From the IMG/VR virus record IMGVR_UViG_3300024264_002047: a stretch of DNA of 64,000 bases, one strand, 5' to 3'. The DNA is from a virus. The notes beneath the pieces were generated by a model. The model worked only from the letters and a program-made list of their open reading frames with translations. It ran no database searches and was not told the origin of the DNA. Shown here piece by piece: positions 1 through 64,000 of the stretch. Numbering within the stretch: position 1 is the first letter of the stretch; each line of letters opens with the position of its first letter. A program made the translations under genes and the position numbers.

Positions 1-238
1 TTAATATTCCAACACAAAGTACAAAGAAGGAAACACCATTTAATAATATAAGTGCTCTATCTTCCCATAGTAGTGATACCCATAACCATAAAGCAATACC
101 GAAAGTACCTGCGATTAAATCAACGTCCCTCCATTCAGGACCTGCCGCTCTTGCGCATATTGCTGTCATAACTAACATTGATGCCATCCATTTGATGTAC
201 CAATCTAACTTCCTTTCACCTCTATCACTACGTATCAT
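1..238 (-). CDS. Small multi-TM membrane protein (DUF6552-like), runs off window edge
   Basis: Hand translation MIRSDRGERKLDWYIKWMASMLV...LWEDRALILLNGV; shares LDxYIKW and WxDxA motifs with 1129..1527. Confidence 0.65.
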   Translation of the reverse strand, partial: MIRSDRGERKLDWYIKWMASMLVMTAICARAAGPEWRDVDLIAGTFGIALWLWVSLLWEDRALILLNGVSFFVLCVGIL

Positions 239-239
239 A

Positions 240-428
240 TTACTCTGTGATTACCGTTTCCGTTAAAATATTAGCAGTTGGAAAATCAACGACGATATGA
301 TCAAGTCTTAGAACGTATGTTCTATCAGGGTCGGCAAATTCACCGGCTGCTGCTTCTAATACTTGACCGACTACTTCTAAGGTTCTATCTGCGTCGCCTT
401 CGTGTGTATATGTATATCTCTTTTTCAT
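240..428 (-). CDS. Hypothetical protein
   Basis: 62 aa ORF overlapping the stop of the upstream gene by 4 nt. Confidence 0.6.
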   Translation of the reverse strand: MKKRYTYTHEGDADRTLEVVGQVLEAAAGEFADPDRTYVLRLDHIVVDFPTANILTETVITE

Positions 429-1132
429 AATTGTTTTAAAACCTCCCAGGTTTGTTTGTAAGATTCAACAGGATATGTAGTTCCTGTCTTACTTAGTTCT
501 ATTGTTAAGGCAAGAGGATAATCGTTGCCTCCGTAAGTCATTTTGTCTCCAAAGAAATGTATATGATCGTATTCTTTTGATAATACATCCCATGCTTTAG
601 ATTTGTTATTACCTCTTGGAGCAATATCAATACTGATCTCTCCACCAACCGATGCGTGGAAGTCTGGGTATTCACTATTAATCTCTTCGCATATTAAATA
701 CCTTTCGTGATACTTCTTATCCCATGCAAAGTATTCCTTTCGTTGATCTGCTGAACAATTACGCCCAACAATCGAAAAGTTAATCATACCAGTTCTTTCT
801 TCAATATGTCCATCTGTTCTAACAGGATATCGACTATTAGCAACCTTATCTTTAAGAAACTTTTTAAATTCATAAGGTGGAGTAAAATCATTCTTACTCT
901 GTAATTGAGATCCAATCCAAAATTCGTTACCATTACATTGCCATACGCCTTTACAAGTCTCGTAAAAAGAGAATCCTAATTGTTCGTATGTCTTTAATCT
1001 ATCGGATCCTGTTACGAGGTATACGTCGTTTGACTCCACGAATTCTATCATAAACGATTTAAAATCCGGATCCATAGGTAAACGGGAATCTGTTAGTGTT
1101 CCGTCTACATCAAATACAAATGCTTCTTTCAT
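425..1132 (-). CDS. Phosphomannomutase, HAD-IIB (eukaryotic PMM-like)
   Basis: FDVDGTL, VTGSD, ERTGMINFSIVGR, GGEISIDI, FFGDK..GGNDY motifs. Confidence 0.88.
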   Translation of the reverse strand: MKEAFVFDVDGTLTDSRLPMDPDFKSFMIEFVESNDVYLVTGSDRLKTYEQLGFSFYETCKGVWQCNGNEFWIGSQLQSKNDFTPPYEFKKFLKDKVANSRYPVRTDGHIEERTGMINFSIVGRNCSADQRKEYFAWDKKYHERYLICEEINSEYPDFHASVGGEISIDIAPRGNNKSKAWDVLSKEYDHIHFFGDKMTYGGNDYPLALTIELSKTGTTYPVESYKQTWEVLKQL

Positions 1133-1527
1133 ATATATTCCGTTAGATTTAATAGTACAGCCGTTCCTGTTATTGCACTACCAATCATAATTGCTTTATC
1201 ATTCCAACAATGTCCTACATACGTCCATGCAATAGAACTCATAGCATACGCAACTTTACCTACAAAAATAAAACCTGCGCTTTGAGTAAATACTCCTATC
1301 ACTGCAAGTATCGTTGCTCCCCATTTAATATAACTATCAAGCGTACCTTCTGGTGTTACTGGTGATAGGTCTTCTACTTGCACTTGGAGTTCTGCCATCT
1401 CTGTTCTTAATCGAGCTTTCTCTGCAGATAGTTCCATCGCAAGACGACCAGTTTTAGACATAGCACTATCTTTGTACTGTTCCTTAATCTCTTGCTTTAT
1501 TTCTTTTGCTAAATCTGTTTGAACCAT
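1129..1527 (-). CDS. Coiled-coil plus DUF6552-like membrane protein
   Basis: ORF track 1129..1560; ATG at 1527 preferred because the upstream gene ends at 1529; hydrophobic C-terminus. Confidence 0.65.
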   Translation of the reverse strand: MVQTDLAKEIKQEIKEQYKDSAMSKTGRLAMELSAEKARLRTEMAELQVQVEDLSPVTPEGTLDSYIKWGATILAVIGVFTQSAGFIFVGKVAYAMSSIAWTYVGHCWNDKAIMIGSAITGTAVLLNLTEYI

Positions 1528-1528
1528 T

Positions 1529-1708
1529 TTATATACTTCTTGCTGCAATTTCCTTTTCAACTAATTCTTTTACTTTGGCTAACTTGTACCATAGACCGCT
1601 GAACATCTTCATATGTCCATCTCCGTAGTCGACGATATACCTTTTATAGCCATAAGGTCTTTCAGAGAATATTCTTATATCTCCGTAGCTTTCTTCAAGC
1701 AATCTCAA
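1529..1708 (-). CDS. Hypothetical 59 aa protein (not in ORF track)
   Basis: TTG start, MRLLEESYGDIRIFSERPYGYKRYIV...; fills the gap with tight gene packing. Confidence 0.6.
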   Translation of the reverse strand: MRLLEESYGDIRIFSERPYGYKRYIVDYGDGHMKMFSGLWYKLAKVKELVEKEIAARSI

Positions 1709-1938
1709 TTTAAAAAATCCTCAAGCTTTGGTCTTTCGAGGTTCTCTCTTTCATCCAAAGGTTTAAACATATAATCTGAATAAGCTAAATACATTCTTGT
1801 CCACATATCATTTTCTTGTATGATTGCTTGTAGACGTTTTGACTCCATGTTGCCTTTCTCCCAGGCTCGATGATCGTCTGAATATTGATAGTACCAATCA
1901 TGTTTTTCTAACAATGTAAAAAATTCTGATGCGTCCAT
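1705..1938 (-). CDS. Hypothetical protein (HDWYYxYSDD type)
   Basis: 77 aa ORF, AAGGA RBS upstream; C-terminus KLEDFLN. Confidence 0.7.
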   Translation of the reverse strand: MDASEFFTLLEKHDWYYQYSDDHRAWEKGNMESKRLQAIIQENDMWTRMYLAYSDYMFKPLDERENLERPKLEDFLN

Positions 1939-1941
1939 TAC

Positions 1942-2058
1942 TTATTCCTTTATAATTCTTTTATACTTGTCGTATCCACGTGCGGCTGCCTTCTTACGAT
2001 CCACATGCGTAGCAGGTTTGTTGAACTTATTACAGTTCTTCGCGACTGGATTTCTCAA
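1942..2058 (-). CDS. Small basic protein MRNPVAK... (38 aa, not in ORF track)
   Basis: Hand translation MRNPVAKNCNKFNKPATHVDRKKAAARGY; GAGG upstream. Confidence 0.55.
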   Translation of the reverse strand: MRNPVAKNCNKFNKPATHVDRKKAAARGYDKYKRIIKE

Positions 2059-2212
2059 CCTCTGCTTTTCCATCTTTCCTAAACCTTTTATTATACTGTT
2101 TCTTAATCTTCTTAGCAACACCTGAACGAGTTAGATATATGTACCATTTTCGCATGGTAAAGGCATCAAATTCATCTCCACCTTTTAACGGTATTCTTTT
2201 CTTTTTACTCAT
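2030..2212 (-). CDS. Small basic hypothetical protein
   Basis: 60 aa ORF with AAGGA RBS. Confidence 0.6.
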   Translation of the reverse strand: MSKKKRIPLKGGDEFDAFTMRKWYIYLTRSGVAKKIKKQYNKRFRKDGKAEVEKSSREEL

Positions 2213-2237
2213 TAGCTATTTATCCTTACTTTGTACT

Positions 2238-2314
2238 TGGCACGGCCACCAGGAATCGAACCTGGAACCTACAGCTTAGAAGGCTGTTGCTCTATCCTAT
2301 TGAGCTATGGCCGC
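2238..2314 (-). tRNA. tRNA-Arg(TCT)
   Basis: GCGGCCA acceptor, anticodon arm ACAGC-CTTCTAA-GCTGT, GGTTCGATT T-loop, encoded CCA. Confidence 0.95.
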
Positions 2315-2325
2315 ATTTCCAAATA

Positions 2326-2751
2326 CTAACCCTGTTCAAACTCATTCATAAATTCAATCATGAGTTTCTTTTGTAACCTTCGAGCCTCTATCTCCCAAGG
2401 CTGTTTCCAATATTCTGTTTCGGAATGGTCCTTACCTTTCCAATATTGTAGATTCTCTGTTAACTCTCCTCGAGCAAACTGTTTTACATGGACTAACTCA
2501 TGAGCCAATGTCGACATCCAATTCCCATACAACGCGATGTCTATAATAAAATTTCTCGAATCCACGGACTCGCAAAGTCCCTCACTGTGGGAGTTGTCTA
2601 CAAAGAGATTGTGATGGAACCTAACCTGAATGTTGGTACGGAGTCGATTGATGCCAAGCTTCTTTGAGAATAACTTAACTGCCATCAGTGCCGAAGCCTG
2701 TAGATTCATTGGTAACTGTCCGTCACGTGGACCCGAGAAAAAAACTTTCAT
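2326..2751 (-). CDS. Putative zinc metallopeptidase (HExxH)
   Basis: TLAHELVHVKQ and QPWEIEA motifs. Confidence 0.75.
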   Translation of the reverse strand: MKVFFSGPRDGQLPMNLQASALMAVKLFSKKLGINRLRTNIQVRFHHNLFVDNSHSEGLCESVDSRNFIIDIALYGNWMSTLAHELVHVKQFARGELTENLQYWKGKDHSETEYWKQPWEIEARRLQKKLMIEFMNEFEQG

Positions 2752-2754
2752 AAT

Positions 2755-2907
2755 CTATAACCCAAAAATAATAAAAAGTATTATAAGCGATAACATCAAA
2801 AACGCGTTATCCCATACTGTCTCCGCAAGCCATAGTAAGAACTTGATACCTGCGAAGAAAACAACTGCCACCGTAAAGATGGCTATAAGAACTGTAATTA
2901 GTTCCAT
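2755..2907 (-). CDS. Small two-TM membrane protein (50 aa, not in ORF track)
   Basis: MELITVLIAIFTVAVVFFAGIKFLLWLAETVWDNAFLMLSLIILFIIFGL; fills the gap. Confidence 0.55.
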   Translation of the reverse strand: MELITVLIAIFTVAVVFFAGIKFLLWLAETVWDNAFLMLSLIILFIIFGL

Positions 2908-3137
2908 TCTTGGTTGATCGCACCTTCGTTATATGATGGTGACAAATTTAACTCCGAGGTTGCATCAAACTTATCATCTGAATACAACGCAAAATCTTTC
3001 ATCTTGGCTAACTTGTTGGCAGCACGTTCATTCTTTGCTGCTTCTCTACGTTCTTTGTTAGCTTCTTCCTTTTCGTACTTCTTTTTCATTTTGGTCAATT
3101 CACGCATGATCACTTCGTAAGAACTTAACTTGGTCAT
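2898..3137 (-). CDS. Hypothetical protein
   Basis: 79 aa, GGAGG RBS, coupled to upstream stop. Confidence 0.65.
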   Translation of the reverse strand: MTKLSSYEVIMRELTKMKKKYEKEEANKERREAAKNERAANKLAKMKDFALYSDDKFDATSELNLSPSYNEGAINQEWN

Positions 3138-3499
3138 TATACTGCCTCCGCGTAATTCATTGTAATATTAAAGTATTCAGTTACATAAGCAGAGACGATA
3201 CCAGAGGTACCACCAATATGCCATCTGTAAATAGGATTGGATCTTGCCTCAAATCCTCCGTCATAGTCTTTCCAATTATAAATGGTAAAAGGACGGATTG
3301 CATTGTGATCGGAATCCTCAACTTGCATTTCCCACTCGATGTCGACTTTGCCGTCACCTGAGGTTTCTGTAATAGTTGGTTCACCGAAGACTTTAACCAG
3401 TTCTGCATAAGAACAAGTGATATAGCCTTGAAGACTAGTCGAAACGAACTCCGACCGTGGTTTGATTTTATAGTTTTCTAAATTCATAACAACTCCCAT
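3137..3499 (-). CDS. Hypothetical phage protein (TSLQG...FGEP...TIYNWK...WHIGG)
   Basis: 120 aa ORF directly downstream of a sigma70 promoter. Confidence 0.75.
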   Translation of the reverse strand: MGVVMNLENYKIKPRSEFVSTSLQGYITCSYAELVKVFGEPTITETSGDGKVDIEWEMQVEDSDHNAIRPFTIYNWKDYDGGFEARSNPIYRWHIGGTSGIVSAYVTEYFNITMNYAEAV

Positions 3500-3528
3500 T
3501 GCGTTTAAATTTCAATTTTTCAGATTAT

Positions 3529-3557
3529 ATTATAACCAATTATTCGTAACTTGTCAA
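3529..3557 (-). promoter_or_regulatory. Sigma70-type early promoter
   Basis: TTGACA-N17-TATAAT on the minus strand. Confidence 0.85.
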
Positions 3558-3622
3558 TAGTTTTATGATAAAAAGTTCATATTCCTTAGAACATTTAGTT
3601 ATATAGAACTGATTATTAATAA

Positions 3623-3835
3623 CTAAACTCCGTGAGTCATGTGTTCGTAGGCTTCAGGACAAGTATTGACGTTGTCTCCGCAACCGCAGATCTGATCCTC
3701 TTCAATTGATGGTGCTCCGACCATATCCCTGATTTGTGATTCAGTATACCTTTGTTTGCCACCTACGGTGGATTGCTGCGCAAGCAGCTTTATTTGTTCA
3801 TGTGTTAATCCCATAATGTACTCCTTTAATGTCAA
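3623..3835 (-). CDS. Hypothetical protein with C-terminal Cys/His cluster
   Basis: CGCG...C...H motif; real start probably ATG near 3814 after AAGGAG. Confidence 0.6.
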   Translation of the reverse strand: MTLKEYIMGLTHEQIKLLAQQSTVGGKQRYTESQIRDMVGAPSIEEDQICGCGDNVNTCPEAYEHMTHGV

Positions 3836-3867
3836 GACTCTATTGTTGTATTAGAGATGATATATCT

Positions 3868-3896
3868 ATTATAAACAGATCAACTGCATCTGTCAA
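3868..3896 (-). promoter_or_regulatory. Sigma70-type early promoter
   Basis: TTGACA-N17-TATAAT. Confidence 0.85.
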
Positions 3897-3971
3897 CCAC
3901 TTTATGAAATTATTTTCACTAGATTGCTCCTTATACAATATATAGATAGTTGAAGATAACGAAAATAACCA

Positions 3972-4000
3972 TTGACATTTGACTTCAACTGTTGTAGAAT
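3972..4000 (+). promoter_or_regulatory. Sigma70-type promoter
   Basis: TTGACA-N17-TAGAAT. Confidence 0.75.
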
Positions 4001-4088
4001 GGTATCATAATGAATTGTTTGAGAGGGTGGTAAGGCATGATTCGGAAAGATGCAGCCCTGACGACAGATCATTTATTTGAATTAACTA

Positions 4089-4117
4089 TTGACATCGACT
4101 GTAAACTATGTTATAAT
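4089..4117 (+). promoter_or_regulatory. Sigma70-type promoter for topoisomerase genes
   Basis: TTGACA-N17-TATAAT. Confidence 0.85.
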
Positions 4118-4142
4118 GGTGGTTGATGATGGAGATTAACAA

Positions 4143-5969
4143 TTGACTAAAAATACTGAACAGTTCAGAATCCTAACTGCTCGACAGCATGTTCGAGAAA
4201 GGATTGGTATGTACATGGGCTCAGCTTCTAAGGAGGAGATCGAAAGATTCGTTCTCGGAGAATGGAAGAAAGCAACGTATGTACCTGCACTATCAAAAAT
4301 GGTAGACGAGATTCTCGATAATGCTATCGACGAAGCTATCCGTACCAATTTCAAATTCGCAAACAAAATTAATGTATCTATTAATAACAACGAAGTAACC
4401 GTCACTGACAATGGTCGAGGTATTCCTCAAGACAAGATCTTTGACGAAGCTTCAAACGAAAACATCTTAAGACCTGTCGCTGCTTGGACGAAAGTCAATG
4501 CAGGTACTTCTTTTGATGACGAACGAGTTACAATCGGTACTAACGGTGTCGGTTCAGCTGCAACCAATTTCCTATCTAAAACATTCACAGGTAAAACATG
4601 GTCTAATAAAAAGTCAATTCAACTTGACTGTAAAGACGGTGCTGATACCATGAAAGTCAAGACAGGCAGTAAAGCAGGAAACGGTACTGAGGTATCATTT
4701 GTTCCTGACTTTGATTTGTTTGAAGTTGATGCATTGGACCAACTTGATACTATTATATTAATTGAAGATCGTCTTATCAGTTTGCAGATGGCATTTCCTG
4801 AGATTCAGTTTTCCTTTAATAAAAAGAAGATCATGGTTAACAACTTCAAGAAGTATACTGAAATGTTTTCTGATATCGCAATCATGGAGAAGACAAATAA
4901 TCTTTCCTACTTTATTGCTCCTTCGGAAGATGGGTTCAGAACTAACAGTTATGTTAACGGAGTGAATACAAGACAGGGTGGTACTTATGTTGACCACTTT
5001 ATGAATACTATTATTGATTCGTTAACTGTTAAAATTAAAAGACGTCATAAGGTCGAAGTATTAAAGACAACGATCAAGAGTGGTATTACATTTGTTATGT
5101 TCGCTCGAAACTTTGTGAATCCTAAATTTGATTCTCAAACAAAAGAACGTCTAACTAATCCAATTGGTAATATTAAGGAACACCTAGATATCTGTCAGGT
5201 ACGTGATGCTGAGTGGCTTGCGAACAAGATATTAAATACTCCTGATATTATTGACCCAATCATTGAGGCTCAATTAGCAAAGAAGCTAGCGGCCGATAGA
5301 AGAGCTGCTACATTAGCACAAAAGAAACTTCGTAAGGTAAAAGTTGCGAAACATATCTCTGCTAATAAAGACAATGCAACTCTGAAAATTGTGGAAGGAG
5401 ATTCTGCAATGGGATTCCTATTAAAGGTACGTGATCCTGATACAGTTGGAGCGTTTCCACTTCGAGGTGTCATTATGAATACCTGGGATATGAAACCTGC
5501 AGAAGTATTAAAGAATAAGGAACTATCCGAATTGGTAGCAGTTCTGGGTCTCGATATTAACGATCCAGACAGTGTGGACAATATGACATACAAATATATT
5601 GCTACATTAACTGATGCTGACCATGACGGTATAGGACATATATCACCATTGTTAATTGCGTTCTTTTACAAATTTTGGCCTCGCCTGTTATTAGAGAATC
5701 GTGTTCAGATTACAAGAACACCTATTATGATCTCATCTAAAGCAAAAGATGTTAAATGGTTCTATACTTATGAAGATGCTCAGGAGTTCAAAAAGAACGG
5801 TGGATATCATCATAGATATATTAAAGGTCTAGGTTCATTAACCGAAGACGAATACCATACTATTATTAACAAGCCGCAGTATGATACTGTTACTGTCGAT
5901 GATGCATCGGTATTTCAAATGATGTTTGGTAAAGATTCAAGTTTAAGAAAGGAGTATATGTTCGCATGA
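4143..5969 (+). CDS. 39+60: DNA topoisomerase II large subunit (fused gp39+gp60)
   Basis: EILDNAID, DNGRGIP, GTNGVG (GHKL ATPase); EGDSA, PLRG, DADHDG, YIKGLG (Toprim). Confidence 0.95.
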   Translation: MTKNTEQFRILTARQHVRERIGMYMGSASKEEIERFVLGEWKKATYVPALSKMVDEILDNAIDEAIRTNFKFANKINVSINNNEVTVTDNGRGIPQDKIFDEASNENILRPVAAWTKVNAGTSFDDERVTIGTNGVGSAATNFLSKTFTGKTWSNKKSIQLDCKDGADTMKVKTGSKAGNGTEVSFVPDFDLFEVDALDQLDTIILIEDRLISLQMAFPEIQFSFNKKKIMVNNFKKYTEMFSDIAIMEKTNNLSYFIAPSEDGFRTNSYVNGVNTRQGGTYVDHFMNTIIDSLTVKIKRRHKVEVLKTTIKSGITFVMFARNFVNPKFDSQTKERLTNPIGNIKEHLDICQVRDAEWLANKILNTPDIIDPIIEAQLAKKLAADRRAATLAQKKLRKVKVAKHISANKDNATLKIVEGDSAMGFLLKVRDPDTVGAFPLRGVIMNTWDMKPAEVLKNKELSELVAVLGLDINDPDSVDNMTYKYIATLTDADHDGIGHISPLLIAFFYKFWPRLLLENRVQITRTPIMISSKAKDVKWFYTYEDAQEFKKNGGYHHRYIKGLGSLTEDEYHTIINKPQYDTVTVDDASVFQMMFGKDSSLRKEYMFA

Positions 5970-7309
5970 ATTTAGAAATGTTTACAGAAGAGCTGAAGGG
6001 TAATAACTATCCAATTTCAAAGGTTGCTGCTAACGAATGGAAATCATTCGCAATGTACACCGTTGAGAGTCGTGCTATTCCTAATATGATTGATGGTCTT
6101 AAACCTGTTCAAAGGTTCTACCTTTATTCTTCATTATTAAATAGCAAGAAGGATTTCAAAAAGGTATCTGCAGTGTCAGGTATTATTTCTGACTATGGTT
6201 ATAATCATGGTGAATCCTCCGCTGCTGGTGCAGGTCAATTAATGGCTGCTGAATGGAATAACAACATCTGCTTGATTGAAGGTCGTGGATCCTTTGGTAC
6301 TCGATTGGTTCAAGAAGCTGGTGCTGCTCGTTATGTCTACTCAAGAGTACATGACAATTTCAATAAGTACATTAAAGATATTGATCTTGCTCCTATTCAC
6401 GAAGATCCTGAACACGAACCACCTTCATTCTATTTACCGATTCTACCTTTAGTGTTGGTCAATGGAACAAAAGGTATCGCAACCGGATTCGCAACGAATA
6501 TATTACCACACAACCCAAAAGATTTAAAGAAGGCTTGTATTCAATATTTGGATAAAGGTAAAATTACCACAAAGCCTAAAGTTATGTTTCCTGATTTCAA
6601 AGGAACGGTTGAACAATCGAAAGAAGACCCAACCAAATATGTTTCGTATGGTATCTTCAAACGTTCTGGTAAAACAGGCGTCTCCATCACAGAGGTACCA
6701 TACGGCTTCGACCGAGAAGGTTATGTTAAGGTACTCGATAAGTTGGAAGAGGAAGGAGATATCGTATCTTACGAAGACAAATGTAATAAGGACGGTTTCC
6801 GTTTCGAAGTAAAGCTCAAACTTTCTTCAGTTAAATGGACAGATACCAAACTCATTACCAAGTTTAAACTCAGTAAGCCATTTGCTCAAAACCTAACAGT
6901 GATTGATTTTGATGGTAAACTTCGCGAATACACAGATGCTCGAGACCTTGTAAAGGACTTTTGCGATTACCGCCTTGGTATATTGCAGCAGAGAATTGAT
7001 GCTCGTATAAAAGAGTTTAATGAAGAGGTCCGTTGGCTTAATGTTAAAATGGAATTCATTCAAGCAAATATTGATGATCAGATAGTATATAAAAATAATA
7101 CTAAAGATCAGGTCGTCAATCAAATAATGCAAGAGACATCTGCGCTAGGAGGTGACACAAACAGATTGCTCGCATTAAGTTTCTTAAATGCAACAAATGA
7201 AGAAATTGTAAAGTTAAAGAAACAGATTGAGGAATCTAAAACAACATTAAGCTTTTGGCAATCAACCACACCGCAAGAACAATTTAATACAGACCTGGAG
7301 AATGTATAA
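5966..7309 (+). CDS. 52: DNA topoisomerase II medium subunit gp52
   Basis: RAIP..DGLKPVQR, YNHGE, AARY catalytic Tyr, GIATGF. Confidence 0.95.
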   Translation: MNLEMFTEELKGNNYPISKVAANEWKSFAMYTVESRAIPNMIDGLKPVQRFYLYSSLLNSKKDFKKVSAVSGIISDYGYNHGESSAAGAGQLMAAEWNNNICLIEGRGSFGTRLVQEAGAARYVYSRVHDNFNKYIKDIDLAPIHEDPEHEPPSFYLPILPLVLVNGTKGIATGFATNILPHNPKDLKKACIQYLDKGKITTKPKVMFPDFKGTVEQSKEDPTKYVSYGIFKRSGKTGVSITEVPYGFDREGYVKVLDKLEEEGDIVSYEDKCNKDGFRFEVKLKLSSVKWTDTKLITKFKLSKPFAQNLTVIDFDGKLREYTDARDLVKDFCDYRLGILQQRIDARIKEFNEEVRWLNVKMEFIQANIDDQIVYKNNTKDQVVNQIMQETSALGGDTNRLLALSFLNATNEEIVKLKKQIEESKTTLSFWQSTTPQEQFNTDLENV

Positions 7310-7599
7310 TGGAAAGTAAAATAGCAACTGTAGAACTCGACACAAGCGCTTGGATAGATGAAGATGGTGTTGGAGTTTGTGTTTATGTTGGAGAAGGTTG
7401 TGAACCTGTCGTAGAAACAACATTTGACTTTGAAACATTAGTAGAAAACCACTTTGAAGGTTATACTATTAATGATAAGATTAGGCCAATGGATTTTGCC
7501 GAGGTTGAAGCAACAGTAATTAAATTAGAACAAATGGCAAAGTATGCTCGCAATATGCTTGAAGATTATACGACCGTAGATTTGTTCGAAGAGGAATAA
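7309..7599 (+). CDS. Acidic hypothetical protein
   Basis: 96 aa, coupled start, GGAG RBS. Confidence 0.7.
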   Translation: MESKIATVELDTSAWIDEDGVGVCVYVGEGCEPVVETTFDFETLVENHFEGYTINDKIRPMDFAEVEATVIKLEQMAKYARNMLEDYTTVDLFEEE

Positions 7600-7603
7600 A
7601 TAA

Positions 7604-7765
7604 TTGAACAAGATATGGAATATATGGAAATACTCCTTAGGTGGATTTTCCGACGATAAAACAGAACCATACGATAACTATGTTGCTATTGTAAGAACGG
7701 TTATTATTGGTGTAAACTTTTTAACATGCTTTTTTATTATGAGCAACGTGGTACACAATTGGTAG
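7604..7765 (+). CDS. Small membrane protein (53 aa, not in ORF track)
   Basis: MNKIWNIWKYSLGGFSDDKTEPYDNYVAIVRT...VHNW; GAGGA RBS. Confidence 0.65.
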   Translation: MNKIWNIWKYSLGGFSDDKTEPYDNYVAIVRTVIIGVNFLTCFFIMSNVVHNW

Positions 7766-7768
7766 ATC

Positions 7769-8473
7769 ATGGAACAGAAAAACTTAAACTTAAATTTACT
7801 TACCGAAGGACTACCCTTAACAGATGTCCAAACATTATATCATGAGTTCTTTTATAGAAAAGATTACCAGTGGTGGCGTGATGTTGAGCCAGGTGATATC
7901 GTTGTTGATATTGGTGCTTGTGTTGGGTTCTTTGTTTGTCATGCTCTTGATCGCAACGCTGGCAGGATCATTGCTGTCGAACCTTCGAGGCCTCATCTCA
8001 AAACTCTAATACGAAATATATCAGACTACTTTATTGATCATGGTAAGGTTCCTGTCTTGCCTATCGAAGCAGGTATTGGTTCAACCGCAAATCATTTCGC
8101 AAATGTATTCTCAGAACATAAAGATTACAGAAAGATGTCATTCTTGGATCTTGTCGTTGATTACGATATACCACATATTGATTATTTAAAAATTGATTGT
8201 GAAGGTGGTGAATATGGTATCTTTACAGAAATGAATATTCCTTATCTCAAAAACAATGTAAAACATATTGCCGTAGAGTTTCATATGAACGCATATAGTG
8301 GTTGTGTTAAGCAGTGGCAAAAGTTCCGTGATGGATTACTCAGACAGTTCGATGTTAATCAAGTACGGTTCCTTGAACACGAGGACAGAGAGAAAGCCTA
8401 TAACGATGATTTTCTAAACGAAGGAAACTTTAAAGATTGGAGTTCCTTTATGTTGTTTATTACCAATTCTTAA
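7769..8473 (+). CDS. FkbM-family SAM methyltransferase
   Basis: VVDIGACVG, AVEP, LKIDCEGGE. Confidence 0.85.
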   Translation: MEQKNLNLNLLTEGLPLTDVQTLYHEFFYRKDYQWWRDVEPGDIVVDIGACVGFFVCHALDRNAGRIIAVEPSRPHLKTLIRNISDYFIDHGKVPVLPIEAGIGSTANHFANVFSEHKDYRKMSFLDLVVDYDIPHIDYLKIDCEGGEYGIFTEMNIPYLKNNVKHIAVEFHMNAYSGCVKQWQKFRDGLLRQFDVNQVRFLEHEDREKAYNDDFLNEGNFKDWSSFMLFITNS

Positions 8474-9155
8474 TATAGAGCATAAACGTATAAGGTACCT
8501 TTTCTTTCCAATCATCAGCCCATAGGTTCTCACCTAACGCCGTATCTTTAAAAAGTAACTTATCTTTTACTTCAACTAAAAACGAATCTCTCCACCGTTC
8601 AAATACTTTGTGCGAATTATATCTATTACCTAAAGTAACTCTTACTGCTGCAAATTTTACGTGACCAGTAAATAACCATAACAGATCTTTATTCAATATA
8701 TTACATTCAGCACCAATTGCATCTACTCGTAAGTAATCTATAATAGGAATCTCAAATCCCTTTATGAGTTCTTGTAGATTTAAAACTTGTGGTTCAGATT
8801 CTGCTCGATATAATGGATTCTGATACATGCCCGATGAATCAATATCTTTTCCTATCGTTGCGCATATAGGATATACTCTACTATAAGGAGGGATGTCAAT
8901 CATATGATCTGAACAGTTGTGTATAGCTGCTCGTAGGATTCTACGATTAGGTTCAACCATATAAAGTTTACTTGCACCAGCTTCTAATGCTTTCTTGGCA
9001 AACATACCGTTTCCAGCACCGATGTCTAAAACTACGTCGGATGGTTGTATTTCATACCACCAATCGTAATCATATTGCTTGTAGATCTGATGCCACATTG
9101 TGCCGATTTCTTCCGGTGTCATACCGGCGTAATCGAAGTGATTGTTTAATTCCAT
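8460..9155 (-). CDS. FkbM-family SAM methyltransferase (paralogue, convergent)
   Basis: VLDIGAGNG, MVEP, LRVDAIGAE; start probably ATG 9155 rather than 9236. Confidence 0.8.
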   Translation of the reverse strand: MELNNHFDYAGMTPEEIGTMWHQIYKQYDYDWWYEIQPSDVVLDIGAGNGMFAKKALEAGASKLYMVEPNRRILRAAIHNCSDHMIDIPPYSRVYPICATIGKDIDSSGMYQNPLYRAESEPQVLNLQELIKGFEIPIIDYLRVDAIGAECNILNKDLLWLFTGHVKFAAVRVTLGNRYNSHKVFERWRDSFLVEVKDKLLFKDTALGENLWADDWKEKVPYTFMLYIKNW

Positions 9156-9199
9156 AACTAATTCCAAACAGATAAATAAATAGTATATACCAATACAGT

Positions 9200-9207
9200 T
9201 ATTTATA
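9200..9207 (-). promoter_or_regulatory. T4-type late promoter TATAAATA
   Basis: Exact consensus about 45 nt upstream of the minus-strand FkbM gene. Confidence 0.65.
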
Positions 9208-9216
9208 GGAATTGAG

Positions 9217-9711
9217 ATGGCAGAAATTATTAACAACTACTTATCACCGACAAACTTCACGGTTAATGTTCAGCGCATACCTAACATTGAGTTCTTTGTG
9301 CAGAAACTTTCTATCCCAAGTTTATCAGCAACACCGTCTGCGCGAGATACTCCGCTCAATGTACTATATGACATCAACGATAAATTGACTTATGCTGATT
9401 TAGAGATGACGTTTATCATCGATGAGAATATGAATAACTATAAAGAGATACTTGATTGGTTAGAAGGTATTAGTGGATCTACATCTACTAATCAAAATAA
9501 ACAATTGGGGCTATCAAAGTACGGTTTTAAATCTGACATTATCGCAACCATCACAAACTCCCACAAGAACCCAAACACAAGATTTATATTTAGAGACTGT
9601 TTTCCTACAGGATTAGGATCAGTTGAACTCGATGTAAATGTTCAAGACGTTTCTTACGCCACTTGTTCAGTCACAATGAGATACGATATTTTTACAATGG
9701 AACAATTATAG
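9217..9711 (+). CDS. 3: Tail tube terminator/completion protein gp3-like
   Basis: NYLSPTNF, FIIDENMNNY.EI..W, FRDCFPT; gp3-uvsY-uvsW-55 synteny. Confidence 0.8.
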   Translation: MAEIINNYLSPTNFTVNVQRIPNIEFFVQKLSIPSLSATPSARDTPLNVLYDINDKLTYADLEMTFIIDENMNNYKEILDWLEGISGSTSTNQNKQLGLSKYGFKSDIIATITNSHKNPNTRFIFRDCFPTGLGSVELDVNVQDVSYATCSVTMRYDIFTMEQL

Positions 9712-9724
9712 GATAAACTTTATT

Positions 9725-10330
9725 ATGAATTATGATTTTATTGAAGTAGGAACTTCTGATTTTGAAACACATATCCAAAACGCTCGAGACGAAACAGTTG
9801 GTTTATCTATTGAACCAATACAGTATTATTTAGATCGCCTTCCAAACAAAGAGAATGTTGAGAAACTCAATTGCGCAGTTTCTTTTGATGGGAAGCCGGG
9901 TCGAGATAAAGTATACTATATACCCCATGAAACAATTATAAGACAAGGCATTCCACATTGGATTCGTGGTTGTAATTCTATGGGTGACTATCACTATCAA
10001 CACAAAGTAAGAAATCTTCAAGAGTTCGTTGAAACAATTGAAGTTGATGTAATACCTTTACGTGATATCTTTGAGCATCATAATGTTGAACAACTTAAAA
10101 CATTAAAATTAGATACTGAAGGTGGAGATTCTTATATCTTACAATCATTCATTCCTTTCCTAAAAGACAGGTTAAAAGAAAACTATCCACAGACGATTGA
10201 ATTTGAGACCAACATATTAACACCAGCAGAAGTTGTTAATGAGACAATAGAGTTATATGTTGAGCTTGGTTATAGAGTTGCTCAGCGCGGTGTAGGAGAA
10301 CAAAATACTATATTGGCTATTGACATTTAG
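9725..10330 (+). CDS. Divergent FkbM-like methyltransferase
   Basis: FIEVGTSDF, SIEP, LKLDTEGGD. Confidence 0.7.
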   Translation: MNYDFIEVGTSDFETHIQNARDETVGLSIEPIQYYLDRLPNKENVEKLNCAVSFDGKPGRDKVYYIPHETIIRQGIPHWIRGCNSMGDYHYQHKVRNLQEFVETIEVDVIPLRDIFEHHNVEQLKTLKLDTEGGDSYILQSFIPFLKDRLKENYPQTIEFETNILTPAEVVNETIELYVELGYRVAQRGVGEQNTILAIDI

Positions 10331-10348
10331 CTCAAAGTTTGTTATAAT
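10320..10348 (+). promoter_or_regulatory. Sigma70-type promoter
   Basis: TTGACA-N17-TATAAT. Confidence 0.85.
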
Positions 10349-10381
10349 AGATATGAATTAAAAGTTTTGAGATAATAAATT

Positions 10382-10819
10382 ATGGACACAAATGATATAG
10401 CAAGCCTTTGGGCAAAAGACTCACCAATAGATGAAACTAATCTAGTCGGCGAAAGTAAAAGAATCCCTGAATTGCATAGCAAGTATTATAACTTGTATTA
10501 TAGGGAAGTCCTTCGAGTGAAAAAGCTTAAAGCAGAATACAAAGATCTTGAGATGGACAAACGTAATTACTACGATGGATCCATGGATGAACTAACACTA
10601 AGAGAGAAAGGTTGGAAACCGTTTCAACGAAAAGTAATTCGTAATGATTTGGATAAGCATATTCAGGCCGATGCTGATATTATCAAACTAAGTCTTACTG
10701 TTGATTTTCATACTGCCAACGCAAACTATCTCGAGGATATAATTAAAACAATACATAGCAGGAACTTCGTAATTAAGAATATGATTGATATTCTAAAGTT
10801 TCAGTCAGGAGATTATTAA
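10382..10819 (+). CDS. uvsY: Recombination mediator UvsY
   Basis: IPELHSKY...RNFVIKNMID; synteny. Confidence 0.9.
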   Translation: MDTNDIASLWAKDSPIDETNLVGESKRIPELHSKYYNLYYREVLRVKKLKAEYKDLEMDKRNYYDGSMDELTLREKGWKPFQRKVIRNDLDKHIQADADIIKLSLTVDFHTANANYLEDIIKTIHSRNFVIKNMIDILKFQSGDY

Positions 10820-11037
10820 TGGATTGGTTAACAAAGTTTTGGAGAAAGCCTGAGGTTCAGCAACAGGAAACTCTTGTCATAGACATGATGAAGGACGATG
10901 TTGACCCCCAAGAACTAACAATTGAAAACGCATATAAGACAAGATGGATTTGGTACCATACAATATTAGCAATAGGTATCTTTTTCACAAACATATTATT
11001 AACGGCAATACTTTTATTATTGGCAATTAAATTATGA
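10819..11037 (+). CDS. Small membrane protein
   Basis: C-terminal TM helix, coupled start. Confidence 0.65.
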   Translation: MDWLTKFWRKPEVQQQETLVIDMMKDDVDPQELTIENAYKTRWIWYHTILAIGIFFTNILLTAILLLLAIKL

Positions 11038-11501
11038 ATCCATACGCAGCAGATATACCTGAAGAATTAAAAAGAACTATTTACAAAGGCTTTCGTTCTA
11101 TTCAGGAAATCGAAGGAATTCCATTGAGAACACAGCAAGGTATGTTACTTGCATTAACTGGAATGTTAAAAGAATATGGTTGGCCGGTGATTGGTATTAC
11201 TGAAGCAGCTGCGATTCGTATACAAGAGAATGAATTTAAAAGACCAAAGAAAATCAATCGTTCACATATCTATTCAAGAAAAGAAACAGCAGAGATCCTA
11301 TTCTCAAAGACTTGGACATTTACTGAATTTTGGGATTTCTTTTTAGAACGCGACTGTTGTGTATTAGCAACGTCTAAAGAAAACTATTCAAAGGAACCTG
11401 AAGATCTATGGAGACAAGTACCAAAAGGTATGTTTCAATCTGTAGGATTTGCATTCAGAGTTGGAAAAGAAGAAGCAGGATGGCTTAAAGAGCAATTATG
11501 A
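11034..11501 (+). CDS. Hypothetical protein
   Basis: 155 aa, 4 nt overlaps on both sides. Confidence 0.7.
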   Translation: MNPYAADIPEELKRTIYKGFRSIQEIEGIPLRTQQGMLLALTGMLKEYGWPVIGITEAAAIRIQENEFKRPKKINRSHIYSRKETAEILFSKTWTFTEFWDFFLERDCCVLATSKENYSKEPEDLWRQVPKGMFQSVGFAFRVGKEEAGWLKEQL

Positions 11502-11875
11502 GTGAATTAATATATAGTGCATTACGAACACCAGATGGCACAATAATTGAAAGTAAGTCTAGGCATGATTATGTTACACATATTGATGCTAACGGCAAAA
11601 AGTATATGCTTGATGGCGGACTAAATTATGTTCGCTCTAGTATGAATGGCGATGAAGAATATTTAACAGTTAAAGCGGATGATCCACATGAGACTGTTAG
11701 ACAATATTGTCGTTGGGGAACTTATGGTCCTAAGGGTGACCAACCACTCACATATAAGAAGTTGTGCGATATGTCTACTGACCACATCGAAGCAGTATTG
11801 AAAAATGTAAGTAGAATTAAGACTTCCATAAAAACTGCTATGCTCAATGAGTTGGAGTATCGAGAACAATTATGA
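11498..11875 (+). CDS. Conserved phage hypothetical protein (IESxxRHDY...DGGxxY)
   Basis: 125 aa, coupled starts. Confidence 0.75.
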   Translation: MSELIYSALRTPDGTIIESKSRHDYVTHIDANGKKYMLDGGLNYVRSSMNGDEEYLTVKADDPHETVRQYCRWGTYGPKGDQPLTYKKLCDMSTDHIEAVLKNVSRIKTSIKTAMLNELEYREQL

Positions 11876-13365
11876 GTGAAAGAATCGAAGTAGAAAATAT
11901 CAATGCAGTGTATATGCGAATCAAAGCCGACTCAGGTTTGAAGATGGAGTTGTCTGAGTTCTTTGCGTTTAAACCAGAAGGGTATCAGTTCAGTCCTAAA
12001 TACAAAGCAAGAGTATGGGATGGAACAATACGACTCTTTCAGCCAATGCGTCCTGTATTATATGTTGGTCTACTTCCACACCTTAAGAAGTTCTGTAAAG
12101 ATAGAGATTATATATTAGAAGCACCGGCAGAGATCGGAGAACCTGAAATCATAGAGGATGGATACGTTGAAGAATTGGCTGAAGAGATTAACTGTAAATT
12201 TAAACCAAGAGACTATCAGATCGAATATATCACTAACGCTTTGCGTAACCGTAGATCTTTATCTCTATCACCGACATCATCTGGTAAGTCTTTAATTATT
12301 TACCTAATACAACAACATTACTATCAGAGCTTTGGATTAAGAACATTAATTATTGTTCCTACCATTTCGTTAGTACATCAGATGGCTGGTGACTTTGTTG
12401 ATTACGGTTGTGATGAATCAGATATCTATAAAATACAAGGTGGTGTTGATAAGAATACGAAAGCACCAATAGTAATCTCTACTTGGCAATCTTTGGTCAA
12501 ACAAGATAAGGATTGGTTCGGTCAATTTGGTTGTGTGATGGGCGATGAAGCTCATACGTTCCAAGCAAAGTCATTAACAACCATTATGCATAAACTCGAA
12601 GAATGTACTTATCGTCATGGATTTACAGGTACACTCAAATCATCAGAAAGTAAAACGCATAGGTTAGTACTCGAAGGTTGTTTCGGAGAAGTAAAAAGAA
12701 TCGTATCCACAAAGAAATTAATGGACGAAGGTACGGTTGCTGATTTTGAAGTAAAGGCTATTGTATTGAATCATAGTAACGAAGCAAAGGCTGCGTTCAA
12801 AAAGGCAATGGGACAAGTAAAGGAATCGGTTAAGAAGTGGCCTGCTGAACGTGAGTTTATTGTATTCCATGAAAAGAGAAACAATTTCATTAAGAACCTT
12901 GTTCATTCTCTAAAAGATCAAAACAATTTAATACTATTTGACTTGGTTGAGAAACATGGTAAAGTACTTGCTCCTTTATTAGAAAAAGAAGGTAGAGAGT
13001 TACATTTTATTTACGGAGCTACGAAAGGAGAAGAACGTGAACGCATACGACATTTGGTCGAGAACGACCCTGATAAGAAACACAATATACTCGCATCCTA
13101 TGGAGTGTTTAGTACTGGTGTTAATATTAAAAGACTTGATAATGTAATCTTTGCTTCTTCAAGTAAATCTGAGATCAAGGTATTACAATCAATAGGTAGA
13201 AGTTTACGTAAAGCGGAGGACTCGCAGAAAGCGGTCCTCTATGATATCGCTGATGATTTGTCGGTGGGAAGTTACGAAAACTATACATTGAAACATTTTA
13301 AATCAAGAATTGAAATCTACTCGTCAGAGGAGTTTCCGTTTAAAATATTTACTGTCGACATATAA
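11872..13365 (+). CDS. uvsW: SF2 DNA/RNA helicase UvsW
   Basis: PRDYQ, SPTSSGKS, DEAH, TGT, QSIGRSLR. Confidence 0.95.
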   Translation: MSERIEVENINAVYMRIKADSGLKMELSEFFAFKPEGYQFSPKYKARVWDGTIRLFQPMRPVLYVGLLPHLKKFCKDRDYILEAPAEIGEPEIIEDGYVEELAEEINCKFKPRDYQIEYITNALRNRRSLSLSPTSSGKSLIIYLIQQHYYQSFGLRTLIIVPTISLVHQMAGDFVDYGCDESDIYKIQGGVDKNTKAPIVISTWQSLVKQDKDWFGQFGCVMGDEAHTFQAKSLTTIMHKLEECTYRHGFTGTLKSSESKTHRLVLEGCFGEVKRIVSTKKLMDEGTVADFEVKAIVLNHSNEAKAAFKKAMGQVKESVKKWPAEREFIVFHEKRNNFIKNLVHSLKDQNNLILFDLVEKHGKVLAPLLEKEGRELHFIYGATKGEERERIRHLVENDPDKKHNILASYGVFSTGVNIKRLDNVIFASSSKSEIKVLQSIGRSLRKAEDSQKAVLYDIADDLSVGSYENYTLKHFKSRIEIYSSEEFPFKIFTVDI

Positions 13366-13395
13366 AACTAATATACCTTTAAAGTCGATAAACTT

Positions 13396-13424
13396 ATTAT
13401 ACAAGGAAGTATAAGAGATGTCAA
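13396..13424 (-). promoter_or_regulatory. Sigma70-type promoter antisense to uvsW
   Basis: ctaTTGACA-N17-TATAAT on the minus strand. Confidence 0.75.
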
Positions 13425-13472
13425 TAGTTTTTTCAAAAAAGTTGAATTAATTTCATATTTGTTATAAAACCA

Positions 13473-13501
13473 TTGACAAACTAGTGAAACTGGTATATAA
13501 T
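13473..13501 (+). promoter_or_regulatory. Sigma70-type promoter for gp55
   Basis: TTGACA-N17-TATAAT. Confidence 0.85.
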
Positions 13502-13536
13502 TACATTATTAAAACAAAAAGGAGTGTTAGTTTGAA

Positions 13537-14019
13537 ATGGCTAAGAAACGAAACTACGTAAACAATAAAGACCTCCTCGCAGCACTGATTGCTTATAGAG
13601 CAGCGGTAGCAGAAGCAGAGGAAGGCGGCGAAGATAAACCACAAGTACCCGATTACATCGGTAAGTGTATTATGATGATAGCTCAAAGGTTGGCAACGCG
13701 TCCAAACTTTAGTGGTTATATGTATAAGGAAGAAATGATCTCGGACGGAATTGAGAACTGCCTTCAATATATACATAACTTTAATCCAGATAAATCTCAG
13801 AATCCATTTGCTTATTTTACTCAAATCATTTGGTATGCATTCTTACGCAGAATCTCTAAAGAGAAAAAGCAGATGTATATTAAATTTAAAGCTTCACAGA
13901 GACAGATGTCGGATAATGAAGTATTTGATTCAGCAGGAGAACCAGTTACTGGAAATCAACTGCCTGATTATATTAACGACTTCATTGATGACTTTGAAAA
14001 CAAACTCAAAAAGAAGTAA
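13537..14019 (+). CDS. 55: Late-transcription sigma factor gp55
   Basis: NYVNNK, EMISDGIENC, NPFAYFTQI. Confidence 0.95.
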   Translation: MAKKRNYVNNKDLLAALIAYRAAVAEAEEGGEDKPQVPDYIGKCIMMIAQRLATRPNFSGYMYKEEMISDGIENCLQYIHNFNPDKSQNPFAYFTQIIWYAFLRRISKEKKQMYIKFKASQRQMSDNEVFDSAGEPVTGNQLPDYINDFIDDFENKLKKK

Positions 14020-14022
14020 ATC

Positions 14023-14394
14023 ATGTTTGATTATAAGAAACCTTCAATTCAGATTGTAGGTAAGTGGCAACCCTGGCATCAAGGTCATACAAATTTATTT
14101 AAAAAGGCCTTGACATTCACAGGACAAGTTGTTATAATAGTCAAAGAAGTATATAAAGCAGACGGTGAAGATGCACCGTTTGGTGAGATAGATGTTATCA
14201 ACTCAATAACGATAGCATTAGAAAAGGAAGGCTTCTATGATGGAAAGCATTACATTATTGTATGTACTCCAAATATAGTAGGTGTTCTAAACGGACCTGG
14301 TAATGGAATATCTAAATACGAAATGACCAGTACCGAAGATTATATTATGTCAAGTGAAATTAGACAAACATTGAGAGAAGAAGGTAAATTATGA
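14023..14394 (+). CDS. Cytidylyltransferase-like (HxGH) protein
   Basis: GKWQPWHQGH and MSSEIR motifs. Confidence 0.7.
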   Translation: MFDYKKPSIQIVGKWQPWHQGHTNLFKKALTFTGQVVIIVKEVYKADGEDAPFGEIDVINSITIALEKEGFYDGKHYIIVCTPNIVGVLNGPGNGISKYEMTSTEDYIMSSEIRQTLREEGKL

Positions 14395-14951
14395 AGTTAG
14401 TATCTAACAAGGATTCAATATTAACAAAAGTACTACAAGATGTCGATATGGAAAATCCGCAGATTGATTTAAAGCAAACTAAGAACGATATGGTGGAGCT
14501 GATGGTCTCTAAAAGAGGTCTAGGGTTGTCTGCATCTCAAGTCGGTATTGATTATAAGGTCTTTATTATCGGTGAAGACAAAGAGAATACGATGATGTTT
14601 GTGAATCCTGAAGTTCTATCTGTTTCAGAAGAAACTGAATTAGATATCGAAGGTTGTTTAAGTTACCCAGATGTATTTGTTAAAATGCCAAGACCTAACA
14701 TGGTTGAAGCAAAGTGGTTTGACGAAGAAGGTAAACCACAGCAAGGTCGATTCGAAGGTTACACCGCAAGATGTTTCCTACATGAGTTTGACCACTTACA
14801 TGGTGTTGTATATAAGGACAAAGTATCTCGACTCAAATGGGATAGAGCTCTCAAAAAGAAATCAAAAATTACAAAGCAACGTAACCAATTAATGGCATAC
14901 ATGGCGAACGCTCAAGCAGCAATGGATAACGCCAAAGCCGCTCAGGAGTAA
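14391..14951 (+). CDS. def: Peptide deformylase
   Basis: GLGLSASQVG, EGCLS, HEFDH. Confidence 0.93.
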   Translation: MKLVSNKDSILTKVLQDVDMENPQIDLKQTKNDMVELMVSKRGLGLSASQVGIDYKVFIIGEDKENTMMFVNPEVLSVSEETELDIEGCLSYPDVFVKMPRPNMVEAKWFDEEGKPQQGRFEGYTARCFLHEFDHLHGVVYKDKVSRLKWDRALKKKSKITKQRNQLMAYMANAQAAMDNAKAAQE

Positions 14952-14952
14952 T

Positions 14953-16014
14953 ATGAAGATCGCGATCGTTACCGATATACACATCGGTGTCCGTGGAGAT
15001 AGCAAAGTATTCCACGAAGTTCAGAGAAAGTTTTTCGAAGAAGTATTCTTTCCATATATTGATGAACATGGTATCACAACTGTGTTTGATCTTGGTGATA
15101 CGTTTGACCGTCGTAAGTATATTAATTATGCTTCACTATCGGCAGGCAAATCATTTCTCTTTGACAATTTAGCAAAACGTAATATTGATTTCCATGCTCT
15201 TGTTGGTAATCATGATACTTATTATGCAAGTACTAACGAAATCAATAGTATGAATCTATTGCTGCAAGAGTATCCGCAGTTTACTTTATATCAAGACGAC
15301 GGAGTAGAATTGGAAATTGGTTCAACTAAATTCCTTATGCTACCTTGGTTGAATAAAGAGAACGGTGAAAAGAATCTAGAAATCGTAAAGAACTCTGATG
15401 CTAATATATTAATGGGACACCTTGAAGTAAAAGGTTTTGAGATGATGAAAGGCGCGTTGTGTACGCATGGTATTGATATGAACGTGTTCAAGAATTTTGA
15501 ATCTGCGTTCTCTGGTCATTTCCACCATCCTTCAAGATATGGTAATGTTGAGTACCTTGGATCACCGTATGAAATGACATGGTCTGATTATAAAGGTAGT
15601 CGAGGTTTCCATGTATTCGATACTGAAACAAGAGAGATGGTTAAGATTGAGAATCCTAATCGTGTATTCTATAAAGTATTCTATGACGATGAGAATTGGA
15701 CAGTTGACGATGTTGCGAATTACGATGTAGAACAATATCGAGACAAGTTCGTTAAGGTAATCGTACAGAATAGAACTAACGCATATCTTTATGATATGTT
15801 TATGGGTCGTATGTCTGAATGTGGTGCGGTAGATGTTAGAGCCGTTGATGACCATTTAAATTTAGATGCAGAAGGCGTTGATGAGATACTTGACGAAACA
15901 AAAGATACGACAGAAATATTATCACAATACATTGATGGTCTTGAGACTACAATTGATAAAGTAAAAGTAAAGACTGTATTGGATGATTTATATCATGAGG
16001 CACTTAGTTTATGA
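14953..16014 (+). CDS. 47: Recombination nuclease gp47 (Mre11/SbcD-like)
   Basis: DIH, GDTFD, GNHD, GHFH. Confidence 0.95.
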   Translation: MKIAIVTDIHIGVRGDSKVFHEVQRKFFEEVFFPYIDEHGITTVFDLGDTFDRRKYINYASLSAGKSFLFDNLAKRNIDFHALVGNHDTYYASTNEINSMNLLLQEYPQFTLYQDDGVELEIGSTKFLMLPWLNKENGEKNLEIVKNSDANILMGHLEVKGFEMMKGALCTHGIDMNVFKNFESAFSGHFHHPSRYGNVEYLGSPYEMTWSDYKGSRGFHVFDTETREMVKIENPNRVFYKVFYDDENWTVDDVANYDVEQYRDKFVKVIVQNRTNAYLYDMFMGRMSECGAVDVRAVDDHLNLDAEGVDEILDETKDTTEILSQYIDGLETTIDKVKVKTVLDDLYHEALSL

Positions 16015-17723
16015 GAATTAACTTTGAGAAGGTTAAATATAAAAACATACTATCAACAGGAAACGTATTTACAACAGTTGAACTAAATCAAGTTCCTAGT
16101 ACATTGATCGCAGGATCAAATGGTTCAGGTAAAAGTACATTGCTTGATGCAATCGTATTTGGTCTATACGGCCGACCTTTTCGTAATATCAACAAAGCAC
16201 AGCTTGTTAACTCTATTAATAATAAAGAACTCATTGTAGAATTATACTTTACTGCCGGTGGTGATAAGTACAAAATCCTTCGTGGTATTAAACCTAATCT
16301 CTTTGAGATATGGAAGAATGGTGCAATGATTAATAAAGATGCATCTATTCGAGATTATCAAGGATTCCTCGAAGACGATATCTTAGGTATCAACTTTAAG
16401 GCATTCAATCAAATCGTGGTACTTGGTTCTGCTACTTATATTCCTTTTATGGAATTGAGAGCATATCAACGCCGAGAGATTATTGAAGACCTATTGGATA
16501 TTCAAGTATTCTCTGTTATGGGTACATTGGCAAAAGAACGTATGTCAAGTATCAAGACTGATATTACTGATAACAAGTATGATATAGAAATGGTTGAGAG
16601 TAAGATATCTTCTCAACAAGAAAACGATGAAGCAATTCGTAATCTAAAAACAATTGAAGTCGATAAGATCAAAGAAAAGATGGGTGGTCATATCGAAGAT
16701 ATAGAAAACAAGAATGGTACTATTGATACTCAAGATGAGATTATAAAAGTACTCTACGATGATATCTCTGATAAACCTAATGAGAAACAAAAGTTTGCTG
16801 ATGCAACTGAAAAGAGAGCTGAGCTTGAAAGAAGTCGTGTACAGTTTGAAAAGGAACTATCGTTCTATGAACACAATGATGATTGTCCAACATGTAAGCA
16901 AGGTATTGCTCATGATTTCAAACAAGAACAGATTATAGATAAGAATCAACAGAAAGCTGGTATTGAGAAAGGTCTTGTTGAAATAGCAGACGTACTTACT
17001 AAACATCAGACTCGTTTAGGTTCTATCTCAAAAATCGAAGAACAGATTCAATCAGTTAACTTTAAGATCTCTGAGATCCGAGCTGAAATCAAAATGTCCA
17101 AGAATGCTCTAATGAGTTATAAAAAGGAACTTGATAATGCTCAAAAGGAAGTTGCTGAAATTGATACTTCTAAACTTGAGAATCTACAAAAGAGAATAGA
17201 TAAGCTAACTGCAAGTCGTACTGAACTTCTTGATGAACATGAAGTACTCAATATTGTTCAATTGATATTGAGAGACGGTGGTATTAAGGCAAAGATTATT
17301 TCTCAGTACATTCCAGTTATTAATAAACTTATCAACAAGTATCTTGCTGCGTTTGATCTGTTCGTTGACTTTCAACTTGACGAAGAGTTTAATGAAGTAA
17401 TACGTTCAAGGTTCAGAGACAAGTTCACCTATGCTAGTTTTTCCGAAGGTGAGAAACTACGTATCACACTATCAATCATGTTGGCATGGAGATCAGTTGC
17501 TAAACTAAGATCATCTGTTTCAACTAATCTATTGATACTTGATGAAACTCTTGACGGCGCCTTGGATGGTGTTGGTATTGAGAGTTTGATTGAAACACTG
17601 CATGGATTGAATAACGACGACAATATCTTTGTGATATCGCATCGTGGAGATCAGTTCGCAGAAAAGTTTGAGAACAACCTCAAGTTCGAGAAAATCAAGA
17701 ACTTCTCGGAGTTAGTACAATAA
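16011..17723 (+). CDS. 46: Recombination ATPase gp46 (Rad50/SbcC-like)
   Basis: GSNGSGKST, CPTC hook, FSEGE, LILDE. Confidence 0.95.
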   Translation: MRINFEKVKYKNILSTGNVFTTVELNQVPSTLIAGSNGSGKSTLLDAIVFGLYGRPFRNINKAQLVNSINNKELIVELYFTAGGDKYKILRGIKPNLFEIWKNGAMINKDASIRDYQGFLEDDILGINFKAFNQIVVLGSATYIPFMELRAYQRREIIEDLLDIQVFSVMGTLAKERMSSIKTDITDNKYDIEMVESKISSQQENDEAIRNLKTIEVDKIKEKMGGHIEDIENKNGTIDTQDEIIKVLYDDISDKPNEKQKFADATEKRAELERSRVQFEKELSFYEHNDDCPTCKQGIAHDFKQEQIIDKNQQKAGIEKGLVEIADVLTKHQTRLGSISKIEEQIQSVNFKISEIRAEIKMSKNALMSYKKELDNAQKEVAEIDTSKLENLQKRIDKLTASRTELLDEHEVLNIVQLILRDGGIKAKIISQYIPVINKLINKYLAAFDLFVDFQLDEEFNEVIRSRFRDKFTYASFSEGEKLRITLSIMLAWRSVAKLRSSVSTNLLILDETLDGALDGVGIESLIETLHGLNNDDNIFVISHRGDQFAEKFENNLKFEKIKNFSELVQ

Positions 17724-17726
17724 CCA

Positions 17727-17755
17727 TTGACATTCTCCGTCAACTAGTATATAAT
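17727..17755 (+). promoter_or_regulatory. Sigma70-type promoter for gp43
   Basis: TTGACA-N17-TATAAT. Confidence 0.85.
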
Positions 17756-17780
17756 GGTTGTTCAAATATAAAAAGGCATT

Positions 17781-20339
17781 ATGGCATTGACTAAATTCTA
17801 TACATCCGTTGAAAGATACGGAAACAATATTTTACATCGAGGTTACGAAAATGGTAAACGTTTCTCGTACCGCGTTCCATTTCAGCCTACTCTATATGTT
17901 CATACTCCAAAGTCTGGAGCAGAAGGTTTCCATTCGTTAGAAGGTAACTTACCTGTATCTCCACATAAGTTTGGTGATATGCGCGAAGCAAAGAACTTCA
18001 TCGAAGAATACAAAGGTGTTCATGGTATGAAGACGTTTGGTTCAACAAATTATGTTACTCAGTTTATTCAAGAAGAGTATCCTGATAAGATTACCTATGA
18101 CGTAAGTCAAGTCAATATCGTATCGTTTGATATTGAGGTCGACATCAGTGATGGTTATCCTAATATGGAAACTGCTGATAAACCGATTACATCAATTGCT
18201 TATCATAGTTCTCGAGACGATGTATATTATGTACTTGGTCGTAAGGACTATGACAAGACTAAAACTGTTACTGATATTCCTCAGGACAAGATCAAGTTTG
18301 TATTATTTGATAGTGTTGATGGTGAACGTGCTTTACTTCAATACTTTATGAAACTATGGACAACAGATTATCCGGATATCGTAACAGGTTGGAACGTTGA
18401 GTACTTTGATATTCAATACATCGTAACTCGTATCATCGCGTTACTTGGAGAAGATACTGCAAAGCGTTTATCTCCACACAAATCAATCAAACAAAGATCT
18501 CGAGAAATTTTCGGTAAAGTCAACTCAACATATTCTATTATGGGTGTTGCTGTTATCGACTATATGGATTGTTTCAAAAAGTTTGGTTACAAGTACGGTC
18601 CTCAAGAATCGTATAAGTTAGATCATATTGCTTATGCTGTCCTTGGTGAAAAGAAAATTGATTACTCTGAATATGGTTCACTAACTGGATTATGGGAAGA
18701 GAATCCTCAACTATATCTTGATTATAATTTAAAAGATACTCAGTTAATTGCTCGTCTCGAAGAAGAGACAGGATTGCTTGCATTGGTATGTACAGTTGCG
18801 TATGATGGTGGTGTTAACTATCAAGATGCGTTTGGTACTGTTGGTATATGGGAAGCAACCATATATCGTAAACTGATGAAAGACAAAATCGTTCCTCCAC
18901 TAAAAGGTGCGCCAGGAATGAGAGCAGGAGATCTTGTAGGTGGTTATGTAAAAGATCCTAAGGTTGGAATGCATCCTTGGGTTGTATCTTTTGACCTTAA
19001 CTCTCTATATCCTCATTTGATGTTACAATATAATATGTCACCAGAAACATATATGGATGGAGATCGCGAATATGTAACTCAAGATATGGTACTCAAAGGT
19101 GAATATCAGAATGATCGTGACGGAGTCTCCGTTGCTGCTAATGGTGTTTGCTTTTCTAACAAGAAGTTAGGAATCATTCCTGAAATCATTGATGAATATT
19201 ATGGAAACCGTTCTGTTATTAAAAAGCAGATGATCGCAGCTGAACAACAGTTTGAGATTGAAAAGGATCCTGCAGAGCTCAAGAGGCTCAAGCGTGAGAT
19301 CAACCAATTACATAACTCGCAAATGTCAATTAAGATTGCCATGAACAGTTTGTATGGTGCAACTGCTAACGTATATTTCTTATACTATATTAACGAGATG
19401 GCCGAAGCGATTACCACAAGTGGTCAGCTCAGTATCCGATATGCTCAGAAATCAGTGAATGATTACCTAAACAAAATTCTAGGTACTGATGGTGTTGATT
19501 ACATTATCTATATTGATACCGACTCTATCTATGTTGACTTCGGTCCTCTGATTACAGAAGTATTTGGTACGACTGATATTGATAAAGACAAAGGTGAAGA
19601 GTTCCTTGATAGAGTTTGCTCTACAAAGATAGAACAAATCATCGAAGACGGTTATGAAAAGCTTGCATCTGATCTAGGTACATATCGTAACGCAATGGTA
19701 ATGAAACGTGAAAAGATTGCTCATCGTGGTATCTTTGTTGCTAAGAAACGATATATTCTAAATACGTTGAACTCTGAAGGTGTACATTATGATACTCCTA
19801 AGATAGCAGTGACAGGATTGGAATCAGTAAGATCGTCTACTCCTGAGATCTGTCGAGAGAAACTCAAGAAATGTTTTGAAGTGATTATGAATACTGATGA
19901 ATCAGAAACTCAAAAGTTCATACGTGATTTCAGAGAAGAGTTCCGTAAACTTGATCCTATTGCTATCGCAAAGACTTCAGGTGTTTCTGAACTCAAAAAG
20001 TATCAAGAGAAAGGTTCGATATACAGAAAAGGTACACCAATGCACGTTCGTGGTTCCCTGATGTATAACCACTTCCTCAAAGAGAAAGGACTTGATAAGA
20101 AGTTTGAGACGATTCAAGGTGGAGACAAAGTCAAGTTATTATATTTAAAGGTACCTAATCCTATTCGCGAAAACGCAATATCGGTTCCAGGACTATTACC
20201 AAAACAATTAGGACTCCATGATTACATTGATACTGAACTTCAGTTTGATAAAGTATTCCTAAGTCCTATACAATCAATTCTCGATGCAGTCGGATGGTCG
20301 GCAGAGAAGAGAGATACAATTGAAGATTTCTTCAGTTAA
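17781..20339 (+). CDS. 43: Family B DNA polymerase gp43
   Basis: FDIE, DLNSLYP, KIAMNSLYG, YIDTDS, KKRY; C-terminal IEDFFS. Confidence 0.97.
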   Translation: MALTKFYTSVERYGNNILHRGYENGKRFSYRVPFQPTLYVHTPKSGAEGFHSLEGNLPVSPHKFGDMREAKNFIEEYKGVHGMKTFGSTNYVTQFIQEEYPDKITYDVSQVNIVSFDIEVDISDGYPNMETADKPITSIAYHSSRDDVYYVLGRKDYDKTKTVTDIPQDKIKFVLFDSVDGERALLQYFMKLWTTDYPDIVTGWNVEYFDIQYIVTRIIALLGEDTAKRLSPHKSIKQRSREIFGKVNSTYSIMGVAVIDYMDCFKKFGYKYGPQESYKLDHIAYAVLGEKKIDYSEYGSLTGLWEENPQLYLDYNLKDTQLIARLEEETGLLALVCTVAYDGGVNYQDAFGTVGIWEATIYRKLMKDKIVPPLKGAPGMRAGDLVGGYVKDPKVGMHPWVVSFDLNSLYPHLMLQYNMSPETYMDGDREYVTQDMVLKGEYQNDRDGVSVAANGVCFSNKKLGIIPEIIDEYYGNRSVIKKQMIAAEQQFEIEKDPAELKRLKREINQLHNSQMSIKIAMNSLYGATANVYFLYYINEMAEAITTSGQLSIRYAQKSVNDYLNKILGTDGVDYIIYIDTDSIYVDFGPLITEVFGTTDIDKDKGEEFLDRVCSTKIEQIIEDGYEKLASDLGTYRNAMVMKREKIAHRGIFVAKKRYILNTLNSEGVHYDTPKIAVTGLESVRSSTPEICREKLKKCFEVIMNTDESETQKFIRDFREEFRKLDPIAIAKTSGVSELKKYQEKGSIYRKGTPMHVRGSLMYNHFLKEKGLDKKFETIQGGDKVKLLYLKVPNPIRENAISVPGLLPKQLGLHDYIDTELQFDKVFLSPIQSILDAVGWSAEKRDTIEDFFS

Positions 20340-20343
20340 ACTA

Positions 20344-20372
20344 TTGACATTTATATTAAAGTGTGGTATAAT
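20344..20372 (+). promoter_or_regulatory. Sigma70-type promoter
   Basis: TTGACA-N17-TATAAT. Confidence 0.85.
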
Positions 20373-20395
20373 AGCCACTAAACAGGAGAACAGTA

Positions 20396-20683
20396 ATGAG
20401 TGATGTACAAATTGTAAGGTTATCAACAGGTGAAGAAGTTGTAGCCAAAGTAACATATGATAAAGGATTCTATACATTAACGGATGGTATTCTTTTAGTT
20501 CCAGCAGGTGAAGGTAAAATTGGAATGGTTCCATTCGTACCTTACGCTGAAAGGAAACCAATTTCTATTGCAGAGAATCATGTTATGTTCGTAGCAGAAC
20601 CAATGGATGAATTGAAGAAGCAAGTAATTGAAGCAACGACAGGACTGATCATGCCAGATAGTGGTGGATTAAAACTCGTATGA
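20396..20683 (+). CDS. Conserved T4-like hypothetical protein (Sm-like, RLSTGEEVVA)
   Basis: 95 aa, AGGAG RBS. Confidence 0.75.
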   Translation: MSDVQIVRLSTGEEVVAKVTYDKGFYTLTDGILLVPAGEGKIGMVPFVPYAERKPISIAENHVMFVAEPMDELKKQVIEATTGLIMPDSGGLKLV

Positions 20684-20895
20684 TAGAGATATACGGAAAA
20701 GACAACTGCGCATATTGTAATATGGCAAAACAACTTTGTGAGTCCAAAGGATTGGACTTCGTATACAAATCCTTGGATGTTGATTACAAACAAGATGAAT
20801 TTTTTGAAAAGTTTCCAACCGCAAGAACCTTTCCACAGATTATAATGGAAGGTGAAGCAATTGGTGGATTTAATGAATTACGGGATAAATTATGA
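20680..20895 (+). CDS. Glutaredoxin
   Basis: CAYC, TFPQI, IGGF. Confidence 0.9.
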   Translation: MIEIYGKDNCAYCNMAKQLCESKGLDFVYKSLDVDYKQDEFFEKFPTARTFPQIIMEGEAIGGFNELRDKL

Positions 20896-21305
20896 GTAAG
20901 GATTGGGTAAAAGACATTGTTGACATGCAGTCAAAATATAAAACACACAACTGGGTAGCAAACGCAGATGTGGAAAAGTTGAAAGCGTTTTTGGAATTTA
21001 GAGTTAACTTCCTACAAGAAGAACTCGAGGAAACAAGAACAGCTCAAAAAGATATCGACTCCGAAGAAATTGTAGATGGTTTAGTTGACCTTTGTGTAGT
21101 GGCAATCGGTACTCTTGATGCCTTCGGAGTCGATCCTTATAAAGCTTGGGACGCAGTTCTCGAAGCAAACATGGCCAAAGAACCTGGAGTAAAGGAAGGA
21201 CGGCCAAACCCACTAGGATTACCTGACTTGATGAAACCTGAAGGATGGACGGCTCCATCTCATGAAGGCAATCATGGTATCCTACCAAAACTTAAAGGAG
21301 AGTAA
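20892..21305 (+). CDS. MazG-like (PRA-PH-type) NTP pyrophosphohydrolase
   Basis: QEELEE...EIVDGLVDL, ANMAK, KPEGW. Confidence 0.8.
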   Translation: MSKDWVKDIVDMQSKYKTHNWVANADVEKLKAFLEFRVNFLQEELEETRTAQKDIDSEEIVDGLVDLCVVAIGTLDAFGVDPYKAWDAVLEANMAKEPGVKEGRPNPLGLPDLMKPEGWTAPSHEGNHGILPKLKGE

Positions 21306-21306
21306 A

Positions 21307-21534
21307 ATGGCAATTAGAGAAATATTAGTTAATGCGTTAGTTTCAAGGTATGAAGCAGCCATTGCAGAACATACAGCAAACATTGCGGTATTTTTAGAGA
21401 ATGGAGTTGGAGTAGCAGAACATCCTGGTACAGTTGAAACTCTTGATGCTGAAGTCGCAAAACTTGCCGAAGCCGAAGATAAATTGGCAACAGTAAGAAC
21501 GTTTCTATTACCAGTTCCGCCAAAAGTTGTATAA
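21307..21534 (+). CDS. Conserved hypothetical protein (GVAEHP)
   Basis: AAGGAG RBS before ATG 21307. Confidence 0.7.
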   Translation: MAIREILVNALVSRYEAAIAEHTANIAVFLENGVGVAEHPGTVETLDAEVAKLAEAEDKLATVRTFLLPVPPKVV

Positions 21535-21615
21535 ATTATTGATTTTGTTAGTAGTTCTTGTATATATAAATTTATATGTTACATTACTGTAACATGTAGG
21601 CAACAGGAAAGAAAC

Positions 21616-21702
21616 ATGACATACATAGCAAAACAATACAAAAAGTTCCATCATATGATGAAAAGGAACAGAATTCAGAACGTTTGGAGAAAAGTTCTCT
21701 AA
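21616..21702 (+). CDS. Possible 28 aa basic peptide
   Basis: AGGAAAG RBS, MTYIAKQYKKFHHMMKRNRIQNVWRKVL. Confidence 0.4.
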   Translation: MTYIAKQYKKFHHMMKRNRIQNVWRKVL

Positions 21703-21719
21703 ATATCTGAAATAAACCA

Positions 21720-21748
21720 TTGACATTCTTTATGATATAGATTATAAT
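21720..21748 (+). promoter_or_regulatory. Sigma70-type promoter
   Basis: TTGACA-N17-TATAAT. Confidence 0.85.
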
Positions 21749-21780
21749 TGTTCTATAAATTAAATTAATGGACTTACATT

Positions 21781-22326
21781 ATGGCATATTATGAAAAGGT
21801 CAACACAAACCTTAAATTGAAACTGATGGCAGACTGCGTTGTTGAAAATCACCCAGTCTATAAAGAAAGTCCTTTCCGTGAGGCTGTTCTACAACGGCCT
21901 GCGGATTTTAACCTAGAACATTTAATAGAACAATCGTTCGCTCTCTGCTCAAATGGTCTATACGAATTCAACGACGGTATCCACGAAGACTTCACAGATG
22001 AATCTGAATCCAAAACGGGTACATTACACATATCGGCCAAGAGCAGTTCAGCCGAACTCTCAAGCGTAAGATCTCATGACGGTGTCTTAAAGAAAGGTGC
22101 TATCCGAGCGGTTGTTGTTAACCCTGACACAGAAAAATTACATTACTTCTTTATACCAAAAGCTGTTGTAAAAACTATGATGACAACAAAGGAAGGCAAA
22201 CCAAAAGTTAATCGTTCTTTATGGATTCGTTACAATAGTAAGAAAAAACTATTTACATCTGTAGAAAAGTATGGTATAATAGAACATAACAATTTAAAAG
22301 ACGTTGCTATGGAAAAAAACCGATGA
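21781..22326 (+). CDS. Hypothetical protein, possible PD-(D/E)xK nuclease
   Basis: E..IE, EDFTDESESKT pattern; has its own promoter. Confidence 0.5.
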   Translation: MAYYEKVNTNLKLKLMADCVVENHPVYKESPFREAVLQRPADFNLEHLIEQSFALCSNGLYEFNDGIHEDFTDESESKTGTLHISAKSSSAELSSVRSHDGVLKKGAIRAVVVNPDTEKLHYFFIPKAVVKTMMTTKEGKPKVNRSLWIRYNSKKKLFTSVEKYGIIEHNNLKDVAMEKNR

Positions 22327-22342
22327 GTATACGAAGTTTCCA

Positions 22343-22371
22343 TTGACATTATCAAGAATCTTTGATATAAT
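22343..22371 (+). promoter_or_regulatory. Sigma70-type promoter
   Basis: TTGACA-N17-TATAAT. Confidence 0.85.
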
Positions 22372-22394
22372 ATATTTTTTATTATGGAGTCTAT

Positions 22395-22739
22395 ATGACA
22401 AAACCAACCAACCCAGTTTCGGTCGATGTACTACAAGAGTGCGTTGACCTTCAATTGAAAAAGTCGAGAGATTATCAAAATCCAAACTCGACTGTTCAAC
22501 AAGCTGACTACTATCCTAACGGAATTACAACCATTCATGATATTATGCATGCAAAAATGCTACGTATGAAATCAGTAATGGAAGCAATGCAGTCAGATGA
22601 TTACGATCCTAACTTTGAGTCCCTTGAAGATTCAGCAAAAGATTTAATTAACTATTCAAGTTTCTTTGTCTCTTACTGTCGTCAAGGTATTACAGGTCAG
22701 GATTCAACTAAAGATGTATTTAACAGGAGTACTAAATAA
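22395..22739 (+). CDS. DUF1599-like (nucleotide-modification-associated) helical protein
   Basis: KKSRDY...KMLRMKS...ESLEDSAKDLINY pattern. Confidence 0.6.
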   Translation: MTKPTNPVSVDVLQECVDLQLKKSRDYQNPNSTVQQADYYPNGITTIHDIMHAKMLRMKSVMEAMQSDDYDPNFESLEDSAKDLINYSSFFVSYCRQGITGQDSTKDVFNRSTK

Positions 22740-22993
22740 TGAGCAATGTGATATTACCGTCAAGTGACGAAGACAAAAAACGAATCCGTGGTTGCATGGA
22801 AGAAATGAGTAATTCTTTTACAAGAATGGAAGGCGAACGTGATTTTCAGAAAGAAGCAATCAATGCTTTGGCTGACGAAGTTCAGATCCCAAAATCAATC
22901 CTAAGGAAAACCGCAAGAGCTTTCCATAATCAAAATGTTTCTGATCTAATTGCAGAAGTATCTGATATTGAAGCGTTAATGGAATCTATCTAA
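22739..22993 (+). CDS. dsbA: T4 DsbA-like dsDNA-binding protein
   Basis: 84 aa helical, EMSNS...QKEAI...LRKTARAFH. Confidence 0.65.
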   Translation: MSNVILPSSDEDKKRIRGCMEEMSNSFTRMEGERDFQKEAINALADEVQIPKSILRKTARAFHNQNVSDLIAEVSDIEALMESI

Positions 22994-23661
22994 TGAAACA
23001 AGTCCAAGACATTCGTAACATCATTATGAACAAGTATCTCTGTGAAGATTTTACTGTTGATCGTACTGGTGCAAAAACTATCGAAGTCTTTGGTGAATCG
23101 TTTCTTGCCGATGAAGACTACGTAATTCGTAAACCTGCATATAAGTATATTGAACGTGAACTAGATTGGTACATGTCTGAATCATTATATGTTGATGATA
23201 TTCCTGGTGATACACCACAGATTTGGAAAGACATATCTTCTGACGAAGGTAAGATCAATTCTAATTATGGTTGGTGTATTTACTCTGAAGAGAATGGTCA
23301 TCAGTATAAACATGTACTTCGAGAGTTGAGAAATAATCCAAACAGCCGACGTGCTTCAATGATTTATAATCGACCAAGTATGCATACTGATTTCAACCGC
23401 GACGGTATGAATGACTTTATGTGTACCTTTAGTAATACGTTTATGATTCGTGATGGCAAACTTATTTCCCATTATGTAATGAGATCTAACGATGCAGTCT
23501 TTGGTTATAACAATGATTATGCTTGGGCAAAGTTTGTTCAAGGACAACTTGCTTATGATCTTGAAGTTGAAGTCGGTGATCTTATTTGGACTGCTACTAA
23601 CTTTCATGTTTACGAAAGACACTTCGACCAAGTTGAGGCATTAGTGAATGCAGGATCCTAA
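22993..23661 (+). CDS. 42: dCMP hydroxymethylase-like enzyme (thymidylate synthase fold, T4 gp42-like)
   Basis: ELDWY, INSNYGW, SRRA, DFMCT, MRSND..FGYNNDYAW, HVYERHF; Asp at the cytosine-specificity position. Confidence 0.88.
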   Translation: MKQVQDIRNIIMNKYLCEDFTVDRTGAKTIEVFGESFLADEDYVIRKPAYKYIERELDWYMSESLYVDDIPGDTPQIWKDISSDEGKINSNYGWCIYSEENGHQYKHVLRELRNNPNSRRASMIYNRPSMHTDFNRDGMNDFMCTFSNTFMIRDGKLISHYVMRSNDAVFGYNNDYAWAKFVQGQLAYDLEVEVGDLIWTATNFHVYERHFDQVEALVNAGS

Positions 23662-24094
23662 ATGGGATAAACGTTTTATGAACGTTGCTCGAGAGATCTC
23701 TACATGGAGTAAAGATCCTTCAAAACAAATAGGTGCGGTGGCAGTTAACTCTGACCGTCGTATCCTAGCAACTGGTTATAATGGATTCCCAAAAGGAATT
23801 GACGATACACCAGAACGTTATGAAAATCGAGAGCTTAAATATAGTTTGGTCGTACATGCCGAAATGAATTGCATATATAATGCTACCTTTAATGGTATTT
23901 CGTTAAAAGATGCAACTCTATATGTTTGGGGATTACCAGTTTGCTCTGATTGTGCAAAGGGAATTATCCAGGTTGGCATAAATAGAATTGTAATGGCAAC
24001 AAGTGATGTACCAGAGAAATGGTCAGAGTCATTTGAAAAATCAAGAAACATGTTTTCAGAAGCTAATGTTGAAATTAGTAACATTTACTATTGA
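23648..24094 (+). CDS. cd: dCMP deaminase
   Basis: GYNG, HAE, PVCSDC. Confidence 0.9.
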   Translation: MQDPKWDKRFMNVAREISTWSKDPSKQIGAVAVNSDRRILATGYNGFPKGIDDTPERYENRELKYSLVVHAEMNCIYNATFNGISLKDATLYVWGLPVCSDCAKGIIQVGINRIVMATSDVPEKWSESFEKSRNMFSEANVEISNIYY

Positions 24095-24119
24095 CAACCA
24101 CTTGATAATTTGTTATAAT
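24091..24119 (+). promoter_or_regulatory. Sigma70-type promoter
   Basis: TTGACA-N17-TATAAT. Confidence 0.85.
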
Positions 24120-24146
24120 AGAATTATTATTTTAAAAGGATATATT

Positions 24147-24350
24147 ATGAAAGAAAAATTGAAAGACCTTGGAATGGGATTGGCAGTAATACTAGGAATT
24201 GCATTTTCTGTATACGCAGCTATTTCTTTATTAGAACTTGTTAATATGACATCTGACCAAATCAGACTTGCATTAGCAACTCCATTCTTTATTTACTTCT
24301 GCTACCTCTTCGGTGGTTTAACAAGATCTATGCTAAATAGAAGTAATTAA
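24147..24350 (+). CDS. Two-TM membrane protein
   Basis: AAGGA RBS before ATG 24147; two hydrophobic helices. Confidence 0.65.
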   Translation: MKEKLKDLGMGLAVILGIAFSVYAAISLLELVNMTSDQIRLALATPFFIYFCYLFGGLTRSMLNRSN

Positions 24351-24351
24351 T

Positions 24352-25392
24352 ATGTCTCTACATAAACGCATAGTACTTGACTTTGACGATACACTCGCAT
24401 ACACATCAGATCGAGATTGGGCAAACGCAACGCCTAATCTTGGTCTGATAGAAAAGTGTAATAAACTATACGAAGCTGGTTGGATTATTGATATCTTTAC
24501 AGCTCGTGGTTCTATTTCCTGTAGGAGTAGAGTTGAAGCATCAGAAAAGTACGGTCCTCAGATCGAAGAATGGTTAAACAAACATCATGTAAAATATCAT
24601 GCTCTATCTTTTGATAAACCACTTGCAGCATACTATGTTGACGACAAAGGTATTACTCCTGAAGATTTTATAGAAACAGATATAAGAGAACTCGAAGGTG
24701 GTCTCTCAGGTTCTGATATCTATACTGATGGTAAGGTAGTACATAAGACAGCAAGAAATGCCCATGAGGCAGCAAAGTGGTTCAAAGATACTGGTGATAT
24801 TGTAAACACTCCAACGATTCATAGAGTTGTAGGTAATACACTTACAATGGATTATATTGAAAACGATCCAAACTATTTTACAGACAGTCCTTATAAAGCA
24901 TTGGCAATGATTCAAGAATCTCTTGATGCTTTTGATTCTATTAAACAAACTAAGTTTCTAACCTTTGATGATTACATCGCAAGAATAGTAAGTCATGTTC
25001 AATTGGCAGACCTTGAACCATTTAATGATGTGATTGAGAAATTAGCAACAATTGAATTAGAATACGGATATTGTCATGGAGATTTTGGTGTTAAGAACAT
25101 GCTGTTTAATGAAGACAAATTGTTCTTAATTGATCCTATCCCTAACGTATTTGGTTGTCGTGAACTTGACATAGCAAAGTTTATCGCAAGTTTAATGATT
25201 AACCGTTACAGTTCTTCAGAACAAGATCTTGCTATTGATACACTGTTGGCTTATAATAAGTATATAGACAAGTATGACTTACTTACGCTTGTTGCTGCTG
25301 AAATTATTCGTGTATATAAGTACCATGGAGACAAAGATTTTATCATTCAGTTAGTTGACGACGTAATGGATATGGTTGAATATGCAGGCTAA
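24352..25392 (+). CDS. HAD phosphatase fused to APH/choline-kinase-like domain
   Basis: N-terminal DFDDT, TARG, KP..YYVDDK; C-terminal GGLSGS, HGDF..N, LIDP. Confidence 0.82.
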   Translation: MSLHKRIVLDFDDTLAYTSDRDWANATPNLGLIEKCNKLYEAGWIIDIFTARGSISCRSRVEASEKYGPQIEEWLNKHHVKYHALSFDKPLAAYYVDDKGITPEDFIETDIRELEGGLSGSDIYTDGKVVHKTARNAHEAAKWFKDTGDIVNTPTIHRVVGNTLTMDYIENDPNYFTDSPYKALAMIQESLDAFDSIKQTKFLTFDDYIARIVSHVQLADLEPFNDVIEKLATIELEYGYCHGDFGVKNMLFNEDKLFLIDPIPNVFGCRELDIAKFIASLMINRYSSSEQDLAIDTLLAYNKYIDKYDLLTLVAAEIIRVYKYHGDKDFIIQLVDDVMDMVEYAG

Positions 25393-26305
25393 TAATATAT
25401 TTATAGTAAGCAATAAAATCTCAAGGATTGAAAACCTTCTTGAGATGTATAATGTATACGACGAAGATACATATATGAATTTGCATGTTATCTTAGATGA
25501 TCGGAATTGTACATATAACGTAGAAAGTATATCAGATAAGATAACAATTCACTATGCAACTGATGTGATTGCTAAAGTAAAACATTTCTTTGATGAAGAG
25601 TGGTTGTTACGAATACTTGATGTATATGGAGTGGCAATCAAATGGTTGGTCTTTCCTTATGTACATGAAATATTAAACATCAACAGAGCAATGATGATTG
25701 ATGACGATACGTTATTACTCAAGCCTGTTGACCACTATTTCTTTGAACCTTATGTATTCTATAACGAATCTGCATTAGGTATTATGGGTAAGTTTGTAGA
25801 AGTAGTACTTGATCCAATTTATAAGGATAAGGTTGATATTACTACAATGAGAACCAAACCTTATTTTAGTATGAATTCTGGTCAGGTTGTACATACAAGA
25901 AACGATCATTATCTTGAGTTCTTTAAAAGAGCAGCTTGTAAAGATATGTATGTTCTTATTATGGAAGGTGTACACAAGTATAAAAACAAAAAAGGTTATG
26001 GTGGTTCTGTTATACCAAAGTATGGAACTCCAGGTAATAACCGATCTATGGGTGGAAAGTTTTGGTGTATAGAACAAAACATATATGCAATTTATTATAG
26101 ATGGTTATCAGAGAATGGATTTGAGGTAAGTAGGTTTGGTAGTGACGTACGTATTTGGACTACGGTTCTAAAACTCGACGCAGTGTTAAATTTTAAAACC
26201 TTCCCTGCATATATACATTATCTACCAACTGATAAAACACCACTCTATACGGTGTATGCTAAACGAGTTAAAGAAATTTTGAGGGAAGAAAATGTTTCTA
26301 GATAG
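25382..26305 (+). CDS. Putative GT-A fold glycosyltransferase
   Basis: MMIDDD metal motif, NSG, EQ, H pattern like GT8/GT34. Confidence 0.55.
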   Translation: MQANNIFIVSNKISRIENLLEMYNVYDEDTYMNLHVILDDRNCTYNVESISDKITIHYATDVIAKVKHFFDEEWLLRILDVYGVAIKWLVFPYVHEILNINRAMMIDDDTLLLKPVDHYFFEPYVFYNESALGIMGKFVEVVLDPIYKDKVDITTMRTKPYFSMNSGQVVHTRNDHYLEFFKRAACKDMYVLIMEGVHKYKNKKGYGGSVIPKYGTPGNNRSMGGKFWCIEQNIYAIYYRWLSENGFEVSRFGSDVRIWTTVLKLDAVLNFKTFPAYIHYLPTDKTPLYTVYAKRVKEILREENVSR

Positions 26306-26726
26306 GAAAAAATTACCGGCAGATTGTAAGGTCGGATTTACATGTTCAACGTTTGATCTGTTTCATGCAGGTCATATTGTAATGCTACAAGAAGCAAAGA
26401 CGTTGTGTGATTATTTAATTGTTGGATTATTGATTGACCCAACCGTGGATCGTCCTGATGCAAAGAACGCACCAGTTCAGACTCCATTTGAAAGATACAT
26501 ACAGTTATCTTCTTGTAAATATGTAGACGAGGTAATACCTTTCTCAACTGAACAAGAATTGGTTGATATGATTTTAACTATCAATCCTGATATTAGAATT
26601 GTTGGTGAAGAATACAAAGATGTTGAGCATACTGGAAAAGGTTTATGTCCTGTTCATTATAATCGTAGAAGGCATTCTTTCAGTTCGTCAGAGCTCAGAC
26701 AACGTGTGGTCAATTCGGATAAATAA
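26292..26726 (+). CDS. Glycerol-3-phosphate cytidylyltransferase (TagD)-like
   Basis: TFDLFHAGH, YVDEVIP, RRHSFSSSELR. Confidence 0.88.
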   Translation: MFLDRKKLPADCKVGFTCSTFDLFHAGHIVMLQEAKTLCDYLIVGLLIDPTVDRPDAKNAPVQTPFERYIQLSSCKYVDEVIPFSTEQELVDMILTINPDIRIVGEEYKDVEHTGKGLCPVHYNRRRHSFSSSELRQRVVNSDK

Positions 26727-26753
26727 ATTTAACAGAACGGCAAACTTTATATT

Positions 26754-27995
26754 ATGAAAAACATTGGATTTGGAAAGATCGGTAAATCGGTCAAGTTTAA
26801 GCGGAATCGCTTCTCTCCTATTGGTGGAGACAACGAGCCGTCTACAGTACTTATTGCACTCGCAAATAATAACCCAGACAAAACATTTTACATTATCGGA
26901 CGATCTGATTTCAGTACTCTAAATGAGTCTGAATCATTGGAGTTGTTTCCCTTTGATAATGTAATTGATATTTGGAAAGGTATTAAAAACAAAGACGAAG
27001 ATAGATTCTTTAATCACGTAATTGATTACTTTAAGAGTAGGTCAATGAAATTAGACTATACTGTTTTAATGGTTGGTCAAGTTGGTACTGTTACCATTCC
27101 AGGTAAAATTGAACAAGTTAAAGATCGTACGCTTAAAGCTTCTGTGATTGATATGACAAAGAATTATACATCACCAATTGCGATTTGGATTAACGAAGAG
27201 AATCCTGATTATGTTGAGATTGTAAACGATCCTCGGTATGTCATGAATCAATCAAGAGACATATTCAATCTACCAAATATATCTTTAGGTCAATACGATT
27301 ACGAATATAAAGTAAGTAGTATTAAATCTTACGAAGAACAAGATCGTTACGACAGATCAATGCCTTCAACATATGCAGGAATGGAAACTTGTTTCTGTAT
27401 TAACTATCAACACACTGAACAGTTCAATTTAAATCGTAATGTTCCTTTCATGGTTATTCTCAATGAAGCAAAGCCTTCAAGATATAATTTATTAAAGGAC
27501 TGGGTATTAGATGAACATGACGATGTTGAGATCTACGGTAAATGGGAACATCCTAATACCGAAACAGACGCAAGGTTCAAAGGATCTATTCATCTTGATG
27601 ATGTAATGGCTAAAATGAACAATGTTAAATTTACTTTTATTATTCCAATCGCAAAAGGTTGGGTAACTTCAAAGTATATTGAAATGGTACATGCTGGTGT
27701 GATACCGTTCTTGCATCCATCTTATGATGAACAAGGGCATTTGCCAATACCAGAATTTTTAAGACCAAAGACTCCTGCTGAATTTAAAGAAAGGATGGAT
27801 AGGTTATTAAATAACGAACAGGAATATGAATCGGTAATTACAGGACTGCGTAAACTATTATGCAAACCTGAATATTACGATGGAACATTCTTAAACAATA
27901 AAATTATGACAGCGATTGATAATGATTATGTTGCCCCCAATGTAATGGAATTTGATAAGAAAGTAGCTGCAACACTTGAGGACTTTTTCGGATGA
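26754..27995 (+). CDS. Putative GT-B DNA glycosyltransferase (beta-glucosyltransferase-like)
   Basis: NDPRY, IYGKW, KFTFIIP, TSKYIEM...PF...YD recall T4 BGT; context; C-terminal LEDFFG. Confidence 0.65.
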   Translation: MKNIGFGKIGKSVKFKRNRFSPIGGDNEPSTVLIALANNNPDKTFYIIGRSDFSTLNESESLELFPFDNVIDIWKGIKNKDEDRFFNHVIDYFKSRSMKLDYTVLMVGQVGTVTIPGKIEQVKDRTLKASVIDMTKNYTSPIAIWINEENPDYVEIVNDPRYVMNQSRDIFNLPNISLGQYDYEYKVSSIKSYEEQDRYDRSMPSTYAGMETCFCINYQHTEQFNLNRNVPFMVILNEAKPSRYNLLKDWVLDEHDDVEIYGKWEHPNTETDARFKGSIHLDDVMAKMNNVKFTFIIPIAKGWVTSKYIEMVHAGVIPFLHPSYDEQGHLPIPEFLRPKTPAEFKERMDRLLNNEQEYESVITGLRKLLCKPEYYDGTFLNNKIMTAIDNDYVAPNVMEFDKKVAATLEDFFG

Positions 27996-29218
27996 ACAAG
28001 AAAGAAATAACATGGGCTCCACTTATTCCACTTATCGGTGGACAAATGCTAGGCGCAGAAAAGGCGTTTGGTAAACCACCTGAAGCAATCTACTCTTATG
28101 GTGGATTTGAGGATAACGATAGTCATTATGTAAACTATCAACAAAATACAAAAGGACGTGATATTCCTTATATTAAACTTGATGAAGCAGAGCCTGGTCA
28201 AATCAAACAGGTTGATGTTGTTTCTGGTACTCCACCTTGTGCTGCATTATCTCAATTGAATACAGGAACAACCGGAGAGAGTAAAGGTGCAGGTTGTGCT
28301 AAGAACGAATTTATGTATATGGTCTTTCAAGATGGTATTGATAAACTTGGTGCAAAGGTAGTCATCGTTGAGAATGCTCCTGCATTGTTTACAAATAAAG
28401 GACGTCCTGTAGCGAATCGACTGTACGAAATTTGCGCTGAGAGAGGTTATTCTTTGTCCCTATATAAAACATCGACGAGATTCCACGGAGTTCCACAGGG
28501 ACGCGACAGGACTTTCGCGATTGGTTGGAAGTCAGAGTCCGCTCCTGTAATGAACTGGTATAATAAAGATAGAAAAGATTTTAAAGAATACCTTCAAGAG
28601 ATTCCAGTTGATGCGTTACATCAGGATTTGATTATTAATAAACATGTACCTGACGAACCGTATTACAATTTCATCAAGACAAAGACTAACAGAGAAGTTA
28701 GAGAGTTGATGGTTGAAGAGAATGTTAAGACAACTCTGAATTACGTTTGTAAGAAAGGTTGGATGAAAGAAGCTAACGAATGGTTCCATAAGACAGGCAA
28801 TGAGAAAGGTATTAAATATTCCGACCACGCAATTATGAAGTTTGCTGATGGCAAAGGTGTATGGGATGGTTCAGTACATGTCTTTGGTGAATATATGAAT
28901 GCAGTGATTGGTCGTAATATGGTTGACACGATGCATCCAACAGAAGAACGATCCTTAACGATTAGAGAAGCATTACACCTAATGGGCTTTCCTGAAGACT
29001 TTGAGTTGTTACATGGTTTAAAGAAAATGAATCATATTGCTCAAAACGTTCCTGTACCAACATCAAGGGATTTACATACAGAGATTGGCAAGTTTCTAAC
29101 AGGCAAGTTAGATTTATCAGATACTACTTATTTGAGACAGAACAATCATAAACAATTAATGGAGCTTGATCCTAACGGCGTAGATACAACTCCAAATTTA
29201 TCTGAATTCTTTGGATAA
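27992..29218 (+). CDS. C5-cytosine methyltransferase homologue with altered SAM-binding motifs
   Basis: PPC (IV), ENAP (VI), PQGRDR (VIII), RSLTIREA..MGFP (IX); motif I is IPLIGG. Confidence 0.85.
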   Translation: MNKKEITWAPLIPLIGGQMLGAEKAFGKPPEAIYSYGGFEDNDSHYVNYQQNTKGRDIPYIKLDEAEPGQIKQVDVVSGTPPCAALSQLNTGTTGESKGAGCAKNEFMYMVFQDGIDKLGAKVVIVENAPALFTNKGRPVANRLYEICAERGYSLSLYKTSTRFHGVPQGRDRTFAIGWKSESAPVMNWYNKDRKDFKEYLQEIPVDALHQDLIINKHVPDEPYYNFIKTKTNREVRELMVEENVKTTLNYVCKKGWMKEANEWFHKTGNEKGIKYSDHAIMKFADGKGVWDGSVHVFGEYMNAVIGRNMVDTMHPTEERSLTIREALHLMGFPEDFELLHGLKKMNHIAQNVPVPTSRDLHTEIGKFLTGKLDLSDTTYLRQNNHKQLMELDPNGVDTTPNLSEFFG

Positions 29219-29223
29219 AACTA

Positions 29224-29252
29224 TTGACATGACTAGTAAAGTTTGTTATAAT
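29224..29252 (+). promoter_or_regulatory. Sigma70-type promoter
   Basis: TTGACA-N17-TATAAT. Confidence 0.85.
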
Positions 29253-29277
29253 AGTATATTAAATTAAAGGTAAACAT

Positions 29278-29916
29278 ATGAGAAACGATTTAATTATCGA
29301 CTTCGAGACAATGGGACAAGATGTTCATAACTGTGCAGTCATTGATGTATCTGTAATGGTATTTCAGTGGGACAAGTTTACATCAAATGATCCTTACAAT
29401 CTGAGTGATGTATTCAAGGCAAAGAAATTTAAATTGGATGTAGCAGAACAAGTAAAGAACTATGGTTGGGTAGTCGATAAAGGCACTCTCGACTTTTGGT
29501 CAAAACAAGATTCAGAAGTAAGAAAGAATATTGCTCCTAAAAGTTCAGACCTATCGGTTGAAGACTTTGTGAAACAGTTTACTGACTTTTTAATTGACGG
29601 ACCAAAGATTGATTATTGGTGGTCAAGATCTAATTCATTCGACCCAGTAATATTAGAAAGACTATTTAAGTCTCAAAATAAAATCGGTCATCTACAAAAC
29701 AAACTAAAGCATTGGACAGTTAGAGATACAAGAACATTCATTGATGCAAAGTTTGATTTCGGTTTAAAGAAGAACGGATTCCCTCCTTGTGCAAACGAAG
29801 AAAAGTGGGATTCTGTTTTTAAAGCACACGATTCTGCATGGGACATATTGGCTGATGTATTAAGATTACAGTCAATCACCAGAGCAGAAAATGATATGGA
29901 GCAAATTACAGTATGA
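29278..29916 (+). CDS. dexA: DEDDh 3'-5' exonuclease (DexA-like)
   Basis: IDFET, FD, RDTRT, HDSAWD. Confidence 0.82.
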   Translation: MRNDLIIDFETMGQDVHNCAVIDVSVMVFQWDKFTSNDPYNLSDVFKAKKFKLDVAEQVKNYGWVVDKGTLDFWSKQDSEVRKNIAPKSSDLSVEDFVKQFTDFLIDGPKIDYWWSRSNSFDPVILERLFKSQNKIGHLQNKLKHWTVRDTRTFIDAKFDFGLKKNGFPPCANEEKWDSVFKAHDSAWDILADVLRLQSITRAENDMEQITV

Positions 29917-30782
29917 AGCTAGAAGTTAAGACAGAAGATTTACAAAAACAACGGTTGTTCGTTGGCACACCAATGTATGGTGGTCAATGTACTGGTTTAT
30001 ATACCAAGTCAACTAATGATCTGAGCATGTTAGCATCTACTCATAAAATTCCACTGAAGTACTACTTTCTATTCAATGAGAGTCTAATTCAAAGAGCAAG
30101 GAATTATATTGTAGATGAGTTCCTAAGATCAGACTGCACGCACTTATTGTTTATTGATGCTGATATTGGATTTGATCCAAGAGACGCGTTAGCATTACTT
30201 GCGTTACAAGTTTCAGATCCAGAAAAATATGATATCGTCTGTGGACCATATCCTAAAAAGACAATTGCATGGGAAAAGGTTTCTATCGCTGCTCAACAAG
30301 GCAACGGTAAAGATAATCCATTTGACTTAGAAAAATTTACATCAGATTTTGTTTTCAATCCGGTTAGCGGAACGAAATCATTTAAACTCTCGGAACCTGT
30401 TGAAGTTGCAGAAGGCGGTACTGGGTTTATGTTAATTACAAGAGAGGCGTTAGAGAAATATCGTGACACCTATCCTGAATTTGCATATAAACCAGATCAC
30501 GTTAGAACAGAACAATTTGACGGTACTCGAGATATTCATGCTTTCTTCGACTGTGTCATCGACCCAGAAACAAGAAGGTACTTGTCTGAAGATTACTTCT
30601 TCTGTAAGATGGCTCGCAAAGCTGACCTTTCAGTATGGATGTGTCCTTGGATGAAACTTAACCATGTTGGGTCATATATCTTTAAAGGTGATATGGGAAG
30701 TCTAGGCCAATTAGGTGTTACAGCAACTGCTGATAACAAATCTAATAAGAAATCTTACAATCCTATTGACAAAGCCAAGTAA
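29913..30782 (+). CDS. GT-A fold glycosyltransferase-like protein
   Basis: TPMYGG, SLIQRARN, LFIDADIGF, GTGFMLI, SEDYFFC. Confidence 0.75.
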   Translation: MKLEVKTEDLQKQRLFVGTPMYGGQCTGLYTKSTNDLSMLASTHKIPLKYYFLFNESLIQRARNYIVDEFLRSDCTHLLFIDADIGFDPRDALALLALQVSDPEKYDIVCGPYPKKTIAWEKVSIAAQQGNGKDNPFDLEKFTSDFVFNPVSGTKSFKLSEPVEVAEGGTGFMLITREALEKYRDTYPEFAYKPDHVRTEQFDGTRDIHAFFDCVIDPETRRYLSEDYFFCKMARKADLSVWMCPWMKLNHVGSYIFKGDMGSLGQLGVTATADNKSNKKSYNPIDKAK

Positions 30783-30794
30783 TTGGTATATAAT
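30766..30794 (+). promoter_or_regulatory. Sigma70-type promoter for gp45
   Basis: TTGACA-N17-TATAAT. Confidence 0.8.
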
Positions 30795-30830
30795 ATACAA
30801 CAATATTAACTAAATGGAGAAATTTATATA

Positions 30831-31493
30831 ATGAAATTTTCTAACGAAACCTTGACGGTCTTAAAAAGTTTTACTGCTATCAATAAGTCAATCTTATTGG
30901 CCAGTGGTAATGTTATTAAGACTATAACTCCAGAGAAAACATTGATTGCGATCGCTGACATACCAGATGAAATTCCTTCTGATGCGTGTGTTTACGATCT
31001 TTCAAGATTTTTATCAATTTTATCTCTGTACAATGATCCGGATGTGGAGTTTTTTGATAAATACTTTATTATATCGGAAGGTAAGCGCAGAACTAAGTAC
31101 GTGTTTGCTGATCTCTCGATGATCCATACTCCACCAGAAAAGGATATTACTATTCCTTCTGCTGATGTAACGGTATCGGTCACTGACGGAGATTTGTCTT
31201 CAGTATTGAAGGCAGCAGGGGTATTACAATTTTCAGAGATTGCATTTGTAGGCGAAGGCGGCAAATGTTATCTGAAAGCGATCGACAGTTCCAACAACGG
31301 TGCAGATGACTTTGGTATCGAAATTGGTGAAGCTGTTGATGATTTTCAAATTATCATTAAAACTGATAACTTGAAATTAATGCCATTAGATTATGAGGTT
31401 ACTCTTTGTTCAAAAGGTATCTCAGAATTTAAAGGAAAAGGTGTTACGTATTACGTAGCGATAGATTCAAAGTCGACTTATAACAAAAGGTAA
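30831..31493 (+). CDS. 45: Sliding clamp gp45
   Basis: LKSFTAINKSI, YDLSRFL, YYVA; synteny. Confidence 0.92.
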   Translation: MKFSNETLTVLKSFTAINKSILLASGNVIKTITPEKTLIAIADIPDEIPSDACVYDLSRFLSILSLYNDPDVEFFDKYFIISEGKRRTKYVFADLSMIHTPPEKDITIPSADVTVSVTDGDLSSVLKAAGVLQFSEIAFVGEGGKCYLKAIDSSNNGADDFGIEIGEAVDDFQIIIKTDNLKLMPLDYEVTLCSKGISEFKGKGVTYYVAIDSKSTYNKR

Positions 31494-31498
31494 ACATT

Positions 31499-31789
31499 AT
31501 GAATGAACCAGTACAAGGTAATTTTGGCCAAGAAGGTCAAGAACAAGAAGTGGTAATCAATCTTGGAGATTTATCTACTGTGTTGCAGATTATTGACATA
31601 GTCTCACAACGTGGTGGATTCCAAGGGCAAGAACTTGCCGGTGTCGGAACGCTAAGAAATAAACTCGAAGCATTCCTACGTCAAAAAGGACCTCAGCAAC
31701 CAGACGCGCGAGCGATTGGTGAACAGGATGCCGCCATTGATGTTTCAGCGCCCGCCCAAGGCGAGTTAGCTGATAAAGTTGTTGGTTAA
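31499..31789 (+). CDS. Hypothetical protein
   Basis: 96 aa, IIDIVSQRGGF.G.EL..VG motif, AAGGT RBS. Confidence 0.7.
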   Translation: MNEPVQGNFGQEGQEQEVVINLGDLSTVLQIIDIVSQRGGFQGQELAGVGTLRNKLEAFLRQKGPQQPDARAIGEQDAAIDVSAPAQGELADKVVG

Positions 31790-31811
31790 ACAATAACTCA
31801 TTTCTCGAGAA

Positions 31812-31838
31812 GTGAGGGTGGAAACACCCTCGCGTTTT
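31812..31838 (+). terminator. GNRA hairpin / possible intrinsic terminator
   Basis: GAGGGTG-GAAA-CACCCTC followed by GCGTTTT. Confidence 0.55.
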
Positions 31839-31872
31839 CTCAAATTTTTTTATATTATGTTTATGGTGAATT

Positions 31873-32826
31873 ATGATTGATGCAAAATCAAACGAAGTCT
31901 TATGGGTTGAGAAGTACCGTCCACAAATCGTTGATGATACTATTCTACCAAACAAGACAAAAGAAACATTCCGTAAGTTCGTATCAGACGGCAGTGTTCC
32001 AAATCTATTATTAACAGGTGGTCCAGGTGTAGGTAAAACTACAATTGCCAAAGCCATGCTTGAAGAACTCGGTTGCGATTATATCGTAAAGAATGGTTCT
32101 CTTAACGTTAATATTGATACCCTCCGATACGATATCTCAACATTCGCTTCCGCAGTATCTCTAACAGGTACAGGTCGTAAGTATGTAATCTTCGATGAAG
32201 CAGATTATTTGAACGCAGCTAATGTCCAACCGGCATTACGTAACTTTATTGAAGAGTATAGTTCAAACTGTGGCTTTATCTTTACTTGTAATTTCAAGAA
32301 TCGTATTATCAGTCCATTACGTTCAAGGTTATCAGAAGTAGACTTTACTATTGATACAGCTGACCGTCCACAAATGGCTATGGAGTTCTTCAAAAGAGTT
32401 AAGGCAATACTTGACCAAGAAGAAGTCGAATACGATACTAAAGTTGTTGCTAAAGTAATTGAGAAACACTTCCCTGATTTCCGTAGAGTATTAACTGAAC
32501 TACAATCATACGCAGCTTCTGGTAAAATTGATGAAGGTATCTTTGTTAATTTAAAACAAGAATCTATTGATGATGTATTTCGTTTACTCAAAGCAAAGCA
32601 ATTTACTGAAATGCGCAAATGGGTTGCCAAGAACTCAGATCAAGATATGAATGAAATGTTTCGTCGTATCTATGATATGTGTTCTGATAAGGTAACACTA
32701 CAATCACAAGCAGGCTTTATTGTTACTCTTGCTGATTATATGTATAAGTCAGGATTGGTTGCTGACCAGGAAATTAATATGGTTGCGTTCTTAACTGAAG
32801 TTATGATTGAATGTGAGTACACGTAA
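31873..32826 (+). CDS. 44: Clamp loader large subunit gp44
   Basis: WVEKYRP, GPGVGKTT, DEAD, PLRSR. Confidence 0.95.
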   Translation: MIDAKSNEVLWVEKYRPQIVDDTILPNKTKETFRKFVSDGSVPNLLLTGGPGVGKTTIAKAMLEELGCDYIVKNGSLNVNIDTLRYDISTFASAVSLTGTGRKYVIFDEADYLNAANVQPALRNFIEEYSSNCGFIFTCNFKNRIISPLRSRLSEVDFTIDTADRPQMAMEFFKRVKAILDQEEVEYDTKVVAKVIEKHFPDFRRVLTELQSYAASGKIDEGIFVNLKQESIDDVFRLLKAKQFTEMRKWVAKNSDQDMNEMFRRIYDMCSDKVTLQSQAGFIVTLADYMYKSGLVADQEINMVAFLTEVMIECEYT

Positions 32827-33011
32827 TGATTGGAAAACTTGAATGTTTTAACTGTGGTACCAAGACATCCAAAAAGAAATCATTTACAGTTGAAATGAAT
32901 ACTGAAGAAGGCAAAACTAAACTTACTCTTTGTGATAAGTGCGGTTCTCGCTTCGACGTTATGGTAAAAGAATACGAGGAGCTGATTGATGAAAGATCTA
33001 ACACCCTTTGA
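32826..33011 (+). CDS. Small zinc-ribbon protein
   Basis: CFNC...CDKC. Confidence 0.65.
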   Translation: MIGKLECFNCGTKTSKKKSFTVEMNTEEGKTKLTLCDKCGSRFDVMVKEYEELIDERSNTL

Positions 33012-33381
33012 TTTTATGAACGCTGCAAGCTTTTCTAAGGAAGATTTAATTCGCAATAGCGATATACCTGAACACACTGAAAAGATGTATACGCCTTATG
33101 TGGTGAACCGTGGCTTTACAAATTTTGAGGACACTATCTTACATGCAAACGAAATGAATATGCGTCATGGTTTGTTTGATGGAGCACAGTTTGATTATTA
33201 TCGTTCTGTACTTCGCAAGCGTAAGAGGTTCTCTAAATGGCCTAAGGCCGATAAGAACAATAACCTAGATGTTATCCAACAAGTATATCAATGTAACCGA
33301 ACTGTTGCCAAACAATATCTTAAAGTATTGAATAAAGAACAGCTCCAAACTATCCATGATAAAGTTAATGAAGGTGGCTAA
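32989..33381 (+). CDS. 62: Clamp loader small subunit gp62
   Basis: Y.PYVVNR, ANEMN, RKRKRFSKW, C-terminal GG. Confidence 0.92.
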   Translation: MKDLTPFDFMNAASFSKEDLIRNSDIPEHTEKMYTPYVVNRGFTNFEDTILHANEMNMRHGLFDGAQFDYYRSVLRKRKRFSKWPKADKNNNLDVIQQVYQCNRTVAKQYLKVLNKEQLQTIHDKVNEGG

Positions 33382-33392
33382 GTTATGATTAT

Positions 33393-33400
33393 TATAAATA
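33393..33400 (+). promoter_or_regulatory. T4-type late promoter TATAAATA
   Basis: Exact consensus, intergenic before regA. Confidence 0.65.
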
Positions 33401-33460
33401 ATCTGATATGGTATAATACCATTGCCACTAACTATAATAATTAACAGGTGAATATAAATC

Positions 33461-33862
33461 ATGGACACAGATATTTTCAAAGGAGTCGGTGTCGAAGTTG
33501 AATTGCCCACGCAGGATTCTTTCCTTAAGGTAAAAGAAACATTGACTCGAATTGGCATCTCAAGCCGCAAGGAAAAAAAGTTATATCAGTCTTGTCATAT
33601 CCTACACAAACAGGGTAGGTACTCAATACTACATTTTAAAGAATTGTTTATTTTAGACGGAAAGCATAACACGTTAACAGAAGAAGATATATCACGTCGT
33701 AATACGATTGTGAACTTATTGGAAGAATGGGAACTTGTTAAGATCGTCGATCCTTCAAAAACGAAAGATCCGGTTGCTTCTCTAAATCAAATTAAAATCA
33801 TTTCATTTAAAGAAAAGAGTGATTGGGATCTGACAGTCAAGTATAATATTGGTAAAAAATAA
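33461..33862 (+). CDS. regA: Translational repressor RegA
   Basis: FLKVKETLTRIGI, LYQSCHILHKQG.Y.I.HFKE. Confidence 0.96.
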   Translation: MDTDIFKGVGVEVELPTQDSFLKVKETLTRIGISSRKEKKLYQSCHILHKQGRYSILHFKELFILDGKHNTLTEEDISRRNTIVNLLEEWELVKIVDPSKTKDPVASLNQIKIISFKEKSDWDLTVKYNIGKK

Positions 33863-33865
33863 CTA

Positions 33866-33894
33866 TTGACATTTCCACATAACTGTTATATAAT
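33866..33894 (+). promoter_or_regulatory. Sigma70-type promoter
   Basis: TTGACA-N17-TATAAT. Confidence 0.85.
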
Positions 33895-33916
33895 ATAACA
33901 AATAGGAACATATATT

Positions 33917-34411
33917 ATGAATGTTTACAAAACACGTGATAACGCAACACTCCCGGAATACGCAACCATTGGTTCTGCATGCTTTGATATTAAGGCATGT
34001 TTAACTGTAGGTGAACGTGTTAGGTCTTATACTCCTTTCAATAAGGAAGTAGATGTAATAGTGAAAAAGAATGGCTTGGCCATTACACCAGGTACAAGAG
34101 TACTTATTCCCACAGGACTTATATTTGACATTCCGGTAAATCACGTAATGGAAATGTATATTCGTTCAAGTGTAGCAACAAAGATGGGATTGACATTAGT
34201 TAACAGTGTCGGTATAATTGATTCTGATTATGTCGACGAAACGCATATTATTGTACACAATGTGTCAGATACCGTGGCGCATGTTCACGACGGCGACAGA
34301 TTAGCACAATGTAGATTAGCAAGCGTTACACAACAAGACATTAAAGAAGTAAAGAAGAAGCCTGGAACCAAGACGGATCGTAAAGGTGGTATTGGTTCAA
34401 CTGGTAGATAA
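33917..34411 (+). CDS. dut: Trimeric dUTPase
   Basis: SACFD, RSS, GIIDSDY, GDRLAQ, RKGGIGSTG. Confidence 0.92.
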   Translation: MNVYKTRDNATLPEYATIGSACFDIKACLTVGERVRSYTPFNKEVDVIVKKNGLAITPGTRVLIPTGLIFDIPVNHVMEMYIRSSVATKMGLTLVNSVGIIDSDYVDETHIIVHNVSDTVAHVHDGDRLAQCRLASVTQQDIKEVKKKPGTKTDRKGGIGSTGR

Positions 34412-34417
34412 CATAAA

Positions 34418-34493
<76 letters not shown>

Positions 34494-34592
34494 TTATCTC
34501 AAGGAAGATGTTCGGCGTATCAAGTGGTACGCCCTGCCATTAGTGGGTAGGAAACCACCCTCGGAAGTACTTAGTAATAAGGAGAGAAGGCA

Positions 34593-34778
34593 ATGAAGTA
34601 TATACTATTCGTATTGACCTTTTTTGTAATGGGCTGTAGTTCAGTCGGCAATGTTGTCGATGGAACAACTGGTATTATCAGCGGTGTAATCAAAGACGTA
34701 TCTGATGTAACAACATATACTCTTGATGCAGCTAGCGGTGCAGTTAAAGCAGCAACTGAGACAGAAGAAAAGGAGTAA
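34593..34778 (+). CDS. Small lipoprotein
   Basis: Signal peptide with lipobox VMGC; AAGGAG RBS. Confidence 0.7.
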   Translation: MKYILFVLTFFVMGCSSVGNVVDGTTGIISGVIKDVSDVTTYTLDAASGAVKAATETEEKE

Positions 34779-34807
34779 CTTTTTAGACAAGGATGTCTTC
34801 TCTTCGT

Positions 34808-34815
34808 TATAAATA
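34808..34815 (+). promoter_or_regulatory. T4-type late promoter TATAAATA
   Basis: Exact consensus 90 nt upstream of hsp20. Confidence 0.7.
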
Positions 34816-34818
34816 AAT

Positions 34819-34903
34819 TTGTAAGACGCCGTAAGGGTTTTACAATAAGCGATGGGTAACAACCATCATAGTAATAATTAATCTTGCTTAATAGGAGATA
34901 AAC
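34819..34903 (+). promoter_or_regulatory. ROSE-like RNA thermometer in hsp20 5' UTR
   Basis: Two upstream hairpins plus AUCUUGCU-UAAU-AGGAGAU sequestering the SD with a bulged G. Confidence 0.7.
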
Positions 34904-35356
34904 ATGACTGGATTAAATATAAATCAACTTCACCCTTTTGCCGTAGGCTTTGATAGAGTCTTTGACAGATTGGTAGAGTTCCCCCAAGAACATCGATCAC
35001 AAGGCTTCCCGCCTTATAATATCCGAACCACGAAAGGCGAAAAGTTCTTTATTGATCTTGCTTTAGCAGGTCTTGATATTAACGATGTAGAAATCGAAGT
35101 AAAAGAAGATGTATTAACTGTTCGTTCCACATGGGATGAAGCAGGTGATTATTTTAATGGCGGTGGCGATTACGTTCACCGTGGTATTTCCTTCAAAAAG
35201 TTCACAAGAAGTTTTACTCTTGCTGACGATATTGAAGTTATTGATGCCAGCTTCGTAAACGGTCTTTTAACTGTTTCATTGGAACGAATAATTCCTGAGG
35301 CAAAGAAGGCACGTAAAATTAAGATTAACAATGAGAAAGAGTTCTTAAAAAGTTAA
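34904..35356 (+). CDS. hsp20: Small heat-shock protein Hsp20 (IbpA-like)
   Basis: GFD, FPPYNI, ALAG, HRGIS, F.LAD, NGLL. Confidence 0.93.
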   Translation: MTGLNINQLHPFAVGFDRVFDRLVEFPQEHRSQGFPPYNIRTTKGEKFFIDLALAGLDINDVEIEVKEDVLTVRSTWDEAGDYFNGGGDYVHRGISFKKFTRSFTLADDIEVIDASFVNGLLTVSLERIIPEAKKARKIKINNEKEFLKS

Positions 35357-35369
35357 TCAATTTTAATCT

Positions 35370-35392
35370 GGGTGGCATCAAGCCACCCTTTT
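35370..35392 (+). terminator. Intrinsic terminator
   Basis: GGGTGGC-ATCAA-GCCACCC-TTTT. Confidence 0.75.
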
Positions 35393-35411
35393 ATTGATAG
35401 GAAATTAAATT

Positions 35412-35921
35412 ATGAAACAAGTCCCTAACGTAACGTTTAAAGTAAGAAGCAGAAACGTAGAAAGCGGTGAGTTCGATTGGACCTACCCTACAACTGACGA
35501 TTACTTTAAAGGAAAAAGAGTTGTAGTATTTTCACTACCCGGAGCCTTTACACCAACGTGTTCTAATAATCAAGTCCCAGGATTTGATGTATTGTATGAC
35601 CAAATGGTTGAGGCAGGAATTGATGAAGTATACTGTATTGCATGTAATGATACATTTGTAATGAATGCATGGGCTGAAGATTTGAGAGTTAAGAATGTTA
35701 AATTGATTCCTGATGGTTCTTGCGAATTTACAGCAGGAATGGATATGTTAGTCGCAAAAGACAATCTTGGTTTTGGTAAAAGATCTTGGAGATATGCTAT
35801 GGTCGTAGACGATAGTACTGTTGAGAGAATGTTTACCGAAGACGGAATGGAAGACGACTGTGGAACAGATCCATACAGTGAAACAACGCCTGAGAAAGTA
35901 CTTGCTTATTTGAAAGGCTAA
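35412..35921 (+). CDS. Peroxiredoxin (Prx5-like)
   Basis: PGAFTPTCS, ND.FVM.AW, GKRSWRYAM. Confidence 0.93.
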   Translation: MKQVPNVTFKVRSRNVESGEFDWTYPTTDDYFKGKRVVVFSLPGAFTPTCSNNQVPGFDVLYDQMVEAGIDEVYCIACNDTFVMNAWAEDLRVKNVKLIPDGSCEFTAGMDMLVAKDNLGFGKRSWRYAMVVDDSTVERMFTEDGMEDDCGTDPYSETTPEKVLAYLKG

Positions 35922-35971
35922 ACAATTAAAAACAATCCACGTTTGGTGACATCCATTCCTGGCCGTTTTAT

Positions 35972-35995
35972 GGGATCCTTCGGGGTCCCTTTTTT
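35972..35995 (+). terminator. Intrinsic terminator with UUCG loop at the strand-convergence point
   Basis: GGGATCC-TTCG-GGGTCCC-TTTTTT. Confidence 0.88.
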
Positions 35996-37922
35996 AATTA
36001 GGCATCAGCGCCGTATCGCCGCCTGTGAATAGAGTTCTTTTGTTAACTGTACTTGATTTATCTGAAGCATCTACATACTGATTAACATCTCCGTTTTTAA
36101 TAATAGTAATCATTTGTCCTTTAGTCATTGCTCCATCTTCAACTAATTTCATCATTCCTGTTACTTGCTTGTCGTTTAAATAATCATCTTCGGTTGATCT
36201 TGTGAAAAAATCTATTAAAGAAAGGCGCTGATTTTCAGCTTGTTCTTCTCTATACTCAAGCATATCAGAACTAGTACCAAATATTCCAAACTTCAGCGCT
36301 TCGACGAATCCTTTAGTTACTTGCTTGGTCATTTGTTCTTGAGTGCCAAAACCCTTTTCAATTCTTTCTGCTACTAACAAGTTAACACGATCTAACTCAT
36401 CTTGTTTTTCTTTTAATCTAGCTGCGATATCGGCTTCCCGCTCAGCAATTTTACTGGCGTCAGTAATCTTTTTGCCATACCGTGGAACAAGCCCTCCGTC
36501 TGGGCTAGCATCAAAACCCATTATCACCTGATCGCCTTTTTCCATGTTAATAAAATCTATCTGTTTGTTCAACTTGGCACGCTGATTTCCAATCTCATTA
36601 TTGGTCGCGTTTAACAATTCTTGAGATGGTCCTTTGGCTTGTTCTTGTAAAGCTTCTATTTGTTCAGCATCTAACTCTCTTGTACCATCTGCATGTTCTT
36701 GTAACATTATTTGCGCAGTTTTTGCATTAGTCCTTGCCAAGTCTTCGCCCATTTCATCAAAGCTAATCTTTTCTTCTGAAGAGGCCTTAATATAGTCATA
36801 TGCCTTTTTACCTACACCAAACGCAAATCCTAATATTGCTCCAACCATCGCGCCTTTAGGACCAAACATAAAGCCTATTGTCGCACCGGCCAAGGCCATA
36901 GAGCCTACATCAACAGCATCGCCTGCGTCTAAGGTTAACTTTTCATTGGCAATTTGATCTGGTGTCATGCCTGAAACTTCTGCTCTTATAGCATCAGCAA
37001 TCTTACTGCCAATCATAGCAACACCGATACCAACCGCGGTGAGGGCTACTCCTCTTAAGCTAGTAACAGTAGACAAGAATCCTTTAGAACCCTCAACTCC
37101 AGTCATTACGCCTTTATTTAGCATCTTGGCCAACATGCTTGTTCGTATGGCTTCACCAGTTACATTAAGAGCAAGCGGTATACCAAAATCAATTGCCGTC
37201 CATGCAATCAGCGCTTTGGTAAATGTAGCCCATGGAGTATCTCCAAGGAAGCTGGAAAATGATTTTATACCATCTCCGATTGCTTCATAATCTATTTCTT
37301 CGATAAACTTAGTAAATTTACCGTCTGTCCATTGATCTACTATACCTCTAACGACGTTAAATCCAACAAACGCAATTGCAGCACCTTTTAATAGTTTAGT
37401 AAAGAAGCTTAATGGATTTGTAAGTACCTGCCCTGTAATAGTATTTTCTTTAAGGTAATTTTTTGCTTCAGCGGCTCGCTCTTTTTTCTTTTTATCTTCC
37501 TCTTCTTCTTTTCTTTTTGCCTCAGTTACTTGTCTTAACTTTTCATCTTCTAAATTATTTGCTATGTTTAATTTAGCAGCTTCCTTTTGTAACTCAATCG
37601 TTTCTTCGTCAAGACCTAATGCTCGTAATTGTTCTGCATCAAATTGAACTGGAATTGGTTCTAATGTTGTTTGGGCTACTGCTTGTGCGCCTTGAGGTAA
37701 TGGCCCAGTGAACGTATTAGGATTTGCGTTTAGCATTTGGCCAAACGTTTTATTTAAATTAGCAAGCTCGTTTTGTATACCTTGAAAGAGTACACCAAAT
37801 TTCTCGAGGTTTATTTTAACCGTCTTTAAAGAGTTCTTTCCGTCACCGCCATTACGCGTAAGGGATCCCTCTCGTTTGAGACGATCTAAAATTGCTTGTG
37901 TATCTCTACTTATTTCTGCCAT
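35994..37922 (-). CDS. Probable tape measure / baseplate hub gp29-like
   Basis: 642 aa, coiled-coil and Gly/Ala-rich hydrophobic segments; follows gp26/gp51. Confidence 0.6.
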   Translation of the reverse strand: MAEISRDTQAILDRLKREGSLTRNGGDGKNSLKTVKINLEKFGVLFQGIQNELANLNKTFGQMLNANPNTFTGPLPQGAQAVAQTTLEPIPVQFDAEQLRALGLDEETIELQKEAAKLNIANNLEDEKLRQVTEAKRKEEEEDKKKKERAAEAKNYLKENTITGQVLTNPLSFFTKLLKGAAIAFVGFNVVRGIVDQWTDGKFTKFIEEIDYEAIGDGIKSFSSFLGDTPWATFTKALIAWTAIDFGIPLALNVTGEAIRTSMLAKMLNKGVMTGVEGSKGFLSTVTSLRGVALTAVGIGVAMIGSKIADAIRAEVSGMTPDQIANEKLTLDAGDAVDVGSMALAGATIGFMFGPKGAMVGAILGFAFGVGKKAYDYIKASSEEKISFDEMGEDLARTNAKTAQIMLQEHADGTRELDAEQIEALQEQAKGPSQELLNATNNEIGNQRAKLNKQIDFINMEKGDQVIMGFDASPDGGLVPRYGKKITDASKIAEREADIAARLKEKQDELDRVNLLVAERIEKGFGTQEQMTKQVTKGFVEALKFGIFGTSSDMLEYREEQAENQRLSLIDFFTRSTEDDYLNDKQVTGMMKLVEDGAMTKGQMITIIKNGDVNQYVDASDKSSTVNKRTLFTGGDTALMPN

Positions 37923-37930
37923 TTAATTTA

Positions 37931-38098
37931 TTACCTTTTAGCGTTCTCACGCGCTTCTTTTTGTCTTTCCATGAACTCTAATAACATTGAAAAATATAAA
38001 TCTCTTTCATACGGCATTAGACCTTCAATATCACTAACACTCCACTTATGATGTTGTGCCAAACCAAAAATAGATTGATAATAATGCCCTAGACTCAT
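37931..38098 (-). CDS. 51: gp51-like baseplate hub assembly protein (55 aa, not in ORF track)
   Basis: MSLGHYYQSIFGLAQHHKWSVSDIEGLMPYERDLY. Confidence 0.8.
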   Translation of the reverse strand: MSLGHYYQSIFGLAQHHKWSVSDIEGLMPYERDLYFSMLLEFMERQKEARENAKR

Positions 38099-38109
38099 AT
38101 GGCTAAGGC

Positions 38110-38811
38110 CTATATAAAAAAACTACGCATCCCCTCAATTACAAATACTTTTTCATCTTCATTACTATTTGTATATTTAAGTTCTTGTCTAAGCTTTGGC
38201 ATTGTATCAAAGAAGTTGGATATCTTCTTAATTATATCACCAGTCAAGTTATCCATAAAATCAGCAATATCTTCTGGAGTATAATCAGCAAAGTTATGTA
38301 CTTCATCTTCTGTTGCCAATGTATCTAAACAAGAAACCATAATAACATAATTAACTAACGGATCGGTTGCTTCCATATCAATTATCTTTGTAAAATCATC
38401 AATGTTTGGATACTTTAAAAATAAAACTAAATCATCATTAATTCTAACTTCTTTACTATGATTCGGATCTCTTAATATTTCCATGTTTTCGAGATCCATC
38501 TCAAGAGGTATTGATTCATTAGTATCAGGATCTGTTATTGTAAATGCAGCTGTATTATTTACTGCGCTTGCTCTTAGCTTTAAAAATATGTATTCTAAAT
38601 CTAACATTGATATTTCTTCAATTGGTTTATCAATTAAACAGTTATTTACTACTTGTTTGATTGCCACCATTTCTACCATCGGATCTTTTGATTCCGCTGC
38701 TACTAATAATATCTTTTCTTCTTTTACTGTAAACGGTCTATATAAAACTTCACTATCATCGCTGGGTAAAGTTATTTTGTTTAACGGTAAATCAATTTTT
38801 GGTAATGCCAT
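38110..38811 (-). CDS. 26: Baseplate hub assembly chaperone gp26
   Basis: MALPK, YRPFTVKEEKILL, DLEYIFLKLRA, FFDTMP, EGMRSFF. Confidence 0.88.
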   Translation of the reverse strand: MALPKIDLPLNKITLPSDDSEVLYRPFTVKEEKILLVAAESKDPMVEMVAIKQVVNNCLIDKPIEEISMLDLEYIFLKLRASAVNNTAAFTITDPDTNESIPLEMDLENMEILRDPNHSKEVRINDDLVLFLKYPNIDDFTKIIDMEATDPLVNYVIMVSCLDTLATEDEVHNFADYTPEDIADFMDNLTGDIIKKISNFFDTMPKLRQELKYTNSNEDEKVFVIEGMRSFFI

Positions 38812-38828
38812 AATATATTTCCTATTTG

Positions 38829-39629
38829 TTATCCTTTAGTTGGAAGATTGTCAGTTATGTTATCTAACGAATTTCCTATTCTTTGTAATTTGTTAACTGC
38901 GTCTTGAATGTTTCTTGGTTTGCCTGATTTTAATGTTCCTCTTACAGTATCAGCAAACCCTGCTACATCTCCAAGAAGATCAAGTAAACCTGCGCCTCTT
39001 GTTGAACGTGATCCTGTATGTCCTGCTTTATCTGCAGAGTATTCGTAATCGTCAAACGCAAATTGTACTTGTATTGTTAAGAACGTATCTGTTCCATCCC
39101 AAGCCATTTCAACTCCACCCACATTAATTGGATATGCTTTTTGTAATACCGCAGAGTAATAAGACCTTGGGTTACTGTCTGTAGAAAAATGTTTGATTTC
39201 TAAATCACAAACATAATCATCTCTAAATCCAACTTCGTGTGGAAGCTTTTCTTTCCATTCACTATGAATACCACCTGCAGAACTATAATTTAAAACGTGC
39301 CGAATCCAATAATGAAAGAATCTTAATGTATGATGATCTGAATCGCAAATGAATGTTGCTGTAATTGGACCAGGTGTAGTAATTGCGCTCGGAATAATTT
39401 TTGATAGCTGACCAACGTAATCGTAGTTTGTTGTATTAATAGCAACACCAGGAAAAGTAATTGCACTACAAAACATCGTAAACGTTCTTGCGTCAAATTT
39501 ACCTTTATCTGCTTCCGTTGCGGTATTCATCCATTTAGGATTAGTCATCATGACTTCAAAAAGATTCGCCTTGGCCGGGCCACCAAGACCTTCAAACGTT
39601 GACTTAAATCTACTAATATTAAATGCCAT
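38829..39629 (-). CDS. Tail-tube-fold baseplate protein (gp54-like)
   Basis: GGPAKANLFEV, C....FPG, AYPI, V.FAF. Confidence 0.7.
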   Translation of the reverse strand: MAFNISRFKSTFEGLGGPAKANLFEVMMTNPKWMNTATEADKGKFDARTFTMFCSAITFPGVAINTTNYDYVGQLSKIIPSAITTPGPITATFICDSDHHTLRFFHYWIRHVLNYSSAGGIHSEWKEKLPHEVGFRDDYVCDLEIKHFSTDSNPRSYYSAVLQKAYPINVGGVEMAWDGTDTFLTIQVQFAFDDYEYSADKAGHTGSRSTRGAGLLDLLGDVAGFADTVRGTLKSGKPRNIQDAVNKLQRIGNSLDNITDNLPTKG

Positions 39630-39631
39630 TC

Positions 39632-40246
39632 TTAACTCCTAGCAATCCTTCTTGAATCCGCCCACACAGTACCCTGACTTTGTTTCTGAAATGATTGTAC
39701 TGGTAAAAATAATGCAGTGTCCCATTCGGACGCGGCAATCTTTATAAACTTTGACCTAACTTGTTTAGCCAAATACATTTTAACTGTAGGCTTAAAGAAC
39801 CGAAAATTTGAAGCACTCTGTAACAATTTATAGTTTATATTTAATACGGTATTCTCATCGTACGACTTATCTGAAGCTACTGTATATAATGCATCCATTA
39901 ACTGTGCTCTCATCTTCGGTGGCAAGTAATGCATATTCATTCCAAGTATACCACCCTTTACCTTATTTATGGGAAATATGAGTGGGAACCTGTCGTAATA
40001 TGGTAATGTTGCTTTATGTTTAGGATCGTATTCAAAAAAGTACATTGAACCATATACTTGATCACCACGTAACTCTCCTTTTGCTCTTCCTTTATCTTTG
40101 GTACTTAATATAGCTTCAGCAGTTATTTCTTTACCTGCTTTAAGTGTAGCTTGGTTACGATACCATTCTCGTGCAGCCTGAGAACGAGCAGGCATTTGCC
40201 CTTGTCGTATACCCTTTGCTAATATATCTGAAAATAAAGTTGCCAC
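39632..40246 (-). CDS. 2: DNA end protector gp2
   Basis: YDPKHK.TLPYYDRFPL, GMNMHYLPP, FLPV. Confidence 0.92.
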   Translation of the reverse strand: MATLFSDILAKGIRQGQMPARSQAAREWYRNQATLKAGKEITAEAILSTKDKGRAKGELRGDQVYGSMYFFEYDPKHKATLPYYDRFPLIFPINKVKGGILGMNMHYLPPKMRAQLMDALYTVASDKSYDENTVLNINYKLLQSASNFRFFKPTVKMYLAKQVRSKFIKIAASEWDTALFLPVQSFQKQSQGTVWADSRRIARS

Positions 40247-40708
40247 TTATCGTGCTCCTGGAATATGATGTTCTGTCATAATTGTAAAATGCCATCCTCG
40301 GTCAGCGCAAAAGTTCTTTGCTGCTTTCCATTTTGCTTCGTTAACTCCCCATGTTTTAACTTCATTTAAATACCTTCTTGAAACTCTGCCTGTCTTTGTT
40401 TTATTCTTATTCTTTATATCAGGCGGTCTACATTGAGCGCTTGGTTTGATTTCAATCATAATAGTTTGAGGATTACCTAAGTTATCTCTCTTGTGTACTA
40501 TTACATCAGGAAAGTATCTATGTACTCTACCGTCTATCGGAGACCTATATGGAACAATTACTTCTTCTGATTGCCACCATATTACATCTGGGTGAGAATC
40601 CATCCATTTAAATACTTTAAACTCCCACAAAGACCTATAAATAATTTTTGTAGGGTCACCTTTATACTTATTGGGATCTTTTGGTCTAAATCTACCCTTA
40701 TATGCCAT
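40247..40708 (-). CDS. 4: Head completion nuclease gp4
   Basis: YKG, YRSLWE, W.SEE, HRYFPD, EIKP, N.AKW. Confidence 0.93.
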   Translation of the reverse strand: MAYKGRFRPKDPNKYKGDPTKIIYRSLWEFKVFKWMDSHPDVIWWQSEEVIVPYRSPIDGRVHRYFPDVIVHKRDNLGNPQTIMIEIKPSAQCRPPDIKNKNKTKTGRVSRRYLNEVKTWGVNEAKWKAAKNFCADRGWHFTIMTEHHIPGAR

Positions 40709-40728
40709 GATATACTTCCGATTACTGT

Positions 40729-40736
40729 TATAAATA
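40729..40736 (+). promoter_or_regulatory. T4-type late promoter TATAAATA
   Basis: Exact consensus in divergent intergenic region; AATAAATA variant on the minus strand at 40755-40762. Confidence 0.7.
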
Positions 40737-40793
40737 ATAAATTAACTATATACATATTTATTACGATTCGTCGGAACGAATTGAGGAAAATTC

Positions 40794-41855
40794 ATGGCAA
40801 GACCTGACTTTAAAACTAGAATGGGAGATAGAGGCGGTATAGACCGACTTCAATGGCCAAGTGGACAGTTCCCACACGGAATCCAGTTTATATTCAAAGA
40901 CTATAATTATTCCGAGTTTATTTCTAAACCACCCGTTGGTAACTTAACAGGTGGGGGTGGAACGAAATGGGGAACCGCGGCACAAAGAAGAGCTAAAGAA
41001 AATGGTACCTTTACATTAGAATTACCGTTTCCAAATACACTAACAGATTCCACAGGAGTTCAGATCAATTCTTTTGAACGTGGATTCATTGAAGAGTTCC
41101 TTACAGGACAAGCAGTGGCCGCGGCAGACGACCCTGTTGCTGCAGCAAAGAAACTAGGCAACGCAATTGCTAGTGGAACTCAAGGACTCCTGAGCGGCGA
41201 TGCCATGGATGGTGAATCAAGTGGAATGTTTAAAAGATTAATTGGTACATTAGGAACAAGTGTTCTTGGTGGATTAGGACTTGGAGAAAAATCAATTGGT
41301 GCAGCTTTAGGTTCAGTACAAAATCCACTTACTACTTTACATTTCAGCGGAGTTGATTTAAGAAACTTTTCTTTCTCATGGTCAGTATATCCAGCCAACA
41401 AACAAGAAGCTGATGATATTAAAAATATTGTAAATAAAGTTAAAAGCAAAATATTACCACAAGTACAACCTCTCGCACCGTCAGGAGAAGGCGCTGAAGG
41501 ATTGCGTGATGTAACTAGTGGTGGATTAGCAAGAGCGTATTTAAAGTATCCTTCAGTTGTAATGATTAATCTTTTAGGAGTTGACGAATCGCACTATCCG
41601 AGATTTAAAGCTTGTATGTGTAAAGGTATAGATATTAACTATGCAGACAACGGAAGTTCACCAACAATTGCTCAAGGTGGTGTACCTATGGGTATTAATA
41701 TTTCAATGACGTTTATGGAACTCGAGATACAAACCGCAGAAGATTATGGTATGGCTGGGCTTCCTGCATTAGATGTTCAAATACCGAAGGTGGTAGAAGC
41801 AACCGCAAACAATACAGTAACCCCAACCCCATCAGCAAATAACGCAGGAGGATAA
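40794..41855 (+). CDS. 48: Baseplate tail-tube cap gp48
   Basis: NP...F.GVDLR.FSF.W..P....E, YP, FMELE. Confidence 0.82.
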   Translation: MARPDFKTRMGDRGGIDRLQWPSGQFPHGIQFIFKDYNYSEFISKPPVGNLTGGGGTKWGTAAQRRAKENGTFTLELPFPNTLTDSTGVQINSFERGFIEEFLTGQAVAAADDPVAAAKKLGNAIASGTQGLLSGDAMDGESSGMFKRLIGTLGTSVLGGLGLGEKSIGAALGSVQNPLTTLHFSGVDLRNFSFSWSVYPANKQEADDIKNIVNKVKSKILPQVQPLAPSGEGAEGLRDVTSGGLARAYLKYPSVVMINLLGVDESHYPRFKACMCKGIDINYADNGSSPTIAQGGVPMGINISMTFMELEIQTAEDYGMAGLPALDVQIPKVVEATANNTVTPTPSANNAGG

Positions 41856-41856
41856 A

Positions 41857-42237
41857 GTGTCTTATAAGTATTTTCAAGACTTCCCAGTAATCAGATATGA
41901 AGGAAGAAAGGTAAGAGACATTTCTCGGCGTGCTTCTTTTATGAGGGCCGTTTCTAATAACCCATACTTATATTATTCATATACCGTTAAAGATGGCGAA
42001 CGAGCAGAAGATGTTGCTTTAGATTATTACGGTTCAGTTGATTATATTTGGTTAGTGTATATGGCAAACAATATCATAGATCCTTATTATGAATGGCCAA
42101 TGGATGCTCAAACATTTAATGATTACTTGGTAGATAAATATACCGCAGAGTCTGGTAAAATTGGTGAAGATGTTATTGATTGGACTAAGAATGAAAGTAT
42201 TGATGAAAACATATTATATTATATCAAAAAGGTTTAG
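41857..42237 (+). CDS. 53: Baseplate wedge gp53, N-terminal part
   Basis: YF..FP, Y.VKDGERAE.VA..YYG, NNIIDPYYEWP. Confidence 0.85.
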   Translation: MSYKYFQDFPVIRYEGRKVRDISRRASFMRAVSNNPYLYYSYTVKDGERAEDVALDYYGSVDYIWLVYMANNIIDPYYEWPMDAQTFNDYLVDKYTAESGKIGEDVIDWTKNESIDENILYYIKKV

Positions 42238-42246
42238 GGATAGCAC

Positions 42247-42501
42247 ATGGCAGTAAATGATATTATTTTAGCACCGGAATCATTCCGAACAATTTATCTT
42301 CGTAGAGAGGACCGTGTCATTCTGCGTACTGAACGTGGACAAAAGATTATTGTGAAAAGAATCATTCCTGACGATTGGATTCCTTATCGTATCTTCGAAT
42401 ATGAAACACAACTTAATGACAATAAAAAAGAAATCTTTTTATTCGACGATGTCTACTTGGGACAAATAACTCGAGAATTACGAGATAGCGTAAGCGAATA
42501 A
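42247..42501 (+). CDS. gp53 C-terminal-like segment as a separate ORF
   Basis: FEYETQLNDNKKEI resembles the gp53 C-terminus; in frame with the upstream ORF. Confidence 0.65.
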   Translation: MAVNDIILAPESFRTIYLRREDRVILRTERGQKIIVKRIIPDDWIPYRIFEYETQLNDNKKEIFLFDDVYLGQITRELRDSVSE

Positions 42502-43805
42502 TGGAAGAGACTTTTAACCCAGGATATTGTACGATTGAATCTGCAGAGATTATTACTGCCGATAGAGAGTCTGAAATTATTACTGGTCTTATTGGTAGGT
42601 TTGATTTACAGCAGTCAATGGCCAACGGAACAATTACCGGTTCTATTGATGTTTTAGATGGTGTTGGTTTATTAACAACATTGCCTATTAGAGCAGAAGA
42701 AAATTTAAAACTTAGACTTAAATCACACGACCTACAAACTGAACTTAATTTAGATTTACAGATAATAGAAATAAGTAATGTTTCAATACAAAAAGAATCA
42801 GGCGATCAGTACGCTTATACATTACACTTTGTAACAAGGTCTTCTTGGCAAGCAATGACAAAGAATGTTATTACTGCTTTCCGTTCCAAGTCCGCTTCTT
42901 ATTGTGCAAAGCAATTATTTAAAACATACTTTAAGAAAAACCTTGGAAAGAATAGAACGTTTAATGTAGAAGACTCTGATGGAGAAATGAGAGTTATTAT
43001 TCCTGACTATAATCCAATACAAGCAATGAAATTTCTTTGTGCCAAGGCGTTTACGAATAAATCTAAATCATCTACGTTTCGTTTCTTTGAAACAGTTGAT
43101 GGTTATAACTGGGTAACTGATGAATGGTTATTAGCAGAAGCAAATAATGCCGAAAGAAAATCATTAAAGTATTCTCCTATCGTTGATCGTAATCCATTAG
43201 CAGGTCCTGTTATTATAGAAACATTATCTGAGTTCACTACTTCCAATCATGTTAATACATTAAAAGATTTAACAAACGGTGCGTATAAAAATTCAGTGAT
43301 GGAAATTGATTTCACAACAAAAAAGAAAAGAGATTTCCATTACGACTATGTTAAAAAGAAAAGTAAGTATAAAGGAATGCAAGGTAAAGTCGGTGGTGTT
43401 GTAGGTTTAAAACATACTGAAAGTTTTATTAAAGATACGTTCACTGAATCTAATGCACCGCAAAGTGTTGTGTATAGAGATTGGTCAGCTGCAGGCTTCG
43501 AACAGAAACCTGGGCAAATACCTCGCGGTGAACAACATATGACTGAGATTATTCAAAACAGAAGAGCTTATCATTATCATTTAAATGAAAACATGTGTAA
43601 TGCTGTGATTCGCGGTAGGTTAGATTTAAAGCCAGGTGAGGTAGTTGATTTAACAGTATTAGAACCTAATGCTACTTTAGAAGGCGAACAGAATAAAAGA
43701 TTAAGCGGTTACTATTTAATATATGCAACTTCACATAATATAGACGGTACTAATTTAGAAACAGAATTGGCAATGATTAAATTTGATTGGGAAACAGGCA
43801 GATGA
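42501..43805 (+). CDS. Baseplate hub protein (gp27-like)
   Basis: Position before gp5; FRFFET, LSGYYLI....H motifs. Confidence 0.65.
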   Translation: MEETFNPGYCTIESAEIITADRESEIITGLIGRFDLQQSMANGTITGSIDVLDGVGLLTTLPIRAEENLKLRLKSHDLQTELNLDLQIIEISNVSIQKESGDQYAYTLHFVTRSSWQAMTKNVITAFRSKSASYCAKQLFKTYFKKNLGKNRTFNVEDSDGEMRVIIPDYNPIQAMKFLCAKAFTNKSKSSTFRFFETVDGYNWVTDEWLLAEANNAERKSLKYSPIVDRNPLAGPVIIETLSEFTTSNHVNTLKDLTNGAYKNSVMEIDFTTKKKRDFHYDYVKKKSKYKGMQGKVGGVVGLKHTESFIKDTFTESNAPQSVVYRDWSAAGFEQKPGQIPRGEQHMTEIIQNRRAYHYHLNENMCNAVIRGRLDLKPGEVVDLTVLEPNATLEGEQNKRLSGYYLIYATSHNIDGTNLETELAMIKFDWETGR

Positions 43806-45526
43806 ACACAGCAGATGGTTCAGGAATAGGACAACCACATTTCTTTATAGGAGTTGTGGAAAATAACGTAGATAAATCTTTTGAAGGAAAGATACAAGTT
43901 CGTGCGTTTGGTATTCATGGTACACACTCTGATATTTCTACAAAAGATTTGCCTTGGGCAATTTGTGCTTCAGGTAGTTACGATCCAAACAATCCACCCC
44001 CACCTTTAAATGCTTTTGTTTATGGAATGTTCCTCGATGGAAGAATGGCACAGCATCCATTAATACTTGGATTAATCCCAGGTAAATATAACGAAGAGAT
44101 GGATCCCATAAAAGATGGTTATGGAGTGATAGCAGAAAAGGATGGTGATCTATTAGGTGGTGATTTTGCACCTCGACAATTTAACACAGGTGGCGGTCCT
44201 GATAAATTAGCAACAGGTGAAAGATTATTAGAAACTTATTTGTTAGCAATGGCAGCAAATAGAGTACACGATCAAAAGATTGCGAATACAGATGAAACAT
44301 GGTCAGAGCCATCACCAGCATATGCTGCCAAATATCCATTCAATAAAGTAATTAAAACAGGAAGACATAGTATTGAGATTGATGATTCTCCAGGGGCAGA
44401 GAGAATTATGATTCATCACAATAGTGGTTCTTATATTCAAATAGATGCAAAAGGATCTGTTACTGAAAGAGCTGAAGCAGATCGTTATGAAGTTAATATC
44501 GGAACGAAACATGAATCGTCAGGTCATAGTGTTGTTACGATTAATGGTAATGCGCATGTTTATGTAAAAGGTGATAAGACCGAAGAAATAGAAGGTGACT
44601 ATCGAATGCTTGTTCATGGCAATGCCGAGTTTGGTGTTGGTGGACAAATGAATCTAAACGGTGGTGAACAAGTTCAGCTTCGTGGTGGTGATGTTAAGTT
44701 AGAAGCCAATGCAGGTATTATGACTGTATTTGGTAAAAAGGAAATACAGTTTGAATCTGTTAATCAATTAAACTTCGTTGCCAAGAATATTAAAAATACT
44801 GCCCTTAACACCTACGATGTATTCTCAACCAAGGCTATAAAGTTATCTACTCCTGGAGACATACATTTATTTGGATCAAATATAATCAATACGGCTTCTG
44901 GGTTAATCCCACCAACACTGCTTACAGGGACTTCTGTTCCTACACCAGGATGGAGTTTAACAACACCGTTAATGAATATTGCTTCAGTATCAACTTCTCA
45001 TACAGGAGTGTTTAATACAACTGCTATTAACTCCGGTATTATTACTTCAAGCAGTGTTGTGAATTCACCATCAGTTATCGCAACGACGGTAGCAGCAACA
45101 TCTGGTGACTTTACTACTTTGGGTGCACCACTTATGACGGCAACAGGTGCTGCATATAACGGAGCTTATCGTCCACCAGTTGTAAGTGTATCAATACCAA
45201 GTGTACCTGCATTATTACCTCCTGCACAATCTGCACCAGTAGTTGCACCGTTACCTGGGATTACTTCAGGTTGGGCGTATCCTACAGGTAATAGCCCAGA
45301 GTTTCTCGCTAAGGTATTAAATCCTGCATCTGCATTCCTTGCTATTGTTGCCGACTTTGTTCCAATTGATCTTGGAGCATGGGGTATGACATTATCTAAA
45401 ATGCCTGAACCTCCTGGGAAGTCAACTTCTATTATTCCTAAAGGTTATTTCGCAATGGGTCATGCATCAGGCGTTCTTGCACCACTTGATGATTCTGCAA
45501 CTAACTCTGATATAGGAGGCGTGTAA
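43802..45526 (+). CDS. 5: Baseplate central spike gp5 (no lysozyme domain)
   Basis: FIGVVE, VRAFG.H, LPWA, G.FLDG OB-fold; YPFNKV, EIDDSPGAERI; beta-helix repeats. Confidence 0.88.
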   Translation: MNTADGSGIGQPHFFIGVVENNVDKSFEGKIQVRAFGIHGTHSDISTKDLPWAICASGSYDPNNPPPPLNAFVYGMFLDGRMAQHPLILGLIPGKYNEEMDPIKDGYGVIAEKDGDLLGGDFAPRQFNTGGGPDKLATGERLLETYLLAMAANRVHDQKIANTDETWSEPSPAYAAKYPFNKVIKTGRHSIEIDDSPGAERIMIHHNSGSYIQIDAKGSVTERAEADRYEVNIGTKHESSGHSVVTINGNAHVYVKGDKTEEIEGDYRMLVHGNAEFGVGGQMNLNGGEQVQLRGGDVKLEANAGIMTVFGKKEIQFESVNQLNFVAKNIKNTALNTYDVFSTKAIKLSTPGDIHLFGSNIINTASGLIPPTLLTGTSVPTPGWSLTTPLMNIASVSTSHTGVFNTTAINSGIITSSSVVNSPSVIATTVAATSGDFTTLGAPLMTATGAAYNGAYRPPVVSVSIPSVPALLPPAQSAPVVAPLPGITSGWAYPTGNSPEFLAKVLNPASAFLAIVADFVPIDLGAWGMTLSKMPEPPGKSTSIIPKGYFAMGHASGVLAPLDDSATNSDIGGV

Positions 45527-45527
45527 A

Positions 45528-47090
45528 ATGGCAGGCGTATGTATAGATCCTAATGATCAAGTTACACTAAATAAGTTATCGTTAAAACCTGTAAACGTTA
45601 CAGATCTAAAAGGAAGATATACTCTTTCTCAAATTGATGCAGTAACTCAACAAGTTGCGGATAGTATTGCTAATGATGCAGAATTAAACCCATTAACAAA
45701 AGCAACAAGTTTATACGGAGATGATTTAGGTTTATCAAATAATTACTTAAATGGATTGCTTCGTCAGAGTATAGGAGATCTTGGTGGTTACCCTGACCTT
45801 CAAGGAAGATGGGACCGAGGAAATATTTCTCAACTTGAAACTGCTGACTTTATTCAGAGATATAATTATACTCCTCAAGGTTTAATGAATGAAAATGATT
45901 ATCAGAGATTGGCAAGGAATTTAGATTCTTATTATAAAAACGATTTCAGTACAAGTTTATTAGGTGGATTCTGCGATAGGTTTGATTCTATCTTTTCTTC
46001 TATTGATGCGTTCTTTGATTTAATTGGAGTTGTAGATGGTCTAATTACAGATGCTTTAGCAATTGCTGATAAGATCAGTAGAGGATACGATGGAATTAAA
46101 GATCTTACTGTTCAAGAAATCATTGATAAACTAATTAAAGAAATTAAGAAAAAGGTTAAAGCCGTAATTAACCAAGTCTTTGCAGAAGTACAAGATATGG
46201 TTGATAATTTCGATCCTGCTGCTATTACAGAAGGCTTTGAAACATTTGTAGATGCTAAAGTTGTAAAAGGTATTATGACAGTACGAGAACAGACCTGTGC
46301 GTTCTTTACCGAAGAGAATAAGAAAGGTATTACAGATAAAGTTGGTGGGCTGATTGATTACGCAAAAAGTTTATTCGAGAGTCCTGGTATCGAAGAGATT
46401 CAGTTCCTTATTGCTCGTGTTTGTGCACTTGCAGCGAATGTAGAGGCTTTAATAAGGGACATTAATAAACCGTTGAGCGATTATACCAACCGATATACAA
46501 CCATCGTAAACAGGCTTAAAACGATTTCAAGGATCAACGAATCTTCGGCAATCAAAGCAGGAGCTATACGGTATTCTCCAACAACTAGGAAAGAGGTAAT
46601 AAATAGATTAGAAGGTAGATGGACTTTGGCTGGTGGAGATGCAATAACTAACACAGGTGAGCCACCAAAAAACATCGCCCCTATTACTGCTGCGGATTAT
46701 AGAGATCTGCCAAGGTGTGGTAATGTATTCGCAGGCGCAGACTCAGATATAGGTTTGGGTCCAAGTGGAAGTATTAACCACTTTGATGCAAAAGAAGGTG
46801 TTGGAATATATGGATATACAAGAGTCGATCTTGATGTTAAAGTATATCTTAAAAGATTAAAGTTATTAACAGGCAGTAAACTTATCATAACAAATGGTTG
46901 GGTAAGTAAAGCTTATAACACAGAACAAAAATGGGCAGAAGACAATTCCCATTTAAGTGGAATGGTAGTTGATATTAAAAAGGATATGGCTGACGTTCCA
47001 AAGTTTTTAGAAGACGCGTTTACTACAGGATTTAAATACGTTAAAGAATACGATGATTTCATTCATTTAGATTTAAGAGAAATATTATAA
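45528..47090 (+). CDS. Virion protein with C-terminal peptidase M15-like domain
   Basis: NSHLSGMVVDI...FIHLD motif. Confidence 0.65.
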   Translation: MAGVCIDPNDQVTLNKLSLKPVNVTDLKGRYTLSQIDAVTQQVADSIANDAELNPLTKATSLYGDDLGLSNNYLNGLLRQSIGDLGGYPDLQGRWDRGNISQLETADFIQRYNYTPQGLMNENDYQRLARNLDSYYKNDFSTSLLGGFCDRFDSIFSSIDAFFDLIGVVDGLITDALAIADKISRGYDGIKDLTVQEIIDKLIKEIKKKVKAVINQVFAEVQDMVDNFDPAAITEGFETFVDAKVVKGIMTVREQTCAFFTEENKKGITDKVGGLIDYAKSLFESPGIEEIQFLIARVCALAANVEALIRDINKPLSDYTNRYTTIVNRLKTISRINESSAIKAGAIRYSPTTRKEVINRLEGRWTLAGGDAITNTGEPPKNIAPITAADYRDLPRCGNVFAGADSDIGLGPSGSINHFDAKEGVGIYGYTRVDLDVKVYLKRLKLLTGSKLIITNGWVSKAYNTEQKWAEDNSHLSGMVVDIKKDMADVPKFLEDAFTTGFKYVKEYDDFIHLDLREIL

Positions 47091-47510
47091 ATGTCAATAG
47101 CAGAGTACTTATCGCCTAAAAAGAAAAAGGTAAATCTTTATACGGACTTCCATAAGGATCTTCGTATTAGTCCTGTGTCAAAAGATATTGCATTACAAAA
47201 AGATGAGACAGCAGTTAAAGACGCAATTAAAAATCTTATATTAACCGATCGTGGTGAACGACCAATGCAACCATACTTAGGTGGCAATATTCGTGATATG
47301 CTTTTTGAGAATCTAACACCAGGAACGCTCAAACTAATTAAAGACAGAGTAACATCTACAATTACGACTTACGAACCAAGAGCAAGTTTAATTGACGTAT
47401 TTGTTTCGGGAGATCTCGACGCAGGAATCGTTAATGTTAAAATTACTTTTTATGTTCGTAACGAGCAACAACCAATTTCATTAGATGTTATATTAAAAAG
47501 GAATAGATAG
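47091..47510 (+). CDS. 25: Baseplate wedge gp25
   Basis: NLILT..GERP..P..G, YEPR. Confidence 0.92.
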   Translation: MSIAEYLSPKKKKVNLYTDFHKDLRISPVSKDIALQKDETAVKDAIKNLILTDRGERPMQPYLGGNIRDMLFENLTPGTLKLIKDRVTSTITTYEPRASLIDVFVSGDLDAGIVNVKITFYVRNEQQPISLDVILKRNR

Positions 47511-47512
47511 AG

Positions 47513-49396
47513 ATGGCAAATCCAAAAACACCAATTACTGAATTAGATTTCGAAAGAATCAAAGATCAGTTTAAGGTATATCTTCAAACGCAAACACAAT
47601 TCAAGGACTACAACTTTGAAGGTTCTAACCTGTCTGCTTTACTTGATGTACTTGCTTTTAATAGTTACAATAATAACTTCTATACGAACATGGCTCTCAA
47701 CGAAATGTTTCTTGACTCTGCCGTCCTTAAGAACTCTATCGTTTCTCATGCTAAAGAATTAAACTATATTCCTCGTTCACGTAAATCTTCTAAAGCAATT
47801 GTTAATTTAAGAATTGAAGATACAGTCACGCAAGATTCAACAATCTCAATTCCTCAGTACTTTGCTTTATCTGCTAATTATCAAGGTGAATCATATAACT
47901 TTGTAACAGAACAATCATATACAGCAAGAAGAACAGCTCCTGGTGTATTTGAAGTACAAGATGTAGAAATGTTTGAAGGAGAAATGTTAACAAGTTTCCA
48001 AAGAGAAGGATTTATTGTTGATGCGGATGGTGTACTTAGAGTATACCTTACAAACAATGAAGTAGACACAAATTCAATTGTTGTATTTGTTGATGCAGAA
48101 GCAACTGACGATGCAAACGTATTCCAAAGAGCCAATACAATTTATGGTGTTAAACCATTAGATAAAGTATTCTATCTTGAACCTTATCTTGATGAAAAGT
48201 ATTCTATTTACTTTGGTAAGAATCAATTTGGTTTACAACCTCAAGAGTTTGAAGATGTAAGAGTACGTTATAGAATCTGTTCAGGAGAAGAACCAAATGG
48301 AGCAGATACTTTTGGTCAAACATTTATTGGTGAAAACGGAACCGTCTCTGCTACTGTCGTTGCTGCGGCAACAGGTGGACAAGAACGTGAATCAATGGAA
48401 AGCATTCGTTACTTTGCTCCTAAGGCATTACAAGTTCAAGAACGAGCAGTCACAACAAAAGATTACGAAATATTATTACAACAAGCATTCCCTGAAATTA
48501 CAGCGGTCTCTGCTTACGGTGGTGAACAATTAGATCCACCTCAATTTGGTCGAGTTGCGATTTCAGTATTTCTAAATGACAATACAAGAATCATATCCTC
48601 AACATTATCTAATTCATATATTGCTTATTTAAAAGAAAGAGCTCCATTAGGTATTGAACCAATCTTTAAACAAACTGAATTCGTTTATGCTGATATGGAA
48701 GTAAGTGTAAATTACAGTAAAAAGAATACAGAGAAATCTGCTTCTGATTTAGAATTACTTGTACGATCAGCAATACAAAAATATTCAGATGACAACTTAG
48801 AATCTTTTGATAAAACTTTAAGATCATCTAAACTATCAGGAATCATTGATGCATTAGATACAGGTATATTAAGTAATGAAATTCATGCTGTTCCTATTAT
48901 TGAATATTCACCGCCACTTAATTTTAACACTAACCCGACATTCAGATTTGAGAGTGTCTTAGTTAGACCATACGCTTATAAAGCAGCAAACGGTTTTGCG
49001 AATTATAAGCCTGCGATTAAATCATCTCCGTTTGATATTGATGGACTTTGTGTATTCTTACAAGATGATGGTAACGGAAACATTATGATAATAACAGATG
49101 ACGTTACTAATCCACAAATTATTAATCCTACCGCAGGAACAGTTGATTACGTTAAAGGTGAAGTTAAATTAACAAACTTTAAAGTAGAAGCGTTCAATGG
49201 TTCAGCAATTAAGATAACTGCAAAGACAATCGAAAATGATATTAAAGCCCCACAGGGAAGAGTCTTTATATTGAGAGACACAGATATTAAAATAGTTATG
49301 GACCTGGTTGAATCTGGAGGAAGAGCAACTGCATCGCAAGCCGCGGCCTCTACTTCAAATACATTGACGTCAACAGGATCTGGCTCAGCTTATTAA
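47513..49396 (+). CDS. 6: Baseplate wedge gp6
   Basis: LDF, F.DYNFEGS, E.FLDSA, RAVT..DY. Confidence 0.93.
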   Translation: MANPKTPITELDFERIKDQFKVYLQTQTQFKDYNFEGSNLSALLDVLAFNSYNNNFYTNMALNEMFLDSAVLKNSIVSHAKELNYIPRSRKSSKAIVNLRIEDTVTQDSTISIPQYFALSANYQGESYNFVTEQSYTARRTAPGVFEVQDVEMFEGEMLTSFQREGFIVDADGVLRVYLTNNEVDTNSIVVFVDAEATDDANVFQRANTIYGVKPLDKVFYLEPYLDEKYSIYFGKNQFGLQPQEFEDVRVRYRICSGEEPNGADTFGQTFIGENGTVSATVVAAATGGQERESMESIRYFAPKALQVQERAVTTKDYEILLQQAFPEITAVSAYGGEQLDPPQFGRVAISVFLNDNTRIISSTLSNSYIAYLKERAPLGIEPIFKQTEFVYADMEVSVNYSKKNTEKSASDLELLVRSAIQKYSDDNLESFDKTLRSSKLSGIIDALDTGILSNEIHAVPIIEYSPPLNFNTNPTFRFESVLVRPYAYKAANGFANYKPAIKSSPFDIDGLCVFLQDDGNGNIMIITDDVTNPQIINPTAGTVDYVKGEVKLTNFKVEAFNGSAIKITAKTIENDIKAPQGRVFILRDTDIKIVMDLVESGGRATASQAAASTSNTLTSTGSGSAY

Positions 49397-49411
49397 TAAG
49401 AGAGAACAATA

Positions 49412-52400
49412 ATGCCTCAGGGTGAAATAGAAAAAAACATATCGCTTTTTGTTAAGCGCCAATTCCCAGCAATATATAGGGAAGATGGACCTGAGCTTGT
49501 GCAATTAGTAGAGGACTATTATAAGTGGTCTGAAACTCAAGAGAATCAGCATCTATACCAATCAAGACGTTTATTTGAAACTAAAGATATAGATACAACA
49601 TTAGAGAGTATGATTATACTCTTCAAGAAAAAGTTTCTTGCTGATCTTCCTCTCAAAGCAGATCTTATTAAATTCATTATTAAAAATATCCTTGATCTTT
49701 ATCGTGCAAAAGGTACAGCTCGAGGTATTGAATTATTCTTTGCTATATTCTATCAAGAGTTTGATATTGAAATCACGTATCCTTCTGCCAAGATGCAAAA
49801 GATTTCTGATTCAGAATGGAAGCAAGGTGTATACTTACAAATGTTTCCAAACAATAATCTATTCACGTCCAAGACTGGAAAGGAATACGAATATTATGAT
49901 CTATTAGCACGTAACATCGAAGGTGCGGTTACAAAAGCAAAGGCTTCAGTACGATCAGTTAACTTCTTTGTTTTAAATGGTGTTAAAACTCCTGTCATAT
50001 ATCTCGATGGTATTCAAGGTACATTTAAAAAGTACGAAGATATCATTACTAATATTAATGGAGAGGTTGTTAGTTTTGGTAAAGCAAACGGATCTCTATC
50101 ATCCTTTACAGTTGATGAAACAGATACTAATGCGGCAACAAGAAGAAAGGTTGGTGAAGTATTTGAAGTAAGACAAAAGAACGCTTACGCAGGTACCGCA
50201 ATTGTTACTAAAGTTTCAACTGATGTCTCAGGAGAAGTTCAATACGATTTAAAAGATGGTGGTTATGGTTACACAATAGCCAACACAAGACTAATTGTTT
50301 CTGACCAATCTATTATTTTAAATAATGGAGAGACAGGATACGATCAGCAATTTATTATTGGAGAATCAATATCAGATGCATTTGGTAATATAGGTACTGT
50401 CGTTGGACAGAACGAAAGTGTTCTTGGTTTTAAAATGACAGCAGGTCAGGAGATGCAAGATCTAAGTATCGTTACGTCTGCAACTTCAGGTTTAACAATT
50501 GATCTCTCTGATGTTGAAAATCAGCTTACAGGACTTAATGCCACTTCACCCGGTTTACAGTTTGCCGATACAGGAAGCGCTAACGATGTAAAGATTGGGA
50601 GTTTAACAGATACTTCGGTTGCTTCTGTTATTACAGATCCAATCACTCCTTATTTAAATATTACACTTGATGCAGCGGATTATGGAGCAACTACTCCAAT
50701 GTCAGGTACGGCATCACCTGTTCTTATATCAACTCCATTAGATGAAGCTTTTGATATTCAAGATTTAACAATCGGAAGAATTAATTCGTTTGAGAATCTT
50801 AACCCAGGATCAAATTATAAGAACGATGTATTTGCTCTTCCTCAAGATTCTCTAATTAAAAATCTCGATCGTAAGAATCAAAAAATATTATTCTCAGATG
50901 CGGGTGACGCAGGTAGTTTCTCAATAGGTGATAGAATACAAGGTACTACTTCTAATGTGATTGGAGTAATTCAAGATATTAACCAATCAGCCGGATTTAT
51001 AACGGTTGTACCATTTAATTATTATGGACTTAATTCAGACGAAGATATTTTATTAGTTAACGCACCAGGTAATGATTTCAATGTTGCTATTATTCAAGAT
51101 GACTTTGAAGATTACAAAAGATTTGGTGATAACGCAATCATGCAAGCTACAACAGAATTTGCTGTAGGAAAGGTTGAAGAAGTTACTATTGTTAATTCAG
51201 GATTTGGATATGTTGGGTACGACCCAGTATTAGTTAATTACGACACCTTAGAGTTTCAACAAGGCAAAGGTCAATTAAGAGATTCAGATGGAAACACAAT
51301 CGTAGAAGGATTTATTCAAGCTGAAAATCAAGGAAGCACTGCAGGTTATTGGGCAGGACAAAATTCTCACTTAAGTGGTTACAAACAATTAAGTTCTACA
51401 ACTGTTGATATTTTACTTCCAACAGGCAGCTTGGCATACGCAGCAACATTGATGGTATTTGGAGCTGATCCTACAACTTCTGTCGCTGGTCTTAGTGATG
51501 GTGTTGAACCTTGGTTAAGAAGTACGGCTTCGGATGGATATCCAATATATGATTTAAGTAAACAAGGATTGGCACTAACTGCTGCAACTGGTATATGGTT
51601 AAACCAAATCAAAGATGGAACTGCTGCAGATTCAATTAAACAAAGATGGACTGATATTGTTGTTCCTTCTTTGAAGACTCAATTCTGGTATCCTACACAA
51701 GATCTTATAGTGTACACTATTGATGATACGGTAACAACATACGAACAAGAATATATTGATTCCGGAATGAGAATACAAGATAGTGATTTCTATCAAGAGT
51801 ATTCATATCAAATTAAATCAACGTTACCTTTACAAGAATATGAAAAACTATTAAGAGAGAATGTTCACCTAGCAGGTTCAAAACTATTTGGTGACTTTAT
51901 ATTTAAAGCCTATGCAGGCGGATCTATTAAACAAAGATTCTTAAGAAAGTTCAACGACCAAGGTCAAGGTTCTCCATTCGACCAAGCAGACATCGAGAAC
52001 TTAAGAGCTTCCGTTACCAACTATACTTCTGATAGTACATTTGTTGCTGCCGACCATATTCCTGGAGGAACAGGTGGATTAACATTAGTTGAAGGTTCAG
52101 CGGGTGATCTAACAATTACAAGACAATGGGATCAAGGATTCCATGATTACGAAGTTACTGTTGGAATGCCAACTACAGGAACAGGTCCTTACCCAGTTGC
52201 GATCTTATTACATGGTAATGGTGGAACTGGTGAGGGAATGGTTAACTCATGGAAAGATGATTTACCAGGACATATATTAATTGGTATACAAGGATTTGTT
52301 AATTCTTGGAACGTTTCAATGGAAATCAGTAATGGTCCTGACATTGATATGATAGTAGAAATGATTGCCAAGCTGAAAATATATAATAACGTTGATGAAA

Positions 52401-52924
52401 CCAAGATTCGTATTCTAGGACAATCAAACGGTGGTGCTCTTGCGCTGAGAGCAGCAATTGAAATAAGAGATCTGAGTGTTGATGTAATTGCTTGTTTAAT
52501 ATCTCAAACGAATACAGATCAATATAGAGACAGCAGATTCTATTATCCTTCTAATGAATTGGAAACAGGTGATAACTATCCTAACGATGGATATGATCAG
52601 TTTAGAAACCCAATACCACAAAGAAGAATATTACAACTTAACGGAATGCAAGACTTTACTGTACCGTTCGTTGGTGGTGGAAGTAATATTATTGCCAACA
52701 GCCCAACGTTCTTAAGTGCAAATGATTCGTCTTATAGATTCGCGCAAGCAACTAATTATACTGGGTTCCAATTAACAGGCGGTTTCGCATACGGCGCAAA
52801 TAGTAGGATTAGTGATTACGGTAAAGTAGTATGGATGAGAGATCAAGCAGGTCACACAGTAACTGCGGATATGCGAAGACTAATCAACAAATACTTTGAG
52901 AATGATTTCGACACAACATATTAA
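49412..52924 (+). CDS. gp7-like baseplate wedge with C-terminal alpha/beta-hydrolase
   Basis: LYRAKGT, IQDSDFYQEYSY, HLAG; C-terminal LLHGNGG, GQSNGG, D.TVP, GH. Confidence 0.78.
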   Translation: MPQGEIEKNISLFVKRQFPAIYREDGPELVQLVEDYYKWSETQENQHLYQSRRLFETKDIDTTLESMIILFKKKFLADLPLKADLIKFIIKNILDLYRAKGTARGIELFFAIFYQEFDIEITYPSAKMQKISDSEWKQGVYLQMFPNNNLFTSKTGKEYEYYDLLARNIEGAVTKAKASVRSVNFFVLNGVKTPVIYLDGIQGTFKKYEDIITNINGEVVSFGKANGSLSSFTVDETDTNAATRRKVGEVFEVRQKNAYAGTAIVTKVSTDVSGEVQYDLKDGGYGYTIANTRLIVSDQSIILNNGETGYDQQFIIGESISDAFGNIGTVVGQNESVLGFKMTAGQEMQDLSIVTSATSGLTIDLSDVENQLTGLNATSPGLQFADTGSANDVKIGSLTDTSVASVITDPITPYLNITLDAADYGATTPMSGTASPVLISTPLDEAFDIQDLTIGRINSFENLNPGSNYKNDVFALPQDSLIKNLDRKNQKILFSDAGDAGSFSIGDRIQGTTSNVIGVIQDINQSAGFITVVPFNYYGLNSDEDILLVNAPGNDFNVAIIQDDFEDYKRFGDNAIMQATTEFAVGKVEEVTIVNSGFGYVGYDPVLVNYDTLEFQQGKGQLRDSDGNTIVEGFIQAENQGSTAGYWAGQNSHLSGYKQLSSTTVDILLPTGSLAYAATLMVFGADPTTSVAGLSDGVEPWLRSTASDGYPIYDLSKQGLALTAATGIWLNQIKDGTAADSIKQRWTDIVVPSLKTQFWYPTQDLIVYTIDDTVTTYEQEYIDSGMRIQDSDFYQEYSYQIKSTLPLQEYEKLLRENVHLAGSKLFGDFIFKAYAGGSIKQRFLRKFNDQGQGSPFDQADIENLRASVTNYTSDSTFVAADHIPGGTGGLTLVEGSAGDLTITRQWDQGFHDYEVTVGMPTTGTGPYPVAILLHGNGGTGEGMVNSWKDDLPGHILIGIQGFVNSWNVSMEISNGPDIDMIVEMIAKLKIYNNVDETKIRILGQSNGGALALRAAIEIRDLSVDVIACLISQTNTDQYRDSRFYYPSNELETGDNYPNDGYDQFRNPIPQRRILQLNGMQDFTVPFVGGGSNIIANSPTFLSANDSSYRFAQATNYTGFQLTGGFAYGANSRISDYGKVVWMRDQAGHTVTADMRRLINKYFENDFDTTY

Positions 52925-52965
52925 CAATAAATATTTAATTAAAGATAAATTAGGAAAGAAGAGCT

Positions 52966-54837
52966 ATGGCCAAGCAAATAATTAACATCGGAGCATCTGC
53001 GAATGACGGGACAGGTGATCCGTTACGTAATGCTTTCGATAAAGCAAACGATAACTTTACGGAAGTATACTTAGCATTAGGTAATGCAAATAATCCAATT
53101 GATTTATTTGATACCAACGGTGCTTTGGATTTATTAGGTAAACCGCATAAAGTATCATTCTTATATAATACGGAGGCTTTGTTAGAAGCAGTTAGTCCAT
53201 CCACTTATCATGGTGCAATTGGACATGCTCACGACACAGGCGCATTATATTACGCACATGGTACTTGGAATAAAGTATTAACAGATACATCAGCAGGAGC
53301 GCCTGCGAGTTATGTTGATCCTCTAAACACATTTGTATATTCGGCCAATATTACAAATGATGAAGTAGATGGTTACGTTCTCGGCACAAGCGCAAACGGT
53401 TCTTATAGTTGGGTTGAAGGTGGCTCAGGTGGAGGCGGTGGCGGATCATTCGCAAACACCGATGTTGATGGACATTTAAATACAAGTGGTGCAAGTGATA
53501 ACGAAGTATTAAGTTGGGATGGTTCTGATTATGCTTGGGTTGCTCAACCTGCAGATCAAAACACATTTACACAAATGACTGTTGGCGGTACTACAATTGG
53601 TGCAGACAGTGCAACAACTCAAGTTACTTTCGTCGCAGGTTCTAATGTAACAATTGCCGCAGATAATACTGCTGATACAATTACAATCTCAGCAAGCGGT
53701 GGCGGTGGCGGCGGCGGCGGTACAGATCTAAATGGTTTGGCTTCTGGTGCTATTGACCAAACAGCTGATAGTATTGCATTCGTTGATGCTGATGACTCAG
53801 GTAATTCAAAGAAAGAAACAGTTGCTGATTTTGTTTCAGCAATTACAGACGGCACAACAATTACAACAAGCACAGGTGTTGCTTCTGTTGAATCTTCAAT
53901 TAGATATGCCGATTCAAAAGTAGACACTCACTTAAATGTTTCTGGTGCTTCGGCTAATCAATTCCTACAATGGAGTGGTACTGATTATCAGTGGGCTGCA
54001 GCAAGTGGCGGAGGTGGTTCTTCAACCTTCGCTGCATTAACTGAAATTGCTCTTGCTGATTTAGATGTACATGATATTGCAGTTCCTGCTACGTCAGTTC
54101 ATGTAATGACACCTAATGGTTCATCTGCATATCGTTCTGATATTCATGGGACAACTGATAATCCATCGCTATATGTTAATGCAGGCGAAACAATCGCATT
54201 TGATTTAACAAGTGTTACTGCTTCTCATCCGTTTGAAATTCGTTCAGACGCAAGTACTGCATACGGTACAGGTCTTATCCATATTGCTGCTGACGGTACA
54301 AGAACAACTGGTTCAAGTGCTCAAGGAAAAACAAGTGGTACATTATATTGGAAAGTTCCAGGATCTATAAGTGGTACATATAAGTATATTTGTACTGCGC
54401 ACGCATCGATGATTGGCGATATTGTAATTGCCGATCCTTCTGCAGGTGGTGCAGGTGCATCAAGAGTATCGGAAGCAGAAACTACATCTTCAATTTCAAA
54501 CGGTGCCTCGGCTGATGTATCATATTCGACATTAGGCAAATCATTTGGATTACAAAAGATTACAGTAGATAAGCAATGTTGGGTAAGAATATATTCTGAT
54601 ACAGCAGCAAGAACAGCAGATGCAACTCGATCACAAGGAACAGATCCTGCAGATGGTTCAGGAGTTATTGCTGAGATTATCTCAACAACTGCTGGTACTC
54701 AAGTATTTAAAATGACACCAGCAATTATCGGTTGGCTTGATAATTCAGAAACAACAGTTCCTGTAGCAGTTCAAAATAACTCAGGATCTACAGGTACGGT
54801 TACTGTCACAATCGACGCACTTAAACTCGAGAGTTAA
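52966..54837 (+). CDS. Fibre/baseplate-attached protein (gp9/10-like N-terminus, Gly linkers, cupredoxin-like domain)
   Basis: IG..ANDGTGDPLR.AF.K.N.NF; HPF...YICTAHASM. Confidence 0.75.
   Translation: MAKQIINIGASANDGTGDPLRNAFDKANDNFTEVYLALGNANNPIDLFDTNGALDLLGKPHKVSFLYNTEALLEAVSPSTYHGAIGHAHDTGALYYAHGTWNKVLTDTSAGAPASYVDPLNTFVYSANITNDEVDGYVLGTSANGSYSWVEGGSGGGGGGSFANTDVDGHLNTSGASDNEVLSWDGSDYAWVAQPADQNTFTQMTVGGTTIGADSATTQVTFVAGSNVTIAADNTADTITISASGGGGGGGGTDLNGLASGAIDQTADSIAFVDADDSGNSKKETVADFVSAITDGTTITTSTGVASVESSIRYADSKVDTHLNVSGASANQFLQWSGTDYQWAAASGGGGSSTFAALTEIALADLDVHDIAVPATSVHVMTPNGSSAYRSDIHGTTDNPSLYVNAGETIAFDLTSVTASHPFEIRSDASTAYGTGLIHIAADGTRTTGSSAQGKTSGTLYWKVPGSISGTYKYICTAHASMIGDIVIADPSAGGAGASRVSEAETTSSISNGASADVSYSTLGKSFGLQKITVDKQCWVRIYSDTAARTADATRSQGTDPADGSGVIAEIISTTAGTQVFKMTPAIIGWLDNSETTVPVAVQNNSGSTGTVTVTIDALKLES
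53464..54003 (+). repeat. Two copies of a ~28 aa repeat separated by a poly-Gly tract
   Basis: VDGHLNTSGASDNEVLSWDGSDYAW vs VDTHLNVSGASANQFLQWSGTDYQW; (GGY)8 at 53698-53721. Confidence 0.7.
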
Positions 54838-54840
54838 TAA

Positions 54841-56727
54841 ATGGAAAAGCAACTTTACAACATAGTTATGCTACCGGGTGTTCCTGAATTGGACCTCCTG
54901 GAAAACGAAGCAAGTGGAATGGAGTTAAAAATTAACCCAGATCTATTTGATGGTTTGATAACTATGAAGTTAACTGAGGAAGAAGCAGAAACAATTATAG
55001 CAAGTGGTAAAGTTCAAGAATGTAGAGTAGAGAAAACCCCAATTGATATGGCCTATCCTACAACAACACCAAAATACGAAAGTGGTACAGTAACATATCG
55101 CACAAGATATATTCCAAGTGGTGCACCGTCAACTGTTGGTGCAACATCAACTGGTTTAAATATGTTTTTCACAAGTGAGTTTACGGCTCCTAATGGTACT
55201 CCACCTTTTGGATGGTTCCAAGATCCTGAATACCGTTTTACCGATACAGTGAAACAAAACTTTGCTGGTGATTATGTAGATATTGTTGCGATAGAAGCAG
55301 GTACTCCTAACTCTGCTTATGCCAATCATATTAATCATGTAGACTTTGCAGAATTAAATGATCCAAGCACACCAAGATTTATACCTATGGATTGGTCATC
55401 TGTTTCTTCAAGTTTAAACGATAATAGAAACAATCAAATCACAAATCCTAATGACAAGTTTTCTTCTCATGCAATTGGTGTACTTAGTGCAGCAGGTGGT
55501 AAATTTTGTAGTTGGGGTAAGAATTCTTCATTAAGAGTTATTTACTTATCAGATGGAGTTACCGCTGCATATTATGGCGCGCTTCAATGGCATATTTCAA
55601 AACCTGTAAATCCTGCGACTGGTGTTCGTAATGCAACTGTCGTAACAGGAGCATGGGGATATAATAGCAACCACCAAAGAATGTATCGTTGTGATCATAT
55701 TCAAGCATTAGATGTATTTAATCCTGACACTGGAATAAACACAGTTATTAATAGACCTGTAGGAAATTCTTGGGGTACTGACTTAACACCATTTACTGAT
55801 AATATGTTTATTCCAAGAGTTGTTCAAGATCCTACAGATGGACAGGACTATTGGTGTATTTCAGTTAATGAAGAAACAAGACAATCTTTCTATGATACGA
55901 TCATGTCACAGTTTAATAACTATAATGGAATTTATCATTTCAAGTCTGCAGGTAATGATACTGGCATCGCGGTAGATCCTGAAGATGCAAGATGGAATAA
56001 TAAAATCATTGTTGGTGTTGGAGCGAATGGTATTTTAAATACAACAGACAGTGAAGGAAGAATTCAGCTTACCTCTATTACAAGTAGTAATGCTTTATCT
56101 TTTTATCCTTTACGAACTGAAATTGAAGGTGGTGCAAATCAGTTTACAATTGCTGCTTGTCAACAAGATGATGTAAACAGATTAATGGATGATTACAGTA
56201 CAAGAGGACCGATGATTGATTTTGCTGCTTATGGTGCATATACTTGGACAAGCAGTGGTTCAGGAACTACTTATGCGGATGGCAAATGGGGATACTTTAG
56301 TGGAACAAGTTGTGCTGCTCCTGTCGCCGCGTCTTGTGCAACAGTATTCTTAGATTGGTATTTTACTCAAAGAGGAGTATATCCAAGCATAGCAGAATTA
56401 AAAGCGTTAATGAAAAAACATGCTAAAGCAAATTTAATTGGAGAAGATCTATTTGACTTTTCTAATACTGTAACAGCAGGCAATTATGGTTCAGCGAAAT
56501 TATATAACGCTAACGAAGTAAATAGACTTAAAGATAATAATTATATAAATGGTGGAGCGGAATTGACTGAACTATGTGGAACTCCTCCATTAAGAGTACA
56601 TATACCTTGGGGTATAAGAATGGGAAGCGGAAGATACATCGCAGGCGGATCAGAGCAAACGGCTGAAGGTAGAAGACCTATTTCTGGGAGAGCATGGCCT
56701 CGACCAAAGGTTTCTTTCAGTTCCTAG
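54841..56727 (+). CDS. Subtilisin-like (S8) protease
   Basis: SHAIGV, SAGND, YSTRG, FSGTSCAAP. Confidence 0.8.
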   Translation: MEKQLYNIVMLPGVPELDLLENEASGMELKINPDLFDGLITMKLTEEEAETIIASGKVQECRVEKTPIDMAYPTTTPKYESGTVTYRTRYIPSGAPSTVGATSTGLNMFFTSEFTAPNGTPPFGWFQDPEYRFTDTVKQNFAGDYVDIVAIEAGTPNSAYANHINHVDFAELNDPSTPRFIPMDWSSVSSSLNDNRNNQITNPNDKFSSHAIGVLSAAGGKFCSWGKNSSLRVIYLSDGVTAAYYGALQWHISKPVNPATGVRNATVVTGAWGYNSNHQRMYRCDHIQALDVFNPDTGINTVINRPVGNSWGTDLTPFTDNMFIPRVVQDPTDGQDYWCISVNEETRQSFYDTIMSQFNNYNGIYHFKSAGNDTGIAVDPEDARWNNKIIVGVGANGILNTTDSEGRIQLTSITSSNALSFYPLRTEIEGGANQFTIAACQQDDVNRLMDDYSTRGPMIDFAAYGAYTWTSSGSGTTYADGKWGYFSGTSCAAPVAASCATVFLDWYFTQRGVYPSIAELKALMKKHAKANLIGEDLFDFSNTVTAGNYGSAKLYNANEVNRLKDNNYINGGAELTELCGTPPLRVHIPWGIRMGSGRYIAGGSEQTAEGRRPISGRAWPRPKVSFSS

Positions 56728-56772
56728 GATGTTCGTAATAAATAAACTAAAATATAGAGTGATACTGAAACA

Positions 56773-58737
56773 ATGCCAGAAATCTTAAGTAACAATTTTA
56801 ATCAAGATATAAACAAGTTATTCATTGCTGATGCAAAAGCGAATGATGACTATTACATGTTTGTGTCCAGTATTGGTGGTATAACTCCAGCAGATTCAGC
56901 TTCTTCACAAAATGAGTTTTTAGAAAAGACTTTATTTGCGAAAAGAATTGCTGAAAAAGATATCAACTTCATGGTAAAATACTACCCTTGGCAAAGAGGT
57001 GTGGTTTATGAAGAATACGACGATATAACTGATTTAGACTCAATCAAGTTTTACGCAGTTGTCGGTCCTAATGATAATGATACTGGTGATTATAGAATCT
57101 ATAAATGTTTAAACAATAATGAACGTGCTGATGCCAGTTCTCCACCTACATTTGACTCTGCTAATTTAAATCAAATTTACGAAACTGCAGACGGCTATGT
57201 TTGGAAGTATATGTATCGTCTCACTACATTACAATTCGAGGCCTATAATGCTTTAGGTTATATTCCAATTGATCCTGCTGCAACTATTGAACCAGCCGCG
57301 GTTTACGGTGGTGGTATTTCAGAGATACAAGTTACGAATGCAGATTCAAACCAAGGATACATTGAAAAGAATGGTGTAATTGAAATTGCTTACGGAAGAA
57401 CAGGTGGTTATAATGTTCACGGTCTTGTTGGATTACAGATAGATCCTAGAGAACAAGATTGGAGTAACATTGATAATTACTATGTAGGTCAATTCCTATA
57501 TGTAACAAATCAAAGCTCAAGTGTTACGAATCTATTTAAAATAGAATATTATAAAGCAAACACATCAACAGGTAAGGTTGAAATACGAGTTAATGGTGAA
57601 ATAGCAAATCCAACTCGTGGTTCTGTAGAAGGTGCAACGGCAGCAAGCCCAGTTGTTATAACAGCGACTGATCATGGATTGGTTGACGGACAACCTATTA
57701 CTTTCAATAATGTTGGCGGTATGACAGAATTAAATGTTGATCGTTCAACCGGTACTCCTATTTTTTATGTTGATTCTTTAACTGCAGATACGTTCGCATT
57801 AAGATCAACTCCAAACTTATCAACTCCTCTTAACGGTGGAGCGTTTACGGCTTATACCTCAGGCGGTACATGGGAAGCTGTAACTGATTTCTTTGTATGT
57901 GGTGCAAAGGCTAATGCAAACTGTAAAGTATTCCCAAGAGTAGAAGTATTAGGTGACGGTGTTGGAGCAGTAGCAATTCCTGAACTTGACAACGGCACGA
58001 TAAATAAAGTTATCCTATTGAATAAAGGCTCAGGATATAATACAGCAATTGCTAATGTAATAGATCCTGCAGTTGACTTTATACCAGAGAACGATACTTC
58101 AACTGATGTAAGAGCAACAATACGACCAGTGATTGAACCTAAAGGTGGTCACGGTTATAATTTAATTGATGAATTAAGATGTAAACATTTATCAATGTAC
58201 GGTTATATTACTGCAGAAGATAACACAAGGATTGGATTTACAAATACTTATGGATGTATTGGTATCGTAAAGAGTCCTACCTTTAGAACAGTAACATCAG
58301 GAACATGGAGAAGTGGTCAAGCAAACACGGCCGCTGATCCTAACATTTTTGATAATAGAATCGCAATTACAACAGATGACTATGCAAAATTAACTGCCAA
58401 TAGTGTAATCTCGCAAGTTGATGTAAATAACGATGTTATATTTACAGCGCAAGTACATGAGATTGATTCTACATCAAATACAATATTTTTAGCAGAATAT
58501 ATGGGACCATATAGAAATAATGAGTTAGTTGGTAACGGGGATACATCATTTAACCCAGAACTAGCAATAACCTCAAATACTGGTCAGAGAATAACAATAA
58601 ATAATCCTATAGAAGATAATGTAGTTTATTCAGATTATATTCAAAGAACGGGCGAGGTTTATTTCATGGAAGATTTCTTCCCATTGTCAAGAACTGACCT
58701 CTCAAGAGAAGAATTTAAATTTGTACTGGAATTTTAA
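56773..58737 (+). CDS. 8: Baseplate wedge gp8
   Basis: YKCLNN, T.DGYVWKYMY, P.GGHG, E.FKFVLEF. Confidence 0.88.
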   Translation: MPEILSNNFNQDINKLFIADAKANDDYYMFVSSIGGITPADSASSQNEFLEKTLFAKRIAEKDINFMVKYYPWQRGVVYEEYDDITDLDSIKFYAVVGPNDNDTGDYRIYKCLNNNERADASSPPTFDSANLNQIYETADGYVWKYMYRLTTLQFEAYNALGYIPIDPAATIEPAAVYGGGISEIQVTNADSNQGYIEKNGVIEIAYGRTGGYNVHGLVGLQIDPREQDWSNIDNYYVGQFLYVTNQSSSVTNLFKIEYYKANTSTGKVEIRVNGEIANPTRGSVEGATAASPVVITATDHGLVDGQPITFNNVGGMTELNVDRSTGTPIFYVDSLTADTFALRSTPNLSTPLNGGAFTAYTSGGTWEAVTDFFVCGAKANANCKVFPRVEVLGDGVGAVAIPELDNGTINKVILLNKGSGYNTAIANVIDPAVDFIPENDTSTDVRATIRPVIEPKGGHGYNLIDELRCKHLSMYGYITAEDNTRIGFTNTYGCIGIVKSPTFRTVTSGTWRSGQANTAADPNIFDNRIAITTDDYAKLTANSVISQVDVNNDVIFTAQVHEIDSTSNTIFLAEYMGPYRNNELVGNGDTSFNPELAITSNTGQRITINNPIEDNVVYSDYIQRTGEVYFMEDFFPLSRTDLSREEFKFVLEF

Positions 58738-58752
58738 GGAACGTAAGTAAAG

Positions 58753-61700
58753 ATGCCTATTAATAAAAATTTAAACCAAGCACCATACTTCGATGACTAT
58801 GATGCCGAGAAGCAGTTCTATCGAGTTATGTTCAAGCCTGGCTATGCAATACAGGCAAGGGAACTTACACAACTCCAGACAATGCTTCAGAATCAGGTCG
58901 AGTCGTTTGGTGATAACGTATTTAAAGAAGGATCGGTTGTAAAGGGTTGTAACTTTACAGAACTTGATGATCTTCAATTTGTAAAACTAAATGACGTTTC
59001 AGCCAGCTTTAACGCAGAAGCATATATTAGTGGACCTGCAGTTGAAACAATATTAGGTCAAGAAGTTGAAGTCGATTATGTTTACGAAATCCGTGGTCAA
59101 GCAACAGGTCTTAAAGCAGAAATTGTTCAAGCATCAAAAGGCTTTCAAACAAGACCACCAAATCTAAATACATTCTTTATTAACTATTTAAATATTGGTG
59201 TTCTAGGTCAGACTCAATTCCAGGCTGGTGAAGCATTAGTATTAACAAGATATAAGTTCTTACGTGGAACAACTACCGAAGCATTAACGACCAATACTGT
59301 TATAAGTCAAGGTCTTGAAGTTTATGGCGGTGGTGCAACTCCTGCAGTCGGTAAAGCATTCGGTATCGAAGCTGCTCCTGGTATTATATTTCAGAAAGGC
59401 CACTTTATATTTACAGCAGAGCAAAGATTAGTTGTTGAAAAATATAGTAACACTCCTGATGACAAATCAGTAGGTTATTTAGTTGAAGAAAAATTCACAA
59501 GTGCAATACAAGATGCAAGCTTATACGATAACGCAAACGGTGCTAAAAACGAAAACGCACCTGGTGCAGACAGATTAAATCTTGTTCCTACGTTAACAGT
59601 ATTAACAACATCAGAAGGAACGGCAAACCCAGACTTCTTTACATTGATTCGTTATCAAAATGGTAATCCAATTACTATTCGTGATGTATCGCAATATAAT
59701 GTATTAGGCGAGGAAATGGCTCGACGTACTTACGAAGAGTCTGGTAACTATATCTTAGAGAACTTCCCATTAAGTACAGATGACCGTGCTGGTGAAGTAC
59801 AACTTGTCGTAGGTAATGGTACTGCCTATGTAAAAGGTTATAGAATAGAAAATTCTGGTGAGCGTTCATTCCAAATAGATCAAATAGCATCAACCGAAAC
59901 AATTGAAGCGCAAAACGTTGGAATGGAATACGGAAACTATTTTGAAATAGATCAGTCATCTGCAAGTCGTGGTTATATTGATCTTAATCTTCAAGTTAAA
60001 TCAGATATTCAAACAGCATCAAGTCAATCTGCAGGTTCTGTAGCAGTACATAATATAACACCATCGAGAGTTTATATTCATCACGCTGCTTTCACTGGTG
60101 CTCAACCACTTTCAAGTGTTACTAAATTAAACGATGCAAGTAATGGTAGCGGTGACTTACCTCTTAAGGTAACTGGATTTGGCGCTCCTATTATTAAAGA
60201 AACAAACCGAAAGGCTTTAATCTTTGATACAGGTGTTGATGGTTTATTCGCAACTACAAATACATACATTCCTGTAAGAACGCAAGTAACAGGAACTGCT
60301 ACATCTGGTACTATTACTATTACAGCAAATCCTGGTGAAGATTTTAATTGCATAAACGATATTTCAGAGATCTTAGTTAATCAGGCTGGTGTTCAACACC
60401 CAGTGATTAGTAAAACTGTTCAATTAAATAATTCACAACTTAATATTGTTTGTGATTCAGCTTTAAATGGATCAGTAGAAATATTCTTTAATAAAAGGCT
60501 TGTAGGTTCCTCAGGTGGAATTGATCCTTTTAATAAAACAGTTACACTGCCATGTATTAAATCAAATTATACAACATCAGTAAGCAAATACAGTTTAGGT
60601 TTCCCTGATGTATTTGGAATCGTTTCTATTATTACTGAAGGAACGGGCCCTGGTGGAATTAATGAAGATTGGACAAACAGTTTCCGATTAAAAACAAATC
60701 AAAAAGATACGATGTATGATATATCTTATATAGAATATATTGAAGGTCGACCTAAGCCTGCTAATGGCATTCTTGTTACAACAATGAAGGCATTTAAATT
60801 ATCGGCTTCAACAGGAAACTATTTCTTTACAATTAACAGTTATCCGAATACGTTAGAAAGATATGAGATTCCTTCTTATACATCTGAGTCAGGTCAAGTT
60901 TATAACTTAAGAGATTGTTTCGATTTCAGACCTCATGTAGATAAGATCTCAAATGCAAACTATACAGCAACGATACCTGCACAGGCTCCAACGATTACAA
61001 CGACAGTAGGAACGCAACCAATAACATTTGCGACTGCTCCTAATCCGTTAATACCTGCTGCACAGCAATCATTACAAACAGATCTTGAACATTACCTATC
61101 AAGAATTGATACAATTGCTTGTGATTCTTATGGTGATATTATTTTAATAAAAGGTGAAGAGCAAAAGAACGCAATTCCACCTAAACTTGAAACAGATCAA
61201 TTAGCAATCGCAAACGTTGAGATTCCAACGTTCCCTGCATTGTCCAAGAAACAATCTGATATTTTAAATAAGTCTGCGTATTCTATTAAGCCAAGAGCAA
61301 CTGGTATTAAGAATTACACAATGAAAGATATGCATCAATTAGAAAAGAAAATTGATAACATGGCATATTATATTTCATTAAATCAATTAGAATCAGAAAC
61401 ATCGAATATGGTTATTCGTGATGAGAACGGTTTAAATAGATTTAAGAATGGCTTTGTTGTAGATCCTTTTAACAACCTGGAGTTATCAGAAGTACAACAT
61501 CCACAATTTAATGCTGCTGTACCATTTAATAAAAAGATATTAACTCCTTCGTTGAAAACGTTTGCGTTAGATCTTAAATATGATTCAGCAACAGGTTCTT
61601 CAGTATTCCCATCTACCGCTGATGCTAAAGTAGCAACAATTGGAAGAAATAGTAATGTTGATATTATTAATCAGCCTTATGCTTCAAACTTTAGAAACTG

Positions 61701-64000
61701 TGTAAGTAACTTTTATAAGTATGTGGGTGATGGAGTTATATCTCCACCTTACGATGCTGCTTATGATACAACAGTTAATCCTGCTTCTATTGATATTGAT
61801 TTAACAACTCCTTTCCAAGAATTTGTTGATAGTATTCAATCGTTCTTACCAATGACGGATGTATCAACTGCTCGAAACTTTGTCCGTGACGGAGGCCGAA
61901 GAGGAAGACGTGGTGCAGGCGTTGAAACAATGACAACTACAACAAGAACAAGTGAAATTGTAATTGATGATTCAAATGTTACAGAAAACTTTGTTGGTGA
62001 ATTTGTTTCTGACTTTAGATTCCAACCTTATATGGCATCGAGAGATATTAAAATTTATATGTCAGGATTAAGACCTAATCAAAGACATTACTTCTTCTTT
62101 GATGGTGTTGATGTAAACGCACATATATTAAATGGTTCTAATACGGCTAACTCGGTTGGTGAAGTAGCAAGAATGGGAGTGAAAGGCGCTTCTGTAGAAA
62201 CAGATGCAAACGGTGTATTAAGAGCTGTATTCCACTTACCTGCTGAAACATTCTATGTAGGTGATAGAGTATTAGAAATCGTTGACGTAAGTCAATATGC
62301 AAGTATTGATTCTGCTTCAACTTCAAAAGGATTCGTTACTTATCGAGCATATAACTTCAGTGTTGAGAAAACAAGTTTAACAACTTCAACAAGATCTCCA
62401 AACTTCGATGTAAATACTACAGTAACAACAAGAAACGTTGCTCGACGTATTCGAGGTAGAGATCCACTTGCACAAACATTCTTTATTAAGAAAGGTATGG
62501 GTGCAGGTTCTAATTCAGTTTACTTATCTGATATTGATGTATTCTTTAAACGTAAACCAGTAAACAGTGGCGGTGGTGCTAGTGCAACGGCTGCTCTGAA
62601 TGGTGTTACAGTTCAAATAAGAGAAGTTGTAAACGGTTATCCAACGAATCAAATATTGCCTTTCTCTGCGGTTCATAAGTTGCCTGCTAATGTAAATGTA
62701 TCTGATGATGCATCTTTGGCAACAACATTTACCTTTGAAGCACCAGTACGATTAGACACAGAAAAAGAATATTCAGTTGTCATTCAGCCTGATGCATCAG
62801 ATCCTAATTACCTTGTATTTACTTCTAAGGTTGGTGGAATTGATTTAACACCAGGGGCAACAAAAGGTTCTGCTATTACTCAGGATTGGGGTGACGGTGT
62901 TCTATTTACTTCAACAAATAACTCTGCTTGGAAATCATATCAAGACGAAGATATTAAATTTACTTTAAGAAGACATAACTTTAATTCTTCAACTGGTACT
63001 GTTAGGTTAACAAATAACAATCATGAGTTCTTAACTCTCAATAATGTTACAGGCAAGTTTACTCCAGGTGAATTAATTTATCAGGAAATTACTTTAACTG
63101 ATCCTGCTCAGAATATTGCTGCAGTTTCCGCTAAACTTATTACAGGCGGAACAGGCCTAACAGATAATTATGCGGTTGGTGATTTTATAAAACTTACCTC
63201 AACACTATCAGGTAATGCTATTGAAATACATAAGATTGCCGCGGTAACAAATGCAAGTGAAATGGTATTGGAATCACCAGCAGGTTTCACTAGTTCACTT
63301 ACACACAGTCCTGTCGTTGTTGGTGAATTGGATATGTATGATGTAAGTAGAGATCCATATGAATGTCATCTGGTTAACTCTTCAGCAACAAGTGTAAAAA
63401 CATTTGCGGTAGGTACATTGATTAAAGGATTGGATAGTACAAGTACTTCTAATGTTGCTTCTATTAATAATATCAATTTAAGTTATATTCAACCGATGAT
63501 TATGAAAGCAAATGATTCATCGTCAAGAACAAGATTATCAGGTACGTTTGTTCCACCGGCTGATTTAAATGCTACTTACTTGAAGCCAATGCAATTTAAT
63601 GACAATAACCACTTTACAGAAAAAGGTGTTGTTCTTTATAGTAAATCCAATGATCCAAATGGAGCAAAATCATTTAAGTTAAATGTTACTCTTGAGAATG
63701 ACAGTAATGTTACCTCTACTCCGTTTGTTGATATTGAATCTTCTAAACTTATTGCATATCAATATAAGATTACTAACGTTGCAGATACTACTTGTAAGTA
63801 TATCAGTAAGAGAATTGAATTGGCAGAAGATCTTGATGCAGAAGATTTTGAATTAACACTTTCTGCTTATCGTCCTGCTGATACTAATATTAAAGTTTAT
63901 ATTAAAGCGCAAAATGGATACGACTTTGACGAATTCGATAATTTAGCATGGACTGAATTAGAATTATTCGAAGGTTTGGGTTCATTCTCTACTGCTGTTA
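58753..64000 (+). CDS. Large virion structural protein (DUF4815/VrlC-like), runs off window end
   Basis: Hand translation MPINKNLNQAPYFDDY...FKPGYAIQARELTQLQ; later APGADR, RTYEESG, RFKNGF.VD.F, DPLAQTF; absent from the ORF track because no stop occurs in the window. Confidence 0.85.
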   Translation, partial: MPINKNLNQAPYFDDYDAEKQFYRVMFKPGYAIQARELTQLQTMLQNQVESFGDNVFKEGSVVKGCNFTELDDLQFVKLNDVSASFNAEAYISGPAVETILGQEVEVDYVYEIRGQATGLKAEIVQASKGFQTRPPNLNTFFINYLNIGVLGQTQFQAGEALVLTRYKFLRGTTTEALTTNTVISQGLEVYGGGATPAVGKAFGIEAAPGIIFQKGHFIFTAEQRLVVEKYSNTPDDKSVGYLVEEKFTSAIQDASLYDNANGAKNENAPGADRLNLVPTLTVLTTSEGTANPDFFTLIRYQNGNPITIRDVSQYNVLGEEMARRTYEESGNYILENFPLSTDDRAGEVQLVVGNGTAYVKGYRIENSGERSFQIDQIASTETIEAQNVGMEYGNYFEIDQSSASRGYIDLNLQVKSDIQTASSQSAGSVAVHNITPSRVYIHHAAFTGAQPLSSVTKLNDASNGSGDLPLKVTGFGAPIIKETNRKALIFDTGVDGLFATTNTYIPVRTQVTGTATSGTITITANPGEDFNCINDISEILVNQAGVQHPVISKTVQLNNSQLNIVCDSALNGSVEIFFNKRLVGSSGGIDPFNKTVTLPCIKSNYTTSVSKYSLGFPDVFGIVSIITEGTGPGGINEDWTNSFRLKTNQKDTMYDISYIEYIEGRPKPANGILVTTMKAFKLSASTGNYFFTINSYPNTLERYEIPSYTSESGQVYNLRDCFDFRPHVDKISNANYTATIPAQAPTITTTVGTQPITFATAPNPLIPAAQQSLQTDLEHYLSRIDTIACDSYGDIILIKGEEQKNAIPPKLETDQLAIANVEIPTFPALSKKQSDILNKSAYSIKPRATGIKNYTMKDMHQLEKKIDNMAYYISLNQLESETSNMVIRDENGLNRFKNGFVVDPFNNLELSEVQHPQFNAAVPFNKKILTPSLKTFALDLKYDSATGSSVFPSTADAKVATIGRNSNVDIINQPYASNFRNCVSNFYKYVGDGVISPPYDAAYDTTVNPASIDIDLTTPFQEFVDSIQSFLPMTDVSTARNFVRDGGRRGRRGAGVETMTTTTRTSEIVIDDSNVTENFVGEFVSDFRFQPYMASRDIKIYMSGLRPNQRHYFFFDGVDVNAHILNGSNTANSVGEVARMGVKGASVETDANGVLRAVFHLPAETFYVGDRVLEIVDVSQYASIDSASTSKGFVTYRAYNFSVEKTSLTTSTRSPNFDVNTTVTTRNVARRIRGRDPLAQTFFIKKGMGAGSNSVYLSDIDVFFKRKPVNSGGGASATAALNGVTVQIREVVNGYPTNQILPFSAVHKLPANVNVSDDASLATTFTFEAPVRLDTEKEYSVVIQPDASDPNYLVFTSKVGGIDLTPGATKGSAITQDWGDGVLFTSTNNSAWKSYQDEDIKFTLRRHNFNSSTGTVRLTNNNHEFLTLNNVTGKFTPGELIYQEITLTDPAQNIAAVSAKLITGGTGLTDNYAVGDFIKLTSTLSGNAIEIHKIAAVTNASEMVLESPAGFTSSLTHSPVVVGELDMYDVSRDPYECHLVNSSATSVKTFAVGTLIKGLDSTSTSNVASINNINLSYIQPMIMKANDSSSRTRLSGTFVPPADLNATYLKPMQFNDNNHFTEKGVVLYSKSNDPNGAKSFKLNVTLENDSNVTSTPFVDIESSKLIAYQYKITNVADTTCKYISKRIELAEDLDAEDFELTLSAYRPADTNIKVYIKAQNGYDFDEFDNLAWTELELFEGLGSFSTAV

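Follow-up and report, generated by a model that had tools for sequence, protein, structure and literature searches.

A T4-like phage locus joining a gp42-type hydroxymethylase to a predicted sugar-donor kit and a BGT-fold glycosyltransferase

Might a T4-like phage make for itself both the altered base and the activated sugar with which it armours its DNA? This question is raised by positions 20892..30782 of a 64,000-nucleotide stretch of viral DNA (hereafter the window), whose source is a T4-like and probably marine phage. All 11 open reading frames (ORFs) named for this block in the original prediction are present and intact on the + strand, their labels hold and the genes are genuine; a 75-aa ORF, a 181-aa orphan, a DsbA gene and a small membrane ORF were missing from that list. 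Observed here are the genes with their motifs and promoters, the protein folds and tails, and the patterns of co-occurrence; from these we infer each reaction and the identity of the sugar. The system is probably a T4-style armour in which gp42-made hydroxymethylcytosine (hmC), a phage-made NDP-sugar and a clamp-riding, BGT-fold glycosyltransferase (GT) yield heptosyl- or di-heptosyl-hmC.

According to this proposal, the gp42 orthologue would supply hydroxymethyl-dCMP. A kinase domain would phosphorylate C1 of a host sugar phosphate, likely one of seven carbons, a HAD domain would strip the distal phosphate, and an HxGH enzyme would attach the nucleotide to give the NDP-sugar. The BGT-fold enzyme, likely seated on the sliding clamp, would then load the sugar onto hmC in new phage DNA, and an optional GT8-like enzyme might lengthen the glycan in some strains. 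Control of the dCTP and dTTP pools would fall to a MazG-like enzyme and a dCMP deaminase.

The ORFs do lie together as one contiguous block, but they do not form one pathway, because perfect TTGACA-N17-TATAAT promoters at 20344, 21720, 22343, 24091, 29224 and 30766 divide them into several units. The window contains 16 such sites, every one with a spacing of 17 bp, where hand arithmetic gives about 0.14 expected. A perfect sigma70-type promoter (22343..22371, + strand) serves the DUF1599-dsbA-gp42-dCMP deaminase genes, and another (24091..24119, +) heads the sugar-modification operon at 24148-29218, after which the next perfect promoter (29224..29252, +) opens a separate unit of dexA and a GT-A gene. 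The core is the gp42 orthologue plus one operon whose genes span 24352-29218 and encode a HAD-kinase, a GT-A protein, a nucleotidyltransferase, a GT-B protein and a C5-methylase homologue. The 181-aa orphan (21781..22326, +), which has its own promoter at 21720 and matched nothing in Pfam, PHROG or NCBIfam, was rejected as a pathway member, as it occupies a variable slot and occurs in 7/217 loci.

The last two genes of the block, once placed in the modification pathway, belong instead to the replication backbone. They encode a DexA-like 3'-5' exonuclease (29278..29916, +; PF16473 1e-19, phrog_255) and a 289-aa GT-A protein with RARN, DAD and EDY motifs (29913..30782, +; phrog_1574 2.8e-58). 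Besides lying behind the promoter at 29224, this GT-A gene precedes gp45 in phages that have no gp42 orthologue, such as Cr30 and phiM12, whose proteins are 50-54% identical to it. It is a lineage-core gene and is not tied to the cassette.

For the base itself, the evidence points to hmC made before replication. The gp42-type dCMP hydroxymethylase (22993..23661, +) matches the TS family at 3e-24 and T4 gp42 (1b49) at E 3.5e-69, and it carries C144 (T4 C146), D141 (L143D), D167 (D169 kept) and D175 (N177D). Enzymes of the gp42 type are defined by the catalytic Cys, N177D (for dCMP) and an acidic residue at the L143 position, and these features and D169 are invariant in 18/18 aligned sequences. 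On these residue signatures, the orthologue is predicted to make hm-dCMP ahead of replication, in keeping with the gp42-like activity first assigned to it. Hydroxy-C had been offered as an alternative product, but the 5-hydroxy-dCMP synthase of the RB69 gp48 type is marked by D169N (Lee et al., PMC13326640), and we reject it here since the retained aspartate is the hydroxymethylase residue and not the hydroxylase one.

The MazG/PRA-PH all-alpha NTP pyrophosphatase (20892..21305, +; PF01503 E 1.6e-9, phrog_671), found in 74/217 loci and mostly adjoining gp43, is predicted from its sequence to act as a dCTP sanitiser in the role of gp56. The dCMP deaminase (23648..24094, +; PF00383 E 9.6e-21) has intact HAE and PxCxxC motifs. 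Between these genes lie a DsbA-like dsDNA-binding protein (22739..22993, +; PF11126, phrog_639) and a DUF1599/Nmad1-like protein (22395..22739, +; phrog_18404 1.3e-13, with PF07659 at E 0.025, below the cut-off), in whose slot many relatives carry PF18909. Counting against the main proposal, a T4-gp1-type dNMP kinase was found in only 1/5 relatives. In a difference from T4, the window yielded no orthologue of gp56 or gp1.

The enzyme predicted to glycosylate this base is the GT-B protein (26754..27995, +), which we place by fold only because its profile found 0 matches at E<=1 among PDB sequences. Its predicted structure (pLDDT 91.2) has T4 BGT as its three best Foldseek matches in the PDB (E 5.7e-8) at about 10% identity, which bears out the earlier view of a BGT-like enzyme acting on DNA and makes it the putative primary DNA glycosyltransferase. 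It remains beside gp42 across unrelated phage lineages, and a neighbourhood survey of the kind first suggested finds gp42 within 6 kb upstream of the GT-B kit in 28/29 cases.

A second line of evidence for a DNA target comes from a C-terminal, LDFLF-like tail of the clamp-binding type. With a strict pattern (a looser one also caught DsbA and some gp42), this tail occurs in 46/46 gp43 proteins, 71/79 GT-B proteins, 72/91 methylase homologues and 29/30 copies of an alternative, AGT-like GT, against a background of 5/1201, counts in which the loci are related rather than independent and the pattern was picked after the tails had been seen. Both GT-A families are without it (0/21 for the GT8-like protein and 0/54 for the 289-aa protein). 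T4 gp43 binds gp45 through such a tail, and T4 alpha-GT co-purifies with gp45 and performs clamp-coupled glycosylation (PMC13216743). T4 beta-GT, the fold relative of the GT-B protein, shows no gp45 binding, which weighs against the main proposal. Since the GT-B protein and the methylase homologue share the clamp-binding tail of the polymerase, DNA is indicated as their target, and the GT-B enzyme likely rides the sliding clamp.

The multi-step glycosylation envisaged at the outset is possible. The first GT-A protein (25382..26305, +; pLDDT 86.5, an Atlas lead) has a DDD motif, and Foldseek upheld its label by placing it near the GT8/GT24 enzymes UGGT, XXYLT1 and glycogenin (E 1e-6 to 1e-5). 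Being optional (17/39), and by analogy with the GT8-like second enzymes that lengthen the glycan in the work of Pyle et al. (bioRxiv 10.1101/2023.12.21.572611), it is predicted to extend the chain in some strains. A separate candidate, P0255, in which half a GT-A is joined to a SIS domain, is represented by one cluster on a contig of 1.3 kb; we treated it as a probable chimera.

Which sugar is transferred depends on the donor kit. The fusion of a HAD phosphatase to an APH-like kinase (24352..25392, +; TIGR01689 1.2e-15) conserves the motifs DxD, T, K, DD and HGDFxxN/DP, and its profile finds 9iqw and 1xpj in the PDB, the latter being the top reported match for DLP3 gp81 and RB69 gp51. From these motifs, it is predicted to convert a sugar phosphate to a sugar-1-phosphate. 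The HxGH nucleotidyltransferase of the RfaE-II/TagD superfamily (26292..26726, +; PF01467 9.4e-15, phrog_7878) is the predicted NDP-sugar synthase, so that the phage would indeed build its own activated donor, as first supposed. The TagD-like label is right as to superfamily (TIGR01518, 51.1 bits), but heptose-1-P adenylyltransferase scores higher (TIGR02199, 74.8 bits), both falling below the curated cut-offs of 165 and 181.5, respectively. Heptose-1-P adenylyltransferases are likewise the top NCBIfam and PHROG matches. Against the heptose assignment, no NCBIfam model is reached at its cut-off, and a single-sequence PDB search returns the cytidylyltransferases ECT and TagD at the top. The ADP-heptose route serves as a model for the kinase, HAD and HxGH steps. 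These steps are proposed also because of the Afh route (Lee et al., PMC13326640).

The alternative that survives best, although we consider it unlikely, keeps the same DNA pathway and replaces manno-heptose with another phage-made NDP-sugar, such as a pentose (for example, arabinose), a ketoheptose or a hexose isomer. RB69-type phages have arabinose-pathway phosphatases to which the HAD domain is homologous, and the GT-B family pairs either with the HAD-kinase/HxGH kit (39/70) or with a kit made of an AfhE-like NTP-transferase-kinase and a HAD protein (27/70), and with both in 0/70. Because one GT family takes either kit and never the two together, the kits look interchangeable as makers of NDP-sugars. 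A GmhA-type isomerase was found in 0/5 relatives, 0/4 complete relatives and 0/1 nearest record (34% complete), and its absence from the four complete relatives means that the host must supply any C7 precursor. Such kits are also carried by phages of Gram-positive hosts, among them AB434P2, which has the whole HAD-kinase/HxGH/GT-B trio. LPS-type heptose is not expected in a Gram-positive host. A 449-u product mass, moreover, does not separate C7 isomers. For heptose speak the top family matches, the lack of an arabinose-5-P isomerase adjoining the kit, and the heptose product of the only tested trio in which a HAD-APH fusion is combined with an HxGH transferase (Pyle et al.).

Much less probable is a CDP-polyol donor, one of the two first proposed, which the TagD-like enzyme would make and from which the GT-B protein would move polyol-phosphate to hmC. 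A single-sequence PDB search does rank the TagD structures 1coz and 2b7l with its top matches, and teichoic-acid polymerases have a GT-B fold, but no such polymerase appears among the 42 Foldseek matches listed for the GT-B protein. TagD also scores below RfaE-II, the interchangeable kit uses a PF00483 sugar nucleotidyltransferase, and a paired kinase and phosphatase would serve to make a sugar-1-phosphate but should not be required for glycerol-3-P. That the sugar genes act on host surface polysaccharide or a virion protein, leaving plain hmC in the DNA, is very improbable: LPS-like clusters with genes for HAD and heptose enzymes do occur in cyanophages such as P-SSM2, and both GT-A proteins are tailless, but the GT-B protein has a DNA glucosyltransferase as its top fold, carries the polymerase tail and adjoins gp42 in unrelated lineages.

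The remaining gene of the operon encodes a C5-cytosine-methyltransferase homologue (27992..29218, +; PF00145 6.2e-27). Canonical AdoMet-dependent C5-methyltransferases have FxGxG as motif I and GN[AS]V as motif X. Among 92 distinct members of this family, PC is kept in 90/92 and ENAP and QxRxR in 92/92, but motif I reads [PS]L[IV]GG in 92/92 and the canonical motif X occurs in 0/92; the window's protein has IPLIGG and IAQNVP. An FxGxG count of 28/92 was discarded as a measure of motif I, as the pattern had matched anywhere in the protein. When loci are chosen by the methylase gene alone, gp42 is present in 26/27 of the viral ones and 11/12 of those binned in MAGs, whichever sugar kit they have. 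The homologue thus follows gp42 and not the sugar kit, and by co-occurrence it accompanies hmC phages in general. A part in donor synthesis was rejected on the same ground, and because the gene is absent from AB434P2 and Planchet, it is dispensable for the sugar step, contrary to its first placement in the modification pathway.

What such a protein does can be suggested only tentatively. Its likeliest role, on which we place slightly less than even weight, would be to methylate, coupled to the clamp, those cytosines that were left unreplaced. Possible but doubtful is that it is not an AdoMet enzyme and works through a Cys-C6 adduct on hmC in nascent DNA, whose hydroxymethyl group it would take off, exchange or derivatise. 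Consistent with this are the altered motif I, the missing GN[AS]V beside retained catalytic motifs, the tie to gp42, the pairing with an N177D thymidylate-synthase homologue in phage G and S-TIM61, the capacity of canonical C5-methyltransferases to dehydroxymethylate hmC without SAM, and the fact that fully substituted DNA would leave no C to methylate. On the other side, AdoMet may be bound in spite of the motif changes, S-TIM61 has no PF00145 match besides its member of this family, and 30/30 Atlas matches are PF00145 clusters. The DNA of S-TIM5 reportedly carries 5mC after purines, which also counts against an AdoMet-free enzyme, but a literature search found no S-TIM5 methylation data; the literature matches listed for phage G likewise included none on DNA modification. 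More speculative still, and in our view unlikely, is that the protein typifies a large, clamp-tethered, AdoMet-free family (an estimated 1,500 or so IMG/VR stretches) that turns the covalent C5-methylase mechanism on hmC and strips or replaces hydroxymethyl groups at chosen sites, and so patterns a genome-wide heptose-oligosaccharide coat, which the GT8-like enzyme would lengthen to a glycan unseen on DNA.

If the heptose proposal is true, T4-like marine phages of an abundant group would carry heptose on essentially every cytosine, extending a modification so far seen only where it was reconstituted in E. coli on hmC made by TET. Such DNA should then resist glucose-specific type IV enzymes and be poorly recovered in standard virome libraries. 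Two donor kits, two primary transferases and three optional extenders provide a panel for new DNA glycans, and related kits exist in the cultured phages AB434P2, XG4, Planchet/9183 and phage G; the Planchet paper makes no mention of glycosyltransferase or hydroxymethyl. The key puzzle is why a methylase homologue is kept beside gp42 although these phages should have no free cytosine.

The closest known system is the contig 53 subclass III cluster, which produced heptosyl- and di-heptosyl-5hmC in E. coli and in which a HAD-APH, CTP-transferase and GT-B trio was needed to obtain hmC with one heptose (449 u) or two (641 u; Pyle et al., bioRxiv 10.1101/2023.12.21.572611). The earlier statement that no chemistry had been determined for such a combination therefore does not stand, the more so as a kinase/HAD/nucleotidyltransferase route to UDP-arabinose has been described (Lee et al., PMC13326640). 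The window matches contig 53 by architecture only, with a bifunctional HAD and APH-like enzyme, a CTP_transf-like nucleotidyltransferase and a BGT-like GT-B (the contig-53 GT itself matches T4 BGT in structure at E 1e-5 to 1e-7), and its GT8-like protein resembles the extenders GT14I/GT43I of Pyle et al. Contig 53 makes hmC after replication through a C5-MT and TET at GpC sites, whereas the window's cluster has no TET and has gp42 in its place (a Tet_JBP search, run without a positive control, found 0/5 in relatives); as gp42 would act before replication, the coat would be genome-wide. An inserted GT-A gene and a methylase homologue with altered motifs further distinguish the window.

RB69, DLP3 and HY126, which make arabinosyl-5-hydroxycytosine (Lee et al.), also combine a TS homologue, kinase, HAD, nucleotidyltransferase and GT-B in the gp43 region and have a homologous HAD domain, but the window keeps D169 and so hmC rather than hydroxy-C. 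The Afh pathway relies on a nucleotidyltransferase-kinase fusion, a separate HAD protein and an arabinose-5-P isomerase, in contrast to the window, where the kinase is fused to HAD, the transferase is of the HxGH type and no such isomerase lies beside the kit; relatives alone show an AfhE-like layout. With T4, the window shares a gp42 active site, the BGT fold and, by prediction, clamp-coupled glycosylation as for alpha-GT, although T4 lacks a donor kit and takes UDP-glucose from its host. Besides the catalytic Cys, the methylase homologue keeps motifs IV, VI, VIII and IX of PF00145 enzymes such as M.HhaI and M.HaeIII, and unlike the TET-linked phage C5-MTs (Burke et al., PMC8256090), it is linked to gp42 and bears a clamp-type tail. 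New here are the coupling to gp42, the exchange of donor kits and transferases as modules, and a homologue of methylases whose cofactor motifs are altered and whose presence tracks gp42 rather than the sugar kit.

We consider it very likely that the DNA of this phage is glycosylated with a sugar that the phage itself activates, and to this extent the general idea of the original prediction survives as a predicted modification. The gene block concerned (20892-30782, + strand) is flanked by gp46, gp47, gp43, gp45, gp44, topoisomerase and baseplate genes in the annotation of the window, which is a portion of a T4-like myovirus genome. The phage is probably marine, because its near relatives (54 loci) all come from uncultured contigs in IMG/VR and homologues also occur in the Tara and GOS sets. 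All ORFs originally named were found intact, and their labels were upheld by annotation and by family and profile matches. Two broader assumptions must be abandoned, namely that the block is a single unit and that every listed gene belongs to the pathway. A pattern scan of the window located perfect TTGACA-N17-TATAAT promoters at 20344, 21720, 22343, 24091, 29224 and 30766, several of which divide the block into DUF1599-dsbA-gp42-deaminase; a small membrane ORF, HAD-kinase, GT-A, nucleotidyltransferase, GT-B and methylase homologue (ORF ends mostly overlap); and dexA with a 289-aa GT-A, a unit that we place outside the pathway.

The 289-aa GT-A (29913-30782) is 50-54% identical to the gene immediately upstream of gp45 in Cr30 and phiM12. 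We class it as backbone because of this placement and because the top match to gp42 in those phages is a weak thymidylate synthase (TS) hit (E 1e-6 to 1e-7). Its RARN, DAD and EDY motifs resemble the DNA GT-A motif of Pyle et al. (bioRxiv 10.1101/2023.12.21.572611), and a role on DNA is possible. Elsewhere in the window, a 181-aa orphan (21781-22326) sits behind its own perfect promoter and is present in 7 of 217 loci, its slot being filled by unrelated ORFs in relatives. Three FkbM-type methyltransferase genes within 7769-10330 (7769-8473 and 8460-9236 in facing orientation, and 9725-10330) and a phosphomannomutase-like HAD (425-1132) are possible sugar-methylating or surface genes.

The gp42 orthologue (22993-23661) matches T4 gp42 with E 3.5e-69. 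As described by Lee et al. (PMC13326640), N177D gives dCMP as substrate, an acidic residue at the L143 position gives a non-methyl product and D169N gives hydroxylases. The window's enzyme has C144, D141 and D175 and retains D167, all four residues being invariant across 18 diverse relatives, and its predicted product from these residues is hm-dCMP. Hydroxy-dCMP, which the hydroxy-C alternative in the original prediction would need, is not the predicted product, as D167 occupies the D169 position.

The donor kit comprises two genes. The first (24352-25392) fuses a HAD domain to an APH-like kinase (TIGR01689 E 1.2e-15; profile matches 9iqw and 1xpj), with catalytic motifs conserved across 26 sequences; 1xpj also ranks first among the structural matches that Lee et al. 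(PMC13326640) give for DLP3 gp81 and RB69 gp51, two phosphatases of the arabinose pathway. The second (26292-26726) is an HxGH nucleotidyltransferase scoring 74.8 bits against RfaE domain II versus 51.1 against TagD, both below cut-off, and a single-sequence PDB search favours cytidylyltransferases. GmhA was not found in the four complete relatives searched. The 413-aa GT-B (26754-27995; predicted fold pLDDT 91) has T4 beta-glucosyltransferase as its top three PDB matches (E 5.7e-8, ~10% identity). For the 307-aa GT-A (25382-26305; pLDDT 86) the structural matches are GT-A enzymes of the GT8/GT24 type (E 1e-6 to 1e-5, TM ~0.4), a class that adds to the first sugar in Pyle et al. One protein cluster, P0255, is probably an assembly chimera: on a single 1.3-kb contig, a SIS sugar-isomerase domain is joined to a segment 95% identical to the GT8-like protein's N-terminal half.

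The C-terminal tails of the GT-B (TLEDFFG) and the methylase homologue (NLSEFFG), similar to that of gp43 (TIEDFFS), point to DNA as the target. A strict clamp-tail pattern, fixed after the tails had been seen, occurs in gp43 (46/46), GT-B (71/79), the alternative GT (29/30) and the methylase homologue (72/91), in 5 of 1201 background ORFs, and in none of the surveyed nucleotidyltransferases, HAD-kinases, GT-As or gp42s. LDFLF is the gp45-binding element of T4 gp43 and ligase (PMC6212786), and gp45 co-purifies with T4 alpha-GT and not with beta-GT (PMC13216743). We infer that the GT-B and methylase tails bind the gp45 clamp. Stenotrophomonas phage DLP_6 (L237:6236-9144) carries, between gp46 and the 289-aa GT-A homologue, an AfhE-like NTP-transferase-kinase and a 287-aa ORF with a clamp-type tail that resembles TAGT, a label given by eye.

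The neighbourhood survey proposed in the original prediction found gp42 in 28 of the 29 loci having 6 kb upstream. It took 216 loci to 96 distinct full-length primary GT sequences, with the window and four GenBank loci excluded; these are related phages picked as best hits, and the counts are not independent events. The GT-B family to which the window's enzyme belongs accounts for 70 of these sequences. The HAD-kinase and HxGH transferase accompany 39 of them and an AfhE-like NTP-transferase-kinase (PF00483) another 27, in most cases together with a HAD encoded separately; the two kits never occur together. A second primary transferase, alpha-GT-like (PF11440), has the window's kit in 26/26 loci, a circular figure, these loci having been found via the kit. 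The GT8-like gene is present in 17/39 loci, and a TAGT or another GT-B can occupy similar slots; the methylase homologue is present in 53/53 and 20/21 loci having 3 kb downstream. Cultured Agathobaculum phage AB434P2 has the HAD-kinase (29%), the transferase (50%), a window-family GT-B (profile E 7e-25) and a TS homologue with L143D/N177D, and no PF00145 gene was found in it. In cultured XG4 and Planchet, a window-family GT-B is accompanied by the AfhE-like kit. The siphophage cluster of Enterococcus phage Planchet (L003:5266-11794; also in 9183 and TJE4) includes a kinase, an N177D TS, a HAD, the AfhE-like fusion (annotated 'glycosyltransferase'), the GT-B (31%) and a further GT; DNA modification is unmentioned in Planchet's own paper. 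One locus with the AfhE-like kit has a KdsA/DAHP-synthetase-I gene (L058:112-687; PF00793 E 5e-37) immediately upstream of gp42, which hints at a Kdo-related donor in that locus.

The methylase homologue (27992-29218) keeps PC (90/92), ENAP (92/92) and QxRxR (92/92), and its motif I reads [PS]L[IV]GG in 92/92; the canonical GN[AS]V of motif X is present in 0/92. An estimated ~1,500 IMG/VR stretches carry it. Loci were also fetched by this gene alone, to avoid sugar-gene selection (best 80 of 581 kept for the viral set, whose scan used the family's more distant clade, plus 18 MAG-binned contigs). Of the loci that reach 5 kb upstream, 26/27 viral and 11/12 MAG-binned ones carry gp42; a donor-kit gene is present in just 3/27 viral loci, and sugar genes vary widely. 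Bacillus phage G, a cultured jumbo phage, has the homologue (gp301, E 6e-37) in a cluster (L238; NC_023719 212000-236000) with two alpha-GT-like genes, an NTP-transferase, a HAD, the kinase-like gp311, a deaminase and a TS with L143D/N177D, from which glycosylated hmC is predicted. In S-TIM61 it is the only PF00145 match and lies 2.4 kb from an annotated ThyA (L004:5757-6593) that carries N177D and has Cys in place of L143, as would be expected of a dCMP methylase, not a dTMP synthase. Because gp42 is near-constant, the donor kit is rare and these TS pairings recur, the homologue tracks cytosine-modifying synthases, not heptose. It may, at slightly less than even chances, methylate cytosines that escape replacement; S-TIM5 DNA reportedly carries methylation on C after purines. 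With a somewhat lower probability, it may instead act on hmC without AdoMet, a known side reaction of canonical C5-methylases (PMC11347137).

A different kit lies between gp42/deaminase and the methylase homologue at L291:3056-8004. It includes a myo-inositol-1-phosphate synthase (PF01658 E 2e-7) and two proteins with clamp-type tails, one with a 5-hmdU-kinase helical domain (PF18723 E 3e-9) and one of 344 aa and no assigned function. This suggests inositol-related hmC hypermodification, and ~16 further methylase-picked loci have a similar run by ORF length only. The kit may exceed the predicted heptose block in novelty.

The original prediction knew of no chemistry determined for such a combination, but a published precedent exists. 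In Pyle et al., contig 53 combines a bifunctional enzyme (HAD-like plus APH-like) with a member of the cytidylyltransferase family and a BGT-like GT-B. All three were needed to obtain the mono-heptose (449-u) and di-heptose (641-u) products on hmC that TET had made. A contig-53-like heptosylation kit would have been grafted onto T4-style hmC synthesis, and we favour heptosyl-hmC as the product. E. coli itself makes ADP-heptose; because this did not suffice for the contig-53 products, the phage donor probably differs in nucleotide or isomer. Our literature search, confined to papers outside subscription, found no characterised gp42-linked heptose pathway. TS homologues are the more frequent partners of GT-B clusters in Pyle et al., and gp42-linked versions were therefore foreseen in bulk. 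The trio of contig 53 corresponds to the window's at the level of architecture.
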